Origin: a bacterium
GTDB lineage: Bacteria; Bacillota; Clostridia; Lachnospirales; Lachnospiraceae
Direction: 5' to 3'
Length of the DNA stretch: 64,000 nt
Assembly: GCA_029012425.1 (NCBI GenBank)
Contig: JAQXMB010000059.1
Coordinates: 9,645 to 73,644 of the forward strand
This document shows positions 1-64,000 of this stretch, one piece after another. Position 1 is the first letter of the stretch. Every line of letters begins with the position of its first letter. A model generated the notes under the pieces. That model did no database searches and was not told the origin of the DNA. It saw only the letters and a program-made list of their open reading frames with translations. A program made the position numbers and the translations under genes.

Positions 1-334
1 GCTCGTTGCCTTCCAGCTGGCGAAGCGCAGCCATGCAGTCTGTCTGCATGATACGACACTGATCGGCAAGTTTTGTGAAGCGCATATTTTCATTAATTAC
101 TTCACATGCTTTCTTATTGTTCTCGACAAATACACAATGTTTTGCGCCTCTGCTGACAGCTTCTAATCCAATCTGACCGCTTCCGGCAAACAAATCAAGA
201 AAGCGGGCATCTGACAGCTCGGGGGAAAGAATATTAAAAAGTGTTTCTTTTATTCGATCGGTTGTTGGTCTGGTATCTTTTCCGGGTAATGTCTTAAGCG
301 GTAATCGCCGCGCTTTTCCGGCAATAATTCTCAT
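1..334 (-). CDS. rsmD: 16S rRNA m2G966 methyltransferase RsmD (runs off window edge)
   Basis: Manual translation from ATG 334: MRIIAGKARRLPLKTLPGKDTRPTTDRIKETLFNIL...FLDLFAGSGQIGLEAVSRGA; SD GGAGAG upstream. Not in the ORF track. Confidence 0.95.
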   Translation of the reverse strand, partial: MRIIAGKARRLPLKTLPGKDTRPTTDRIKETLFNILSPELSDARFLDLFAGSGQIGLEAVSRGAKHCVFVENNKKACEVINENMRFTKLADQCRIMQTDCMAALRQLEGNE

Positions 335-378
335 GTTTCATCTCTCCAATTCATGCCTGACTGTGTATTCCTGCAATT

Positions 379-852
379 CTATTTTGAAAGCATCTGATGC
401 AAAAGCTTCAGTGCTGCCATAACCGACTGATTTCTCACACTGCTCCGGTCTCCCATAAATTGATGGCGTTCCGAGATTACCATACCATCACAATAGCAGC
501 CAAGGTAGACCAGCCCAACAGGTTTTTCATCGGTTCCACCGCCCGGTCCTGCAATCCCGCTTGCAGCAATTGCCACTTGTGCGTTTGCATGCATGGCAGC
601 GCCTTTAGCCATTTCTTCTACTGTCTGTGCACTGACCGCTCCATATGTCGCTAGCGTATCTGCAGATACACCTACCAGCTTGGTTTTTGCTTCATTGGAA
701 TAGGTGATATATCCTTCCTGAAACCACTCAGAGATCCCGGGTACATCAACTAATGTGCCTGCAATCAGGCCGCCGGTGCATGATTCAGCAGTTGTAATAC
801 GATACTTTTTTTCTGCAAGTAAATGAACGATTTCTGAAGCCAAATCAACCAT
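379..852 (-). CDS. CinA C-terminal domain / NMN deamidase (PncC-like), stand-alone
   Basis: TAESCTGGLIA, TYSNEAK, SGIAGPGGG..KPVGLVY motifs; lacks the N-terminal MoCF domain of full CinA. Confidence 0.9.
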   Translation of the reverse strand: MVDLASEIVHLLAEKKYRITTAESCTGGLIAGTLVDVPGISEWFQEGYITYSNEAKTKLVGVSADTLATYGAVSAQTVEEMAKGAAMHANAQVAIAASGIAGPGGGTDEKPVGLVYLGCYCDGMVISERHQFMGDRSSVRNQSVMAALKLLHQMLSK

Positions 853-1391
853 TACTTTTGCTCCCTCAGCACATCTTTATTCTTAACCAGATAATCAATC
901 AGCGAAATAATCGTAAGTGCTACTGCAATCCATGTCAACGCTACGCCAAGATAGTGAAAAGCATTGCCGGGAAAATCTAATATTAAAACAATAATCATTA
1001 ACATTTGAAAGGTTGTCTTAAACTTTCCCCAATAACTGGCAGCAATCACAACATGATTATCTGCTGCAACAAGACGAAAACCACTGATAATAAATTCACG
1101 GCAGATAATAACAATTACGATCCACGCTGCAAGCTGGTCACTTGCGACCAGGCAGATCAATGCGGAACATACTAACAGTTTATCAGCAAGAGGGTCCATA
1201 AATTTGCCGAAATTTGTCACTAAATTATATTTTCTGGCAATTTTTCCATCGAGAAGATCCGTAAGACTTGCTATAATAAAAATCGCAACTGCAATATAAT
1301 TGCTATAAGGTACAACCGGCCAAAGTAAAAAGAATACCATAAAAGGAATCAGTATTACACGCATAATTGTTAATTTGTTCGGTAAATTCAT
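852..1391 (-). CDS. pgsA: CDP-diacylglycerol--glycerol-3-phosphate phosphatidyltransferase
   Basis: MNLPNKLT..R, TDLLDGKIARKYNLVTNFGKFMDPLADK CDP-alcohol phosphotransferase motif. Confidence 0.97.
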   Translation of the reverse strand: MNLPNKLTIMRVILIPFMVFFLLWPVVPYSNYIAVAIFIIASLTDLLDGKIARKYNLVTNFGKFMDPLADKLLVCSALICLVASDQLAAWIVIVIICREFIISGFRLVAADNHVVIAASYWGKFKTTFQMLMIIVLILDFPGNAFHYLGVALTWIAVALTIISLIDYLVKNKDVLREQK

Positions 1392-2716
1392 AATACAATC
1401 TCTCCCATCAAATCATAATCTAACGCCGAAGTAACGCGTACTTTTACAAAAGCTCCGGAAACTAATTCTTCATCTGTGTGAATAAAAAGATATCCGTCAA
1501 CGCCGGGAGCATCCCGATAGGTTCTTGCCACATAGGCATTTTCATCTGTAACCTTTCCTTCAACAAATGCCCAAAGCTCTTTTCCAATCATTGCTTCATT
1601 CAAATCAAAAGAGATTTCCTGCTGAAGTTCCATTACATCATCGCGCCGGGTGAGTTTTGTTTCCTCATCAATCTGATCATCAAATTCAGCCGCAGGTGTA
1701 TTTTCTTCCGGCGAATAAGCAAATGCGCCAAGACGATCAAATTCTGCCCAGTTAATAAATTCGAGAAGTCTTTGATGTGCTTCTTTTGTTTCTCCCGGAA
1801 ATCCGCATATCAGTGTGGTTCTCAAGCAAATATCGGGTATCTCTTTTCTTAATAATTCAATTTTATCTGCAAGCTCGGCCCCATTTGTGCGACGCCCCAT
1901 TCTTCGCAGAATATCGTCATCCATATGCTGAATCGGCATATCCAGATAATGAACAACCTTGTCATTTCTTTTGATTGCATCAATGAGTGATTGGTCAATT
2001 TCCTCGGGATAACAATACATAATTCTTATCCAGTAAAGACCTTCGATTTTATTTAATTCATCAAGCAGTCGATACAACGATTTTTCACCATAGAGATCTG
2101 TCCCGTAAAGCGTTGTCTCCTGTGCAACTAATATTAATTCCTTTACGCCTTGTTCAACAAGCGCTTTCGCCTGTTCTAACAGTTCTTCCATTGGCACACT
2201 ACGATAGCTTCCCCGAATGGATGGAATGACGCAGTAAGTACAATGTTTATCGCATCCTTCTGCAATTTTTAAATAGGCATAATGTCCGCCGGTAGTTACC
2301 AATCGTTTGACGGAACGAACATTTGGAAGACCTTCTAAGGAATGATAATTCTTGTAGACACTTCCGGACAATACTTGTTCGACAGCCTCAACAATCGCGT
2401 CATATGCATTGGTTCCGAGTACAGCGTCTACCTCGGGAATCTCCGTCAGAATCTCATCACGATATCTTTGTGCAAGGCAACCTGTGACAAGTAAAGCCTT
2501 CAACTTTCCTGTTTGCTTCAGCTGCGCCATGGCAAGGATCGTTTCAATACTTTCTTCTTTCGCATCTCCGATAAAACAGCAGGAATTAACAATAATCACA
2601 TCTGCTTCCGTTTCATCATCTGTTAATGTATATCCCGCCGCGTGAAGCATACCAATCATATACTCAGAATCAACCAGATTCTTATCACAGCCGAGTGAAA
2701 TAAACAATAAATTCAT
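1388..2716 (-). CDS. rimO: Ribosomal protein S12 methylthiotransferase
   Basis: SLGCDKNLVDSE, radical-SAM CDKHCTYC, C-terminal TRAM domain (DAPGVDG). Confidence 0.96.
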   Translation of the reverse strand: MNLLFISLGCDKNLVDSEYMIGMLHAAGYTLTDDETEADVIIVNSCCFIGDAKEESIETILAMAQLKQTGKLKALLVTGCLAQRYRDEILTEIPEVDAVLGTNAYDAIVEAVEQVLSGSVYKNYHSLEGLPNVRSVKRLVTTGGHYAYLKIAEGCDKHCTYCVIPSIRGSYRSVPMEELLEQAKALVEQGVKELILVAQETTLYGTDLYGEKSLYRLLDELNKIEGLYWIRIMYCYPEEIDQSLIDAIKRNDKVVHYLDMPIQHMDDDILRRMGRRTNGAELADKIELLRKEIPDICLRTTLICGFPGETKEAHQRLLEFINWAEFDRLGAFAYSPEENTPAAEFDDQIDEETKLTRRDDVMELQQEISFDLNEAMIGKELWAFVEGKVTDENAYVARTYRDAPGVDGYLFIHTDEELVSGAFVKVRVTSALDYDLMGEIVL

Positions 2717-2741
2717 ATTCGCTCCTATTACCTAAATATGT

Positions 2742-2767
2742 AAAAAAGCCCAAGTCGCCTCAGGCTT
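2742..2767 (-). terminator. Intrinsic terminator after rpoZ
   Basis: Minus strand AAGCCUGAG-GCGA-CUUGGGCUU followed by a U-tract. Confidence 0.65.
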
Positions 2768-2777
2768 ATTTACAGTA

Positions 2778-3029
2778 CTATTCTTCAGTAACCTCATCTT
2801 CGTCACTCAAGATTTTTACTTTTCCCTGATAGATTTCATCTACCGCAATTGATAGGGGCTTCTTACCCTTGGCACCCTCAACGAGAGGCTCATCTCCCGC
2901 AATAATCTGACGAGCTCGTTTCGATGCTGCAAGTGCAATGGAATAACGGCTGTTTACAACCGGCTCCTCACCGATTACTACATCATGGTTTACGACCTTC
3001 ATTAATTCTACATAAGACGGATGAATCAT
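2778..3029 (-). CDS. rpoZ: RNA polymerase omega subunit
   Basis: SRYSIALAASKRARQI...KPLSIAVDEI; directly after gmk. Confidence 0.95.
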   Translation of the reverse strand: MIHPSYVELMKVVNHDVVIGEEPVVNSRYSIALAASKRARQIIAGDEPLVEGAKGKKPLSIAVDEIYQGKVKILSDEDEVTEE

Positions 3030-3670
3030 TATTTGTTGTTCTCCTTTCGATATGCTTCTAATTCTACTCTAAATTTATTAAGAAATTCATCATTACGACT
3101 CATTCTTGCATGTTCATTTTGCAGAATCTCATGGACCTGCTTTACACAATCATCTAAATGATCATTAATAATCAGATAGTCATATGCCTCACAGCCTTTC
3201 GATTCTTCACAGGCACGACATAATCGGTCACAAATCACCTCAAGGGTTTCGGTCCCTCTTCCGATAAGTCTGTCCTTCAAAGCTTCAAAGCTGGGCGGCG
3301 TTACAAACAAAAGTACTGTATCCGGGTATTTTTGTTTGATTTTGAGTGCTCCCTGAATCTCGATTTCAAGAATTACATCCTTACCTTTGGCAAGCTGTTC
3401 TTTTACATAATCTTTCGGGGTCCCGTAATAGTGATCGCAATAGCGTGCGTACTCAAGCAATCCATCTTCCGCAATCAATTGTTCGAATTGTTCATCGGTT
3501 CGGAAAAAATATTCTCTTCCGTCAATCTCTCCGGGTCTCGGAGATCTTGTCGTCGCGGAAATTGATAATGCATACTGCTCGGGATACTTCTTAAGAAGTT
3601 CCTTCATAATGGTACCTTTTCCTGATCCGGAAAACCCTGAGACCACTGTTAAAACTCCTGTCTTATTCAT
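3029..3670 (-). CDS. gmk: Guanylate kinase
   Basis: GFSGSGKGT P-loop, SATTRSPRPGE.DG.EYFF, YYGT. Confidence 0.97.
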   Translation of the reverse strand: MNKTGVLTVVSGFSGSGKGTIMKELLKKYPEQYALSISATTRSPRPGEIDGREYFFRTDEQFEQLIAEDGLLEYARYCDHYYGTPKDYVKEQLAKGKDVILEIEIQGALKIKQKYPDTVLLFVTPPSFEALKDRLIGRGTETLEVICDRLCRACEESKGCEAYDYLIINDHLDDCVKQVHEILQNEHARMSRNDEFLNKFRVELEAYRKENNK

Positions 3671-3932
3671 CTTTTTTCTCCTCTGATGCTTCTTTCGTCC
3701 CCTTCATTCTTCCCGCCAAGGTATCCGGAAGTAATGCCGATAGAACCACCCTGTCATTTTCAGTAATAATAAGTGCTCTTGTCCGGCGGCCTTGTGTTGC
3801 ATCAATCAGTCTGAATTCTTCTTTCGCCTTTTGTACCATACGCTTTGCCGGTGCAGAATCAGGCGTTATCATTGCAACCACCTTGTCTGTATTCACCAAA
3901 TTACCAAAGCCGATATTCATAAAATTACTCAA
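3663..3932 (-). CDS. remA: RemA / DUF370 family regulator
   Basis: NIGFGN.V...SAPAKR...LIDATQGRRTR; conserved yicC-remA-gmk-rpoZ order. Confidence 0.92.
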   Translation of the reverse strand: MSNFMNIGFGNLVNTDKVVAMITPDSAPAKRMVQKAKEEFRLIDATQGRRTRALIITENDRVVLSALLPDTLAGRMKGTKEASEEKKDE

Positions 3933-4803
3933 TGTTCTGTATCTGCTCCCTTACCTTTTCAATATCGGTCTTAAGGTTGATTCCGATATCAGAAATCTGC
4001 AAATCATTGGATTTTGACAGGATCGTATTGGCTTCCCGATTCATTTCCTGAGCGATAAAGTCAAGCTTACGGCCGACGCTTCCTTCTGATTGCAACACAT
4101 CCTTCATTGCTTTGATATGACTGCGAAGACGAACAATCTCCTCGTCAACACAAATCTTATCTGCAAAAAGTGTGACTTCTGTAGCAATTCTTCCTTCGTC
4201 AACCGAAACTCCCTCCAGCAGGTCATGAATTTTGGTGACAAGCTTGGTTCGATACTCTGAGATAATCTCCGGCGAACGCTTCTCGATAAAATCAACATAA
4301 GTAACCATCGTATCCAGTTTTGCAATTAAATCCGTCTTCAGATGTTCTCCCTCTGCGATGCGCGATTCAACAAACTTTTCACATGCGCCGCGAACTGCTT
4401 TTTCAAGTAAAGACCACAGCTCATTTTCATCTGTATCCTCTTCTTCCATCACAAATACTTCGGGATATCTTGAAAGTGCACTGACACGGATATCATTCTC
4501 TATTCCAAATGTCAACGCCATCTGCTTTAAATAGGTCAGATACTGCCCCGCAAGTGCTTCGTTATACTTAAGTGCTGAACAATTCTGTGAGAGATCCTGA
4601 TACGATACATATACATCAACCTTTCCGCGCTCAATATATTCCTTGAGCAGAGAACGAATCGGTGTTTCAAATACACTCAGTTTTTTGGGTAATTTTATCC
4701 CAGCATCTAAATATCGGTGATTCACAGCCTTCATCTCAACTGTAATTTTTATTTGACTGTCCGCCACTTCACACCGACCAAAACCGGTCATGCTTTTTAC
4801 CAT
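3925..4803 (-). CDS. YicC/YloC family endoribonuclease
   Basis: KSMTGFGR, VNHRYLD, GRKLDFIAQEMNREANTI..K, EKVREQIQNIE; start moved to the ATG after GGAGGA. Confidence 0.95.
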   Translation of the reverse strand: MVKSMTGFGRCEVADSQIKITVEMKAVNHRYLDAGIKLPKKLSVFETPIRSLLKEYIERGKVDVYVSYQDLSQNCSALKYNEALAGQYLTYLKQMALTFGIENDIRVSALSRYPEVFVMEEEDTDENELWSLLEKAVRGACEKFVESRIAEGEHLKTDLIAKLDTMVTYVDFIEKRSPEIISEYRTKLVTKIHDLLEGVSVDEGRIATEVTLFADKICVDEEIVRLRSHIKAMKDVLQSEGSVGRKLDFIAQEMNREANTILSKSNDLQISDIGINLKTDIEKVREQIQNIE

Positions 4804-4865
4804 TTTATCCTCCAATCACTATGCATCTACCTTCTCAAAATATATCTGTATGCATAGATAAATTT

Positions 4866-4894
4866 ATTATAAGACAATCATTATCATTCGTCAA
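4866..4894 (-). promoter_or_regulatory. sigma-A promoter of the yicC operon, with a Fur/PerR-like box in the spacer
   Basis: TTGACG-17-TATAAT on the minus strand; spacer contains AGACAAT-C-ATTATCA (4872-4886). Confidence 0.75.
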
Positions 4895-4913
4895 ACATTT
4901 TGAAAGGCTGTAA

Positions 4914-4942
4914 TTGTATTTTTTGCAATTATTCTGTATAAT
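4914..4942 (+). promoter_or_regulatory. sigma-A promoter of rqcH
   Basis: TTGTAT-17-TATAAT upstream of AGGAGG SD. Confidence 0.7.
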
Positions 4943-4981
4943 TCAAGGAATGAAATCTAGTGATGACAGGAGGATTTTCCG

Positions 4982-6730
4982 ATGGCTTTTGACGGAATCG
5001 TTGTTGCAAATATAGTAAATGAATTAAATCAAACAATCATTGGTGCTCGTATCAGTAAAATTGCTCAGCCGGAAAATGATGCATTGCTTTTGACATTGAA
5101 GGGGGACTGTGGGCAACGACGCCTTCTTCTGTGTGCAAATGCTTCGCTTCCATTTGTATATCTGACCGAAAAAAACCGCCCAAGCCCCATGACTGCACCG
5201 AACTTTTGTATGCTTCTTCGCAAGTTTATCGCAAATGGAAAAATTGTTGCAATCACACAGCCTTCGCTCGAAAGAATCATTCAATTTGATATTGAACATC
5301 TCGATGAGCTTGGCGATTTACGCAAAAAGAGGCTGATTGTTGAATTGATGGGAAAACACAGTAATATAATTTTTTGCGACGAATCGGATAAAATTATTGA
5401 CAGTATTAAACACATTCCGTTGTCAGTCAGCTCTGTCCGCGAGGTATTACCCGGGAGAACATACTTCATTACAAATACGCAGGATAAATTTGATCCTTTG
5501 CTTGCAACGAAGGAAAGCTTCCTTTCTGATGCATGTACAAAAGCGACAACGATAACCAAAGCGCTCTATACAACCTATACGGGAATCAGTCCCACAATTG
5601 CGAACGAAATTTGTCATCGCGGCGGAATTGACGCGGATCAGCCAATGGACAGTTTGAAGATTGATGAAAAAAGCCATCTTGCGAACGAATTTCTCTGGCT
5701 GATTGATGATATTAAAGCAGGGAAATTTATGCCCTGTATTATTCGAAAAGGGAACGAACCCATTGAATTTAGTGCACTTCCTTTGAGCGAATATACTGAT
5801 TTTTCTGATTATCAGATGAATACCTATGATTCCATTTCAGCTGTATTGGAACAATATTATGCCGACAGAGATCTATATACAAGAATTCGTCAAAAGTCCG
5901 TCGATTTACGACGAATTGTTACGACCGCTCTCGAGCGCGATGTAAAAAAACTCTCTCTTCAGAAAAAACAATTGGAAGACACAAAAAAAAGAGAGAAATA
6001 TAAAATCTATGGTGAGCTTTTACTGACTTATGGTTACAATATTCCTGAAGGCGCAAAGAAAGCGGAAGTAATCAACTATTATACAAATGAGCCTGTCACC
6101 ATTCCGCTTGATGAACAGCTGACTGCTCACGAAAATTCACAACGCTATTTTTCGAAATATAATAAATTAAAGCGTACGCACGAAGCGTTAGAAGGATTAA
6201 CCAAAGAGGTTGCAGATGAAATCGCCTATCTTGAGTCTGTTTCTAACGCTCTCGATATTGCTGTTTCAGAAGAAGATCTGATTGCGATTAAACAGGAACT
6301 GGTTGCATCCGGTTTTATAAAAAAACACGCGGAAAAGAAAGGAAGCCGTTCAGCAAAAAGCACACCGTTTCACTATCGCTCCAATGACGGATATGATATT
6401 TATGTCGGAAAAAATAATCTTCAAAATGAGGAATTGACTTTTAAAGTGGCAAACGGCGGTGATTGGTGGTTTCATGCAAAGGGAATCCCCGGCTCGCATG
6501 TCATTGTAAAAACTGGTGGTGATGAGCTTCCTGACCGGACATTTGAAGAGGCAGCACGCCTTGCCGGATATTACTCAAAAGGTCGTGAGACCGATAAAAT
6601 TGAAATTGATTATTTACAACGAAAAAATGTTAAGAAACCAAATGGATCCGCACCGGGATTTGTCGTGTATTACACAAATTATTCGATGACCGTAAGTCCT
6701 GATATTTCAGATATTCCATTTGTTGAATAA
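4982..6730 (+). CDS. rqcH: NFACT / RqcH (FbpA-like) ribosome quality-control protein
   Basis: MAFDG, FCMLLRK, ELMGKHSNII, VGKNNLQNEELT..WFH..PGSHV. Confidence 0.95.
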   Translation: MAFDGIVVANIVNELNQTIIGARISKIAQPENDALLLTLKGDCGQRRLLLCANASLPFVYLTEKNRPSPMTAPNFCMLLRKFIANGKIVAITQPSLERIIQFDIEHLDELGDLRKKRLIVELMGKHSNIIFCDESDKIIDSIKHIPLSVSSVREVLPGRTYFITNTQDKFDPLLATKESFLSDACTKATTITKALYTTYTGISPTIANEICHRGGIDADQPMDSLKIDEKSHLANEFLWLIDDIKAGKFMPCIIRKGNEPIEFSALPLSEYTDFSDYQMNTYDSISAVLEQYYADRDLYTRIRQKSVDLRRIVTTALERDVKKLSLQKKQLEDTKKREKYKIYGELLLTYGYNIPEGAKKAEVINYYTNEPVTIPLDEQLTAHENSQRYFSKYNKLKRTHEALEGLTKEVADEIAYLESVSNALDIAVSEEDLIAIKQELVASGFIKKHAEKKGSRSAKSTPFHYRSNDGYDIYVGKNNLQNEELTFKVANGGDWWFHAKGIPGSHVIVKTGGDELPDRTFEEAARLAGYYSKGRETDKIEIDYLQRKNVKKPNGSAPGFVVYYTNYSMTVSPDISDIPFVE

Positions 6731-6747
6731 AATGACATACTTTGTCT

Positions 6748-6776
6748 GTTTATTTTCATCTTTCATTCACATACTA
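6748..6776 (+). promoter_or_regulatory. sigma-G-type promoter of the SASP gene
   Basis: GTTTA-17-CATACTA; alpha/beta SASP genes are established sigma-G targets. Confidence 0.65.
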
Positions 6777-6835
6777 TGTGTACCAACAGTAAATCTGTTG
6801 TTGAAATACAAAAGAATGTAATGGAGGAAACAACA

Positions 6836-7039
6836 ATGGCAAGTTCAAGAAATACTACTTCTGTACCGGAAGCTAAAGAAGCTATGAATCGTTTCAAATA
6901 TGAGGTTGCAAGCGAGCTTGGAGTACCGTTAAAGGATGGATATAACGGAGATCTTACCTCTAGACAGAATGGTTCTGTAGGTGGCTATATGGTTAAGAAA
7001 ATGATTGAAGCCCAGGAAAAACAGATGGCCGGCAAATAA
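6836..7039 (+). CDS. alpha/beta-type small acid-soluble spore protein
   Basis: FKYEVASELGV...GDLTSRQNGSVGGYMVKKMI; start at ATG 6836 after GGAGG. Confidence 0.96.
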   Translation: MASSRNTTSVPEAKEAMNRFKYEVASELGVPLKDGYNGDLTSRQNGSVGGYMVKKMIEAQEKQMAGK

Positions 7040-7082
7040 CACAGCCTCTTTTTTCAGAATTACTTCATCACAATAATGAAAT

Positions 7083-7121
7083 TAAGAGCACTTTGACGAA
7101 CAATCCGTCAAAGTGCTCTTA
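7083..7121. terminator. Bidirectional terminator between SASP and recG
   Basis: Perfect 16-bp inverted repeat TAAGAGCACTTTGACG/CGTCAAAGTGCTCTTA between convergent genes. Confidence 0.85.
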
Positions 7122-7132
7122 TTTGTTGCCTG

Positions 7133-9190
7133 TTATAATGTAAGAGAAATATTCTGTGTATCGAAAATCAGGCGCATTTTTTTGCAGAGGATTTCATGTT
7201 CCGGAGCCAAAAGATGCGGATCTGTTTCTAAAATACGCTTTACCTCAGAAGCAGCATCCTGCATAACGCGGGCATCTGTGTAAATGTCTGCAAGGCGAAA
7301 ATTCATATCTCCGCTTTGTCGGATACCAAAGAAATCACCCGGACCGCGCAGCTTCAAATCTTCTGAAGCAATCCAAAATCCATCGTTTGAGTGATTGAGA
7401 ATATCCAATCTTTCCCTGGCCCGGTCTGAATCAGATGCATTCATCATAATACAATAGGATTGATCCGCTCCTCTTCCGACCCGCCCTCTCAGCTGATGAA
7501 GCTGCGCCAGTCCAAAACGGTCTGCATTTTCAATCATCATCACTGTTGCATTGGGGACATTTACACCCACTTCAATAACAGTCGTGGAAACAAGGATATC
7601 AATATCTCCGTTTTTAAATGCCTCCATAATTTCATTTTTTTCTGCAGCTTTCATTTTGCCATGCAAATATTCGATTCTAATATCGTCTGGCAAGGCAGAT
7701 TTTAATTGTTGTGTATAATCAATTACATTATTGGCATCATAGTTATCGGATGCTTCAACCAACGGACAAATAATATATGCCTGATGACCGGCATGTACTT
7801 CTTTTTCAAGAAAAGCATTTGCTTTCGTACGATAATTCTCTCCAACGACACAGTTTTTTATCGGTTGCCTGCTTGCCGGCAATTCGTTCATCACCGAAAT
7901 ATCCATATCTCCATACAAAATGATGGCAAGTGTCCGTGGAATCGGAGTTGCACTCATAACCAGCACATGTGGTGTCTGACCTTTATCAGCAAAGGTCTCA
8001 CGCTGCTTTACACCAAAGCGATGTTGTTCGTCGGTGATTACCAAAGCAAGTTTCTGATAGGAAACGGCTTCCTGAATCAACGCATGCGTACCGACAATCA
8101 ATGCATTTTCGCATTCTGCGATCACTTTCTGGGCTTCCCGTTTCTGTTTTGCAGTCATAGATCCTGTCAAAAGGACAATCCTCTTATGTATTCCGAATAA
8201 GTCACATAATTCCTCAAAAGACTGTGCATGTTGTTTTGCCAAAACTTCTGTAGGTGCCATAATTGCTGATTGGAATCCACTGTCTGATGCAAACAGCATT
8301 GCCAAAAAAGCAACAATTGTTTTTCCACTTCCAACATCACCCTGAACAAGACGATGCATTAAAACCTCCCCCTGCATATCACATAATATTTCATTCAAGG
8401 TTCGTCTCTGTGCACCGGTAAGTGAATAGGGAAGCTTCGAACAATAATCATCAATCACTGCTTCTGAGCAAAAATGATACGGATTTAACTGTTTTTCCTC
8501 TCCTCTTTTTTGCAACTGCATGGTCATGATGAACAGGAAAAATTCATCAAATACCAGTCGTTTTCTTGCCCATGTCAAAGTATCCATGGATTCCGGGAAA
8601 TGAATCTGTTCATATGCAAAATTGTATTCCGCAAGCTCATAACGCTTTCGAATCGTATCCGGCATATAATCACCGTAAGAATCGACGGATTTAAGTGCTG
8701 CTTTCACACTTTTACACATCAATCGGTTGGATATTCCTCGTGTCAGTGCATATACCGGCTGTAGGCTTCCTTCAATGGACTGATACTCTTCCGCAGAAAA
8801 GACCGCGGGCTGTTCCATATGATAAACATTATTTTTTAATGTGATTTTACCGTATAATACAACGGTCTTACCTTTTTTTAAACTGCTTGCGATATAAGGT
8901 AATCGAAACCAAATTACCTCAAGCGAGACACCTTGCATGGATTCATTCAACACGGTAATTGTCATTGCCCGTGTTCTTCTGACAACCGGTTGACGGGAAA
9001 TGGTTAAAAGAACGGCTGAGGTTGTTTCGGGCTGAAGTTCAAAAATACTTTTCGCATATGGATATTGAACATAATCGCGTGGAAAATGAAGGAGTATATC
9101 ACCAACGGTGTATACTCCCATTTTCTGTAATAATTGTTCAGTTTTTTCACCCACGCCCTTTATGCTTGAAATTGGGGCATTTAATTCCAT
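7133..9190 (-). CDS. recG: ATP-dependent DNA helicase RecG
   Basis: QGDVGSGKT, DEQHRFGV.QR, MSATPIPRTL, QLHQLRGRVGRG, DLKLRGPGDFFG. Confidence 0.98.
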   Translation of the reverse strand: MELNAPISSIKGVGEKTEQLLQKMGVYTVGDILLHFPRDYVQYPYAKSIFELQPETTSAVLLTISRQPVVRRTRAMTITVLNESMQGVSLEVIWFRLPYIASSLKKGKTVVLYGKITLKNNVYHMEQPAVFSAEEYQSIEGSLQPVYALTRGISNRLMCKSVKAALKSVDSYGDYMPDTIRKRYELAEYNFAYEQIHFPESMDTLTWARKRLVFDEFFLFIMTMQLQKRGEEKQLNPYHFCSEAVIDDYCSKLPYSLTGAQRRTLNEILCDMQGEVLMHRLVQGDVGSGKTIVAFLAMLFASDSGFQSAIMAPTEVLAKQHAQSFEELCDLFGIHKRIVLLTGSMTAKQKREAQKVIAECENALIVGTHALIQEAVSYQKLALVITDEQHRFGVKQRETFADKGQTPHVLVMSATPIPRTLAIILYGDMDISVMNELPASRQPIKNCVVGENYRTKANAFLEKEVHAGHQAYIICPLVEASDNYDANNVIDYTQQLKSALPDDIRIEYLHGKMKAAEKNEIMEAFKNGDIDILVSTTVIEVGVNVPNATVMMIENADRFGLAQLHQLRGRVGRGADQSYCIMMNASDSDRARERLDILNHSNDGFWIASEDLKLRGPGDFFGIRQSGDMNFRLADIYTDARVMQDAASEVKRILETDPHLLAPEHEILCKKMRLIFDTQNISLTL

Positions 9191-9230
9191 GTGAAACTCC
9201 TATCTGAAAAAATCATCGAAACCAAATATA

Positions 9231-10910
9231 TTACTCAACGGAAAGGATGTAATAATAAATTGGCTGTCCACCATAGTTCACTTCAATTTCAAGGTCGCCA
9301 TAGAGTTCTTCAAGTTTCTCACCAAGTGCAGCTGCATCCTCTTCTGCCACATCAGAACCATAATATAGACTGACAATACCGGATTCGTCATCGACAAGTG
9401 TAGCAATCATCTCAAGCAGCGTTTCTTCCATATCCTGACCCACGGACACAATACCGGAATCACCGATTCCCATATAATCATTTTCCTTGATTTCCTTGTC
9501 ATCAATCACAGTATCACGAACAGCATAGGTAATCTGTCCGGATTTAACCATTGAAAGCTGCTCTTCCATGCGGGCAGCATTTTCCTTGGCATCCTGTTCG
9601 GGAATAAAATTTATCAAAGCTGATATTCCCTGCGGAACCGTCTTTGTCGGAATGACATATATCTTTTTGTCTTCAGATAAAGAAGCTGCCTGATTTGCTG
9701 CAAGAATAATATTCTTATTGTTCGGCAATACAAAAATATTTTTTGCAGGAACCTTATCAATTGCACATAAGATATCATCGGTACTCGGATTCATGGTCTG
9801 GCCGCCTTCAATCACATAATCTACACCAAGACCACGGAAAATCTCAGCAAGACCGTCACCCGCTGAGACGCTGATAAATCCCATCTCTTTCAATTCAACA
9901 GGTGCTGATTCTTTTGATTTTAGTTCCTCAAGCTGCTGTGCAGCCACCTTCTGCGCATCCTTGATCAGACGCTCCTGATGTTCTTCACGCATATTATCGA
10001 TTTTAATTCTACTGAGTGATCCATGTTTCAATGCTTCCTGAATGGCTAATCCGGGATCGTTGGTATGTACATGGGTCTTAACAATTTCATCATCAGCAAC
10101 AACAACAATGGAATCACCAATTGAGGTAAGGAATGCTTTGTAGTTGTTTACCTGTTCATCTGTCAACGGCTGATTTAATACAATAATGAACTCTGTACAA
10201 TATCCAAATTTAATCTCGGCTTCTGTCTCAGGTGTAATTTTTACAAATTCAGATCCACCGGCAGGCTTCTCAAATGTGCTGTAATCGATTTCTTTGCCCA
10301 TTAAAGCATCATAGGCACCTTGAAGTACAACAACAAGCCCCTGTCCGCCGGAATCTACAACACCTGCCTGTTTTAATACCGGCAACATATCAGGTGTCTT
10401 CTTAAGAACTGCTTCCGCTTCATCAATAACCGCTTTAACAAACACTTCAACATCAGATGTCTCATCAACCATCTCAATTGCTTTGTCCGCTGCGGCACGA
10501 GCAACTGTGAGAATGGTTCCTTCCTTCGGCTTCATGACTGCTTTATACGCAGTTTCAACAGCTTTATCGCATGCCTGGGCAAGAATTACAGTATCAAGAA
10601 CATCATAATTTGCAATTACTTTGGTAAAACCTCTGAAAAGCTGTGAAAGAATAACCCCGGAATTACCTCTTGCACCACGAAGTGAACCAGAAGAAACAGC
10701 CTTTGAAACAGACTTCATATTCTGCTTTTCAAGACCACTTAACTCCTTTGCAGCAGAAAGGATTGTCATTGACATATTGGTTCCTGTATCTCCATCCGGT
10801 ACAGGAAAAACATTCAATTCATTAATCCATTCTTTCTTTGCCTCTAAATTCTTCGCACCGGCCAAAAACATTTTGGCCAAAAGCGATGCATCTATCGTAG
10901 TTGTTCCCAC
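9231..10910 (-). CDS. DAK2-domain fatty acid kinase subunit (FakA/YloV)
   Basis: LNVFPVPDGDTGTNM, GARGNSGVILSQ, FGYCTEF, GGQTMNPS. Confidence 0.95.
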   Translation of the reverse strand: MGTTTIDASLLAKMFLAGAKNLEAKKEWINELNVFPVPDGDTGTNMSMTILSAAKELSGLEKQNMKSVSKAVSSGSLRGARGNSGVILSQLFRGFTKVIANYDVLDTVILAQACDKAVETAYKAVMKPKEGTILTVARAAADKAIEMVDETSDVEVFVKAVIDEAEAVLKKTPDMLPVLKQAGVVDSGGQGLVVVLQGAYDALMGKEIDYSTFEKPAGGSEFVKITPETEAEIKFGYCTEFIIVLNQPLTDEQVNNYKAFLTSIGDSIVVVADDEIVKTHVHTNDPGLAIQEALKHGSLSRIKIDNMREEHQERLIKDAQKVAAQQLEELKSKESAPVELKEMGFISVSAGDGLAEIFRGLGVDYVIEGGQTMNPSTDDILCAIDKVPAKNIFVLPNNKNIILAANQAASLSEDKKIYVIPTKTVPQGISALINFIPEQDAKENAARMEEQLSMVKSGQITYAVRDTVIDDKEIKENDYMGIGDSGIVSVGQDMEETLLEMIATLVDDESGIVSLYYGSDVAEEDAAALGEKLEELYGDLEIEVNYGGQPIYYYILSVE

Positions 10911-10922
10911 TTGACTTTCCTC

Positions 10923-11282
10923 CTAATCAATTACTCTTACGCCTTCGACTGAAATGTTAATTTGTTTAATATTCATACCGGTGAATTCTTCGACGCGATA
11001 CTTAACAGTTTCAATCAAATTATCTGATACAGTGAAAATACTTACGCCATAAGCAATGATCACATGAAAATCAATACTAATCTCATTATTATCATCTACG
11101 CTCACATTTATACCATGAGAAAGATAATCTCTCTTCAAAAGCTTGACTAAGCCATCCTTCATGTTCACTGCAGCCATTCCAACAATGCCAAAGCATTCAA
11201 CTGCAACAGAACCGGCATAGGTTGCAATAACATCCGAATCAATGGTAACAGTACCCAAAGAATTGGTTAATTGTCCATTCAT
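10923..11282 (-). CDS. Asp23/Gls24 family protein (YloU)
   Basis: AVECFGIVGM..., HVIIAYGV, INISVEGVRV; start at ATG 11282 after GGAGGG. Confidence 0.93.
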   Translation of the reverse strand: MNGQLTNSLGTVTIDSDVIATYAGSVAVECFGIVGMAAVNMKDGLVKLLKRDYLSHGINVSVDDNNEISIDFHVIIAYGVSIFTVSDNLIETVKYRVEEFTGMNIKQINISVEGVRVID

Positions 11283-11381
11283 AGTTGTCCCTCCATATCT
11301 CATAGTGATTTCTATTCTATACCATGCGAAAAAAAAAATAAACATTTATTTGATTATTTTGCAATTTTTTTCATTTTATTC

Positions 11382-11410
11382 TTGCATTACATATTTGTAT
11401 CTGATAAAAT
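11382..11410 (+). promoter_or_regulatory. sigma-A promoter of rpmB
   Basis: TTGCAT-17-TAAAAT with extended TG and an AT-rich UP-like tract. Confidence 0.7.
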
Positions 11411-11476
11411 GTCCTAGTATGAGTTTGAGACAAATGAGTTTCAGACTAATTGAGAACCGGACAAGGAGGTGCAGTC

Positions 11477-11662
11477 ATGGCAAAGTGTGCAGTATGTGGA
11501 AAAGGTGTTCATTTTGGAAACAATGTGAGCCATTCTCATAGAAGATCAAACAGAATTTTCAAATCTAACATCAGATCTGTCCGTTGTAAAGTAAACGGTG
11601 GAACAAAGACACAGTATGTTTGTGCAAGATGTTTGAAGTCTGGAAAAGTTGAGCGTGCTTAA
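11477..11662 (+). CDS. rpmB: 50S ribosomal protein L28 (Zn-ribbon form)
   Basis: MAKCAVCGKGVHFGNNVSHSH...VCARCLKSGKV; SD AGGAGG. Confidence 0.97.
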   Translation: MAKCAVCGKGVHFGNNVSHSHRRSNRIFKSNIRSVRCKVNGGTKTQYVCARCLKSGKVERA

Positions 11663-11681
11663 TTTGATTTTTGCATGAGAT

Positions 11682-11712
11682 AAAAAGGAGCTGAGTTTCA
11701 GCTCCTTTTTTT
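11682..11712. terminator. Bidirectional terminator between rpmB and the small ORF
   Basis: AAAAAGGAGCTGA-GTT-TCAGCTCCTTTTT. Confidence 0.85.
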
Positions 11713-11713
11713 A

Positions 11714-11851
11714 TCATTTACAAAACAGATAATATCCACACAGCATCAGTCCTGCGATCAGACATACAATTAACACTTTACTATCAAAAAATAAGGTAAA
11801 AAGCATTCCGATTGCAAGAAAGAATAATGCAAATCCAATCAGTCTTCTCAC
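11714..11851 (-). CDS. 45-aa small membrane protein (not in ORF track)
   Basis: GGAGGTGAACT-GTG start; MRRLIGFALFFLAIGMLFTLFFDSKVLIVCLIAGLMLCGYYLFCK*; two hydrophobic segments; ends at a terminator. Confidence 0.8.
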   Translation of the reverse strand: MRRLIGFALFFLAIGMLFTLFFDSKVLIVCLIAGLMLCGYYLFCK

Positions 11852-11875
11852 AGTTCACCTCCGACGGGTCGGATG

Positions 11876-11912
11876 CAAAAAACGCATATATTATTTTACA
11901 ATATATGCGTTT
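11876..11912 (-). terminator. Terminator after gerW
   Basis: 13-bp inverted repeat AAACGCATATATT/AATATATGCGTTT with U-tract on the minus strand. Confidence 0.7.
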
Positions 11913-11919
11913 CCCTTCT

Positions 11920-12339
11920 TTATGATTCCGTATTTACAGCATCCGCCAGCATATCTGACATTTTTTCAGAGGCTTCTTTTTTGGTCTGTTCATTTACTTC
12001 CGTTTTACTTTTGCAGGTAAACTTATCAACGAATTCCGGTACCATATCAAGCAACTTTGTGATGCCATCCTGATTTTTTACATTTACAAGCTTCGTATTC
12101 CCATTTTGAATCACGAGCACCGCACTCGGCTGTACACGACCGCCAAGTCCACCCGCTCCGCTATCCTTCTTTTCACCGGAAAATGCACCGGCTGCAACAC
12201 CGAAAGATACATCCACAAGCGGTAAAATGATTGTATCACCGATATGAATCGCATCTCCTACAACCGTCTTTGTTGTCAAAAAGCTATCCATTCCTTTAAA
12301 TAATGATTCTACTGTTGCGCGAAAATTGTTGTCTGCCAT
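11920..12339 (-). CDS. GerW/YtfJ family sporulation protein
   Basis: TKTVVGDAI..IILPLVDVSFGVAAG..GAGGLGGRVQPSAVLVI. Confidence 0.9.
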   Translation of the reverse strand: MADNNFRATVESLFKGMDSFLTTKTVVGDAIHIGDTIILPLVDVSFGVAAGAFSGEKKDSGAGGLGGRVQPSAVLVIQNGNTKLVNVKNQDGITKLLDMVPEFVDKFTCKSKTEVNEQTKKEASEKMSDMLADAVNTES

Positions 12340-12349
12340 AAAAACCTCC

Positions 12350-13192
12350 TTATGATTTCCGTAATATTATGCTTCGAACATCTCGATCGAAAATCAGACG
12401 AATACCGCTTCTTACAGCGTGTATTAGTCTTGCATGTCCACGAACACAAATCGTTCCCTTTACATAGAACGCTTCGGAAATAAAATCCGGGCAGATAGAC
12501 ACACCCTTTTTATATGCAAGCGGACATATACTGAGCATACCGGTTACATATCCGGTATTTGCAGGATCACCCATTGAAAATGTCACATTGGCGCTTCCTT
12601 TTCTCGGGCCGAAATGTCGGATCAGAACCAATACTTCATGAAAAATCAATTGCATCGCATGCAGATTTTTCTTATCTGTTATTCCGGATCGAATCGCCAA
12701 AAATCGTTCTTTAAATGAACGATTGCTGTTACCTGCGGATTTTTCTTTTTTTACTGCATGTTTCTTCTTTGTATGTTCTGTCTGTTTTTCAGACGCCATG
12801 GTCTGCATTTCATCGTGCTTATCATCCGCTGATGCCGTCCCGGCAATATCAGTTTTCAAAGAATCTGATTTGCCTGATGGTTCCTCTCCCGATGATTCAG
12901 CAATGTCAGCCGCCTCTTTTTTTTGACGCTTACGAATCGGAATACCAAACACACGCATCAAAAGCTTTAAGGTTGGCTTTTCTTCTCCTTCGTCGGTATC
13001 GAATCGAAGTATCCCTTGAAAAAACAAATATTGAATGGAAACAAACAGCTTCTTTTGATCAAGCCATTCTCCGCTTAGGCGATATGAAACAGGTACAAAT
13101 AATGCGGTGAAAACCAGTAGCAAAAAAATACTAAGGATGATAAGTAATAACCATCCAAGCAGCTTAAGAATAAATAGTATCACGCTTAACAT
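12350..13192 (-). CDS. DUF2953 (YtfI-like) membrane protein
   Basis: N-terminal TM, FSMGDPANTG, ICPDF; adjacent to gerW as in ytfI-ytfJ. Confidence 0.8.
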   Translation of the reverse strand: MLSVILFILKLLGWLLLIILSIFLLLVFTALFVPVSYRLSGEWLDQKKLFVSIQYLFFQGILRFDTDEGEEKPTLKLLMRVFGIPIRKRQKKEAADIAESSGEEPSGKSDSLKTDIAGTASADDKHDEMQTMASEKQTEHTKKKHAVKKEKSAGNSNRSFKERFLAIRSGITDKKNLHAMQLIFHEVLVLIRHFGPRKGSANVTFSMGDPANTGYVTGMLSICPLAYKKGVSICPDFISEAFYVKGTICVRGHARLIHAVRSGIRLIFDRDVRSIILRKS

Positions 13193-13533
13193 AACAGCCC
13201 ATCCCTCCTGCTATTATGCCAATATTTCGCAAAATAATCCCGTATCTGAAATTCACCTCGTGCAGCATAATACGAAAGCAGAATTTTACAGGCAAGCTCC
13301 TGTGCTTCCTCGTAATTACTTGCCAAACCAATAATCATTAGCCCTTTTTTCGGATAATGGCGCTTATAAACCTCTCGCACGGATATGATATCGATCAGGC
13401 TCTCATGATTTGAAGACAACGCAAGCAGATAAGCTCCACAGGATATGCGATATTTTTTGATTCTACGGATCATTCGCTTTTGTTTGCGCGGGCTTATACT
13501 CTCCCCTACAAATAAATCGTCATACCATATCAT
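13186..13533 (-). CDS. Hypothetical protein, translationally coupled to the DUF2953 gene
   Basis: GAGGA SD, 115-aa ORF, 7-nt overlap with the next gene. Confidence 0.75.
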   Translation of the reverse strand: MIWYDDLFVGESISPRKQKRMIRRIKKYRISCGAYLLALSSNHESLIDIISVREVYKRHYPKKGLMIIGLASNYEEAQELACKILLSYYAARGEFQIRDYFAKYWHNSRRDGLLC

Positions 13534-13586
13534 ATATCATCCTCAAAGTTCCATAAGAATATGCTTGCCATATTCATTTTCGGCTG

Positions 13587-14039
13587 CTAAAAATACTTTC
13601 GACTGCCCCATAAATTACTCTTTTTTAAATCCAGGTATTCATTATACGCTTTTTCCAAAATCTGCTTTTCATTGTTAAATTTCAGAAGGTGATACGCTTC
13701 ATGAAATTTATAATACCCGGAGTCCACAAAATATTCTTCACGCTGCGGTTTACTGTAATAGCTGTCTCCCATCATCAGATACCAATGAACTTCCTTGTGT
13801 ACGATATCCTCCGGGACATTGAAAGAATACTGACTTTTGCCTATATATTTAATTATCGCAGCATCAATGCCGGCTTCCTCGTGTACTTCTCTGGCGGCAG
13901 TTTCTTTATAATCTTCGCCATCCTCAACAGTTCCTTTGGGAAGTACCCAGCCTTCATATTTGTTGCGATAATTCTTATAAAGCAATAGAATCTTTCCTCG
14001 AAATATTACCACACCGCCACAGCTCGTTGCTTCGATCAT
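13587..14039 (-). CDS. NUDIX hydrolase
   Basis: Nudix box GTVEDGEDYKETAAREVHEEAG. Confidence 0.93.
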   Translation of the reverse strand: MIEATSCGGVVIFRGKILLLYKNYRNKYEGWVLPKGTVEDGEDYKETAAREVHEEAGIDAAIIKYIGKSQYSFNVPEDIVHKEVHWYLMMGDSYYSKPQREEYFVDSGYYKFHEAYHLLKFNNEKQILEKAYNEYLDLKKSNLWGSRKYF

Positions 14040-14090
14040 TGCAATTCCTCCTGATGTGGTTAAAAATCTTTCATCGAGACAAGTATACTC

Positions 14091-15566
14091 TTATTTGAAG
14101 TAGGTGTCAAACACGGCTTTTGCAATCGGAACAGCAAATCTGCTTCCGTTTCCTGCTTCTTCTACAACAACAGAAATCGCAATTGATTCTTTCCCTTTGG
14201 CGTTTGCGAACCCCACAAACCATGCATGCGAGTCCCCTTTATTTGTTCCATACTCTGCCGATCCGGTTTTGCCGTAAGCCTGATAATCGCTGCTTTGAAG
14301 TGCACTTGCTGTTCCTTCATCAACCACAGTTTTCATATAACTTCGCAAAATATGTGCTTCTTTTTCATTCATCAGTTGTCGATAAGAGGCGGGCTTCGTT
14401 TGTGAAAGAACATTTCCATCACTACTTATGACCCCATCAACAACATACGGTGTCATAAGAACACCATTATTTGCAATCGCACTTGTCACAAGTGCCATAT
14501 GAAGAGGACTTACCAGAGTGTCCCCCTGACCGATTGCTGTTGACATGATAAGACTTTTCGAATCGTTTGGTGATAACGAAAAGCTGCTTTGTGAGGATGC
14601 AGCATCAAAGGGCAGCGTCTCATTGAATAAAAGCTCTTTACATGTCAATTCAAACTGATTCAGGTCTAAGCCAAGCCCAATATTGGCAAACGAACTATTG
14701 CATGATTTTGCCAATGATTTTCGTAAATTTACAGAACCATGCACCGCATTGTTATAACAGTGTATGGTATGGTTATCTTCCGCTATTTTTCCGGTGCAAT
14801 CATAGTTATATGACTTGTATTCGTTCGGATTTTCTCGTACATATTCAAGCGCCGTGATTAATTTGAAGGTACTGCCGGGTGGGTATAATCCCTGGGTTGC
14901 GCGATTCAAAAGGACGGATGTTTTTTCGTCATCTGCAATGATACGATTCCAATCCTGAACGATTCGATTCGGGTCAAAATCAGGTTTTGATACCATCGCC
15001 AGAATCTTACCGGTAGAAGGCTCCATAACAATCGCAGCGCCTTTGTAATCGCCAAGCGCATCGTACAGCTTTTGCTGAATATCCGGATTCAGCGTCGTCA
15101 TTACAGAATCACCCGTATTCTTTTTCCCTTCAAGCTCATTCAATACGCGTTCAAGAATAAATGAATGTGAACGAAGCAATTCAAATTGATGATTGGATTC
15201 TAAACCGCTACCACCATTTTGCGCATATCCAATTACATGGGCATATTGATTGGCATGGGGATATTTTCTGATTTCTTTCCCGCTTTTTGTCACTTCCGTA
15301 GTAGCAAGAACCGTTCCGTCTGATGCAAGGATATCTCCTCTTATGACGCGGTCGGAAAAATGATCTAGTCTTGCATTATAAGGACTATTAATAAATGATT
15401 CACTTTTTGCGATTTGAAAATAACAAAAATATCCTATCATTGCGATAAAGATACCGGTAAAAAAATATGCAATCACAGCAAACTCTTTATTATTATCCGG
15501 ATGCTTTTTTGTTTTCTTTTCGCTTTTTTCTTTTTTTTCGTGTATCATCCTGCGATATCGTTTCAT
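14091..15566 (-). CDS. Class B penicillin-binding transpeptidase (PbpA-like)
   Basis: PGSTFK (SxxK), SCN (SxN), KTG; N-terminal TM; start (15566 vs 15578) uncertain. Confidence 0.92.
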   Translation of the reverse strand: MKRYRRMIHEKKEKSEKKTKKHPDNNKEFAVIAYFFTGIFIAMIGYFCYFQIAKSESFINSPYNARLDHFSDRVIRGDILASDGTVLATTEVTKSGKEIRKYPHANQYAHVIGYAQNGGSGLESNHQFELLRSHSFILERVLNELEGKKNTGDSVMTTLNPDIQQKLYDALGDYKGAAIVMEPSTGKILAMVSKPDFDPNRIVQDWNRIIADDEKTSVLLNRATQGLYPPGSTFKLITALEYVRENPNEYKSYNYDCTGKIAEDNHTIHCYNNAVHGSVNLRKSLAKSCNSSFANIGLGLDLNQFELTCKELLFNETLPFDAASSQSSFSLSPNDSKSLIMSTAIGQGDTLVSPLHMALVTSAIANNGVLMTPYVVDGVISSDGNVLSQTKPASYRQLMNEKEAHILRSYMKTVVDEGTASALQSSDYQAYGKTGSAEYGTNKGDSHAWFVGFANAKGKESIAISVVVEEAGNGSRFAVPIAKAVFDTYFK

Positions 15567-16875
15567 CAATAATTTCATCCTCTCTCAACAGGTAAAGCCC
15601 CTGAATAATTGAAAAAATAATAAAAGTGCTGACCAATGAGCTTCCGCCATAGCTGACAAGCGGTAAAGTCACACCGGTTGACGGAATAAACTTTATGACT
15701 CCTCCGATTGTCAGAAACACCTGAAATCCATACACGGTACCGAGTCCAAGTGCAACAAGCTTATAAAACTGATTGTGAATCTGAAGTGCAACATTCAAAA
15801 ACATCAGATAACAGCTTGCACATACTAAAATCAGACAGATTGCAAATAATCCTCCTAATTCTTCTGAGATTGCTGCAAATACAAAATCTTCGTCAGCAAC
15901 AGGGATTTTGTTTGGCATCCCCTGATACAGTCCAAGACCAAACCATCCTCCTGTACCTATTGCGAAAAGAGACTGGCACACCTGATATCCCTGATTATCA
16001 ATGACTGCTACAGGATCTTTCCATGCCATCACCCGTACTTTTACATGATTAAAAATCCGATATGCAACAACTGATGCTGCCGAACCGGCTGCAAGGCCTA
16101 AAATCAGATAATGCGTCTTTCTGGTTGCCACATACAGCATAACCAGATATGTGATAAAATAAATCAAAGCACTTCCTAAATCTTTGGATGCAACAAGGAT
16201 CAGTACATGCAATGCCGCAATCGAAGAAGTAATCACCACCTGTCTGAAGTCAGTTGCATGATAGAGCATCGCCGCAACAAAGAAAACAAAAAGAATCTTA
16301 ATAAATTCAGACGGTTGAACCGATACACCGCTAAATGTAATAGTTAATTTCGCACCATAGCTTGTCTTCCCGGTCACTGCAACGAGAACTAGCAGGGCAA
16401 TACCAATGATTGCATAGAAAAACGGCAATTTATGAAGGAAATGAATATGATGAATTACAAAAGGAATCAACATTGTAATGACTGTTGCTCCGGCTGCAAA
16501 ATAAAACTGTCGAAATGCTTTGTCCGGATTTAATCTCATAAGCATGATAAATCCAATGATTAAAAGCATACATAGATGATTCGTGATCAGACTTGCAGCA
16601 TTTTTGTATACATATCGATAAATCAGTTGAATTGCGCATACCAAGAGAACCTGCATTGCAAAAAAAGCCGGTAGTTTTAAATTGCCTGTCACAGCAAACA
16701 TCACTGCGTATGCGTCTAAATGAATGAAAAACATACACAACCGTTGATGCTTAAGTATTGCCGTCTGACGATTCATATCCTTTCTTTTTTTCAGTACGGA
16801 AAAGCTCTCATAAGTGTAACAGGCAAATAAGATAATCATCAGATATTTTGATATTTCTGTAATGATTGTAACCAT
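15493..16875 (-). CDS. FtsW/RodA/SpoVE SEDS glycosyltransferase
   Basis: VQPSEFIK, KDLGSALI, GYQ..SLFAIGTGG, DFVFAAISEELG, TGVTLPLVSYGGSS. Confidence 0.95.
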   Translation of the reverse strand: MVTIITEISKYLMIILFACYTYESFSVLKKRKDMNRQTAILKHQRLCMFFIHLDAYAVMFAVTGNLKLPAFFAMQVLLVCAIQLIYRYVYKNAASLITNHLCMLLIIGFIMLMRLNPDKAFRQFYFAAGATVITMLIPFVIHHIHFLHKLPFFYAIIGIALLVLVAVTGKTSYGAKLTITFSGVSVQPSEFIKILFVFFVAAMLYHATDFRQVVITSSIAALHVLILVASKDLGSALIYFITYLVMLYVATRKTHYLILGLAAGSAASVVAYRIFNHVKVRVMAWKDPVAVIDNQGYQVCQSLFAIGTGGWFGLGLYQGMPNKIPVADEDFVFAAISEELGGLFAICLILVCASCYLMFLNVALQIHNQFYKLVALGLGTVYGFQVFLTIGGVIKFIPSTGVTLPLVSYGGSSLVSTFIIFSIIQGLYLLREDEIIDETISQDDTRKKRKKRKENKKASG

Positions 16876-16883
16876 AAGACTCC

Positions 16884-19091
16884 TTATTCCACACCACGCT
16901 TAAAATGACCTCTTGTAAACTCTCCGGATTGTGCATGCTCTAAAATGCCCTCTAGTACAAATGCTTTATAACAATCCAGTATCTCAATCACTCGTTTGGG
17001 CGATTCTACCGTAAAATCGATTCGCATGCTTTCCGGATTGATAGCATCTATCTCACCTCGTGTTACATTGTCAAACAGCATCATTGGCATGCTGTTATAG
17101 ATAACATTATAACAAAAGCTGCAATAATTTTTCACAATGAACTGCTTCTCATATCGATCCTTCAACGAAAGCTGTTTTGCGATTCTGTCACATGTATTCA
17201 GATTCTTATTGACACACTGATTGCTAACCATAAGCGGATAATATCCATAAATTACCATTTCTGTTCGCTTTGCCGTTTTATGTTTCAATTCTTTGGCGTT
17301 TAGCTCATACGGGAAGGTAATCCGAGCAAATCCCTGACTTAAAAAGAATTCTGATGCACGATTGGAAAAAGTATACACCGAAGCATCTAAACGAATTGCC
17401 CGGGAAGGGATGCCCATTCCAAGTAAATATCCGATAGAATCATAATTTTTTGCATAAAATCCTTGTATTTTCCGTGCCTGAAATAAATCCAACAGAAAAG
17501 TCCTGTTTTTCTCCAACAGGCAAACCGTTGATTCGCGAAAAACAGTCGGAAGCACAATCCATGCGTTATAATTACAAGCTTGTGTCATTTCTAACGCAAA
17601 GTTAAGCAGTTTTTCCATTTGATCAGACGCAGCCATATGCAAACAGATTCCAATATCTGTAATAAAATCATAGTTTGCGTTGCAGCAAGCCTGAAGCTGC
17701 TCAAAGGAATCACAGATCACAGTGAGTTGTTTACGAATATCATTTTGCTCATTCTCTTTCTTGAATGATATTTCCATCCTCTGATAAGACCGAGCTTTCC
17801 CATAGCGCCGGAAATCGGATAATAATTCTTTTTTGAGCAGTGATATTCCATCCCTGCGAAGACTTTTCAAAAACTGTTTGGGAACAAAGCTTTCATCATC
17901 CATAATTATTTCCAGATCAGAAAAAGTCACAAAGCTTTCGCCGGTCTGTAATAATACTTTTCTCACAGCTTCTTCTGTTGCAGGTGCATTTTTTGCACTT
18001 GAGATTTCGCCACAGGAAACGGATACTTTTTTACCGGTCTTACAATCCTGAATCGTTAGCGTTCCGGATTCATTTTGGTGTAAATGAACGGTTCCGAGCA
18101 CAGTTCTTTTTAATTCCCCACCAAACGCTTCGCTTGGCAGATCATTTGCCGAGCTATGGCTGGATGAAGAAAGACTCATCATCTGAGGTCCTTTTTCATT
18201 CCTGAAATATCCATCAGTAAAACCGCTTCGATTTCCGAGTTCCATCAGTCGTTTTCGGTCTTCATCGGATACATGATAGACCTCATCAGATAATTCAAGT
18301 ATATCAAGATACTTTCGATAGATTGCCGTTACTCCGGCTGCATAAGCAGTTTGTTTCATGCGTCCCTCGATTTTGAGCGATGACACACCTGCCTTACGAA
18401 GTTCAGGCAGCCAGTCAATTCCGCAGAGATCTTTGGGGCTTAACGGATATATGGGCCCGTTCTTTCTTCTCTCCGCCCATGTGGGTTCGTAAGAAAGTCT
18501 ACACGGCTGTGCACATCGGCCGCGATTACCGCTTCTTTGACCAAGTATACTGCTAAACAGGCATTGACCCGAATATGAATAACAAAGCGCACCATGGATA
18601 AAGCATTCAAGTTCAACATCCACTTGATTATGAATTGCTGCTATTTCATCGATTGAAAGCTCTCTCGAAAGAACAATGCGATCTGCTCCACGATCTTTCC
18701 AATATGCAGCCCCCGCGCTTCCGGTAACTGTCATTTGTGTACTTGTATGCAGCTCCAAACCCGGAAAATGCGTTTTAATAAACGAAAAAACACCTGCGTC
18801 CTGGACGATTACCGCATCGAGACCTCTCTCATAGTACACAAGCAGATAATCATAAAGCTGTTCTTCGATTTCCCTGTTTTTTAACAGCGTATTTACCGTC
18901 AAATGAAGTTTTTTATCAAACAGATGTGCATAATCAATTGCATACAACAGCTCGTCCTGTGTAAAATTTTTTGCATATGCGCGAGCACCAAATTGCGCAC
19001 CGCCAACATATACAGCATCTGCTCCCGCAGCAAGCACCGCCTGAAAGGTTTCCAGCGAACCGGCCGGTGCCAATAATTCCATTCGTTCCAT
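16884..19091 (-). CDS. U32-family protein with DUF3656-like region (RlhA-type RNA hydroxylation)
   Basis: ELLAPAG, HGALCYSYSGQC, SGNRGRCAQPCR, SLKIEGRMK, TRGHFKRGVE. Confidence 0.88.
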   Translation of the reverse strand: MERMELLAPAGSLETFQAVLAAGADAVYVGGAQFGARAYAKNFTQDELLYAIDYAHLFDKKLHLTVNTLLKNREIEEQLYDYLLVYYERGLDAVIVQDAGVFSFIKTHFPGLELHTSTQMTVTGSAGAAYWKDRGADRIVLSRELSIDEIAAIHNQVDVELECFIHGALCYSYSGQCLFSSILGQRSGNRGRCAQPCRLSYEPTWAERRKNGPIYPLSPKDLCGIDWLPELRKAGVSSLKIEGRMKQTAYAAGVTAIYRKYLDILELSDEVYHVSDEDRKRLMELGNRSGFTDGYFRNEKGPQMMSLSSSSHSSANDLPSEAFGGELKRTVLGTVHLHQNESGTLTIQDCKTGKKVSVSCGEISSAKNAPATEEAVRKVLLQTGESFVTFSDLEIIMDDESFVPKQFLKSLRRDGISLLKKELLSDFRRYGKARSYQRMEISFKKENEQNDIRKQLTVICDSFEQLQACCNANYDFITDIGICLHMAASDQMEKLLNFALEMTQACNYNAWIVLPTVFRESTVCLLEKNRTFLLDLFQARKIQGFYAKNYDSIGYLLGMGIPSRAIRLDASVYTFSNRASEFFLSQGFARITFPYELNAKELKHKTAKRTEMVIYGYYPLMVSNQCVNKNLNTCDRIAKQLSLKDRYEKQFIVKNYCSFCYNVIYNSMPMMLFDNVTRGEIDAINPESMRIDFTVESPKRVIEILDCYKAFVLEGILEHAQSGEFTRGHFKRGVE

Positions 19092-19123
19092 AGTATCTCC
19101 TATTATTGCAACCAATATAATAT

Positions 19124-19148
19124 AAAAGGGACGCATTGTGACGTCCCT
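19124..19148 (-). terminator. Terminator after zapA
   Basis: AAGGGACG/CGTCCCTT stem with U-tract on the minus strand. Confidence 0.6.
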
Positions 19149-19164
19149 TCTTTGTGTCTGTTAA

Positions 19165-19689
19165 TTAATGCACTTTGTATTTGTCAAAGCTGCTAACATT
19201 CTTCTTGGAATCAGGATTCTTCTTATGATCAGAAACCGGCTCAAGAAGCGCTTCTTCCAATGAATGCTCCAGCTTCTCATTTTTCATCTTCAATTCCTGA
19301 TTTTCTTTCTCAAGTTTTTTGAGCTGTTCCTGAACATCAACATTCTGTACTTTAACAAGCTCAAGCTTTGATGTCGTATCATCCAGTTTCATTTGGGCAT
19401 CAATCAATTGATGCTTTAAGGAAAAAATCTCTTTTTCTAATTCAGAAAACTTTGTTCCGGAATCGTCAGCCTGTTCTTTTGCCTTAAAGTACTCATCTGC
19501 AATATTTAATTGCAGCATAATATTTTTCATATCCTGAGAAAGACGCTTATAAGAATCCTGCTGATTCATTTTGGCAATTTTCTGGTTGATATAAGCAGCA
19601 ACTTTCTGAAGATACTCTTCCTCTTCAAACCCACTCAAATTATATTCTTTTTTATCAATTACAACAACAGTCGTTGCTTTTGTAGCCAT
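19165..19689 (-). CDS. zapA: Cell division protein ZapA with C-terminal coiled-coil extension
   Basis: V.IDKKEYNLSG.EEEEYLQKVAAYIN..., LNIADEYFK; start after GGAGG. Confidence 0.85.
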   Translation of the reverse strand: MATKATTVVVIDKKEYNLSGFEEEEYLQKVAAYINQKIAKMNQQDSYKRLSQDMKNIMLQLNIADEYFKAKEQADDSGTKFSELEKEIFSLKHQLIDAQMKLDDTTSKLELVKVQNVDVQEQLKKLEKENQELKMKNEKLEHSLEEALLEPVSDHKKNPDSKKNVSSFDKYKVH

Positions 19690-19751
19690 ACGCGCCTCCC
19701 AAAATATTCGTTGGTTCAAGTATAAAGGAAAGATATACAAATTGCAACCGG

Positions 19752-20753
19752 CTAACCATTACAAGGCAAACCAAAATGTTTATAGCAGTTTTCGGTTACT
19801 ACGCGCCCCTTGGGCGTGCGGTTAATCAATCCATTCATAACAAGATATGGTTCGTATACATCCTCAATCGTACCGGCATCCTCACCAATCGCTGCTGCTA
19901 ATGTATCCAGACCCACCGGCCCGCCTGAAAACTTCTCAATGATTGTCATTAAAAGCTTACGGTCGTTATTATCGAGTCCCATCTTGTCAACATCCAAAAG
20001 ATCCAATGAAAACGAAGCAACTTCCTTGGTTATCTTACCATTATATTTCACCTGGGCGAAATCGCGCACTCGTTTCAAAAGGCGATTTGCAAGTCGGGGC
20101 GTTCCTCTTGATCGTCTTGCCAGCTCATAGGCACCTTCTTCATCAATCTCGACTTCAAGCTTTTGGGCAGAATGAATGATAATTTGTTTCAGTTCTTCAA
20201 CTGTATAAAACTCAAGGCGATGCATCACACCAAAACGATCCCGCAACGGAGCAGATAAAAGTCCTGCTCGTGTAGTAGCACCGACAAGCGTAAACTTTGG
20301 AAGGTCAAGCCGAATCGAACGGGCTGTCGAACCCTTTCCAATCATAATATCAATGTCATAATCCTCCATTGCAGTATATAACACCTCTTCCACCTGACGG
20401 TTCAGACGATGAATTTCATCGACAAAAAGCAAATCACCTTCTGCAAGATTGCTGAGAATCGCTGCCATTTCACCCGGTTTGGCAATTGCCGGACCGGAGG
20501 TGATTTTTACATGAACTTCCATCTCATTTGCAATAATTCCGGCAAGTGTTGTTTTGCCAAGTCCCGGCGGTCCGTAAAACAACACATGGTCTAACGGTTC
20601 GCCTCTTTTTTTAGCGGCCTCAATATATACACGAAGATTCTCTTTCGCTTTTTTCTGTCCGATATAATCATCTAAATACTGTGGACGAAGATTTTTTTCA
20701 ATTTTTATATCTTCTTCCTGAATTTCTGTTGTGATTACTCTGCGATTGCTCAT
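19752..20753 (-). CDS. ruvB: Holliday junction branch migration helicase RuvB
   Basis: [39 protein letters not shown]. Confidence 0.98.
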
Positions 20754-20778
20754 CTGACTCAATCACTCCTATCATCCT

Positions 20779-21390
20779 TTACATAAATGCCATATTTTTA
20801 AGCGCGAGCTTTAATACACTTTCCACATCACTCTCCGGCGTTATGTCAATTCCGCGAAGTACCTGCGTAGCTTCGCTCGCAGAATATCCTAATGAAGTAA
20901 GTGCAAGGATTGCTTCCTGTCGTACACCTTTTTCACCGGTAATATTCGGATTTTTGACCGGAGCATCCTCCTCATGAAATGTGTCCTCAAGTTTTAATTT
21001 ATCCTTTAATTCAAGTACAATTCTCTGTGCCGTTTTTGCTCCGATTCCGGGTGCTTTTGAAATCGCCTTTGCATCATCTGCAATTACCGCAAAGCGCAGA
21101 TTATCTGCACTAAGTACAGAAAGAATGGCAAGCGCCCCCTTCGGGCCAACTCCATTCACTGTAATCAAAAGCTTAAATACATGTAAATCATCCTTGGTTA
21201 AGAAACCAAACAGAGAAAAACCATCTTCTTTTACCTGAAAATATACATACATTTTGATCTCTGCTCCGATTTCAGGCAGATATTCAAAAGTTTGTCCACA
21301 AATATGAATCTGATAACCAATCCCATGATTTTCAACAATCACAGTCTGCTCGTCCATATCCACAAGTGTACCTTTTATATACTGAATCAT
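20779..21390 (-). CDS. ruvA: Holliday junction binding protein RuvA
   Basis: LITVNGVGPKGAL, PGIGAKTAQRIVLELKDK, ALTSLGY. Confidence 0.97.
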   Translation of the reverse strand: MIQYIKGTLVDMDEQTVIVENHGIGYQIHICGQTFEYLPEIGAEIKMYVYFQVKEDGFSLFGFLTKDDLHVFKLLITVNGVGPKGALAILSVLSADNLRFAVIADDAKAISKAPGIGAKTAQRIVLELKDKLKLEDTFHEEDAPVKNPNITGEKGVRQEAILALTSLGYSASEATQVLRGIDITPESDVESVLKLALKNMAFM

Positions 21391-22826
21391 AGAACCTCCT
21401 CAGGTACCCTGCCAAGATAATAAAATCCTTTGCATTCTGTAAGTTCAACATTCACAATGGTTCCAATCATCGAAGCATCCCCATTTAAATGAACGACAGA
21501 ATTATTACTCAGGCGACCGGTAACAAGTGTATCATCCTGCTCATTGATCTGTTCAACCAGAACCGGTAAAATCTTACCTTCCAATTCCATCGCTTTCTCA
21601 CATGCAATACTTTGAACCTCTTTTAATATCATGTCAAAGTTTTCCTTCACTTCGTCTTCCGGAACCTGATTTTCCATCTTTGCAGCAGGTGTTCCGGAGC
21701 GCTTCGAATAAATAAAAGTAAATGCACTGTCATAGCGAACTTTCCGAACAACATCAAGCGTCTCTAAAGCATCCTCTTTTGTCTCACCCGGGAAGCCCAC
21801 AATAATATCCGTTGTAATTGCAATATCCGGAATGGCTTTGCGCAGTTTGTCAACAAGAAGCAAATACTGCTCCTTATCATAATGACGGTTCATCTCTTTT
21901 AATATGCGACTGCTACCCGACTGAAGCGGCAGATGCATATGCTTACAAATCTTATCTGATGCTGCCATCACCTCAATCAATTCATCGGATAGGTCCTTCG
22001 GATGCGAAGTCATAAATCGAATACGCTTCAACCCTTCTATTTTTTCTATTTCACGAAGAAGCTGTGCAAATGTAATCGGATGATCTAAATTCTTGCCATA
22101 TGAGTTTACATTTTGCCCCAGCAGCATCACTTCAACGACACCATCTGCAACGAGATGTTCGATTTCACGAATAATATCCTTAGGTTCTCTGCTGCGCTCT
22201 CTGCCCCGCACATATGGTACGATACAGTAGCTGCAGAAGTTATTGCAGCCAAACATAATGTTAACACCGGATTTAAAATGATACTTGCGTTCAACCGGAA
22301 GATCCTCAACAATTTGTGAGGTCTCATCCCAAATATCAATGACCATCTCGTCACTTGTCATAGCATGTACGATCAATTCCGCAAATTTAAAGATATTATG
22401 TGTTCCAAAAACAAGGTTCACAAAGCGATAACTCATACGAAGCTTCTCAACAACATGCTGCTCCTGCATCATACACCCACATAGAGCAATCATCATATTC
22501 GGATTTTTTTTCTTGTAGCTGCTTAATGTTCCAAGTCGTCCATAAACCTTGTTGTTTGCATTCTCGCGTACGGTACAGGTATTGTAAATAACAAAATCAG
22601 CGTTTTCTGTATCAACCGGAACAAATCCGATTGTATCAAGAATTCCACGAAGTTTTTCTGAATCCCTCGCATTCATCTGGCACCCGAAAGTTTCGACATG
22701 AAATGTCAATGGATGACCGCACTTCTTTGCCCGTTCACTTACAAGCTCTTTTGCTCGTTCAATATAATAAAATTGGCGTTGCGGCTCCATAACAGGGGCC
22801 TCATCAGGCATTGCCGGTTTGTTCAT
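21387..22826 (-). CDS. miaB: tRNA-2-methylthio-i6A37 synthase MiaB
   Basis: TFGCQMNARDSE, NTCTVRE.A, GCNNFCSYCIVP, FMTSHP. Confidence 0.96.
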   Translation of the reverse strand: MNKPAMPDEAPVMEPQRQFYYIERAKELVSERAKKCGHPLTFHVETFGCQMNARDSEKLRGILDTIGFVPVDTENADFVIYNTCTVRENANNKVYGRLGTLSSYKKKNPNMMIALCGCMMQEQHVVEKLRMSYRFVNLVFGTHNIFKFAELIVHAMTSDEMVIDIWDETSQIVEDLPVERKYHFKSGVNIMFGCNNFCSYCIVPYVRGRERSREPKDIIREIEHLVADGVVEVMLLGQNVNSYGKNLDHPITFAQLLREIEKIEGLKRIRFMTSHPKDLSDELIEVMAASDKICKHMHLPLQSGSSRILKEMNRHYDKEQYLLLVDKLRKAIPDIAITTDIIVGFPGETKEDALETLDVVRKVRYDSAFTFIYSKRSGTPAAKMENQVPEDEVKENFDMILKEVQSIACEKAMELEGKILPVLVEQINEQDDTLVTGRLSNNSVVHLNGDASMIGTIVNVELTECKGFYYLGRVPEEVL

Positions 22827-22827
22827 T

Positions 22828-23040
22828 TTATCGTTTCCCATATTTTTCTCCTAAATTTTCAATCGTTCCATCTTTGTTAATGATATCAATATTGTTTAAT
22901 TGTCCGCGCAGACTGGCACGGATATCCGCAACATATTCTGCACGAAGGCGGGCCTGCTCTTCTTTTTCTTCCGCTGTTAATCCTTCTGCTTGTGATTTAT
23001 GATAAAGCTCATTAATTCGGGCAATTCTACTATCCATCAT
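22828..23040 (-). CDS. DUF896 / YnzC family protein
   Basis: RINEL..K..EGLT.EEKEEQARLR.EY. Confidence 0.92.
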   Translation of the reverse strand: MMDSRIARINELYHKSQAEGLTAEEKEEQARLRAEYVADIRASLRGQLNNIDIINKDGTIENLGEKYGKR

Positions 23041-23113
23041 GTCATTCAGCCTCCTAATTTTTCTTCACGCTATACTTTAGCATATGTAAACAAAAAAATC
23101 GACAGTAACTTTC

Positions 23114-23142
23114 TTGAATATCTGAAATTAATATGCTAAATT
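23114..23142 (+). promoter_or_regulatory. sigma-A promoter of the 27-aa ORF and downstream gene
   Basis: TTGAAT-17-TAAATT with extended TG. Confidence 0.65.
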
Positions 23143-23165
23143 GGTACTACTAAGGAGGGGATACT

Positions 23166-23249
23166 ATGAATAAGAAAAAGATCATTCAGGCTTTTCTTCT
23201 TGCACTTATTATCGTAATGATTACATATGTATATAATACATTTTTTTAA
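23166..23249 (+). CDS. 27-aa single-TM peptide (not in ORF track)
   Basis: TAAGGAGGGG-ATACT-ATG; MNKKKIIQAFLLALIIVMITYVYNTFF*. Confidence 0.7.
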   Translation: MNKKKIIQAFLLALIIVMITYVYNTFF

Positions 23250-23275
23250 AGCCTTAGAATAAAAGGATAACCGAC

Positions 23276-23692
23276 ATGCAACATCCAATTATTTCTGCAA
23301 CCGTTTCCAAATACATTGACTATGATGGCAATGAAAAAGAAGAACTCATTATTGTATTAAAGAACGAACCGGTTGACTCGTGTAACAAATCCTATTATCA
23401 ACGCCGGTATGATTACTATCTTCATAATTCCGGGGATATTATGCGTCTTCGTATACCTATGTATCAAGGTATGGTTCGCATGTATTTTTCAGATTATAAA
23501 AACTATTATTATCTTCCGCTTGAAGATCAGGCAATTCACAAGTCTGTGGCACAGTATGTAGACAAGGAGCATCGGCAGAAAGCCACACCCGAGAATTGTT
23601 ACACAACACTTACTGTTACTGACGAATGGTTAAAATCAGAACAATTCGCTGCCTTTGTCGAAACTGTTCTTCAATCATTTCAATTCAAATAA
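23276..23692 (+). CDS. Hypothetical; resembles the isolated C-terminal domain of Lachnospiraceae YprB-like RNase H-like proteins
   Basis: YYYLPLEDQAIHKSVAQYVDKEHRQKAT..CY motif (recognised from memory); own SD AAAGGA. Confidence 0.65.
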   Translation: MQHPIISATVSKYIDYDGNEKEELIIVLKNEPVDSCNKSYYQRRYDYYLHNSGDIMRLRIPMYQGMVRMYFSDYKNYYYLPLEDQAIHKSVAQYVDKEHRQKATPENCYTTLTVTDEWLKSEQFAAFVETVLQSFQFK

Positions 23693-23755
23693 AAACTGCC
23701 TGTATGCACTCGCCTCATTCAATGAAAACGAGACTGACACATATCAGGCAGTATT
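23691..23755. terminator. Long bulged hairpin between convergent genes (bidirectional terminator)
   Basis: ACTGCCTG/CAGGCAGT, TATG/CATA, CTCG/CGAG and TCAT/ATGA nested stems. Confidence 0.65.
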
Positions 23756-24538
23756 TTATGATTTTTCAAAAAAGAATGATTTATTTCTGATATAACCCAG
23801 TTCCTTATAGTTCATTATCTGCTCCGTACTTCCAATGAAAAGTACGCCTCCGGGTTTAAGTGACTGGTGGAATTTCTTATATATCTCATCCTTGGCCTCG
23901 TCTGTAAAATAGATGACAACATTTCTGCAGACAATAAAATTACAATCCTTCGGATACGGATCTCTCAACAAATTATGCTCACGAAATTCTACGCATCGTT
24001 TTATCTGATCTGATATCTGATAAGAGTTCCCGATTTTAGAAAAATATTTTGCTTTCAAATCATCCGGTACTGCGGCAATACTCTTTTCATTGTAAAGTCC
24101 GAGACGCGCAGTATCCAATACCTGCTTATCAATATCCGTTGCAATAATCTTGATATCAGTAAGCGGAAGATGCCGGCTAAGTGCCATAACCAAAGAATAC
24201 GGTTCGTCACCTGTCGAACAGGCTGCACTCCATATCACAAGTTTTTTCCCAAATTTATCAATTAGTTTTGGAAAAACTTCCTGATCAAGAATTTTCCACT
24301 GATCCGGATTTCGATAAAACTCCGATACATTGATTGTAAGAAAGTTGACAAACTGGTCAAACTTTTCTTTGTCGGTTTTAATTAATTCGATATATTTATC
24401 GTAATCATCCAACTTATTCTTTCCAATCAAAGTATCGATTCTTCGCCGCATCTGTTTTTCTTTATAGGCATTTAAATCAATTTTTGTTAACGAAAACACA
24501 TCCGTTTTGAATTTTTCATAATTATCCAGCATAGACAA
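23756..24538 (-). CDS. cheR: Chemotaxis protein-glutamate methyltransferase CheR
   Basis: LTINVSEFYRN, WSAACSTGDEPYS, ATDID, CRNVVIYF, GSTE. Confidence 0.95.
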   Translation of the reverse strand: MSMLDNYEKFKTDVFSLTKIDLNAYKEKQMRRRIDTLIGKNKLDDYDKYIELIKTDKEKFDQFVNFLTINVSEFYRNPDQWKILDQEVFPKLIDKFGKKLVIWSAACSTGDEPYSLVMALSRHLPLTDIKIIATDIDKQVLDTARLGLYNEKSIAAVPDDLKAKYFSKIGNSYQISDQIKRCVEFREHNLLRDPYPKDCNFIVCRNVVIYFTDEAKDEIYKKFHQSLKPGGVLFIGSTEQIMNYKELGYIRNKSFFFEKS

Positions 24539-24565
24539 CCATCCTTCATTAACTCATGAAAAATA

Positions 24566-24597
24566 AAAATCCCTGCGGAATATTCAGCAGGGATTTT
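24566..24597 (-). terminator. Terminator after rpsA
   Basis: AAAATCCCTGC..GAA/TTC..GCAGGGATTTT. Confidence 0.75.
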
Positions 24598-24607
24598 ATA
24601 TTATCGA

Positions 24608-25723
24608 TTACTCTGCATCCTCTGCGGGTGCTTCCTCAGCCTGTGTCTCTTCGGGTTGTGTTTCCTCCTCAGGAGCTAATAAAGCCTTAATACTCAGGCT
24701 AATCTTCTTATCAGCCTCATTAAAATCTACAATCTTCGCCTCGATTTCCTGTCCGATCTTCAATACATCTGAAGGCTTCTCAATATGCTCTTTCGCAATC
24801 TGAGAAACATGCAATAATGCATCGATTCCGGGAGCCAGCTCTACAAATGCACCAAAATCGGTCATGCGAGCAACCTTACCGGTAAGCACATTACCAACTG
24901 CAAACTTCTCAGTTGCATTATTCCAAGGATTCTCATCCGGGAATTTCATACTGAGTGCAATCTTTGTCTCGTTAATGTCTTTAATGAAAACGCGAACATT
25001 GTCACCAACATTGAAAACCTTCTTGGGATTCTCAATTCTTCCCCAGCTCATCTCTGAGATATGCAGTAATCCATCAACACCGCCAAGGTCAATAAATGCA
25101 CCGAAATCAGTCACATTCTTTACCGTACCTTCAATAACATCACCAACGGTAATCTTAGAGAACAATTCTTTCTGAAGCTCAGCCTTCTTAGCTGCAACAA
25201 GCTGCTTTCTGTCACCGATGATGCGTCTTCTTCTGGGATTAAACTCCGTAATAACAAACTCAATATCTGTTCCGGCATACTTTGAAAGATCCTTCTCATA
25301 GGTATCACTTACAAGACTTGCAGGAATGAATACTCTTGCCTCATCAACGATAACGCTCAATCCGCCACCGAGAACCTGCGCAACCTTTGCGGTAAGCACC
25401 TCATGATTTTCGAAAGCTTCCTCAAGACGCTTGCTGCCTTTCTCAGCTGCAAGACTCTTGTATGATAATAATACCTGACCCTCGCCGTCATTCACTCTCT
25501 TAACCTTTGCTTCCATAGTGTCTCCAACAGAAACAAGAGTAGTTAAATCAACATTCGGCTCATTGGTATATTCGTTACGGCTAATAATTCCGTCTGACTT
25601 ATATCCGATGTTCAAGACAATCTCGTCCGGCTTTACATCGATAACCTTACCCTCCACTATTTCATTCTGTCTGATTGTCTTAAAAGACTCTTCCAGCATT
25701 TGTTCAAAGCTCATCTCTGACAT
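24608..25723 (-). CDS. rpsA: 30S ribosomal protein S1 (4 S1 domains)
   Basis: DFGAFIDLGGVDGLLHISE, DFGAFVEL..IDALLHVSQ; start MSEMSF after GAGGAGG inside ispH. Confidence 0.95.
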   Translation of the reverse strand: MSEMSFEQMLEESFKTIRQNEIVEGKVIDVKPDEIVLNIGYKSDGIISRNEYTNEPNVDLTTLVSVGDTMEAKVKRVNDGEGQVLLSYKSLAAEKGSKRLEEAFENHEVLTAKVAQVLGGGLSVIVDEARVFIPASLVSDTYEKDLSKYAGTDIEFVITEFNPRRRRIIGDRKQLVAAKKAELQKELFSKITVGDVIEGTVKNVTDFGAFIDLGGVDGLLHISEMSWGRIENPKKVFNVGDNVRVFIKDINETKIALSMKFPDENPWNNATEKFAVGNVLTGKVARMTDFGAFVELAPGIDALLHVSQIAKEHIEKPSDVLKIGQEIEAKIVDFNEADKKISLSIKALLAPEEETQPEETQAEEAPAEDAE

Positions 25724-26561
25724 ACTTTTGAACCTCCTCAATAATATTATTTGGGGTGGACGCCCCTGCAGTAATACCTACATTGCCAAGGCCACTGAAG
25801 CCTGTCAAAGCCAAATCCTCAAGTGTCTGAATATAGTAAGTATTTTTACATTCCTTTTTACATATCTCAAATAGCTTCTGTGTATTGGAGCTATTCCTGC
25901 CGCCAATCACAATCATTGTCTGTGACTGCGCGGAAAGTTGTCGCGCCTCGCTTTGACGCTCCTCTGTCGCATTGCAGATAGTATTCAAAATACATATATC
26001 AATATAATAACCTTTTTTTCGGATTATTTCAACTAAATTCTTAAATTTATTGTTGTTGAATGTCGTCTGTGAAACAATACACAATTTCTGATTGACAGGA
26101 ATTTCAATCGATTCCGCCTCTTCAATGGTCTCAATGATTGTTGTTTGTTCCGGGTTACACCATCCACTGATTCCAATCACTTCCGGATGGGACGCATCAC
26201 CGATGATAATGATATGCTCTCCCGCCGCTGAATGTTCCGACACAATCCGGTGTATTTTTTTTACAAACGGACAGGTTGCATCAAGAACAGTAAACCCTGA
26301 TTTTTCAATTGCATCAAGCTCCGCTTTTCCAACACCGTGCGAACGGATAATGACTCTTCCTTTCGGCAGAGAAGCAAGCTGTTCTATATTTGAAATAACC
26401 CGTACTCCTCTGCTTTCAAGATCGTTTACAACTTCTTCATTGTGAATGATCGGCCCATAGGTATAAAGCTTTCCTTCAAGTTCTGTCTGTTCATAAACAA
26501 GCTCTACCGCCCGTTTTACACCAAAACAAAAACCTGCACTCTTGGCAACAGTAACATTCAT
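25704..26561 (-). CDS. ispH: 4-hydroxy-3-methylbut-2-enyl diphosphate reductase
   Basis: AGFCFGVKRA, IIHN, DATCPFV, TICNAT, GITAGASTP. Confidence 0.97.
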   Translation of the reverse strand: MNVTVAKSAGFCFGVKRAVELVYEQTELEGKLYTYGPIIHNEEVVNDLESRGVRVISNIEQLASLPKGRVIIRSHGVGKAELDAIEKSGFTVLDATCPFVKKIHRIVSEHSAAGEHIIIIGDASHPEVIGISGWCNPEQTTIIETIEEAESIEIPVNQKLCIVSQTTFNNNKFKNLVEIIRKKGYYIDICILNTICNATEERQSEARQLSAQSQTMIVIGGRNSSNTQKLFEICKKECKNTYYIQTLEDLALTGFSGLGNVGITAGASTPNNIIEEVQKYVRDEL

Positions 26562-26565
26562 ATGA

Positions 26566-27234
26566 TTATTTGTGCTCCTTTACAATCGATTCGATTGCAG
26601 CAACTACCTCTTCAATCGTCATTTCAGATGAATCGATAAGGATGGCATCCTCCGCCTGTTTAAGCGGGGAAATTTCCCGATTCATATCACGGTAATCACG
26701 CTCTTCGATATCCTTTGCAATCATTGCAAGATCAGCTGATTCACCTTTTTCTGACAGCTCATCGTATCTGCGTTTTGCGCGCGTCTGAACACTCGCCGTC
26801 AAATAAATCTTAACCTGTGCATCCGGAAGGACACAGGTGCCAATATCCCGCCCATCCATAATCACATCCGCTGTCTTGGCAAGCTTTTGCTGAAGCGCAA
26901 CAAGCTTTTTGCGAACGATGGGATATACGCTCGTTGCAGAGGCCATATTTCCAACTGCTTCATTTCGCAATTCACCGGTAACATTTTCTCCGTTTAAGAG
27001 TACCTGCTGTGCACCGTCTACATATTCAATAGAAATATCTACCTGTTTTACAGCGTCTGATATCCTTACTTCGTCATCCGGGCTGATATTATTTTTCAAA
27101 AAATATAAAGCCATTGCCCGATACATGGCACCGGTATCCACATATATATATTTCATCTTTTTCGCAAGCATCTTTGCGATTGTACTTTTTCCTGCGCCCG
27201 CAGGACCATCAATTGCAATATTAAAAGCCATCAT
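26566..27234 (-). CDS. cmk: Cytidylate kinase
   Basis: IAIDGPAGAGKST, DTGAMYR, MDGRDIGT. Confidence 0.97.
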   Translation of the reverse strand: MMAFNIAIDGPAGAGKSTIAKMLAKKMKYIYVDTGAMYRAMALYFLKNNISPDDEVRISDAVKQVDISIEYVDGAQQVLLNGENVTGELRNEAVGNMASATSVYPIVRKKLVALQQKLAKTADVIMDGRDIGTCVLPDAQVKIYLTASVQTRAKRRYDELSEKGESADLAMIAKDIEERDYRDMNREISPLKQAEDAILIDSSEMTIEEVVAAIESIVKEHK

Positions 27235-27240
27235 ATCCTC

Positions 27241-28509
27241 CTATGTGTGCAATAACTTATATTCTTCAGCTGCGCAATTGCCTGCCAAATGACCGCTTGA
27301 CCATGCAATCTGCAGGTTAAATCCGCCCGTGTATGCATCCAGATCAAGTACTTCCCCGGCAAAATACAATCCCTTCACAAGCTTTGAGTCCATTGTTGAA
27401 GGGTTCACTTCCTTCAAGACAATTCCGCCTCTTGTAATAATCGCCTCACGAAAATCTCTAAGCCCCGTGAGCGTAACAGAAAACTGTTTGAAAAGCAATG
27501 TTAATTGCTTCCTTTCCTCACGGGTTATTTCGTTAATTTTTTTATTTTCCGGAATTTTACTTCTCTCAATAAGTACGGGAATTAATTTCGCAGGTGCTAA
27601 AGCTGACAAAACATTCTTAAACAGTCTATTCTTATTCTCTTCGAATTCTTTCAGTATTCTTCGATCCAGCTGCTCCATGGTCAGTGCCGGTTTCCAATCA
27701 AGAAGCAGGGTGAGCGGTTGTTTTTGTATTTTTTCATTTATCACTGCACTCGCAGACAGAATAAGCGGACCACTTACTCCAAAATGTGTAAAAAGCATTT
27801 CTCCGAAATTTTCAAAAATACACTTTTTTCCATCCATAATCTTTATGCTGACATTCTTGGGAGCAAGTCCCTGCAACTGTAACACATCCTCTTCCGCAAC
27901 TGTAATCGGCACTAATGAGGGACTAAGAGCCGTAACATTGTGCCCCGCTGATTTTGCCAAACGATATCCATCTCCGGTAGAGCCGGTCGTGGCATACGAC
28001 ATTCCTCCGGTTGCGATCAACACTCGCGGCGCAAAAAAATCTGTTCCATCACAGAGTCGTACACCGGAAAGCTTCCTCTGCTCAAATAACAGTTCTTTTA
28101 CCTGCGAATGATACCTGAGCCGTATTTGATTTTTCTCAATCCTGCGCTTTAATGCTCCAATTACATCCGATGCATGATCCGAAACAGGAAACACACGCTT
28201 TCCCCGTTCAACCTTTGTCTTCATTCCACTCTCTTCAAAAAAATCAATTACCTGTTGATTGGAAAATGAATAAAATGCACTGAATAAAAAACGCGATTGC
28301 CGGGGCACATTATCAAAAAGCTCTTCAATATCGCATGCATTGGTCAGATTACATCTGCCTTTTCCTGTAATATATATTTTTTTGCCGAGTTTTTCATTTC
28401 TCTCCAACAGAAGAATTTTTTCTCCCGGCATACCGTTTTCAGCTGCGGCAATGGCAGCCATCATTCCGGCAGCACCGCCACCGATAATAATCAATTCATA
28501 ATCAGACAT
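27241..28509 (-). CDS. HI0933/BaiN-family NAD(P)/FAD oxidoreductase
   Basis: GGGAAG, GKKI.ITGKGRCNLTN, GEMLFTHFGVSGP, TGGFNLQIAWSSG. Confidence 0.93.
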   Translation of the reverse strand: MSDYELIIIGGGAAGMMAAIAAAENGMPGEKILLLERNEKLGKKIYITGKGRCNLTNACDIEELFDNVPRQSRFLFSAFYSFSNQQVIDFFEESGMKTKVERGKRVFPVSDHASDVIGALKRRIEKNQIRLRYHSQVKELLFEQRKLSGVRLCDGTDFFAPRVLIATGGMSYATTGSTGDGYRLAKSAGHNVTALSPSLVPITVAEEDVLQLQGLAPKNVSIKIMDGKKCIFENFGEMLFTHFGVSGPLILSASAVINEKIQKQPLTLLLDWKPALTMEQLDRRILKEFEENKNRLFKNVLSALAPAKLIPVLIERSKIPENKKINEITREERKQLTLLFKQFSVTLTGLRDFREAIITRGGIVLKEVNPSTMDSKLVKGLYFAGEVLDLDAYTGGFNLQIAWSSGHLAGNCAAEEYKLLHT

Positions 28510-29428
28510 CAATATCTCCGAGCTTTGCATAACGCATTTTCAATGAATCATCAATATAGTTTATCTCATCACTCTCATATACCTGGTATTCGTCCCAGAT
28601 ACGCTCGAGTTCTTCCAATGTTTTTACTACCTCAGTCTGTTTCTTCATACAAAGAGCAACGATCAACGCGTTGATAACACTCAGTGGTGCAACCAGTGAA
28701 TCAACAATTGATGCCATATCACTGCTTGCAATCAGATTACATGATGAATACAGATTCATCGGCGAATGAACGCTGTCTGTGAGTGTAATTACTTTTGCAT
28801 TTCTGTTATTTGCAAATTCCATCGCCTTGAGTGTCCGCATAGAATATCTGGGAAAACTAATCCCGATAATTACATCTTCACTATTTATCCGAACCATTTG
28901 TTCAAACAATTCACTGGAATTATTCGTATGCAGCTGTACGACATGATCAAACATCAGATTTAAATAAAACGACAAAAAGCTTGCAAGCGGTGCACAGCTT
29001 CGAATTCCAATCACATAAATCGTACGGGCATTTAAGATTGTATCAACCGCCATTTCAAATGCACTCTGATCAATAGTTTCCAGTGTGTATTTTATTTTCT
29101 CTGCATCTGTCTGGAGTACGGTTTCCAATATCTGAGACTGACTGATTCTTCCATAAGTCACTTCCATTCTCTGAATAGAATTCAGTTTATTTCGAACCAT
29201 TTCCTCAAGTGCTTTTTGGAACTCCGGGTATCCTTTATAACCAAGATGTGATGCAAAACGAACAACGGTTGATTCACTTACTCCAACCACTTCTCCAAGC
29301 TTAGCAGCTGTTAAAAAAACAGCCTTGTCATAATTATCGGTGATATAGGTAGCCAATAATTTCTGGCCTTTGCTCATGCTGCTATATGCCTGATTCATTC
29401 GATTGGTCAATTCGTTTGTATTATTCAT
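28502..29428 (-). CDS. MurR/RpiR family transcriptional regulator
   Basis: VSESTVVRFA..LGYKGYPEFQ HTH plus SIS domain (ISFPRYS). Confidence 0.93.
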   Translation of the reverse strand: MNNTNELTNRMNQAYSSMSKGQKLLATYITDNYDKAVFLTAAKLGEVVGVSESTVVRFASHLGYKGYPEFQKALEEMVRNKLNSIQRMEVTYGRISQSQILETVLQTDAEKIKYTLETIDQSAFEMAVDTILNARTIYVIGIRSCAPLASFLSFYLNLMFDHVVQLHTNNSSELFEQMVRINSEDVIIGISFPRYSMRTLKAMEFANNRNAKVITLTDSVHSPMNLYSSCNLIASSDMASIVDSLVAPLSVINALIVALCMKKQTEVVKTLEELERIWDEYQVYESDEINYIDDSLKMRYAKLGDIDV

Positions 29429-30881
29429 TTTCCGGCTCCCCCTGCAGAGTATCATCTGCATGCGAAACAATTAACTGACGCTCGTGCGTTGCAGTCAAAT
29501 ACTGGCCTTCTGCATTTTTTGACGAATTCGAAACAGAATAGGTGAGTTTATATGATCCCAAATCAGGTATCGTATATGTTTCGCCTTCCATCAAAGTTGT
29601 TACATTTCCATCTTCATCAACAATCTTGATTGCGACTTCATCTGTAAGCTTTTCTCCTTTCGGAAGACTCGCAGTGATACCATCCATCAATTCTGCCCAT
29701 GTGATGTTCGATATGTCGCTTTTTTCAATGTCAACCCAATTGTTCTCAGATGTTAACAGAGGCATTCCGGTATCGTTAACGAACACCTTCGTATATTTTG
29801 TTGTTTTCAGATTATTATTTGGATTAATAATCATATATTTTATTTTGTATGTACCGGATTTCGATAGTACATACGATTTATCTTCGATACGAGTATATTT
29901 CTCTGCACCGGGTTCTTTGATAGATACACGAATGGAATCGGTTAAATTGACACCTGCTGCATCTTTTGCCTTAATACCTGAAAGCAGCTGAATATTCGTT
30001 CCCGCATCTTTTGTCAACTCTTTTTTTATTCCGGTTAACGATGCCGGTTTTTTATCAACAACCTTATACACAACCGTTTTGCTTGCAGTTCTGCCAAAAG
30101 AATCAACAACATCATAGGTCACTTTATAATTTCCGACTTTTTTCATATTCACTTTTCCGGTCTTTTTTACCCATGAAGTAATATCAAAGTTACCGGAATC
30201 CAGACACTTCATATTACCATTGCCAAACTTTGTGCCATATGTAAGCGTCTTGCTGCTAATCTTAATCTTGGGAACCGTCGATTTTGTTTTATATGGATTT
30301 TTCGAATCCGGATCCGTCGGATCCCATCCCATTCTGTGTGTTTCATCGACCTGAATTGTCTTTGGTTTTCCAAGTGGATCATCAGAAGCTTTTCCATTAA
30401 AGATAATGACTTCCGTTCCAATTTTACAATTATCATAGATCCATTTGCTGGCTGCAACGGTCAATCGACAGCAACCATGTGATGCTGTGGTTCCAAGTTT
30501 ATTATACTGTCGGTATGACTGCGTCCCAGGTTCTTTATTTGCATAATACCATACAGAATGAAAAAGAATTGATCCTGTAATTCTTGTACAATATTGTCCC
30601 CAACAAGGACCATCCAACTCCCACCAACGATATCTTGCCATGGTATGAAAGGTTCCGGTTGGTGTTGCATATCCGGTAGAACATGTAAACGCTGTATAAG
30701 GTGTTCCATCCGCTTCATAAACCGTAACAACATTGGTCCCCTTATTTATTTTAATATAGTACTTTTTGTCTGTAGCCGCCTGTGTAATCTGGGCAGACCA
30801 GCAAGAACCGAAAAGAATTGCCATTGTAAGCATCATGCATAGAAAAATCTTGCATTTGCTCAATCTTTTTTGCTTACTCAT
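29421..30881 (-). CDS. Exported L,D-transpeptidase (YkuD domain) with C-terminal Ig-like repeats
   Basis: Signal peptide; ILFHS...ASHGCCRL catalytic motif; repeated G.Y.(V/I/L).Y Ig-like units. Confidence 0.88.
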   Translation of the reverse strand: MSKQKRLSKCKIFLCMMLTMAILFGSCWSAQITQAATDKKYYIKINKGTNVVTVYEADGTPYTAFTCSTGYATPTGTFHTMARYRWWELDGPCWGQYCTRITGSILFHSVWYYANKEPGTQSYRQYNKLGTTASHGCCRLTVAASKWIYDNCKIGTEVIIFNGKASDDPLGKPKTIQVDETHRMGWDPTDPDSKNPYKTKSTVPKIKISSKTLTYGTKFGNGNMKCLDSGNFDITSWVKKTGKVNMKKVGNYKVTYDVVDSFGRTASKTVVYKVVDKKPASLTGIKKELTKDAGTNIQLLSGIKAKDAAGVNLTDSIRVSIKEPGAEKYTRIEDKSYVLSKSGTYKIKYMIINPNNNLKTTKYTKVFVNDTGMPLLTSENNWVDIEKSDISNITWAELMDGITASLPKGEKLTDEVAIKIVDEDGNVTTLMEGETYTIPDLGSYKLTYSVSNSSKNAEGQYLTATHERQLIVSHADDTLQGEPENE

Positions 30882-30926
30882 AACAGCCTCCATAAAATCA
30901 TTTTCGCATAAAATGCCAACATATCT

Positions 30927-30955
30927 ATGCTACCAAGATTTGTTTTTTTAGTCAA
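30927..30955 (-). promoter_or_regulatory. sigma-A promoter of the L,D-transpeptidase/rpiR operon
   Basis: TTGACT-17-TAGCAT with extended TG. Confidence 0.6.
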
Positions 30956-30970
30956 GTTTTTCCTACACAT

Positions 30971-31036
30971 AAAAAAGACTGCCACTTCAGAACAATCAAC
31001 TGGGAAGTGGTTTGTCGATGTTCTTTCGTAGCAGTC
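30971..31036 (-). terminator. Long terminator hairpin after the decarboxylase operon
   Basis: GACUGCUAC-GAA-AGAAC-AUCGAC..GUUGAU-U-GUUCU-GAA-GUGGCAGUC-UUUUUU; G-U pairs favour the minus strand. Confidence 0.75.
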
Positions 31037-31071
31037 ATTTTTACCTTTCACCGTATAATCGTTTTATTCAA

Positions 31072-32484
31072 TTATACGGGATAAGCCTTATTCTTTTCAT
31101 CTGCAACAGCCGGATCAACCTGTGTCTGCTGTGCTTGACGATACTTGAAAAATTCGGTAGCAACCTGAGGGAACAATGCATAACTTAACACATCCTCATC
31201 CTGTTGCTTCCACTGTTTCATTTCAGCCTCAATCTTATCTAACTCAGGCTCTAACAAATCTGCATATCTGCAGGTAATCGCATTCTTTTTATCTTCGCCT
31301 AATACCTTATCAACAACCTCAGGATTGAAAGGCTTAACAGTCTGTCCATACTTTCCAAGTAATACATCCTTGGTCTCTTTTGTAGCAACTTTATAACGCT
31401 CGCCCATCAATACATTGAAGACAGCCTGGGTTCCGACAATCTGTGAAGAAGGTGTAACAAGCGGAGGCTCACCCAGATCTTTTCGTACACGCGGAATCTC
31501 TTCTAATACCTCCATGTACTTGTCTTCTGCATTCTGCTCTTTCAACTGTGAAACCATGTTTGAAAGCATTCCACCGGGAACCTGATATAACAGCGTCTGG
31601 ATATCAACACCCAATACCTTGGGATTTAACAAACCTGACTTGATTGCTTCTTCACGCATCGGGCGGAAGTAATCTGCAATCTCTTTTAACAGCATCTGGT
31701 CGAATCCGGGATCGAATTCCGTTCCCTTGAATGCTTCAGCCATAACCTCGGTTGCAGGCTGACTTGTACCAAGGGCGAACGGTGACATTGCTGTGTCGAT
31801 GATATCGCATCCCGCTTCAACTGCCTTCATATATGTCATTGATGCAACACCGGAGGTGTAATGTGTATGAAGCTCAATCGGAATTTCAACAACTTCTTTC
31901 ATTGCTTTGATTAATTCCTCTGCCTTATAAGGAGTAAGAAGTCCTGCCATATCCTTGATACACAGTGAGTTCGCACCCATCTCCTGTACCTTCTTAGCCA
32001 TTGTGGTCCAATACTCAAGTGTATATGCATCACCGAGTGTATAGCTTAAGGCGACCTGTGCATGACCATTCTCCTTGTTTGTAGCTGTAACAGCTGTCTG
32101 AAGATTGCGAAGATCATTCAGGCAGTCAAAAATACGGATAATATCAATACCGTTGGCAATTGACTTCTGTACAAAATACTCAACAACATCATCAGCATAC
32201 GGACGATATCCAAGAATATTCTGCCCACGGAACAGCATCTGAAGCTTGGTGTTCTTGAAGCCATCTCTTAATTTTCTCAAACGATCCCACGGATCTTCTT
32301 TCAAAAAGCGAAGTGAAGCATCAAATGTAGCTCCGCCCCAGCACTCTACTGCATGATAACCAACCTTATCCATCTTCTCAATGATGGGAAGCATCTGCTC
32401 GGTTGTCATTCGTGTTGCAATCAGAGACTGATGTGCATCACGCAAAATCGTCTCTGTTATTTTAATAGGTCTCTTTTCTGACAT
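31072..32484 (-). CDS. oadA: Oxaloacetate decarboxylase alpha / pyruvate carboxyltransferase subunit (no biotinyl domain)
   Basis: RDAHQSLIATRM, ECWGGATFD, IKDMAG, HTH, QVPGGM, PPLVTPSSQIVG. Confidence 0.93.
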   Translation of the reverse strand: MSEKRPIKITETILRDAHQSLIATRMTTEQMLPIIEKMDKVGYHAVECWGGATFDASLRFLKEDPWDRLRKLRDGFKNTKLQMLFRGQNILGYRPYADDVVEYFVQKSIANGIDIIRIFDCLNDLRNLQTAVTATNKENGHAQVALSYTLGDAYTLEYWTTMAKKVQEMGANSLCIKDMAGLLTPYKAEELIKAMKEVVEIPIELHTHYTSGVASMTYMKAVEAGCDIIDTAMSPFALGTSQPATEVMAEAFKGTEFDPGFDQMLLKEIADYFRPMREEAIKSGLLNPKVLGVDIQTLLYQVPGGMLSNMVSQLKEQNAEDKYMEVLEEIPRVRKDLGEPPLVTPSSQIVGTQAVFNVLMGERYKVATKETKDVLLGKYGQTVKPFNPEVVDKVLGEDKKNAITCRYADLLEPELDKIEAEMKQWKQQDEDVLSYALFPQVATEFFKYRQAQQTQVDPAVADEKNKAYPV

Positions 32485-32504
32485 CTCTTTCCCTCCATTT
32501 AATC

Positions 32505-33653
32505 TTAAATGCCGAAGATAGCCATAAAGGTTCCGGCTGCTACTGCAGTTCCGATAACTCCGGCAACATTAGGTCCCATTGCATGCATTAACAGGAAGTT
32601 TGTAGGATCCTCCTCTGCTCCGACCTTCTGAGATACACGAGCTGCCATAGGTACCGCAGATACACCCGCAGAACCAATCAGAGGATTAATCTTGCCCTTG
32701 GTAATAAAGCAAAGAAGCTTACCAAGTAATACGCCGGCAGCTGTACCACATGCGAATGCAATCAGTCCGAGTGCAACAATCTTCAATGTGCTGACATTCA
32801 AGAATGCCTCTGCACTTGTTGTAGCACCAACCGAGGTACCGAGCAGGATAACTACAATATACATCAACGCATTTGATGCTGTCTCCTGAAGCTGGCGAAC
32901 AACACCGGACTCACGGAACAGGTTACCAAGCATCAGCATACCAACAAGCGGAGCTGTTGTAGGTAATACCATACATACAATAATTGTAACAATAATAGGG
33001 AATAAGATCTTCTCCAGTTTTGAAACCGGACGAAGGTTTTCCATCTTTATCTGACGCTCTTTCTTGGTTGTCAATGCCTTCATAATCGGCGGCTGAATAA
33101 TCGGAACCAGCGCCATATAAGAATATGCAGCTACTGCAATCGGTCCCATAAGACCGGTTTGTCCGAGCTTACCCGCAAGGAAAATGGATGTCGGTCCGTC
33201 CGCACCACCGATAATAGAAATTGCTGCGGCAGCCTTGTCGTTGAAGCCCATAAAAATCGCCATAAAATATGCAATATAAATACCGAACTGTGCTGCAGCT
33301 CCGAGCAAAAAGCTGATTGGATTTGCAATCAACGGTCCAAAGTCGGTCATTGCACCTACTCCAAGGAAAATCAGAGAAGGTAAAATTGACCATTCGTCTA
33401 ACTGATAAAAATAATAGAGTAATCCGCCGACGCCATTGCTTGTCTGTTCGGGTGATGCAATAATATCCGGATAGATATTAACAAGAAGCATACCAAACGC
33501 AATCGGTAAAAGCAAAAGCGGCTCATATTCCTTCTTTATCGCAAGATATAAGAAGAAGCATGCAACTGCAATCATCAAATAGTTTCCTACAGTCAGATTG
33601 AAGAAGGCAGTCTGATGAATGAGATTACTCAGTGTCTCTGCAACGTAACTCAT
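32505..33653 (-). CDS. oadB: Na+-translocating decarboxylase beta subunit
   Basis: IIGGADGPT, AAYSYMALVP, GSAGVSAVPMAAR, HAMGPNVAGVIG. Confidence 0.96.
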   Translation of the reverse strand: MSYVAETLSNLIHQTAFFNLTVGNYLMIAVACFFLYLAIKKEYEPLLLLPIAFGMLLVNIYPDIIASPEQTSNGVGGLLYYFYQLDEWSILPSLIFLGVGAMTDFGPLIANPISFLLGAAAQFGIYIAYFMAIFMGFNDKAAAAISIIGGADGPTSIFLAGKLGQTGLMGPIAVAAYSYMALVPIIQPPIMKALTTKKERQIKMENLRPVSKLEKILFPIIVTIIVCMVLPTTAPLVGMLMLGNLFRESGVVRQLQETASNALMYIVVILLGTSVGATTSAEAFLNVSTLKIVALGLIAFACGTAAGVLLGKLLCFITKGKINPLIGSAGVSAVPMAARVSQKVGAEEDPTNFLLMHAMGPNVAGVIGTAVAAGTFMAIFGI

Positions 33654-33671
33654 ACTAGGCCTCCTATTTGA

Positions 33672-34037
33672 TTAATTCATAGTTGCTAAAACAGTTCCAA
33701 CCTCTACACTGTCGCCCTTAGCTACATCAATGCTTGTGATTGTTCCGTCCTGCTCAGCGACAACAGGTGTCTCCATCTTCATAACCTCTAAGATTACAAC
33801 GGTGTCACCCTTCTTAACAGTCTGTCCTACAGAAGCCTCAACAGCAAATACTTTTCCGGCAGCCTTTGCAGTTAATTTTACTGCGCCGGCGCCACCTGCG
33901 GGGGCTGCTGCTTTTACGGGAGCAGCTGCTACAGGAGCAGCCTTCTTTGTTGCTACGGGTGCAACTGCACCAGCGCCAGTCTCCTCAACTGTTACATCAT
34001 AAACATTACCATTTACTGTAATTGTATAGTTTTTCAT
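33672..34037 (-). CDS. Biotin carboxyl carrier protein
   Basis: Ala/Pro-rich linker and EVMKME biotinylation motif. Confidence 0.94.
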
Positions 34038-34060
34038 GGTTTACATCCTCCTGAAATGTT

Positions 34061-34777
34061 TTATCTTCTCTTAATTGAACGAACTACAAAATCGTCTGTT
34101 GAAGAACCGGTTGCTGCGGCAATTGCTGCTGCAATAACTGCAACAAGTTCAAGATCATCCTGTGCCTGTTCCTCTCGTTGCTGAATCTGCTCAACCACAG
34201 GACTTGCTACAGTTTCTTTCTTGCTTGACTTATTCTGTACCTTATTAATAATACTAAAGCAACTTATTATTAAACAGATAACGATCAGCATAACAAAAAC
34301 AGTACCCATACCCATTGCGGTATTCATAGCTGCCTTGGCCATTGTCTCGCCAAGTGTATACACAAGGTCAACAGTAATATCCTTGACCTCCATCTGTGTG
34401 CCTTCATACACAAAGCTGAGCGTCATGTCCCGATCGGTAAAATCAACGGTCTGTACGGCAACCAATGTTCCATTTGAGTTAGTCACCTCAAAATCACCAA
34501 ATCCAACAAAGCTGCCAAGCTCATCTTTGCAATCTACCCAGCTGGTAATCAGCTTCATGGTCAGCTCGTCCACCTGATCGGCATTCATAAGATATCCGGC
34601 AATGTCGGAATCGCTAAGAGAAACAAGCGCCTGAACCATATTCTGATTATTTGCCTGAAGCTCTTCTGCCGTATATCCATTATAAGTGGCATCTTTCTCG
34701 CTGCCGCATCCAATTAAGTTCACAGCAAGCAGGCACAGACTGACGATCAGCAGTAATTTTTTCTTCATCTTCGTCAT
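34061..34777 (-). CDS. OadG/MmdD-like subunit with N-terminal lipoprotein domain
   Basis: Lipobox LIG-C; TM GMGTVFVMLIVICLII; ELVAVIAAAIAA..FVVRSIKRR tail. Confidence 0.85.
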   Translation of the reverse strand: MTKMKKKLLLIVSLCLLAVNLIGCGSEKDATYNGYTAEELQANNQNMVQALVSLSDSDIAGYLMNADQVDELTMKLITSWVDCKDELGSFVGFGDFEVTNSNGTLVAVQTVDFTDRDMTLSFVYEGTQMEVKDITVDLVYTLGETMAKAAMNTAMGMGTVFVMLIVICLIISCFSIINKVQNKSSKKETVASPVVEQIQQREEQAQDDLELVAVIAAAIAAATGSSTDDFVVRSIKRR

Positions 34778-34791
34778 AATCGTCACCTTTC

Positions 34792-36228
34792 TTATTTTGC
34801 ACCATGTTTCTTGTAGGGCTGCTCAACATTTTTGGTAAACAGCATCTCAAAAGCAGCTACCAAATACTTTCTTGTGTCAACAGGAGCTACAATACGATCT
34901 ACATAACCGCGTCTTGCAGCAGTTTCGATATTGCCCTGAAGCTTATCGTACTCTGCAGCTTTTTTCGCGATTTCATCTGCGGATGCATCTGCATACATAA
35001 TTTTGGCAGCCATCTGTGCATCCATCATGCCAACCTTTGAATCCGGCCATGCATAAACAATATCTGCACCAAGTGCTTTACTGTTCATAATTGCATATGC
35101 ACTGCCATACGCCTTATCAACAATTACATTTACCTTCGGTACGGTTGCGTTGGAGAACGCATAGGTTAGACGGGCAAGTGCCTTTGCAAGATTTTTCTCA
35201 GCACACATGCATGCTTTAAAGCCCGCAACATTGGTAAATGAAACAACAGGAATCTCGAATGCATCACAAAATGCAACAAAATCAGCAGCCTTATTGCAGC
35301 CTCTTGCAGAAAGGACGGCATCAAAGGTCTCAACCTTCTTGCCCTCTTCATCATAAAGCTCTGTTGCGTTGGCTACCGCACCGATTGTCATGCCATTAAG
35401 TTTGATAAATCCTGTAACCATATCCTTTGCATAATCAGACTTGGTCTCTACAAAAGCATGATCATCTGCAATCTCGCTAAGTACATATCTGGGATCACCC
35501 TTCATTGTATCAAGGCTCTCACATGCACGATTCAGATCGTCTGTGCAATCATCAATGCATCCTGCCTGAGAATTGTTTGCAGGTAAGATTGTAATCAACT
35601 CACGAATCTGCGCAAGAATTTCATCCTCTGTACCGATTCCGTCAACAACACCTGCCTCGCTACTCTGGAACTTTGCAGATGCCGTATCACATTTTTCAAC
35701 ACTGTTTCCGGGAATTGCATTCGGAGAATTAACATATAATCTGCTCTTCTCTGTCTCAGCAAATGTAAAATCAGATAAAGCAGGAACAACTGCCATTCCT
35801 CCGCCACAATTTCCAAATACTGCTGAAATCTGTGGAATCACACCTGATGCAGATACCTGCTTTGCATAAAGCATACCAACAGCTTCTAATGCATCGACAG
35901 ACTCCTGCAGTCTCATGCCTGCACAGTCAATCAATCCGATAATCGGAGCACCCATTTTCATTGCCATGTCATAGACACATGCGATTTTCTTTGCGTGCAT
36001 TTCTCCAATTGTTCCACCAAGTACACCTGCGTCCTGACTATAAACAAACACCAGATTTCCGTCGATTAAACCGTGTCCGGTCACAACGCCGTCTGAAGGA
36101 GTGTCTGTACTTGTCAGGTCGAAATCAGTGCTTCTTGCTGTGACAAGAGAGCCGATTTCCATAAAGCTGTTCTCGTCGACTAATTTGGCAATACGCTGCA
36201 TAGCCAAATTATCATTTCCATTACTCAT
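34792..36228 (-). CDS. Acyl-CoA carboxyltransferase (MmdA/PccB-like, divergent)
   Basis: DGVVTG.G.IDG, SQD..VLGGTIGEMHAKKI, SGVIPQIS, ATVPKV, KKHG C-terminus. Confidence 0.9.
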   Translation of the reverse strand: MSNGNDNLAMQRIAKLVDENSFMEIGSLVTARSTDFDLTSTDTPSDGVVTGHGLIDGNLVFVYSQDAGVLGGTIGEMHAKKIACVYDMAMKMGAPIIGLIDCAGMRLQESVDALEAVGMLYAKQVSASGVIPQISAVFGNCGGGMAVVPALSDFTFAETEKSRLYVNSPNAIPGNSVEKCDTASAKFQSSEAGVVDGIGTEDEILAQIRELITILPANNSQAGCIDDCTDDLNRACESLDTMKGDPRYVLSEIADDHAFVETKSDYAKDMVTGFIKLNGMTIGAVANATELYDEEGKKVETFDAVLSARGCNKAADFVAFCDAFEIPVVSFTNVAGFKACMCAEKNLAKALARLTYAFSNATVPKVNVIVDKAYGSAYAIMNSKALGADIVYAWPDSKVGMMDAQMAAKIMYADASADEIAKKAAEYDKLQGNIETAARRGYVDRIVAPVDTRKYLVAAFEMLFTKNVEQPYKKHGAK

Positions 36229-36291
36229 TCTTTCTACCTCCGTATATATTTTATTGCTTAATTTTTAGAAAGCAAAAATTTCGCTATGGTA

Positions 36292-36343
36292 ATTATAGCT
36301 TATTTAAAACTTTTTTCAATAGATTTTGTTATTTTTTTCACTA
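36292..36343 (-). promoter_or_regulatory. sigma-A promoter of the decarboxylase operon plus candidate Rex operator
   Basis: TTGAAA-16-TATAAT (36319-36292); TTGTTATTTTTTTCACTA at 36326-36343 resembles TTGT(G/T)AA-N4-TT(C/A)ACAA. Confidence 0.6.
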
Positions 36344-36358
36344 TTTCATTTTATAGCT

Positions 36359-37600
36359 TTACAGCGGTAAAAACACCTTAACCAAAAAGCGAAAATAGTT
36401 ATCCAGACGCTTTTCTTTCACATCACATTGTGCGTAAACCGGGGAAGAATATAAAAGTATTTTCTCTCCGGATAAATCATTCAAATAATAGTGTACACTT
36501 CCCAGTTTCATACCGAAAAACACTGGTGCATCTACCTGTTGAATGATATCTTCTTCGACCGAAAAAAATTCATCCTCACGAAGCAGCAGACGAATCGGAT
36601 CATGCGCTTCTTCTCTGAGTGTGATTACCGGTGTTTGAAATGGATTCCCAGAAGGATCTGTACCATTATTTACTTCACATGAATAAGTGTGCAACGGTTC
36701 ATCACATACCTTATATTGATATGCATCAAGTCCATAAGAAAACAGCTTTCTTGCGTCTTTCCATTTATATCCTTTATTATTCGGCCATCCGCATCCCAAA
36801 AGTGCAATCACAAAAGTCCTCTCATCTTTTTTTAATGCACCCACATAACAATATCCTGCATCACAGGTAAATCCGGTTTTGCCTGACAAGGCACCTTCCA
36901 TCATTTGTAAAAATGAATTATGATTTCGACAGCTGAAACTTCGCTTGCCGGATAAATCATGAAAGGAGTACTCCTGTGTTCGCGAAATTGTGAGAAACTC
37001 ATCCCGTTTCGGAGATTTCATAATGCAGTATGACATCATCAAGGCAAGGTCATGCGCGCTCGTACCGTGAAAATCCCGTTCATCGTTTGCATCAAGTCCG
37101 TTTGGTGTAAGAAAATAAGTGTTTTTACAGCCTATTTCTTTTGCTTTATCGTTCATGCGTACTGCAAACGATTCCACACTCCCTCCGACATGCTCCGCAA
37201 TTGCAACTGCACTGTCATTGTGTGATTCCAGCATAAGTGAGTAACATAAGTCTTCCAGACGATATTCCTCACCTGTGTTTATATTCAATTGCACATCCGG
37301 TTGTCTGGCAGCCCGTTGTGAAACAACCACCGTCTCATCCAAATCACAATTTTCTAATGTCAAGATCAATGTCATGATTTTCGTTGTACTTGCATTGGCC
37401 CGATGCTCCATTGCATTTTTTTCGAAAAGAACTCTTCCGCTTTGTGCATCCATCAGACAAGCTGCTATTGCATATAATTCCCTGGGTTTTTCGATTTCCT
37501 TTGCTGCAACCGGTAAACAGCTCCCTACGATCGCATATACAGTAAGTATCAGCGAAAACAATCTAAAAATCTTCTTATTTCTCAAAAAAAACAATCCCAT
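36359..37600 (-). CDS. D-alanyl-D-alanine carboxypeptidase (S11, DacB-like)
   Basis: ASTTKIMT (SxxK), SHND (SxN), KTGFT; signal peptide. Confidence 0.92.
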   Translation of the reverse strand: MGLFFLRNKKIFRLFSLILTVYAIVGSCLPVAAKEIEKPRELYAIAACLMDAQSGRVLFEKNAMEHRANASTTKIMTLILTLENCDLDETVVVSQRAARQPDVQLNINTGEEYRLEDLCYSLMLESHNDSAVAIAEHVGGSVESFAVRMNDKAKEIGCKNTYFLTPNGLDANDERDFHGTSAHDLALMMSYCIMKSPKRDEFLTISRTQEYSFHDLSGKRSFSCRNHNSFLQMMEGALSGKTGFTCDAGYCYVGALKKDERTFVIALLGCGWPNNKGYKWKDARKLFSYGLDAYQYKVCDEPLHTYSCEVNNGTDPSGNPFQTPVITLREEAHDPIRLLLREDEFFSVEEDIIQQVDAPVFFGMKLGSVHYYLNDLSGEKILLYSSPVYAQCDVKEKRLDNYFRFLVKVFLPL

Positions 37601-37721
37601 CCGACACTCCGTCAAAAATCTTCTTTACATCATATACAATTTTGCCGGATTCCATACAAAAGAATTGTAAGAATCTGCAAATATGATAAAATAGACCTAT
37701 GATGTACAAGGAGGTTGAACC

Positions 37722-38300
37722 ATGAGATTACTCGAAGAAAAAATACGAAGCGACGGAATTGCATTAGATGAAAGTATCTTAAAAGTCGACAGCTTTATCA
37801 ACCATCAGATTGATCCGGAATTAATGCAATTACTCGGAGAAGAACTCGGCAGACATTTTGCGGATCGCGGCATCACCAAAGTTGCGACGATTGAGAGCTC
37901 GGGAATTGCCCCTGCATTATTGTGTGCCATGGAGCTTCATGTTCCGATGATCATATTAAAGAAGCAGCCGTCCAAAGCGCTTAACAGCGATTTATATCAG
38001 ACAATTGTAACTTCCTATACAAAGGGAACCAGTTACGAGCTGACACTCTCAAGCAAATATATTAACGAGCATGATCATGTGCTCATCGTTGACGATTTCC
38101 TTGCAAACGGTGAAGCGGCAACCGGTGCCATCCGCTTAATCCGCAAAGCGCATGCAACAATTGCAGGAGTCGGAATTCTGATTGAAAAAACTTTTCAGCC
38201 CGGTCGAAAGAAGTTAGAAGAACAAGGAATTGAAGTATACGCACTCGCCCGAATCGCCGGTATGCAAAAAGATTCCATTACATTTGTTTCAGAAGCATAA
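37722..38300 (+). CDS. xpt: Xanthine phosphoribosyltransferase
   Basis: ILKVDSFINHQID, TIESSGIAPA, IVDDFLANG.A, IEKTFQ.GR. Confidence 0.94.
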   Translation: MRLLEEKIRSDGIALDESILKVDSFINHQIDPELMQLLGEELGRHFADRGITKVATIESSGIAPALLCAMELHVPMIILKKQPSKALNSDLYQTIVTSYTKGTSYELTLSSKYINEHDHVLIVDDFLANGEAATGAIRLIRKAHATIAGVGILIEKTFQPGRKKLEEQGIEVYALARIAGMQKDSITFVSEA

Positions 38301-38339
38301 GACTTTTCTATCAAGTTTCACCAAGAAGGAAAAATAATC

Positions 38340-38365
38340 AAGGGACATGCAAATGCATGTCCCTT
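38340..38365. terminator. Bidirectional terminator
   Basis: AAGGGACATGC-AAAT-GCATGTCCCTT between convergent genes. Confidence 0.8.
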
Positions 38366-38371
38366 TAACTG

Positions 38372-39496
38372 TCAAGGCATATAAATAAAATTGCTGCGCT
38401 CTACACTGCTGGCGTTTCCATAGGAATCAATCAATATCACAGACAGCACATTATTTCCTTCCGGCATATCCAATCCACCGCGATACTTTTGGGAATTCAC
38501 CGTTGGAGTCGTCCCGTCCCATGTATAGTATGCACTGCATCCAGCCGGCACATCAATTGTAATTCTTTGAGGGACAAGATACTCTCCGCTTGCCGGATAG
38601 ATTTTTGGCATCTCCAACTCGTAAAATGTATCAACCGAAAAATCCATTTTCACAATCGGGCTAAAATATCCCTTCTCATTACAAGCTGCTGCAAGAACAT
38701 GATAATCACCTTCTTCTAACTGAATGGGTGTATAATAAAGAATCCCATTTTCAATCGGTGAAGTTCCATCTGTGGTATAATAAATATTCAGACCCTCCTC
38801 TGCGTAAATCGAAAGCGTATCGCCCGGTTTAATATTTTCAGATAATTCTTCAAATTCCGGTACCGCAACACGATACTCAGAAAAAAGACTTTCCAGCGGT
38901 TTCCCCTCATAGGAATCTGCAAGCTGCAAGAGCCTGTCAAAATCAGATATTTTCACATATGTTTCAATTAACTGTTTACATGCATAGATATTATCCGGTT
39001 CGATTTCAAGAATCTTTTCCAATGCGTCAATCTGTGCTTCAAACTCAACATCCTTTTCATTTACATGCGCAATCCAAAAATAGGCATTCTTATCAGAAGA
39101 ATCAACTGCAATCTCACGCTGAAAACAATCAATCGCCGACTGATGCTCCTTATCGGCAAGTGCTGTCATAGCCGAAAGATATCCGTCCTCTGACCGGGGA
39201 TCGGAAATGGTTTGTGCAACAAGAGCTTTTATTCCAAACCCACTCAAAAGCATAATCAAAAAACACGCACATGCCACTCCAAAGCACTGATACAGCTGAA
39301 TGGTTGCATCCTTGGATGAATCATCATTTTCGTCATCATCCGCATCTTCCATATTCTTTTTTTTCTGTTGCATTACATTCAGGAACAGCTCATCCTCCAT
39401 GACATTATAGTCCGGGACGATCTGTACTTCTGTTCCGCAATGCGAACAATAAATATTGCCTGAACTAATTTCTTTCCCGCATTTTGAGCACTTCAT
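38372..39496 (-). CDS. Membrane protein: Zn-ribbon, TM, TPR-like region, two Fn3-associated/chitobiase C-terminal repeats
   Basis: CSKC..CSHC, one TM, YYTTDGTSP and YYTWDGTTP motifs. Confidence 0.8.
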   Translation of the reverse strand: MKCSKCGKEISSGNIYCSHCGTEVQIVPDYNVMEDELFLNVMQQKKKNMEDADDDENDDSSKDATIQLYQCFGVACACFLIMLLSGFGIKALVAQTISDPRSEDGYLSAMTALADKEHQSAIDCFQREIAVDSSDKNAYFWIAHVNEKDVEFEAQIDALEKILEIEPDNIYACKQLIETYVKISDFDRLLQLADSYEGKPLESLFSEYRVAVPEFEELSENIKPGDTLSIYAEEGLNIYYTTDGTSPIENGILYYTPIQLEEGDYHVLAAACNEKGYFSPIVKMDFSVDTFYELEMPKIYPASGEYLVPQRITIDVPAGCSAYYTWDGTTPTVNSQKYRGGLDMPEGNNVLSVILIDSYGNASSVERSNFIYMP

Positions 39497-39506
39497 GGAT
39501 ATCCCC

Positions 39507-40346
39507 TTATCTGGTCATGGAAGCGACACAATTGTTCATAAGCATCGCAATCGTCATAGGGCCAACTCCACCGGGAACGGGAGTGATTGCAGCGGCGTGC
39601 GGCATAACCTGATCAAAATCAACATCTCCGCAAAGCGTTCCGTCTGCATTGCGATGAATTCCAACATCAATCACAACCGCACCTTCTTTCACATATTCCT
39701 CGGTAATAAACTTTGGCTTGCCAATCGCAACAATTATTATATCCGCCTGCTTGCACATCGCCTTCAGATCCGCAGTCTTCGAGTGACAAATTGTTACGGT
39801 TGCATTCTCCTGCAGCATCAAAAGAGACATCGGCTTTCCAACAATATTACTTCTTCCGACAACTACACAGTTTTTGCCGGCAATCTCAATATTGGATCGT
39901 TTCAAAAGCTGAATCACACCGGCCGGAGTACATGAAACAAAGCCACTTTGACCAACAACAAGCGCTCCCACATTTTGTGTATGAAAACCATCAACATCCT
40001 TCTCAGGTGAAATCGCACGAATAATCTTGTTTTCGTCCATATGTGCAGGAATCGGAAGCTGACACAAAATACCATTGATTGCATCATCATGATTTAGTCT
40101 GTCAATCAATGCCAGTAATTCCTCTTCTGTTGTGTCTTCAGCAAGTTCATAGCTTTCGGAACGGATACCGATATATTCGCAAGCTCGCTTCTTATTGCGG
40201 ACATAGACACTCGAAGCAGGATCTGTGCCTACCTGAATCACTGCAAGCGCACCTTCAATTCCCTGCTCCTTCAGCTTGGCAACTTTGTTCTTCAATTCAT
40301 CTTTTATTTCCTGCGAAATTTTTTTCCCATCAATTAGTACTGCCAT
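39507..40346 (-). CDS. folD: Methylene-THF dehydrogenase/cyclohydrolase
   Basis: KDVDGFH, CTPAG, GRSNIVGKP, TPVPGGVGPMT. Confidence 0.97.
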   Translation of the reverse strand: MAVLIDGKKISQEIKDELKNKVAKLKEQGIEGALAVIQVGTDPASSVYVRNKKRACEYIGIRSESYELAEDTTEEELLALIDRLNHDDAINGILCQLPIPAHMDENKIIRAISPEKDVDGFHTQNVGALVVGQSGFVSCTPAGVIQLLKRSNIEIAGKNCVVVGRSNIVGKPMSLLMLQENATVTICHSKTADLKAMCKQADIIIVAIGKPKFITEEYVKEGAVVIDVGIHRNADGTLCGDVDFDQVMPHAAAITPVPGGVGPMTIAMLMNNCVASMTR

Positions 40347-40382
40347 AACAGCCTCCTTCATTCAATTCCATTGATTTGTATA

Positions 40383-43016
40383 CTAAAAGGTTCCGTCTTC
40401 AAGAAGCGCTTCAAAGGTTTCCGGATTCATCAATATTTGTCTCGGTTTTGTACCTTCTTCCGGTCCGACAACTCCAGCCTCCTCAAGCTGATCCATAATT
40501 CGTGCCGCACGATTAAATCCAATCTTGAAATATCTTTGCAGCATTCCGATGGACGCCTTATCCTTATCCATCAAGAGCTTTGCGGCATCAATAAAATAGG
40601 CATCTCTTCCATCTGAATCGTTCGCAAGAGAGGCATTCGTTACAGTCGCCTGCGCGCCTTCGCTGATTTTGCTCATCTTCTCCTCAATGGAAGAATCATA
40701 TGTCACACTTCCGTAATTACTTGTAACAAACTCAACGACATTTGCAACCTCTTTGTCGGACACAAAAGCGCCTTGCACACGAAGCGGCTTATTAAGTCCC
40801 TGCGGATAAAACAGCATATCACCTTTTCCAAGAAGCTTCTCAGCACCGACCATGTCCAGAATTGTACGAGAATCCACGCCGGATGTGACTGAAAATGCAA
40901 TACGGCTTGGCATATTTGCTTTAATCAAACCTGTAATGACATTTACGGAAGGTCTCTGTGTTGCAATGATCAAATGTATTCCGCACGCTCTCGCAAGCTG
41001 CGCCAATCGACAGATGGCATCCTCAACATCACCCGGCGCTACCATCATCAAATCCGCAAGCTCATCGACAATGATTACAAGCTGTGGCAGCTTCTCTGGC
41101 TTGTTCGGATCATCGATATCCTGAATACTCTCAACTTTTGAATTATACCCTTTTAAATCGCGTACCCCATACTCCGCAAATTTCTGATATCGTTCCGTCA
41201 TCTCGGCAACTGCCCAGTTTAATGCGCCCGCTGCTTTTTTCGGATCGGTAACAACCGGAATAAACAAATGCGGAATCCCATTGTATACGCTAAGCTCAAC
41301 AACCTTCGGATCAATCATAATCAGTTTGACATCCTCAGGGTCTGCTTTATAAATCAGCGACATAATAATGGTATTAATACACACGGATTTACCGGATCCG
41401 GTTGCACCTGCAATTAACAGATGCGGCATCTTGGCAATATCCGCAGTGACAACCTGTCCACCGATATCACGACCAACTGCAAATGCAATGTTGGAAGGAT
41501 GCTTTTGAAACTCTTCGGATTCCACAAGATCCCGAAACATTACCGGCACGGTTTCTTTATTGGGAACTTCAATACCAATTGCAGCCTTGCCGGGAATTGG
41601 TGCTTCCATGCGAATGTCAGCTGCCGCCAGATTTAGTTTAATATCATCGGTAAGATTTACAATTTTACTAACCTTAACTCCCATCTCCGGCTGAATCTCA
41701 TAACGAGTAACCGTCGGTCCGCAGCTAACATTGGAAATCGTAACATTCACACCAAAGTTATTTAATGTCTGCTGTAATTTTAATGCAGTCTCCTGCAGAT
41801 GCATCTTGCTGTCACCGGATGCTTTTGCATTTCCCGGTTTCAAAAGGCTAAGCGGCGGAAAAACATATTCACGCTTTTGCTCCTGTGTCTGTTTTATTTC
41901 CTGTTCAATCACTTCCATCTGTTCCTGAGCGGTTTTCTCATCCATAGAAGCATTATGTACCTGCCGATTGGATTTTTGCTCAGGTTCCGGCGCATATCCT
42001 TCTTCCGCCTGCGGCCCAGGCGTCCCGATAACTTCCTCCACTTCGTTCGAAGCGTTCGCAAATAACTCTTCCAGCTGCGGTGAAAATACCGGCATTGGTT
42101 CCGGTTCGGGCATTGGAACAATATCATGTTCAGCCGTTGCAATTGAATCAACCGGGTTTAAATTCACCTGATGATGCTCCTGAACTCTGGGCATGTCCAC
42201 ATTCTTACTTGGTGTATCGGCAATTTGAGCCGTCAGAGTTATTTTACCGGATTTTTCCGCCGAATCTATCGCATCCGCCTTTAATTCAATCAGATTATCG
42301 GACCTTCCGGCAGCTGTTGGCGTTATTTTTGTATCTGAAGAAACACCTGCAACTTTTTTCTCCATACGAAGACGCGCTCGTTCTTCTTGATGTTCTTTCA
42401 GTCGCTCATTTCCCTCTACGGCCGTTTCATAAACACGCCTGCTTCCTTTCTGTACATGTTTCCAGGCAGAACGCTCCGTAACAATTACCATTGTGATTAT
42501 TAATGCGATCAGGTCAATTGCATATGCACTCACTCTTCCAAAGTTCGGAACAATCAACCACGCAAGCAAACCGCCAAGCCATCCGCCGCCGTTCTTATGT
42601 TCTCTTCCATATTGAAATGCAAGACGCGGTGCAAAATCTCTGCTTCCTGCTACCAGTTCGACAAATAAACATAAAAATGCAACAAAAAGAATTGCCGCAA
42701 TCACCTTGATCACCGCAATTTTATTTGTTTTGTTTGAAAGGACAAATACCGTACCGACAAACAGAAGAATCGGAAACACATAGGCCAGCAATCCAAAGAT
42801 GCCAAACATCACACCGCTTAATGCATTTCCAATCTTTCCGCCAATACCAAAATTACTGACAAATAAAATAATAGAAACGGCCAGAACAACCCATAAAATA
42901 ACTTCCTGATAAATATCACGGTTTACGATTCCTGGCGTTTTATTTACCTGATTATTTCGCGTACGATTATTCGTCGTCTTCTTGTTATTACTACTTTTCT
43001 TTGTCTGACCGGACAT
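40383..43016 (-). CDS. ftsK: DNA translocase FtsK/SpoIIIE
   Basis: N-terminal TMs, PHLLIAGATGSGKS, DELADLMM, ATQRPSV, gamma domain (IGFNRAARIMDQLE). Confidence 0.96.
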   Translation of the reverse strand: MSGQTKKSSNNKKTTNNRTRNNQVNKTPGIVNRDIYQEVILWVVLAVSIILFVSNFGIGGKIGNALSGVMFGIFGLLAYVFPILLFVGTVFVLSNKTNKIAVIKVIAAILFVAFLCLFVELVAGSRDFAPRLAFQYGREHKNGGGWLGGLLAWLIVPNFGRVSAYAIDLIALIITMVIVTERSAWKHVQKGSRRVYETAVEGNERLKEHQEERARLRMEKKVAGVSSDTKITPTAAGRSDNLIELKADAIDSAEKSGKITLTAQIADTPSKNVDMPRVQEHHQVNLNPVDSIATAEHDIVPMPEPEPMPVFSPQLEELFANASNEVEEVIGTPGPQAEEGYAPEPEQKSNRQVHNASMDEKTAQEQMEVIEQEIKQTQEQKREYVFPPLSLLKPGNAKASGDSKMHLQETALKLQQTLNNFGVNVTISNVSCGPTVTRYEIQPEMGVKVSKIVNLTDDIKLNLAAADIRMEAPIPGKAAIGIEVPNKETVPVMFRDLVESEEFQKHPSNIAFAVGRDIGGQVVTADIAKMPHLLIAGATGSGKSVCINTIIMSLIYKADPEDVKLIMIDPKVVELSVYNGIPHLFIPVVTDPKKAAGALNWAVAEMTERYQKFAEYGVRDLKGYNSKVESIQDIDDPNKPEKLPQLVIIVDELADLMMVAPGDVEDAICRLAQLARACGIHLIIATQRPSVNVITGLIKANMPSRIAFSVTSGVDSRTILDMVGAEKLLGKGDMLFYPQGLNKPLRVQGAFVSDKEVANVVEFVTSNYGSVTYDSSIEEKMSKISEGAQATVTNASLANDSDGRDAYFIDAAKLLMDKDKASIGMLQRYFKIGFNRAARIMDQLEEAGVVGPEEGTKPRQILMNPETFEALLEDGTF

Positions 43017-43064
43017 GAAAATACTACCTCCTGCAAACCCGGCAATTGCTATATCGCCCCGGTT

Positions 43065-43940
43065 CTATACCCGATAAAAATACACACCGACAGAAATTGC
43101 ACCAACAATAAAACAATAGATTGCAAAATAAGTGAATTTCTTCTGTTTAACAACATAAAGCATAGCTTTAATACAGATATATCCGACAACTGCAGCGACC
43201 AGCATTCCTACAATGTAATTTGCAAGTTCACCACCGGTCCAACTGACTGCCGAAAAATCTCCCAGCTCCAAAATGACTGAACCAAGAACAACCGGAATTG
43301 ACATGATGAACGAATATTTCACCGCAAATTTGCGATTGAAGCCACTCAAAAGACAAGCTGTGATTGTCGTTCCGGAGCGAGATAAACCGGGAAGTGTCGC
43401 AATTCCCTGTGCAATACCAATCATAAACGCATTCGAATAAGTAACCTGCTTTGGCAATTTTTCGCCGTTATTACAATGATCACTAATCAAAAGCAAAATA
43501 CTTGTCAGAATCAGACATATGCCGGGGACAATCAAAACCTTTGCAGCCATCTCAACGATGTCTCTCGCAATAAATCCAATGACAGCCGTCGGTATCGTCG
43601 ATACGATGATCAGCATAACAAATTTGCGGTAACCACTACTCACAATTCGGATATAACCGCCTTTTTTCTTGTTGGCAATGTTCGAAAAAAAGATTCCGAT
43701 ATTTTTACAGACATCAATCACAATTCCAATGCCACAAGTAATCAGCTTCCAGATATCTTTATAGTAAACTGCAAAAATAGCAATCAGCGTACCAAGGTGA
43801 AGAATCACATCAAATAAAAGCCCGGCTTCCTTGATATCAAATGCGATCCGAAACAGGGCCAGATGTCCGGAACTACTCACCGGTAAAAACTCGGTAATAC
43901 CCTGAATAAAACCCATAACAATTGCTTCTAATAATGACAT
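43065..43940 (-). CDS. uppP: Undecaprenyl-diphosphate phosphatase
   Basis: QGITEFLPVSSSGHL, PGLSRSGTTI. Confidence 0.96.
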   Translation of the reverse strand: MSLLEAIVMGFIQGITEFLPVSSSGHLALFRIAFDIKEAGLLFDVILHLGTLIAIFAVYYKDIWKLITCGIGIVIDVCKNIGIFFSNIANKKKGGYIRIVSSGYRKFVMLIIVSTIPTAVIGFIARDIVEMAAKVLIVPGICLILTSILLLISDHCNNGEKLPKQVTYSNAFMIGIAQGIATLPGLSRSGTTITACLLSGFNRKFAVKYSFIMSIPVVLGSVILELGDFSAVSWTGGELANYIVGMLVAAVVGYICIKAMLYVVKQKKFTYFAIYCFIVGAISVGVYFYRV

Positions 43941-44025
43941 TCCATGCCTCCTGACAGTCAATATCGATATATAAAATCATATTAGCATATTTAGTCATAA
44001 ATGTCATTATAAAACTTTTTTGCAA

Positions 44026-44724
44026 CTATATTTTGTGGTTGTCCGATTTTCTCTCATCAATCATCCGATGTAAATACCCTAATGCTTCCTTGATTCCACC
44101 CACTTCATTAATGATTCCTTCTTCAACCGTCTGCTCTCCGACAAGTATCGTACCAAGATCTCTTGACATCATACTCGTATTCAACATCAATGCTTCTAAC
44201 CGTTCTTTTTGTATCTGACAATGCGATGATACAAAACCGGTGATGCGATCCTGAATTTGTTGAAAATAATCGTAGGTCTGTTTGGCACCAATCATTAATC
44301 CATTCAGTCGTACCGGATGAACCACCATGGTACCGGTCGGTACAATAAATGAGTATTCTGTCGAGACAGCAAGCGGAACTCCGATGGAATGGCTGCCTCC
44401 CAGCACAAGCGATACCGTCGGTTTTGACATGGAAGCAATCATCTCCGCAATTGCAAGTCCGGACTCGACATCACCACCCATTGTATTCAGAAGCAGCAAC
44501 AGACCATCAATCTTTCTGCTTTCTTCTACTTCAGCAAGCTTCGGAAGAACATGTTCATACTTTGTTGACTTAGATGTATTTGGCAAGACATCATGACCTT
44601 CGATTTCACCGATGATGGTCATCAGATAGATCTGGTGATCATTCTTTTGACAATCCAACTGTGTCATTCCAAATTCACTGATTTCATCATTCGTACATGA
44701 TTTATCCTTTTGATTATCACTCAC
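44026..44724 (-). CDS. tepA: ClpP-like translocation-enhancing protein TepA
   Basis: GEIEGH..TKYEHVLP, LNTMGGDVESGLAIAE, GGSHSIGVP; GTG start after GGAGG. Confidence 0.9.
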   Translation of the reverse strand: MSDNQKDKSCTNDEISEFGMTQLDCQKNDHQIYLMTIIGEIEGHDVLPNTSKSTKYEHVLPKLAEVEESRKIDGLLLLLNTMGGDVESGLAIAEMIASMSKPTVSLVLGGSHSIGVPLAVSTEYSFIVPTGTMVVHPVRLNGLMIGAKQTYDYFQQIQDRITGFVSSHCQIQKERLEALMLNTSMMSRDLGTILVGEQTVEEGIINEVGGIKEALGYLHRMIDERKSDNHKI

Positions 44725-44752
44725 AATGTATACCTCCATAGATTCCTAGTAG

Positions 44753-44781
44753 CATTATGTACGCAAAGCAACGGATTATAC
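44753..44781 (-). promoter_or_regulatory. sigma-G-type promoter of tepA
   Basis: GTATA-17-CATAATG; tepA is forespore-expressed in B. subtilis. Confidence 0.65.
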
Positions 44782-44830
44782 CATAGAACAATCATGAGAC
44801 AAATGTATCTGTTTGGAATTGTCAATTCTG

Positions 44831-44870
44831 AAACAAAGGTGCCTTCTGACAGTTTGTCAAAAGACACCTT
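44831..44870 (-). terminator. Terminator-like hairpin after glgA
   Basis: AAGGTG..TGACA/TGTCA..CACCTT stem. Confidence 0.6.
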
Positions 44871-44877
44871 CGTAACA

Positions 44878-46326
44878 TTATCCGATTAAATAGTTGTATA
44901 GATCTTCATAGCGCTTTTTAGAAGATTTCCAAGAATAGTCATTCGCCATTCCGCGGTCAACCATCTTGTTCCAATCCTTCTTAAAATCAAAATAGATATG
45001 CTTTGCATAGTTGATAATGCCAAGCATCTCTTCACCGTTGTAATTGGTAAATGAGAAGCCGTCTCCGATATGTTCAAACTCATTGTACGGCTCTACGGTA
45101 TCCTTTAATCCTCCGGTCGCGCGGACAATCGGAACCGTTCCGTAACGGAACGAAATCAGCTGTGTGAGTCCACACGGTTCAAAGCGCGACGGCATCAGGA
45201 ATGCATCGGCAGAAGCATACAGCTTATGAGCCAGATCATCCGAATAGCAAATATTTGCAGAGATACGGTCCGGATACTTCCATGCATAATGACGGAACAT
45301 ATTCTCATACTGCGGATCACCGGTTCCAATCACAACGAGCTGTGTATAATCATCGACAATCCGGTCAATCACATAATTGATTAAATCCAGGCCCTTCTGA
45401 TCGGTCAGTCTGGAAATAAGTCCAATCATGAATTTTTTCTTGTCAACTGCAAGTCCAAGATCCTTCTGAAGTTTCTCTTTATTCAATGCTTTCTTCTTTC
45501 GGAATGTCTCGGCATTATAATTGACATAAATCTTGGGATCGGTTGCCGGATCGTAAACAGAATAATCGATACCGTTTACAATTCCCTGCATATCAAAATG
45601 TCTTGCACGAAGCAGTCCGTCCAATCCCTCGCCATAGTAAGGAGTCTGAATTTCTCCGGCATAGGTATCACTCACTGTTGTCACATAATCGGCATATACA
45701 AGACCACCCTTTAACATATTGGCATCTTTGTTAAATTCAAGCTTATCGGGCGTAAATAAATGTGCCGGGAATCCGGTCAGTCCCATCATCGTCTTTTTAT
45801 CCCAGATACCCTGAAATTTCAAATTATGAATCGTCATGATGGACTTAATGCCCCAATAGAACATATCAGCCTGAAATTCCGTGCGAAGATATACCGGAAT
45901 CAGACCTGTCTGCCAGTCATGACAATGAATGATGTCCGGACGGAAATCAATCTGTTTCAGCATGGACAGAACTGCTTTATCAAAGAAGGTAAAGCGCTCA
46001 ATATCACGGCGGATATCACCATAAGGTACCGTACAGTTGAAGTACTCCTGATTATCAATAAAGTAATAGGTAATTCCGTCCAATTTGTATCTGAAAATTC
46101 CGACATACTTGCTCGGAATATAATTACCCGTTCCCATATAGAAATTCGTGATATATTCGCATTCATTCCGGAATTTTTCAGGAATACAGCTATAAAACGG
46201 AAGTACTACACGAATATCCCAATATGTTTTGTCAAATTCCTTCGGAAGCGCGCCACACACATCGGCAAGTCCGCCTGTCTTAATAAAAGGAACACACTCT
46301 GAAGCTGCAAATAATACCTTGTTCAT
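44878..46326 (-). CDS. glgA: Glycogen synthase
   Basis: KTGGLADV, HCHDWQ, TIHNLKFQG, PSRFEPCGLTQL. Confidence 0.97.
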   Translation of the reverse strand: MNKVLFAASECVPFIKTGGLADVCGALPKEFDKTYWDIRVVLPFYSCIPEKFRNECEYITNFYMGTGNYIPSKYVGIFRYKLDGITYYFIDNQEYFNCTVPYGDIRRDIERFTFFDKAVLSMLKQIDFRPDIIHCHDWQTGLIPVYLRTEFQADMFYWGIKSIMTIHNLKFQGIWDKKTMMGLTGFPAHLFTPDKLEFNKDANMLKGGLVYADYVTTVSDTYAGEIQTPYYGEGLDGLLRARHFDMQGIVNGIDYSVYDPATDPKIYVNYNAETFRKKKALNKEKLQKDLGLAVDKKKFMIGLISRLTDQKGLDLINYVIDRIVDDYTQLVVIGTGDPQYENMFRHYAWKYPDRISANICYSDDLAHKLYASADAFLMPSRFEPCGLTQLISFRYGTVPIVRATGGLKDTVEPYNEFEHIGDGFSFTNYNGEEMLGIINYAKHIYFDFKKDWNKMVDRGMANDYSWKSSKKRYEDLYNYLIG

Positions 46327-46338
46327 ATCATTTCCTCC

Positions 46339-47253
46339 TCATTGATAAAAATATTTCTCCTTTAGATTCCAAACCATCTCCTGATACAAAGCGACACAAG
46401 CTTCGTTTTCGCCTTTTTCAATCAACTGAACACATCGCGTAAGATACTGTGCCCATATTTCCTCATATATCTGTCCTGCATCCTCAAGCTTATTGATATG
46501 TTTCACGATTGTGGGGGCAATGTCATAATATTCGTTCACAAGTGCTTCCCCATCATCCGATTTCAATAAATACTGATCGCGAAATGTACGAAGAAGATTC
46601 AGCTCATAACAATCATCACCTTTTCCCAATACCTCACAGGCAGCAGTTGAAATGAAACAGAAACGGCGCTTGAATCCGGCATCTATTTCCTTTGCGGTTG
46701 CAGGATGAATCTCCGATTTAGGAAAATGCTTTTTCCAGGTGGATGTAAGCGCTTCAATCCATGCTTTTGATGAATTTGTATTGTATTCAAGAATAGCCGG
46801 AAAAACATATACAACCATGCAAAGATTCATATCCATGCGAAGCACTTCCCGCTTTCTTGCTTTTGTGGCACACAGCTGTTCATCAATCTTTGAAATTAAT
46901 GACTCCGAAGCCTCCTCAAGCATCGCAGCATCTTTTGGATTTGCAAGATACGCATTTTCAAGTGTTGCCAGATGCGCCGCATGCTCATAAAGATATTGAT
47001 TAAAAAAATCCATGTAAGTCGTGCGCTTAAAATGCTCCATCGGATCGTCGATATCATATACCAATGCATGGAGTGCTTCCTTTACTTTGTCCATAGCTAC
47101 CGGTTGAACGGCAACTGATTCATCGGAAGTATTCTGTTGTGAATCTGCTATCACGATCTCTTTTCCACAGTACATGCATATTACAGTCTGTCTATCATCC
47201 GGAAGCTGTAGCTTCCCCTGACAATGCGGACAAACGCCATCTATAAAGTTCAT
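46339..47253 (-). CDS. Zn-ribbon plus CFI-box-CTERM domain protein
   Basis: CPHC..CMYC N-terminus; FCFISTAA..ELNLLRTFRDQYL..G.ALVNEYYDIAP; start after GGAGGA. Confidence 0.82.
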   Translation of the reverse strand: MNFIDGVCPHCQGKLQLPDDRQTVICMYCGKEIVIADSQQNTSDESVAVQPVAMDKVKEALHALVYDIDDPMEHFKRTTYMDFFNQYLYEHAAHLATLENAYLANPKDAAMLEEASESLISKIDEQLCATKARKREVLRMDMNLCMVVYVFPAILEYNTNSSKAWIEALTSTWKKHFPKSEIHPATAKEIDAGFKRRFCFISTAACEVLGKGDDCYELNLLRTFRDQYLLKSDDGEALVNEYYDIAPTIVKHINKLEDAGQIYEEIWAQYLTRCVQLIEKGENEACVALYQEMVWNLKEKYFYQ

Positions 47254-47273
47254 AAATCCTCCGTCACTCATAT

Positions 47274-47326
47274 GTAATGTCTATTCAGAAGCTTTCGCAT
47301 AATCGAGATGGGGTCTGAATAGTTAC
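47274..47326. repeat. REP/MITE-like palindromic element in a 5'UTR
   Basis: GTAAtgtCTATTCAGA..TCG-cataat-CGA..TCTGAATAGTTAC terminal inverted repeats. Confidence 0.55.
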
Positions 47327-47344
47327 TGTAAATAATATGTAATT

Positions 47345-47373
47345 AGTCTAACATAACACCCCAAAATAGACAA
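47345..47373 (-). promoter_or_regulatory. sigma-A promoter of the CFI-box gene/glgA
   Basis: TTGTCT-17-TAGACT with extended TG. Confidence 0.6.
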
Positions 47374-47374
47374 G

Positions 47375-47398
47375 AAAAAAGAAGCCCGCAGGCTTCTT
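47375..47398 (-). terminator. Terminator after yebC
   Basis: AAGAAGCC/GGCTTCTT with U-tract. Confidence 0.75.
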
Positions 47399-47405
47399 AG
47401 AAAAA

Positions 47406-48134
47406 TTACTCATCCCAGTTGTGATATACTTCCTGAACATCGTCATCATCATCAAGCAAATCAAGAATTCTTTGGATGTTGTTGAGATCCGCTTCTGCTG
47501 ATAAAGTTACATAATTCTGAGGGAGCATGGTTACTTCAGCACTTGCCATCTCGATTTTCTCAGCCTCCAATGCTGCGCGAACTTCCTCGAATGCATCGGG
47601 AGCAGTCAGGATTTCAAAGCTGTCCTCCTCCTCGTTAAAGTCATCTGCACCTGCATCGAGTGCAAGCATCATCAAATCATCAGCATCCATCTCGCATGCC
47701 TCTTTATCAATGATAATCTGACCTTTCTCATCGAACATGTAAGAGACACAGCCTTGTGTTCCGATACTACCCTGTCCCTTTGTGAAAGCGTTGCGGACAT
47801 TCGCTGCTGTACGGTTCTTATTATCAGTCAGACACTTTACAATAATTGCTGTTCCGGCAGGACCATATCCTTCATATGTAGCAACAACATAATTGACATT
47901 ATCTCCGTCTCCGGCTGCTTTCTTAATTCCGCGATCAATCGTATCATTGGGCATATTGTTGGCTTTCGCCTTTGCAATGACTGCAGCAAGCTTACTGTTG
48001 TTGGAAGGATCTGGACCACCCTCTTTCACTGCAACAGCGATCTCTCGTCCAATCATTGTAAAAATTTTACCTTTTGCGGCGTCGTTCTTTTCTTTTTTGT
48101 GCTTAATATTAGCAAATTTTGAATGTCCTGACAT
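47406..48134 (-). CDS. YebC/PmpR family protein
   Basis: MSGHSKFANIKHKK, YEGYGP.G, TDNKNRT, DDVQEVYHN. Confidence 0.96.
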   Translation of the reverse strand: MSGHSKFANIKHKKEKNDAAKGKIFTMIGREIAVAVKEGGPDPSNNSKLAAVIAKAKANNMPNDTIDRGIKKAAGDGDNVNYVVATYEGYGPAGTAIIVKCLTDNKNRTAANVRNAFTKGQGSIGTQGCVSYMFDEKGQIIIDKEACEMDADDLMMLALDAGADDFNEEEDSFEILTAPDAFEEVRAALEAEKIEMASAEVTMLPQNYVTLSAEADLNNIQRILDLLDDDDDVQEVYHNWDE

Positions 48135-48164
48135 AACTTTTTATCCTCTTTTCTTCCTATAATT

Positions 48165-49043
48165 TTATTCTTCGTTGTGTTCGATTGTCTGCTCCGGAAG
48201 TTTTGATACCAGTACTTTGCGAATCATTTTATCCTCCACAGACAGCACTTGGAATTCATATCCCAATGCCTCCAGTCTGAAACGCTCCCCATCACTTGGA
48301 ATCTTATCAATCAGGGAAATCAAATAACCGTTGAGCGTATCAAATTCAATATCTTCAAGGCTCTCTAATCCGAGAATCTCAGAGAGATCTTCAAGCTGTG
48401 CAGCGCCATCGCACAGATAGGTTCCATCCCCTTTTTGAACGATATAATTTTCCTCTTTATCGTGCTCATCAAGAATATTACCAACAATTTCTTCCAGAAT
48501 ATCTTCTAATGCAACAAGTCCTGCCGTCTGTCCATACTCATCAATTACCACAACCATATGTGTCTTGGAAGACTGCATTTTTTTGAACAAAGCAGTAATT
48601 CCGATTGTCTCAGGAACAAAATCGACCTTTCCCATAAGCCCTTTGATATCCTTAATCGGCTGGTCCAGGCAATCCTGATTGCGCAAAATGGATAATACTT
48701 CCTTAATATGCACAAGACCCACAATATCATCCATATCCTCTATGTATACCGGAAATCGTGAAAAAGGCTGTTCAATCATCACATTCAAGGCTTCGGCAAA
48801 TGTCATGTCACCATCCAACGCACAAATCTGCTTGCGATGTGTCATAATATCCTTTGCATCCTTGTCTCCAAGTTCAAAAATGTTATGAATCATCTCTGCT
48901 TCACTCTCATGAATAAAGCCCTGCTCATGCCCCTCGTTCACAAGTGAGATGATTTCCTCCTCCGTCACATCCTCCGAATTCCGGTTGAAGAATTTCTTCA
49001 TCTTTTCAAAAAAGCCCTTACTCGGACTCCCGCCATCGTCCAT
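48165..49043 (-). CDS. CBS-pair plus CorC/HlyC domain protein (no DUF21 TM domain)
   Basis: FSRFPVY, VIDEYGQTAGLVALEDILEEIVGNI.DEHD, DTLNGY. Confidence 0.9.
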   Translation of the reverse strand: MDDGGSPSKGFFEKMKKFFNRNSEDVTEEEIISLVNEGHEQGFIHESEAEMIHNIFELGDKDAKDIMTHRKQICALDGDMTFAEALNVMIEQPFSRFPVYIEDMDDIVGLVHIKEVLSILRNQDCLDQPIKDIKGLMGKVDFVPETIGITALFKKMQSSKTHMVVVIDEYGQTAGLVALEDILEEIVGNILDEHDKEENYIVQKGDGTYLCDGAAQLEDLSEILGLESLEDIEFDTLNGYLISLIDKIPSDGERFRLEALGYEFQVLSVEDKMIRKVLVSKLPEQTIEHNEE

Positions 49044-49132
49044 ACTCTTTTCTCCTCGTATGCATCAGAAAACTATTATTTACTGTAAAACATTAGAAAT
49101 ATACCATTCCTTACGCACAAAGTCAAGAATCG

Positions 49133-49486
49133 TTACACATATGTATCCAATTCCAAACTGATGCCAAGTGCTTTATCCACTTTGCGCAATACCTCTCCAT
49201 CCAAATGACAGACCATCTCTTTGAGTCGTCGTTTGTCTATGGTACGCAGCTGTTCCAACAAAATCACAGAATCTTTGACCATATCATACCGGCTGGCAGA
49301 GAGCTCAACATGCGTCGGCAATTTTGACTTGTTTATCTGCGAGGTAATCGCTGCGACTATTACAGTCGGCGAATGTCGATTGCCAACATCATTTTGTATG
49401 ATGAGCACGGGGCGAATCCCCCCTTGCTCAGAACCAACAACCGGTCTTAAATCTGCATAATATACATCTCCTCGTCGAATCGTCAT
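49133..49486 (-). CDS. mazF: MazF/PemK (NdoA/EndoA-like) endoribonuclease, no adjacent antitoxin
   Basis: [55 protein letters not shown]. Confidence 0.95.
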
Positions 49487-49491
49487 AATTT

Positions 49492-49566
49492 CACTCCAGA
49501 AAATAATATTTGTAGGTTCTGTATCCTACTAATTCTGAAGTATTTCCAAATTCTTTGTGCTTATTC
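49492..49566 (-). promoter_or_regulatory. SD-sequestering hairpin overlapping a sigma-F/G-like promoter of mazF
   Basis: UACUUCAGAA pairs with UUCUGGAGUG (SD GGAG); GAATA-14-GGAAATACT. Confidence 0.5.
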
Positions 49567-50698
49567 AATCATACACGCGCGGAATTCTTTTTCCCATATC
49601 GCAGGCAAATTCATAATTGAATCTTCCGGAACGATTTCCGAGTTCTTCCATCGTAATTGTTTCTGCTCCATCCGATCCCAGCAAAGTTACAACATCGCCA
49701 ACCTGAACATGAGCAATATGCGTAACATCAACCATAAACTGATCCATGCAAACCCGGCCAAGAATCGGAGCACGCGTTCCTTTGATAATGACATCCCCCT
49801 TATTCGAGAGAGATCTTGCATATCCATCACCATAACCTACCGGAATTGTTGCAATAACCGTAGTCTTGTCAGTCGTATAAGTGCCGCCATAACTAATCGA
49901 ACATCCCTGCGGTAAAGTCTTCACATGTACCACCCTGCTTTTTACAGACATTAACGGTTTAAGGTCAATACGCTCCTTGTGCACTTCATCCGAAGGCCAA
50001 AGTCCATATAGCGTGATTCCTGCACGAACCAGATCCATATTGGCTTCCGGAAGATCAATAATTCCGGCGCTGTTTGAACAATGCTTCATTGCTATTTCCA
50101 CGCCGCGTGCTTCGAGATAATTTAACATCTGTCGGAAACGCTGAAGCTGCATATGGGCATGTGTTTTATCATTCTCATCGGCTTTTGCAAAATGTGTAAA
50201 GATTCCTTCTATCATTATATGCGGAAGTCTTGAAATCTGCGCTATTTCATCTGCACTTTCCTCATTTACCTGATATCCGATCCGTCCCATGCCGGTATCT
50301 ATTTTCACATGGATATTGGCCGTAACATTCATCTTTTCGGCAAGCTTTGATAATTCTGCGGCAGAATTCATATCGAAAATCGTTGCCCGAATATCATTTA
50401 CAAGCAAAATCTCGTATTGTTCCGGAAAGATATAGCCCAAAATCAGAATCGGCTTTGTCACACCGGCTTCCCGTAGCGAAACTGCCTCTTCAACAGTTGC
50501 AACCGCAAAACCATACAGATAATCAAGCGGTTCAATTTTCTGCGCAAGCGGGATTGCACCGTGACCATAACCGTCTGTCTTGATGACTGCCATCATTTTA
50601 CAATCGGGTTTTATCAACTTTCTCATCTGTTCCATATTATAGACAGCAGCATCAAGATCGACTGCCGCATATACACGAGGATATTGTGTAAGCATCAT
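49565..50698 (-). CDS. alr: Alanine racemase
   Basis: AVIKTDGYGHG PLP-lysine, KIDTGMGRIG, GRVCMDQ. Confidence 0.97.
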   Translation of the reverse strand: MMLTQYPRVYAAVDLDAAVYNMEQMRKLIKPDCKMMAVIKTDGYGHGAIPLAQKIEPLDYLYGFAVATVEEAVSLREAGVTKPILILGYIFPEQYEILLVNDIRATIFDMNSAAELSKLAEKMNVTANIHVKIDTGMGRIGYQVNEESADEIAQISRLPHIMIEGIFTHFAKADENDKTHAHMQLQRFRQMLNYLEARGVEIAMKHCSNSAGIIDLPEANMDLVRAGITLYGLWPSDEVHKERIDLKPLMSVKSRVVHVKTLPQGCSISYGGTYTTDKTTVIATIPVGYGDGYARSLSNKGDVIIKGTRAPILGRVCMDQFMVDVTHIAHVQVGDVVTLLGSDGAETITMEELGNRSGRFNYEFACDMGKRIPRVYD

Positions 50699-50705
50699 AT
50701 TACTC

Positions 50706-52244
50706 CTACTTTTCTATTATTTTCAACACATCTGCTATTGAATCAATCATGTCGTGTGCCATCAGGCTGTATCTTCCAAGCCTCTGTGCAGCAACATCTC
50801 CTGCAAGCCCATGAAGATATACACCAAACGGTGCGGCAACTTTCGGTGCCATTCCCTGTGCAATCAATCCTGCAATGACACCCGTAAGCACATCTCCGCT
50901 TCCACCGGTTGCCATACCATTATTGCCGGTCAAATTCACATATGTCATCTGATAAGGAACCGCAGTAACAGTTCTGGCGTCCTTGAGGACGCAAATCACC
51001 TGATATTCTCTCGCAAAGCTTTCTGCCGCTTCAACCAGGGAATCCTGTAAAAATGGCACTGTTGTATTTGCAAGTCTCGCCATCTCGCCCAAATGAGGTG
51101 TCAGAATAAGCTCTGTATGTGGATTTCGTAAAATTTCAATATCCTTTGCAATCAGATTTAAGGCATCTGCATCAAGAATCAACGGAACAGATGTATTTTT
51201 CAAAACGAACCTTACAAGTGTTGACGAATTGTCATCCGTTCCGATTCCCGGTCCGCATACAATTACATCCGCCCAATTGATTGCCGAATGAACCTGTTCT
51301 TTATCGAACTTCTTTGATGAATAGGTCGTTAACACTGCTTCCGGAAGTGCAGTCTGAATAATTACCCTGTTTTCTTCCGGCGTAAGCACCCGCACAAGAC
51401 CACAGCCTATGCGGTAGGCACTCCTTGCACTAAACAAAGCGGCTCCTGCCATATTAACAGAACCGGCGATCACAAGCACCTTACCATAAGATCCTTTATT
51501 TGTTCTTGGACTTCGTTTGGGAAGATATGTCTTTAAATCACCTGTTTCAAAAGCTGCGACCTTGGGGGATCGACTGATTCCATTTTCCACTAAGAAACTG
51601 TTCTCGTCGATTCCAACATTCCTGCAACGAATCTGTCCGCAAAATTTTTGTCCGGGATACAAACGCATTCCAAGCTTTTCAAAAGAAAAAGTAACCGTCA
51701 AATCTGCTTTGAAAGCAATTCCCAATACGCTTCCATCGTCGCAGTGGATGCCGCTTGGAATATCAATCGCTATCTTTTTCGCCTCTTTCCGATTCAGGCA
51801 GTCAATCATCTGTGCCATCTCGCCCTCAATGCGTCTTGATAAGCCAACTCCGAAAATCGCATCAATGATTATCGTCGCATCGTCTATAACACTATGATTC
51901 TCCATAAAAGCTTGTTTTGAAATAACCGGAATTCCATACTGCTTCACAATCTTTAATTCTGTTTTGTTTTCTTCGGTTGCTTTTTTTCCATCACCGACAT
52001 ATAAAATTGAAACAGAATGCTTTTTCAAATGAAGAAGTCTTGCCATTGCAAGTCCATCCGCTCCGTTATTTCCATTTCCCGCTACAATCAGAATGCGCTC
52101 ATTTTTCTCAATGATATCACACTCCAATTCTTCAACCGCAGCTAGCGCTGCCCGTTCAATCAAAACAAGAGATGGTATGCCAAAATACTCTATTGTATTT
52201 GTATCAAATTGTTTCATTTCACCTTTCCGAACAAGATATTTCAA
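50706..52244 (-). CDS. nnr: Bifunctional NAD(P)H-hydrate epimerase/dehydratase
   Basis: GNGNNGADG, DAIFGVG, DIPSG, NKGSYG, TGGSGDVLTG; TTG start after AGGAGG. Confidence 0.94.
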   Translation of the reverse strand: MKYLVRKGEMKQFDTNTIEYFGIPSLVLIERAALAAVEELECDIIEKNERILIVAGNGNNGADGLAMARLLHLKKHSVSILYVGDGKKATEENKTELKIVKQYGIPVISKQAFMENHSVIDDATIIIDAIFGVGLSRRIEGEMAQMIDCLNRKEAKKIAIDIPSGIHCDDGSVLGIAFKADLTVTFSFEKLGMRLYPGQKFCGQIRCRNVGIDENSFLVENGISRSPKVAAFETGDLKTYLPKRSPRTNKGSYGKVLVIAGSVNMAGAALFSARSAYRIGCGLVRVLTPEENRVIIQTALPEAVLTTYSSKKFDKEQVHSAINWADVIVCGPGIGTDDNSSTLVRFVLKNTSVPLILDADALNLIAKDIEILRNPHTELILTPHLGEMARLANTTVPFLQDSLVEAAESFAREYQVICVLKDARTVTAVPYQMTYVNLTGNNGMATGGSGDVLTGVIAGLIAQGMAPKVAAPFGVYLHGLAGDVAAQRLGRYSLMAHDMIDSIADVLKIIEK

Positions 52245-52365
52245 AACACACCTCCTATTTTTCCCAAAAATCACAGAACCTGCCACCGGCAGCATTTTTC
52301 GGATGCATGGCAACAGAGACATGAAATGAACCGGGTATTCCGTCCTGATTTGCTGACGCCATAAC

Positions 52366-52399
52366 AAAAAACTGACCGAAACGCAGCCGGTCAGTTTTT
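52366..52399 (-). terminator. Terminator after the rex operon
   Basis: AAAAACTGACCG/CGGTCAGTTTTT. Confidence 0.8.
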
Positions 52400-53122
52400 A
52401 TCTGTATCAAAATTCTCATTGTTATCAGCCTGCTGCTTTGCATCATCTTTGGCTACAACGCTTCCATCGGTAAGCGGGGGCTTCTTTTTCGGTGTCTCTA
52501 ACATGTTCATCAAATCAACATCATCATTTTGAAGATCAAATACATCCATCATGTCAGCCCCAAACAGATCATGCATATATGCATAAATCTGACGCGTATT
52601 AATCTCTCTGTTCTGCTTCTTTATGATATTCTTCTTTAAGTCAATTCGTACCTGTGTAATCCAGTCGGTAATCTCTTTTGCTTCCTTGACATTTAATCGA
52701 ATTTTGCTGTAACAATACGCGACAGTAAGAAGCATCAGTTCACCGTTGGTACGATTAATTTCATGGGGAATATCCAAAAGCTCATCTTCCGTATGTTCAA
52801 GCTTTTCATTTACTTCATCTATCAGACGACTGTCTTCATCAAGCTTTTTCGAACTCATTTGTCCTTGATTCTCCGCATGAGTTCCTTCCATGTTATCCAT
52901 GATATTACTCATCAGCTTTGATTTCAGCTTTTTTAAGTCCTTCAAGTCCTGGTTCAGTTTCCCCTGTTTTTGCAAAAGAAGATTTAATTCTTTCTCTTTT
53001 TCCAGAACATCCTCCGGTTTTCCCTGAATTGCAAACAGGCGATGCCATTTCTGATCCAATACACATACCGGAATTCGTTTCCCTTGAAGTGCTTCTTTAA
53101 AGTCTTTTTCCACCGTCTTCAC
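52391..53122 (-). CDS. Hypothetical coiled-coil protein overlapping the rex stop
   Basis: 243-aa ORF with heptad-rich K/E/L content; IPVCVLDQKWHRLF N-terminal motif. Confidence 0.8.
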   Translation of the reverse strand: MKTVEKDFKEALQGKRIPVCVLDQKWHRLFAIQGKPEDVLEKEKELNLLLQKQGKLNQDLKDLKKLKSKLMSNIMDNMEGTHAENQGQMSSKKLDEDSRLIDEVNEKLEHTEDELLDIPHEINRTNGELMLLTVAYCYSKIRLNVKEAKEITDWITQVRIDLKKNIIKKQNREINTRQIYAYMHDLFGADMMDVFDLQNDDVDLMNMLETPKKKPPLTDGSVVAKDDAKQQADNNENFDTDKN

Positions 53123-53762
53123 CTGCCTTCTCTTTCGTGTGACGAATTGTATTGTAAGAAAGCTGCATCAATGAATCTGATAAATGTACATTCTCAACAA
53201 TGACATCCTTATCAAACAATTCAAGATCGACATGGGCAAAATTCCAAATTGCATGCACGCCAAGACTTACCAATTCATTGGCAATGGAATCAGCCTTAGA
53301 CTTAGGCATTGTTAAAGTTGCAATATCCACTTTATGTGTACGAACATACTCCGGTAGTTCATCCAGAGACAAAATCGGAATACCTCTTACAGTCTGACCG
53401 ATCAACTCGGGATCCACATCAAATAAGCAGGTGATCATAAATCCGAGTTTTTCAAATTTAACATAATTTGCAAGCGCCTGTCCCAGATGACCGGCACCGA
53501 TAATAATCACATTATGTGTTGTATTTAAGCCAAGTATTTTACCAATTTCATCATATAAATACTGAACATTATAACCATATCCCTGCTGTCCGAACCCACC
53601 AAAATTGTTAAGATCCTGTCTGATCTGAGATGCAGTAACATTCATACGATTGCTCAGGTCGTTTGATGAAATGCGTTCTACACCGGCATCTAATAATTCT
53701 CCAAGATAACGGTAATAACGCGGCATTCTGCGAATAACCGCCTGCGAAATTTCCTTTTCCAT
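53097..53762 (-). CDS. rex: Redox-sensing repressor Rex
   Basis: RRMPRYYRYL, QIRQDLNNFGGFGQQGYGY, GAGHLG, IWNFA. Confidence 0.97.
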   Translation of the reverse strand: MEKEISQAVIRRMPRYYRYLGELLDAGVERISSNDLSNRMNVTASQIRQDLNNFGGFGQQGYGYNVQYLYDEIGKILGLNTTHNVIIIGAGHLGQALANYVKFEKLGFMITCLFDVDPELIGQTVRGIPILSLDELPEYVRTHKVDIATLTMPKSKADSIANELVSLGVHAIWNFAHVDLELFDKDVIVENVHLSDSLMQLSYNTIRHTKEKAGEDGGKRL

Positions 53763-53803
53763 TGGCTTACTCTATCTCCTTTGCCGAAGGATTCATAGCA
53801 TCA

Positions 53804-53831
53804 AGTATATCACTTGTTAAGAAAATGTCAA
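53804..53831 (-). promoter_or_regulatory. sigma-A promoter of rex overlapped by a Rex-like operator
   Basis: TTGACA-16-TATACT (extended TG); TTGTTAAGAAAATGTCAA at 53814-53831. Confidence 0.65.
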
Positions 53832-53833
53832 TG

Positions 53834-55774
53834 TTACGAGAGATCCTCTTCCGACAATTGTTCCCACTTTACATATAGCTCAGCAAGCTTTTCATCGATT
53901 GCTGTTACCTGTGTGTGAAATTCCATTAATTTTGCTGAAATACATGCAACAGCAGGATCCGCAATCTGCTGTTCAATTGCTTCTTTTTCTTCCTCTAAAG
54001 CAGCAATCTCATCTTCCGTCTGTCGAATCTCACTTTGTATTTTTCGTATTCTTGCCTGCTTTTTCTTTTGCTCCTGCCAATCGAGTTTTCCGTTCTCCGT
54101 CTCTGTTTCGTTCGACAAAACGAGTGGGATTTCACAGGAAGTACCTCCTGACAAAGCAGATTTTTTCAACTCGTCCCTTTTCTCAAGATAATAATCGTAA
54201 TTTCCAATATAATTAATCGTCCGCTGTCCATCCAATTCGATAATGCGAGTTGCTACCTGATTAATAAAATACCTGTCATGGGATACAAAAAAGACCGTTC
54301 CGGTATATTCCTTTAATGCCTGCTCCAGGATCTCCTTTGATGCCATATCCAAGTGGTTTGTCGGCTCGTCCAAAATCAAGAAGTTTGCCTCGGATAGCAT
54401 AAGCTTTGCGAGCGATAAACGGCCTCTTTCACCACCACTTAAATCCATCACACGCTTAAAAGCATCTTCTCCGGTAAACAAAAAAGCCGCCAGAACATTA
54501 CGGATCTGTGTCTGATTCAGGTTACTGTAAGCATCCAGTAATTCATCAAACAGTGTCTTATCTTCACAAAGCAGCTGTTGTTCCTGATCATAATAACCTA
54601 TGTGTACATTTGTACCTATCCGAATCGTTCCCGCATCCTGTGCGAGCATACCGGTAATTATTTTAAGCATGGTCGTCTTACCGGTTCCGTTATTGCCAAT
54701 CAATGCAACTCTTTCTCCGCGTTTAATTTCGAAACTGATATCAGAGAACAGCTCGGTTCCGGGAAATGCTTTGGCAAGCCGGTCAACAGAAAGTACATCC
54801 TTTCCGCTGACAATATTGGGCTCTAAGGTCATTCGAATTTCCGTATCCTCCTCAACCGGTTTTTCAATCAACGCAATCTTATCAAGAGCTTTTTGGCGGC
54901 TTTCCGCCCGCTTGATTGATTTTTCACGATTAAAGGAGCGAAGCTTTGTTATTACTTCCTCCTGATGAGCAATCTCTCGCTGCTGATTCAAGTATTGTCT
55001 CATTTGTGCTTCGCGCATTTTGGCTTTTAATTTACTGAATTCTGAATAATTTCCTGCATATGTATATGCCTGATGCATGAAAACTTCGACAACCTTCGTC
55101 ACAATTCGGTCTAAGAAGTATCGATCATGCGAAACCAGAATGACAGTCCCCTTATAATTGCGTAAGAACTCCTCCAGCCAGACAATGCTGTTTAAGTCCA
55201 AATGGTTGGTCGGCTCGTCGAGCAAAAGAATATCCGGTTTTTTCACAAGAAGCTTTGCAAGTGACAGACGGGTCTTTTGACCTCCTGAAAGTGACGCACA
55301 GCTTCTGTCAAACTCACTCTCAGCAAAACCAAGACCCTTTAACACGCCAACAATCTCACTCTTATAAAAATATCCGCCCTGCTCCTCAAAAATATGAAGG
55401 AGCGAATGATATTTCTCCATCAAAGCATTCAGTTCTTCTCCCGCACAAAGCTTCATCTGCTCCTCGTATTCGCGAATCGAAGCTTCCATTGCAATGATAT
55501 CTTCTTTTGCAAGCAGAACTTCCTCATAGATACTGTGTTCAGAAGAAACATCCTGATACTGAGCAAGGTAACCAATGCTCGTATTTTTTGCAATAGTTAC
55601 CTCACCCTCATCTGCTGATATACTGTTTACAATGATTTTTAAAAGCGTTGATTTACCCGCTCCGTTAATTCCAACAATTGCGACTCTTTCATGTTCTTCC
55701 ACATGAAAGGATACATTTTTTAAGATTTCCTCTGTTCCAAATGCTTTTGAAACATTCTGACAGGATAAAATCAT
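53834..55774 (-). CDS. ABC-F family ribosome-associated ATPase (YdiF-like)
   Basis: Two ABC domains (GINGAGKST, GNNGTGKTT, LSGG, DEPTNHLD x2), no TMs, C-terminal coiled coil; upstream of rex. Confidence 0.94.
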   Translation of the reverse strand: MILSCQNVSKAFGTEEILKNVSFHVEEHERVAIVGINGAGKSTLLKIIVNSISADEGEVTIAKNTSIGYLAQYQDVSSEHSIYEEVLLAKEDIIAMEASIREYEEQMKLCAGEELNALMEKYHSLLHIFEEQGGYFYKSEIVGVLKGLGFAESEFDRSCASLSGGQKTRLSLAKLLVKKPDILLLDEPTNHLDLNSIVWLEEFLRNYKGTVILVSHDRYFLDRIVTKVVEVFMHQAYTYAGNYSEFSKLKAKMREAQMRQYLNQQREIAHQEEVITKLRSFNREKSIKRAESRQKALDKIALIEKPVEEDTEIRMTLEPNIVSGKDVLSVDRLAKAFPGTELFSDISFEIKRGERVALIGNNGTGKTTMLKIITGMLAQDAGTIRIGTNVHIGYYDQEQQLLCEDKTLFDELLDAYSNLNQTQIRNVLAAFLFTGEDAFKRVMDLSGGERGRLSLAKLMLSEANFLILDEPTNHLDMASKEILEQALKEYTGTVFFVSHDRYFINQVATRIIELDGQRTINYIGNYDYYLEKRDELKKSALSGGTSCEIPLVLSNETETENGKLDWQEQKKKQARIRKIQSEIRQTEDEIAALEEEKEAIEQQIADPAVACISAKLMEFHTQVTAIDEKLAELYVKWEQLSEEDLS

Positions 55775-55794
55775 ATGATATCTCCAATTTATTA

Positions 55795-57006
55795 TTATGC
55801 GTAATATGTTTCAAGCGTAGCACGAATTGCTTTAATAAATTCCTGACTGCTAAGTACAGTAGGATTCTCCAGTTCAGTAATCAATGCTAAGTCCTTCGTC
55901 ATCTTTCCGGCTTCAATCGTATCGATGCAAGCCTTTTCCAAACGGTCAGCAAAGGTCATAAGCTCCGGCAGATTGTCAAGCTCGCCGCGTTTTCTCAAAG
56001 CACCTGACCATGCAAAAATCGTTGCAACAGAGTTTGTTGATGTTTCTTCTCCTGCAAGATGCTTATAATAATGACGCTGTACCGTTCCGTGTGCTGCTTC
56101 ATACTCGTATACTCCATCAGGTGAAACAAGTACCGATGTCATCATTGCAAGCGATCCACATGCAGATGAAATCATATCACTCATAACATCACCGTCATAG
56201 TTCTTACATGCCCAGATAAATCCACCCTTTGACTTCATGACACGGGCAACTGCATCGTCAATCAAAGTATAAAAATAAGTGATTCCTGCCTTCTCAAACG
56301 CCTCTTTGAACTCATTATCATAGATTTCCTGGAAAATATCCTTGAAAGTATGGTCATACTTCTTTGAAATCGTATCCTTGGTTGAGAACCACAAATCCTG
56401 TTTCAGGTCAAGGGCATACTTAAAGCAGCTGCGGGCAAAACTTGTTATTGAATCATTTAAGTTATGCTGTCCTGAAATCACACCTTCTCCCTTGAAGCTG
56501 TGAATTAAAATCTTCTCTTCTTTTCCATCCGCCCCCTCAAACACAAGATATGCATTTCCTGCTCCCGGAACCTTCATCTCAACAGATTTATATACATCAC
56601 CATAGGCATGTCTGGCAATCGTAATCGGCTGCTCCCAATTCTTTACACAAGGAGCAATTCCCTTTACCTGAATCGGTGTACGAAATACAGTTCCGTCAAG
56701 CATCGCACGAATAGTTCCATTCGGGCTCTTCCACATCTCCTTTAAGTTGTACTCTGTCATACGGGCAGCATTCGGAGTGATTGTTGCACATTTTACAGCT
56801 ACTCCGTACTTCTTGGTAGCATTTGCGGAATCTACTGTAACCTGATCATCCGTCTCATTACGATATTCCAAACCAAGGTCATAATATTCTGTCTTAAGGT
56901 CAATAAAAGGAAGCAGTAACTCATCCTTGATCATCTGCCAAAGAATACGAGTCATCTCATCTCCATCCATTTCAACCAACGGTGTTACCATTTTTATTTT
57001 GTCCAT
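55795..57006 (-). CDS. icd: NADP-dependent isocitrate dehydrogenase
   Basis: [41 protein letters not shown]. Confidence 0.97.
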
Positions 57007-57109
57007 CACTTCATCCTGCCTTTCGTAGTATTCACTGAGAAGAACTATATCACAAAATAAATCACCCTGCAATGCGCTGTTAGATTTTTGAACAAACAAA
57101 AAATAGTAA

Positions 57110-57135
57110 ACAATGACATGCCTGCTACATACGAT
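57110..57135 (+). promoter_or_regulatory. sigma-K/E-like promoter of the Cys-rich gene
   Basis: AC-16-CATACGAT. Confidence 0.5.
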
Positions 57136-57167
57136 AGACTATAGAACAAAAATATGGAGGAAACAAA

Positions 57168-57389
57168 ATGAGCGATTTAGCTGCAACCAACTGTGGATGT
57201 GGAAGTGAGGTTAATAACGGATGCTCTAGCATCATTTGGATTATCTTATTGCTTTGCTTCTGTGGCGGAAACAAGGGTTGGAACTTCGGAAGCGGCAACG
57301 GAAGCTGTGGATGCGGATGTGACAGCATTTGGATTATCTTGTTGCTTCTTTGCTGCTGTGGCGGCAATGGCGGCTGCGGATGCTTCTAG
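57168..57389 (+). CDS. 73-aa Cys/Gly-rich protein with internal duplication (likely spore surface)
   Basis: GGAGGA SD; 13 Cys, 16 Gly; IWIILLL.C.CGG twice; own terminator. Confidence 0.85.
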   Translation: MSDLAATNCGCGSEVNNGCSSIIWIILLLCFCGGNKGWNFGSGNGSCGCGCDSIWIILLLLCCCGGNGGCGCF

Positions 57390-57399
57390 ACCATCTATT

Positions 57400-57427
57400 G
57401 AAAAAGGCAGGGTAACCTGCCTTTTTC
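57400..57427. terminator. Bidirectional terminator
   Basis: GAAAAAGGCAGG-GTAA-CCTGCCTTTTTC. Confidence 0.85.
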
Positions 57428-57446
57428 TAATATCATCGTTATTGCA

Positions 57447-57611
57447 CTAACGATATGGTTCTTCATTCTGTTCTTTCCCGGGTGTTTTCTCCATTTCTTT
57501 CGAGAACTCTTCCGGAAAATGATTTTGCCTGTTCTGCTGTATCCCCTTTCTTCTCATGCACTCCTCATCAACTTCAAATACTCTTTTTCCATCTATAATT
57601 AACCTGCCCAT
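57447..57611 (-). CDS. 54-aa hypothetical protein (MGRLIIDGKRVFEVDEEC...)
   Basis: AAAGGAGA SD before ATG 57611; sigma-K-like AC-16-CATATGAT upstream. Confidence 0.75.
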   Translation of the reverse strand: MGRLIIDGKRVFEVDEECMRRKGIQQNRQNHFPEEFSKEMEKTPGKEQNEEPYR

Positions 57612-57728
57612 TTGCTTATCTCCTTTCAGATTCGCCAAAAAACTTTTTCCTATATTTATCATATGTGATATGGACAGTTTTGTCATATTATACATCTTCT
57701 GTCATATGTTTAAAGAAAAAGGATTTTT

Positions 57729-58073
57729 ATGGAAAAAGACTTTACACCAACAGCCTTTGATTCACATTTACAAAATCATACGCTTCAGATATTAAAAACA
57801 GCGATTCCGTATATCCCGACCGAACGGCAATGTATGCTTGCAACAATCATAAAGGTCATGGAATTATCTCTTGCCAATTCGCTTTTTGAAAAGGAGGAGC
57901 CGGCACTTCAAATGTGTGAAGGTCAAAGCAGTTCCGCCCGTATGCTTCAGATGCTCGATGCGATACGACCGCTCTGTGACAGTTCAAGTCAATCCAGTAT
58001 TGACTTAATCACAAATATGGTATCTATGTATGACCTTTACGGAACAATGATGCAGGGAGGTACACAGTTATGA
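57729..58073 (+). CDS. Hypothetical protein, probably sporulation-associated
   Basis: AAAGGA SD; LQILKTAIPYIP motif; sigma-E-like TCATATT-13-CATATGTT upstream. Confidence 0.75.
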   Translation: MEKDFTPTAFDSHLQNHTLQILKTAIPYIPTERQCMLATIIKVMELSLANSLFEKEEPALQMCEGQSSSARMLQMLDAIRPLCDSSSQSSIDLITNMVSMYDLYGTMMQGGTQL

Positions 58074-58345
58074 CTCTGGATGAAATCATGGCAAGTAATC
58101 CCAATATCTCTCCGGAAAAGCTTGCATTATTAAAAGCATTTTCATCGATGCCAAGCAGCGGCGGGCAGGCTGCCATGCTTCAAAAGATGAAAGAATTTCA
58201 ATCAGAAGCTGCACGACAGAATCTTCAATTCACCTCGGACGAACAGCAGCTGCTGTTTCAGCTATTAACACAAAATCTATCGCCACAGGAAAAAGCAAGA
58301 GTAGATCAGATGATGATGATTTTGAATCGTTTTGGGAAAAGATAA
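58070..58345 (+). CDS. Hypothetical Gln/Met-rich protein coupled to the upstream ORF
   Basis: GGAGG SD, ATGA overlap; ISPEKLALL..FTSDEQQLL..LSPQEKAR. Confidence 0.78.
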   Translation: MTLDEIMASNPNISPEKLALLKAFSSMPSSGGQAAMLQKMKEFQSEAARQNLQFTSDEQQLLFQLLTQNLSPQEKARVDQMMMILNRFGKR

Positions 58346-58363
58346 TCGAATGTTCAAAAAATA

Positions 58364-58412
58364 AATCCCCTTAAGCAGTGTGAAAAAGCTTTCCTTTCTG
58401 CTTAAGGGGATT
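58364..58412. terminator. Bidirectional terminator
   Basis: 15-bp inverted repeat AATCCCCTTAAGCAG/CTGCTTAAGGGGATT. Confidence 0.8.
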
Positions 58413-58463
58413 CATATCTTTTCATTGTTATTTTTGTTTTGCAATGAACACTACGGAAATATT

Positions 58464-60554
58464 TTATTCTTCTGAATTGTCAAGCTTGCTTGCACGAGCT
58501 GCAATCTCTTTCTCCTGAACATCCGAAGGTGCCTGCTCATAACGGGCAAATTCATAAGAGAATTCTCCGGCACCACCGGTCATTGAACGAAGATCGGTGT
58601 TATAACCATACAACTCCGTATACGGAATATCAGCAAGAATCTCCTGCTTTTCTCCTTCGATCGGGTTCATTCCAAGCACACGGCCACGGCGCTTATTCAA
58701 ATCTCCCATAACATCACCGGTAAACTTATCGGGAACAATTACCTTAAGCGATGCAATTGGCTCAAGAAGAACCGGATTGGCATCCATAAATCCCTTTTTA
58801 AACGCCTGAGTAGCCGCAACCTTAAATGCCATCTCGGAAGAATCTACCGGATGATAAGATCCATCGTAGAGAACTGCCTTCACGCCAACTACCGGGTATG
58901 CAGCCATCGGTCCTTTGATTACAGCTTCCTGAATACCCTTCTCAACTGCCGGGAAGAAGTTCTTCGGAACTGCTCCTCCGACAACAATCTGATCAAAAGT
59001 ATATGCCGTCTCAAGATCACCGGAAGGCTCAAAGGTCATCTTAACATGTCCATACTGTCCGTGTCCTCCGGACTGTTTCTTATATTTATACTCTACATCG
59101 GCTTTTTTGCGAAGCGTTTCGCGAAAGGCAACCTTCGGTCTTGATAATTCAATATCAACTTTATACTTCGTAAGCAGCTTACTTGCAACAACCTCAAGCT
59201 GCTGCTCACCGATACCGTAAAGTAATGTCTGACCATTCTCGCTATCGTTCACAGCCTTTAAGGTAAGGTCTTCCTGTGCCATCTTCTGCAATGCCTGGGA
59301 AATCTTATCCTCATCGCCCTTATTCTTAGCCTTATATCTCATGTATGTATAAGGTGTTGACAGTGAAGTACGGATATAGACAATCGGGTTTGCCTTCGTA
59401 GAAAGCGAATCGGTTGTTGCAGCGGTTGTTAACTTCGCCAATGCACCGATATCTCCGGCGTGAAGCTCCTTAACTTCCTCAGCCTTTGCACCTCTCATGA
59501 CATAAAGCTTACCGATCTTGCCCTCAACATCCTTATGATAGTTATACATCAGATCATCTGTCTTGATAACTCCGGAATTAACCTTTATCAAAGAGTATTT
59601 TCCGATGAAAGGATCTACAATTGTCTTGAAAACATATGCTGACTTCGGTTTCGAGAAATCATAGTCTGCCTGATATACCTCATTTGTCTTTGCGTTGATA
59701 CCTGCACAGGTGCGACGATCCGGACTCGGGAGATATTTTACAATATCAACCATTAATGTATACATTCCTCTTGCAAGGATATTCGAGCCCATGAGTACAG
59801 GAACAATCGAGCCTTCTGCCACGCTGACACGAAGTGCCTGACGAATCTCGTCATCTGAGAACTCTTCTCCGCCAAAATAACGGTCCATAAATTCTTCACT
59901 GGTCTCTGCAACAGCTTCCATCAGAGCTTCACGACAGATTTCGAGATTACTCATCGAATAATCAGGAATGTCACATTTTTCTACAGTTCCATCCTCTTTC
60001 CAACGCTTTGCACGCTGCTGAATAACATTGACATATCCGACAAACTGTTCATTTTCTCGAATCGGCAGATGGAACGGAGCAATCTTCTTACCGTACATCT
60101 CCTGTAAATCTTCAACTACCTGACGATAACTTGCATTATCTATATCCATATCGGTAACAAAGAACATTCTGGGAAGCTTATATTTCTCACAGATTTCCCA
60201 TGCTTTCTTTGTTCCTACTTCGATGCCTGCTTTACCTGATACTACAATAATTGCTGCATCCGCAACAGCTACTGCTTCCTCAACTTCTCCAACAAAATCA
60301 AAATATCCGGGTGTATCTAAAATATTAATTTTATTTCCTTCCCACTCAATGGGTACTACAGATGTACTAATCGAAAAAGAACGCTTGATTTCTTCCTTAT
60401 CAAAGTCACTGATCGTATTTCCTTCACTAACTTTTCCCATACGGGTTGTCTGTCCAGCCAAATATGCCATTGCTTCAACAAGGCTGGTCTTACCCGCCCC
60501 TCCATGGCCTAATAGAACTACATTACGAATCTTGTCAGTTGTGTATACATTCAT
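58464..60554 (-). CDS. Elongation factor G paralog (EF-G2/FusA2-like)
   Basis: GHGGAGKT, DTPG, KKQSGGHGQYG, DGSYHPVDSSEMAF, LRSMTGG; outside the str operon. Confidence 0.93.
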   Translation of the reverse strand: MNVYTTDKIRNVVLLGHGGAGKTSLVEAMAYLAGQTTRMGKVSEGNTISDFDKEEIKRSFSISTSVVPIEWEGNKINILDTPGYFDFVGEVEEAVAVADAAIIVVSGKAGIEVGTKKAWEICEKYKLPRMFFVTDMDIDNASYRQVVEDLQEMYGKKIAPFHLPIRENEQFVGYVNVIQQRAKRWKEDGTVEKCDIPDYSMSNLEICREALMEAVAETSEEFMDRYFGGEEFSDDEIRQALRVSVAEGSIVPVLMGSNILARGMYTLMVDIVKYLPSPDRRTCAGINAKTNEVYQADYDFSKPKSAYVFKTIVDPFIGKYSLIKVNSGVIKTDDLMYNYHKDVEGKIGKLYVMRGAKAEEVKELHAGDIGALAKLTTAATTDSLSTKANPIVYIRTSLSTPYTYMRYKAKNKGDEDKISQALQKMAQEDLTLKAVNDSENGQTLLYGIGEQQLEVVASKLLTKYKVDIELSRPKVAFRETLRKKADVEYKYKKQSGGHGQYGHVKMTFEPSGDLETAYTFDQIVVGGAVPKNFFPAVEKGIQEAVIKGPMAAYPVVGVKAVLYDGSYHPVDSSEMAFKVAATQAFKKGFMDANPVLLEPIASLKVIVPDKFTGDVMGDLNKRRGRVLGMNPIEGEKQEILADIPYTELYGYNTDLRSMTGGAGEFSYEFARYEQAPSDVQEKEIAARASKLDNSEE

Positions 60555-60577
60555 ATAAAATACCCTCCTATCATTCT

Positions 60578-60672
60578 CTGACAGTTCAAGAACACCTCTT
60601 CGTTCTTGCTGCTAATACCTGTCAGTTTTAAGTACTTAGATACATTTTACTAAAACATCTCAAATATTACAA
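60578..60672 (-). promoter_or_regulatory. sigma-A promoter and structured 5' leader of the EF-G paralog
   Basis: TTGTAA-17-TAAAAT; leader stems CUGACAG/CUGUCAG and CAAGAAC/GUUCUUG. Confidence 0.6.
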
Positions 60673-60832
60673 CTATTTTATTTAATTTGCACAAAAAACT
60701 TCTGATTCCTTTCAATACACTTTTTTATAAAACAATCTGCTTCTCTCCTCTTTTCCACTTTAACGCGACGATGTTTTATGTTATAATCAGATTTATATGA
60801 CAATCTGTCATTTATCGGAAAGGAGCTTTTCT

Positions 60833-61930
60833 ATGGCTTTTCAAAAAATCGGTTTTATCGGACTGGGTCTGATCGGTGGTTCCATTGCCAAAACAATACG
60901 ACGAATTCATCCGGATATTAAACTTTATGCAACAAGCGGGCGGCAATCAACCATCGCTGACGCCTATCAAGAACATCTTATTGAAAATAAAACGATGCTT
61001 TCTCTTGAAGAACTGGCATCCTGTGATTTGATTTTTTTGTGCACACCTGTACAGAAAAATCTTGAATACCTGCGTGCAATCAAACCTTTTCTCAGAGAAG
61101 GTACGATTCTTACTGATGTCGGAAGTGTAAAATCGGATATTCATCATGCAGTCATCGAAGAGGGTCTTGAACACTGCTTTATCGGTGGACATCCAATGAC
61201 TGGTTCTGAAAAGACCGGACTGTCCAATGCCACAGCATACCTTCTCGAAAATGCATATTATATCATTACTCCCACAGCAAAAAGCCCCCAAGCAGCAGTC
61301 GACGAATTAACTGAGCTCGTTCGTTCCTTGGGCGCGCTGCCAATGGTAATGGATTATCGTGCACACGATCATGCGACAGCTACCATCTCACATCTTCCGC
61401 ATATCGTGGCAGCAACGCTTGTCAATCTTGTAAAAGAACTTGACGATGAGCAAGAAACCATGAAGACCATAGCTGCGGGTGGATTTAAAGATATAACCAG
61501 GATTGCATCGTCTTCTCCTGTTATGTGGGAGAGCATCTGTCTGTCCAATCAGGAACAGATACTCTCAATCATTGAAAGCTTTCGCGCACAGCTGGGTCAT
61601 ATTAAGGAACAAATTGCAAGTGCTGATGGTTCATCCATCCATTCGTTTTTCCAATCAGCCAAAGACTATCGTGATTCGATTCATGTCAAAGGCCGCGGCC
61701 CCATTAAGCCTGTCTTTGAGCTGTATTGTGACCTGATTGATGAGGCCGGTGGAATTGCGACGATTGCAACCATTCTTGCAAGCAATAATCTCAGTATTAA
61801 AAATATTGGAATTATTCATAACCGTGAATTTGAAGATGGTGTACTTCGCCTGGAACTTTATGACCAGGATTCTCTGGAAAAAACCGTTGAACTGTTACGA
61901 AAATATCATTATGTTGTTTATGAACGCTAA
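60833..61930 (+). CDS. tyrA: Prephenate dehydrogenase with C-terminal ACT-like domain
   Basis: GLGLIGGS, TDVGSVK, GGHPMTGSE, SHLPH, GGFKDITRIASS; SD AAGGAG. Confidence 0.94.
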   Translation: MAFQKIGFIGLGLIGGSIAKTIRRIHPDIKLYATSGRQSTIADAYQEHLIENKTMLSLEELASCDLIFLCTPVQKNLEYLRAIKPFLREGTILTDVGSVKSDIHHAVIEEGLEHCFIGGHPMTGSEKTGLSNATAYLLENAYYIITPTAKSPQAAVDELTELVRSLGALPMVMDYRAHDHATATISHLPHIVAATLVNLVKELDDEQETMKTIAAGGFKDITRIASSSPVMWESICLSNQEQILSIIESFRAQLGHIKEQIASADGSSIHSFFQSAKDYRDSIHVKGRGPIKPVFELYCDLIDEAGGIATIATILASNNLSIKNIGIIHNREFEDGVLRLELYDQDSLEKTVELLRKYHYVVYER

Positions 61931-61960
61931 GCAACCAGTAATACGAAAGGATCACTTCAT

Positions 61961-63247
61961 ATGGATATGACAATAAAAAAAGCGAACCGGCTTCGCGGTT
62001 CACTTACAATTCCCGGAGACAAATCAATTTCTCACCGAGCAATCATGTTTGGAGCAATTTCTCAGGGAAAAACAGAAATTACAAACTTTTTGCAGGGTGC
62101 TGATTGTCTCTCTACGATTGGCTGTTTCCGGGCCATGGGCGTTGACATTGACAATCAGGGCTCACAGATTATCATAAACGGCGTCGGATTAGATGGATTA
62201 AAGCAGCCATCTGCCCGTCTTGATGTTGGTAACAGCGGAACTACCATGCGATTGATTAGCGGTATTCTTTCCGGTCAAAAATTCTCCTGCGAATTAAATG
62301 GGGATGCTTCCATTCAAAAAAGACCAATGAAACGAATCATGGAACCACTTTCCATGATGGGCGCAAACATAAAAAGTCTTGCAAACAATGGATGTGCGCC
62401 GCTTGCAATTCAAGGGGCTACTCTCACGGGTATTCATTATCAGTCACCCGTTGCATCTGCCCAGGTAAAATCCTGTGTCTTGCTTGCCGGATTATATGCC
62501 GATTCACAAACTTCTGTCACAGAGCCTGCATTATCCCGCAATCATACAGAGCTTATGCTCTCTGCCTTTGGTGCAAATATCACTTCTGAAGGTACTACTG
62601 CTATGATTGAACCGCGTCCGAATCTATATGGACAGTCTGTTGAGGTTCCCGGCGATATTTCTTCTGCCGCATATTGGATTGCCGCCGGCCTTGCAGTTCC
62701 CAATTCAGAATTGGTTTTACACAATGTCGGAATCAATCCCACCCGCGATGGTATTCTTCGGGTTGTCGACGCGATGGGTGGAAATGTCCGGCGCGAGAAT
62801 GTTCGCACGGTTTCCGGTGAACTTGTATGTGATCTGGTTGTAACAAGCAGCAGCCTGCACGGAACAACCATTGAGGGGGATTTAATTCCCACTCTGATCG
62901 ATGAGATACCTGTTATCGCAGTACTTGCATGTTTTGCAGACGGAACAACCATCATCCGTGATGCACAGGAATTAAAGGTAAAGGAATCGAATCGCATTGA
63001 TACCGTCGTATCTGCACTTGCAGCAATGGGCGCAGATGTAACAGCAACCGACGACGGAATGATTATCCATGGTGGGAAACCGCTTCATGGTGCGGTTATC
63101 GATTCACATCTGGATCATCGAATTGCAATGTCTTTTGCAATTGCCGGACTACTTAGCGATGGTGAAACCAAAATCCTTCAGGCAGACAGTGTTGCGATAT
63201 CTTATCCTGATTTCTATGAATCCCTCAATCGCCTCATTTTATCATAA
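61961..63247 (+). CDS. aroA: EPSP synthase
   Basis: PGDKSISHR, GNSGTTMRL, SAQVKS, KESNRI, DHRIAM. Confidence 0.97.
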   Translation: MDMTIKKANRLRGSLTIPGDKSISHRAIMFGAISQGKTEITNFLQGADCLSTIGCFRAMGVDIDNQGSQIIINGVGLDGLKQPSARLDVGNSGTTMRLISGILSGQKFSCELNGDASIQKRPMKRIMEPLSMMGANIKSLANNGCAPLAIQGATLTGIHYQSPVASAQVKSCVLLAGLYADSQTSVTEPALSRNHTELMLSAFGANITSEGTTAMIEPRPNLYGQSVEVPGDISSAAYWIAAGLAVPNSELVLHNVGINPTRDGILRVVDAMGGNVRRENVRTVSGELVCDLVVTSSSLHGTTIEGDLIPTLIDEIPVIAVLACFADGTTIIRDAQELKVKESNRIDTVVSALAAMGADVTATDDGMIIHGGKPLHGAVIDSHLDHRIAMSFAIAGLLSDGETKILQADSVAISYPDFYESLNRLILS

Positions 63248-63250
63248 GCA

Positions 63251-63288
63251 TTGAAAAGGAGTCTGCAGACATGCAGACTCCTTTTCAA
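63251..63288. terminator. Bidirectional terminator between aroA and the PilZ gene
   Basis: 17-bp perfect inverted repeat TTGAAAAGGAGTCTGCA/TGCAGACTCCTTTTCAA. Confidence 0.88.
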
Positions 63289-63299
63289 TAACTCGTTTT

Positions 63300-63653
63300 C
63301 TATTCTTCTTCCTCTTCCGGATTTAACATCTGATAAATATTGATTTTCAGCGCATCCGACTCGACCAGACCAACAAATGTTGCCCCACACCGATAGTCAT
63401 TCTCCCCATCCTGTTTACAGTATACGATACGAATCACTGTCTCAAGAACTTCTTTGGTCCAAATCTGAATTCTTGTATTGTAAAGTGCTCCCTTCTCGAG
63501 TGACTGTGTGGAACGGAATCCCATTCCTGTACCGGACATATCAAGCACATCCACCTTCAACATTTTTACAGTTGTCAAATCTCCATGGTCAAGACGCTCC
63601 AGTTCAATCGACACATCAAGATCAAGTCTTCTGCTGTTTCTCTTTTCTTTCAT
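63300..63653 (-). CDS. Stand-alone PilZ-domain (c-di-GMP-binding) protein
   Basis: RxxxR (RNSRR) and DxSxxG (DMSGTG); start after AAGGAG. Confidence 0.88.
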   Translation of the reverse strand: MKEKRNSRRLDLDVSIELERLDHGDLTTVKMLKVDVLDMSGTGMGFRSTQSLEKGALYNTRIQIWTKEVLETVIRIVYCKQDGENDYRCGATFVGLVESDALKINIYQMLNPEEEEE

Positions 63654-63732
63654 AAGCCACTCCTTTATCATGCATTGTCAGTTCCATTGATACAACAATT
63701 ATACAATATGGTTTTGCAAATAGCCACTCCGT

Positions 63733-64000
63733 TTACTGAATGAACATAGCATCACCAAAAGAAAAGAATCGATATTGTTCTTTTACCGCCACTTCATATG
63801 CGTGCATAATGTTTTCACGACCTGCCAATGCACTTACAAGCATAACAAGTGTTGACTCCGGCAAATGAAAATTCGTGATCAGCGCATCAACAAGCTTAAA
63901 CTTATAACCGGGATAGATAAAGATATCCGTCCATCCACTCTGTGCACAAAGACTTCCGTCCTCCTGCGCAGCTGATTCCAATGTACGACAACTGGTGGTG
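63733..64000 (-). CDS. queA: SAM:tRNA ribosyltransferase-isomerase QueA (3' part only)
   Basis: [25 protein letters not shown]. Confidence 0.96.

Follow-up and report, generated by a model that had tools for sequence, protein, structure and literature searches.

Whether chromosomal MazF acts as a toxin or as a regulator is a matter of long-running dispute. In Escherichia coli, MazF cleaves the mazEF mRNA in an autoregulatory manner, its target being the frequent ACA triplet; in Myxococcus xanthus, a solitary MazF-mx takes part in development, and the transcription factor MrpC has been reported as its antitoxin. The gene described here belongs to the same toxin family as that of the Bacillus subtilis alr-ndoAI-ndoA locus (EndoAI/EndoA, MazEF-bs; structures 4ME7, 4MDX and 1NE8) and its orthologues in Staphylococcus aureus and C. 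difficile. In the C. difficile sporulation regulon as described by Saujet et al. (2013, PMC3789822), mazEF (CD3462-CD3461) depends on the mother-cell factor sigma-E. A 2026 preprint reports that Bacillota MazF enzymes have a conserved specificity for U^ACAUA, that MazF at its native level does not inhibit growth, and that 25% of Bacillota MazF genes have no upstream antitoxin; the reason is left open, with the solitary MazF-mx of Myxococcus cited as precedent (bioRxiv 10.64898/2026.08.06.743204).

We analysed a mazF locus of this last kind in a genome of the Lachnospiraceae, within a stretch of 64,000 nucleotides (the window). The features of the locus are collected in Table 1. There, nnr opens an nnr-alr run whose two genes are 7 nt apart, and the alr stop codon TGA (49567-49565) overlaps the -35 element of the mazF promoter. 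Re-reading of the coordinates bears out the initial annotation in that 78 nt, without an antitoxin ORF, separate the alr stop from the mazF start: the sole frame within the gap has 25 codons, overlaps the alr stop and is implausible as an antitoxin. An adjacent upstream antitoxin is likewise missing from 18 genus loci and from the further Lachnospiraceae loci that we compared. By Pfam, the genes flanking mazF are housekeeping ones. PADLOC assigned neither MazF nor CorC nor the antisense ORF to a defence system, and a search of positions 48900-49800 against Rfam (E up to 10) returned two chance-level matches only, with no known RNA family.

Table 1 Annotated and predicted features around mazF (window coordinates)
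Feature	Position	Strand	Basis
nnr, bifunctional NAD(P)H-hydrate repair enzyme	50706..52367	(-)	Pfam Carb_kinase + YjeF_N
alr, alanine racemase	49565..50698	(-)	Pfam Ala_racemase_N + Ala_racemase_C
-35 element GAATA	49562..49566	(-)	sequence
-10 element GGAAATACT, GGnnAnAnT type	49539..49547	(-)	sequence
5' arm (anti-SD) UACUUCAGAA	49533..49542	(-)	folds; genus invariance
Predicted transcription start zone, 6-10 nt past -10	49529..49533	(-)	inferred
Inner hairpin GUAGG (49529-49525) x CCUAC (49516-49512), then U-rich run	49512..49529	(-)	folds, scan
3' arm UUCUGGAGUG, holds SD GGAG (49497-49494)	49492..49501	(-)	sequence; folds
mazF, EndoA/NdoA-type endoribonuclease, 117 aa, intact	49133..49486	(-)	
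UACAUA, B. subtilis-type MazF cut site, mazF ORF 3' end	49140..49145	(-)	GAU ACA UAU GUG UAA
Sigma-70-like promoter of CBS/CorC gene, TTGACT-17-TATATT with TG	49098..49126	(-)	consensus scan only
CBS-CorC_HlyC domain gene	48165..49043	(-)	Pfam; synteny (conserved downstream neighbour within genus)

The protein covers positions 1-108 of the 109 in the PemK_toxin profile (PF02452, E 3.2e-36), and 113 of its residues align with the B. subtilis EndoA structures 4ME7/4MDX at about 66% identity (E 3e-49). The same alignment confirms that the catalytic-region motifs recognised initially are kept: GGIRP (Arg25) and AAITS (Thr48) face GGVRP and AAITA, the two residues being the catalytic ones of EndoA. 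Within the genus, MazF is 91-94% identical, as against 62-69% for Alr; mazF is held under strong purifying selection in Lachnospiraceae. Because of this identity and the intact active site, we discarded the reading of mazF as a decaying pseudogene. An upstream in-frame extension (M/L-EILQN...) of several relatives was also rejected as coding, as it is closed by a stop here and in locus L005 and varies in length. Given the identity to EndoA and the conserved specificity reported across Bacillota, the enzyme is assumed to cleave at U^ACAU(A).

Phyletic distribution ties the gene to sporulation. Across 121 Lachnospiraceae genera, sampled at a completeness of at least 95%, MazF accompanies spoIVA in 79 of 79 genomes and occurs in 2 of the 42 without it (both present in 79, spoIVA only in 0, MazF only in 2, neither in 40). 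In asporogenous relatives alr adjoins corC, and mazF is gone.

The sequence in front of mazF points the same way. GAATA-14-GGAAATACT fits the sigma-F/sigma-G pattern (GnATA, 14-15 nt, GGnnAnAnT) and matches mapped C. difficile sigma-F promoters, that of spoIIR being GAATA-14-GGACATAAT (PMC3789822 Table S6). G[ATC]ATA-14/15-GGnnAnAnT recurs in 95 of 110 related loci, its spacing fixed and its spacer letters variable, and G[ATC]ATA keeps the 14/15-nt distance even in relatives whose alr stop sits elsewhere. The sigma-F/G-like promoter proposed at the outset is upheld by these comparisons; the accompanying remark that its spacer is about 1 nt short of consensus is not, for 14 nt, the length in 46 of 55 sequence clusters, is the most frequent spacing family-wide and also that of the mapped spoIIR promoter. 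The start zone was placed according to the -10-to-start spacing of mapped C. difficile promoters.

All four sporulation sigma factor genes, sigF, sigG, sigE and sigK, are found in the host genome (NCBIfam). SigG scores above the NF006071 cutoff (434.8 bits versus 372) and SigE exceeds its own; SigF is the best match at slightly below the TIGR02885 cutoff (307 versus 321), and SigK lies above the NF004471 subfamily cutoff and below the TIGR02846 equivalog cutoff. A scan of the same genome gave 7 sites for the strict promoter motif and 19 for a looser pattern, with no clear regulon among them; with so few sites, the host's own forespore genes offer little calibration of the motif. At host spoIIR the match is looser, GATTA-15-GTCTACAAT, and the -10 of one SASP gene is CATACTA. 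We regard the assignment of the mazF promoter to the forespore sigma-F/G type as strongly supported; the use of the promoter and its start site are predictions. Altogether, it is very probable that this antitoxin-less MazF is tied to sporulation and stands under a forespore promoter.

The region in front of mazF holds a second element. UACUUCAGAA and UUCUGGAGUG can pair over 10 bp, and two of the pairs are G-U, so that the stem forms on the coding strand only. As its 5' arm overlaps the -10 and runs on to the predicted start, this arm would be present in read-through RNA only. The stem burying the GGAG Shine-Dalgarno sequence (SD), its wobbles and the inner GUAGG/CCUAC stem are where the initial annotation had put them, and the 10-bp SD stem appears in both the MFE and the centroid folds in 111-nt and 224-nt contexts. 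Predicted SD pairing probability is 0.92 for the long leader versus 0.23 for a leader beginning at the predicted start.

A stem of this kind could act as a switch, or it could be incidental to a real forespore promoter. If incidental, the bases past the -10 would be kept for the promoter and initial transcription or as a regulator site, and the SD arm as an SD and as a remnant of the 3' end of mazE; where relatives still have the antitoxin, GGAGTG(T)GA also ends mazE (codons ...AECE*). Read-through RNA would then be translated, or just rare. The fold energy agrees with this account, being unexceptional in either context (z = -1.08 for 111 nt, z = -0.96 for 224 nt), so any significance of the stem has to come from conservation. 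Alignment of 15 sequences from the genus leaves 98.7% of cells paired, with one compensatory change from A-U to U-G and, besides, a G-C turned into G-U; 6 of the 10 pairs do not vary at all, which makes covariation within the genus weak and speaks for an incidental stem. Against such a stem stands the finding that ACTTCAGA, following the -10 and not needed by the promoter consensus, is invariant in the same 15 sequences where spacer and loop vary freely. Nor does the 5' arm look like a dispersed binding site, as its exact 12-mer is unique in the host genome.

Comparison across lineages cuts both ways. In 19 of 54 clusters (6.6 expected; p = 1e-5) the native 5' segment is a better partner for the SD than its shuffled versions, and in other genera the segments past the -10 are spelled differently yet match their own SD, as CUGACUGA with UCAGAUCGG or UUUUCCU with GGAGGAAAA; both observations speak against coincidence. 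A stricter test, limited to the 9 nt past the -10, gives only p = 0.08, which is marginal; in roughly half of the clusters, and in many genera, this 9-mer does not pair with the SD, and AUACU of the -10 is complementary to AGUGU of the SD tail through the two consensus motifs themselves, all in favour of an incidental stem. Beyond the genus, where the stem is kept mostly as invariance, anti-SD segments of other spelling come up again in a number of genera but not throughout the family. We consider an RNA switch by SD masking only moderately supported by these alignments and folds, and the chances that the anti-SD is functional in the host genus evenly balanced; a purely incidental stem seems to us unlikely, if clearly the strongest competitor.

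A switch in the leader would matter less if a protein restrained the toxin. We built a MazE search profile from the MazE-like ORFs of four sister-family loci; it recovers these four loci, its positive controls, with E-values from 1e-30 to 1e-36, and matches nothing in the host genome, among 22 genomes from the genus or among 24 from the family. An NF041459 search of the host genome found no MazE homologue either, and the tandem repeats of a type III RNA antitoxin were not found in positions 48800-49900. The missing antitoxin, first remarked on at the locus, is therefore also missing from the searched host, genus and sampled family genomes. MazF might still be neutralised by an unlinked or non-homologous antitoxin, or by a regulator doubling as inhibitor, the RNA features being secondary. 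The host genome is only 88% complete, antitoxins diverge fast, how MazF is held in check is the open question for the antitoxin-less quarter of Bacillota genes (bioRxiv 10.64898/2026.08.06.743204), and B. subtilis MazF has binding partners in the phage proteins AimX and YosL (PMC10769878). We nevertheless judge such an inhibitor improbable: several of the 22 profile-negative genus genomes are 97-99% complete, the neighbours of mazF are housekeeping genes, and the host genome has one PemK-family gene, hence no second toxin-antitoxin pair of the MazF type. Rather, the locus probably represents an EndoA-type MazF that lost its MazE/EndoAI antitoxin, was recruited to sporulation and came under cis-RNA control.

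The inner hairpin would sit at the 5' end of the predicted short transcript, and relatives have small hairpins of other sequence at this position. That hairpin and U-run are instead the alr terminator, with read-through RNA nearly nil, SD pairing irrelevant and mazF made from its own promoter only, is very unlikely: a consensus scan does flag 49529-49512 and its U-rich tail as terminator-like, and most relatives in the genus have a small hairpin followed by a U-rich stretch, but the stem has just 5 pairs, the U-run is broken and is lacking in loci L006 and L023 and in many other genera, one such site in 2 kb compares with 1.5 in shuffles, and a terminator placed downstream of the promoter would stop the mazF transcript too.

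A stronger conserved signal lies at the other end of the gene. Of 88 Lachnospiraceae loci, 87 have UACAUA on the stop codon of mazF, the usual form being NNU ACA UAR. The codon ahead of ACA specifies 13 different amino acids and always has U as its third base; threonine is encoded by ACA in 87/87 cases here, compared with 31% over the rest of these genes; the codon that follows is never UGA. Each position of the hexamer carries 2.0 bits of information, the flanks 0-0.7. Such fixation at the nucleotide level suggests that MazF cuts its own mRNA, in a negative feedback to which, as predicted from the site, we would give about an even chance.

The same site sets limits on how the feedback may be read. 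In some sister-family loci UACAUA comes just past the stop, and cleavage would not leave a stop-less mRNA in every case. In a comparison over class Clostridia that used a crude motif test for MazE, it was at the stop in 13 of 71 MazE-like loci and in 5 of 38 without a detectable MazE motif; we dropped a class-wide link to MazE loss on these counts, and the site, being present in MazE-bearing loci, did not arise to replace MazE. UACAU is not enriched in the mRNA leaders (2/88, 2.4 expected). TACATA is not depleted, with 43 copies in the window (26 expected) and 1685 in the genome (1563 expected), giving no sign of genome-wide avoidance. As for the initial suggestion that RNA structure replaces the protein antitoxin, the stem kept in the genus supports it in part, but the suggestion overlooked the site at the stop codon: UACAUA could limit MazF once made, which a translational mask cannot, and a reading by the mask only is incomplete.

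The genes present, the conserved sequences, the phyletic distribution and the predicted folds lead us to propose the following model. After the loss of MazE/EndoAI, MazF would have been recruited as a sporulation gene, driven by a promoter of the forespore (sigma-F/sigma-G) class that lies in the former place of mazE and overlaps the alr stop. Two cis-acting RNA features would keep it harmless. In nnr-alr read-through RNA, the stretch from the -10 to the start site would pair with the mazF SD, so that efficient translation would be limited to the short, promoter-initiated transcript. Active MazF would then cut its own message at UACAUA, leaving a stop-less mRNA for clearance by trans-translation (tmRNA is present); this self-cleavage may cap MazF, as an antitoxin normally does.

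We hold this proposal as a whole, an antitoxin-less sporulation MazF with forespore promoter, SD mask and self-cleavage, to be somewhat better than even. In its widest form, MazF would have become an independent forespore RNase across the sporulating Lachnospiraceae, made safe wholly by its own mRNA, with anti-SD and stop-codon cut site together doing the antitoxin's work; this form is tentative and less likely than not. Taken together, the absent antitoxin, the forespore-type promoter, the maskable SD and the enzyme's own cut site make this MazF look like a domesticated, self-limited sporulation enzyme of a gut spore-former.

A major human-gut family keeps an antitoxin-less MazF only where sporulation is kept. 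Several testable ideas follow: that MazF serves spore formation or germination as an RNase of development, that negative feedback written into the mRNA can stand in for an antitoxin, and that promoter choice can serve as a translational switch. In addition, mazF is a candidate addition to the sporulation signature used for predicting spore formation in uncultured gut Firmicutes.

Compared with the described systems, the host mazF resembles B. subtilis EndoA in lying directly downstream of alr and in its expected cut at U^ACAUA. It differs in that no antitoxin was found at the locus or elsewhere, a forespore-type promoter takes the place of mazE, the gene tracks sporulation genes, and its own cut site lies on the stop codon. 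With C. difficile mazEF it shares a clostridial MazF under a sporulation sigma factor, in the host by promoter motif; there, however, the factor is sigma-E and MazE is kept, whereas here the motif is of sigma-F/G type and MazE is absent. The C. difficile operon, being under mother-cell and not forespore control (PMC3789822), counts to that extent against forespore control of MazF.

Like MazF-mx of Myxococcus xanthus, the host gene is chromosomal, has no cognate mazE and is tied to development; in Myxococcus the reported antitoxin, MrpC, is a protein, whereas no protein inhibitor is evident in the host, whose candidate controls lie in the RNA and act in cis. The proposed feedback is akin to that of E. 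coli, where the toxin also cuts its own message, but at a frequent ACA instead of a single rare 6-mer fixed exactly at the stop codon. Finally, SD-sequestering leaders and alternative 5' UTRs have in common with the host leader a 5' segment that pairs with the SD in one isoform. In the host, the promoter itself, from -10 to +1, provides the anti-SD, and promoter choice, rather than a ligand or temperature, would set the masking.

The mazF gene encodes a complete PemK/MazF domain (E 3e-36), and 113 residues of the product align with the B. subtilis EndoA structures 4ME7/4MDX/1NE8 (E 3e-49). Both motifs that the initial annotation had read as intact, GGIRP (Arg25) and AAITS (Thr48), are kept in this alignment; the product belongs to the MazF enzyme family. 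MazF identity is 91-94% for most of the genus (85% for the most divergent member), against 62-69% for Alr and 64-76% for CorC, the product of mazF's conserved downstream neighbour: the gene is therefore strongly constrained, which rules out decay.

Features of the alr-mazF region
Feature	Position	Strand	Remark
alr	49565-50698	(-)	stop codon TGA
-35 element GAATA	49566-49562	(-)	followed by a 14-nt spacer
-10 element GGAAATACT	49547-49539	(-)	
5' arm of stem	49542-49533		pairs with 3' arm
3' arm of stem	49501-49492		pairs with 5' arm
GGAG SD	49497-49494		buried by the stem
mazF	49133-49486	(-)	start 78 nt past alr end
self-site UACAUA	49145-49140	(-)	3' end of mazF ORF

The gap between alr and mazF contains no plausible antitoxin ORF, bearing out the earlier observation, and neither do the corresponding gaps (56-134 nt) of 18 same-genus species. 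There is only one PemK-family gene in the genome. Four sister families of the order have an ORF that ends at the mazF start, bears the EndoAI/MazE signature GYxEMAxINL...AECE* and is a weak match to the NCBIfam antitoxin model NF041459. The profile A1, built from these MazE-like ORFs, regains its four sources at E 1e-30 to 1e-36 (positive control) but gives no match in the present genome, which is 88% complete, nor among 22 genomes of the genus, several of them at 97-99% completeness, and 24 of the family. The genome-wide search for an NdoAI/MazE homologue with NF041459 was equally negative, and no type III-like tandem RNA repeats or defence-system matches were found. As the defining antitoxin was searched for and not found, the locus lies outside the type II MazEF module. 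Antitoxin absence by itself is not new, since about 25% of Bacillota MazF genes are recorded as having no upstream antitoxin, the cause being left open (bioRxiv 10.64898/2026.08.06.743204).

In the sister-family locus L020, a 38-codon ORF (L020:1404-1520) whose end is ...SEVEYYIQQKIAECEE continues into the start of mazF. It is missing the GYxEMA core and looks like a decaying remnant of a mazE 3' end; it may therefore represent an intermediate stage of antitoxin loss. In all loci the mazF SD is surrounded by GGAGTG(T)GA, which corresponds to the final codons of mazE (AECE*).

Sequence comparison supports well the transcription of mazF from a forespore-type promoter, proposed initially as sigma-F/G-like. 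The motif G[ACT]AT[AG]-N13-16-GGnnAnAnT lies at most 140 nt from mazF in 95 of 110 related loci (from the genus, the order and 80 contigs of Lachnospiraceae), with a roughly estimated chance expectation of ~0.003 per locus, and stays in place even where the alr stop is farther upstream. Collapsing the loci leaves 55 sequence clusters, whose -35 reads GAATA in 35, GTATA in 17 and GCATA in 3; the spacer, unconstrained in sequence, measures 14 nt in 46 and 15 nt in 9; the -10 is mostly GG[ACT]AATACT. These elements match the sigma-F-dependent promoters mapped in C. difficile by Saujet et al. 2013 (PMC3789822), whose Table S6 lists spoIIR as GAATA-14-GGACATAAT, CD0347 with GGTAAATACT and CD2465 with GGGAATACT. 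Because spoIIR likewise has 14-nt spacing, the earlier worry about a short spacer is unfounded. The genome encodes sigF, sigG, sigE and sigK as well as SASPs, spoIVA and spoIIR, the last preceded by GATTA-15-GTCTACAAT. Sigma-F and sigma-G are inseparable for the mazF promoter, the GG of its -10 favouring sigma-F.

Elsewhere in the window, an alpha/beta-type SASP gene (6776-7027 (+), PF00269, E 6e-31) has a perfect sigma-G-like -10 (CATACTA) just 5' of its coding region, sharing the ATACT core with the mazF promoter. On another contig of the genome (C48:10075-10875 (+)), GAATA-14-GGCAACACT precedes a gene for a 266-aa membrane-anchored protein, which may be another forespore gene, possibly SpoIIQ-like.

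The distribution of mazF follows that of sporulation. In the set of 41 nearest genomes, those of high quality that lack a mazF orthologue (G006, G007, G013, G022 and G023, 93-100% complete) are exactly those without spoIVA; in G022 and G023 mazF is missing and corC directly follows alr (129 and 93 nt between). With one genome per genus for 121 Lachnospiraceae genera (completeness at least 95%), spoIVA and MazF co-occur in 79, spoIVA stands alone in 0, MazF alone in 2, and neither is found in 40; sporulation loss is scattered within the family and the match is nearly perfect, in genomes that share ancestry and so are not 121 independent trials. The two exceptions, G209 and G264 (96% and 100% complete), have a mazF orthologue and no spoIVA match, which may reflect recent loss of sporulation or gaps in the assemblies.

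Of 88 unique Lachnospiraceae loci, 87 have TACATA at the very end of the mazF ORF; the remaining one is truncated by a contig end. The motif mostly reads NNU ACA UAA/UAG. The codon preceding ACA encodes 13 different amino acids and always ends in U; threonine is encoded by ACA in 87/87, versus 31% (124/402) for the other Thr codons of the same genes; the codon that follows is UAA (62), UAG (22) or UAU (3), never UGA. Information content over the 55 clusters is 2.0 bits at each of the six motif positions, 0.2-0.7 at neighbouring third positions and about 0.1 at downstream bases. Even in the window, where the ORF is two codons longer (GAU ACA UAU GUG UAA), the motif is kept. It is not a piece of the downstream TTGAC promoter box, because the distance to that box varies.

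Beyond the family, the antitoxin-less sister-family loci L020, L022, L030 and L031 have the motif at the stop or 0-1 nt past it, and antitoxin-less L024 lacks it; of the four MazE-bearing loci, L026 has it at the stop and the other three do not. A class-wide sample of 109 loci has it near the stop in 18 (7 exactly NNU ACA UAR), among them loci with MazE and loci lacking it; thus it is older than antitoxin loss and not limited to it. In the mazF leaders of the 88 Lachnospiraceae loci UACAU is not enriched (2/88 versus 2.4 expected). In some MazE-bearing loci of class Clostridia (L236-L238, L147, L149), UACAUA occurs 8-11 nt past the mazF stop as part of a short conserved motif, e.g. gccTTACATAgg, which suggests a 3'-UTR version of the site.

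U^ACAUA is reported as the cut site of B. subtilis-type MazF and as conserved throughout Bacillota, in which native levels of MazF do not inhibit growth (bioRxiv 10.64898/2026.08.06.743204). On the simplest reading, MazF would cut its own message at UACAUA; in this genome the cut would remove the mazF stop codon, and the stalled ribosome would pass to tmRNA, which is encoded. The nucleotide-level signal for such self-cleavage feedback is strong; the mechanism, including enzyme specificity and the cut, we infer. Over both strands of the window TACATA is over-represented (43 versus 26 +/- 4.7 in shuffles, none reaching 43), and nothing suggests avoidance of this presumed MazF site by the genome.

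The RNA switch of the initial annotation, in which a stem would mask the SD, is partly supported. The arms pair over 10 bp, and two G-U pairs make the stem strand-specific. It appears in MFE and centroid folds of both 111-nt and 224-nt contexts, its energy by itself being unremarkable (z about -1). The partition function gives an SD pairing probability of 0.92 in the leader with the promoter region and 0.23 in one beginning 8 nt past the -10. Across 15 distinct sequences from the genus the arms hardly vary, and the -35/-10 spacer and inter-arm segment vary in sequence and length; stem cells are paired at 98.7%, versus 39-65% for slid controls. Covariation is weak: 6/10 pairs never vary, one A-U pair becomes U-G in two related sequences and one G-C becomes G-U. 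TCAGAAT, the 7-8 bases from the -10 to the predicted start site, is not demanded by the promoter consensus, yet is fixed in the genus; the 5'-arm 12-mer occurs once in the genome.

Outside the genus the bases after the -10 differ, and those of several lineages are again complementary to the lineage's own SD region (CUGACUGA with UCAGAUCGG, UUUUCCU with GGAGGAAAA, AUCUGC with GCAGAU, CUUCCU with AGGAAGGGAG). Ranked against other clusters' 9-mers, a cluster's own 9-mer has a median rank of 0.39 (55 clusters; Wilcoxon p = 0.08; 29% under rank 0.2). Whole 5' segments rank at most 4 against 40 dinucleotide shuffles in 19/54 (6.6 expected, p = 1e-5), a result inflated by complementarity that the consensus motifs alone create between the -10 (AUACU) and the SD tail (AGUGU, once the 3' end of mazE). 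That read-through RNA is translationally masked is plausible, and the masking is locally conserved, likely real in this genus and some others; it is not a family-wide rule.

The predicted short transcript would carry the inner hairpin at its 5' end, where relatives have small hairpins that differ in sequence. As a terminator it is poor (5 bp, interrupted U-run) and would halt the mazF transcript too. In the short leader, pairing is predicted between the U-rich run preceding the SD and mazF codons 9-14 (49457-49510 (-); z = -1.74, 7/200 shuffles folding equally well), leaving the SD mostly open but enclosed.

The best description of the locus is a domesticated EndoA-type MazF within the Lachnospiraceae sporulation gene set. 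Literature searches found no published link of MazF to Lachnospiraceae sporulation and no published description of a UACAUA site at the mazF stop codon. The mazEF of C. difficile is sporulation-controlled too, but it depends on sigma-E and keeps MazE, whereas here the promoter is of forespore type and MazE is absent.
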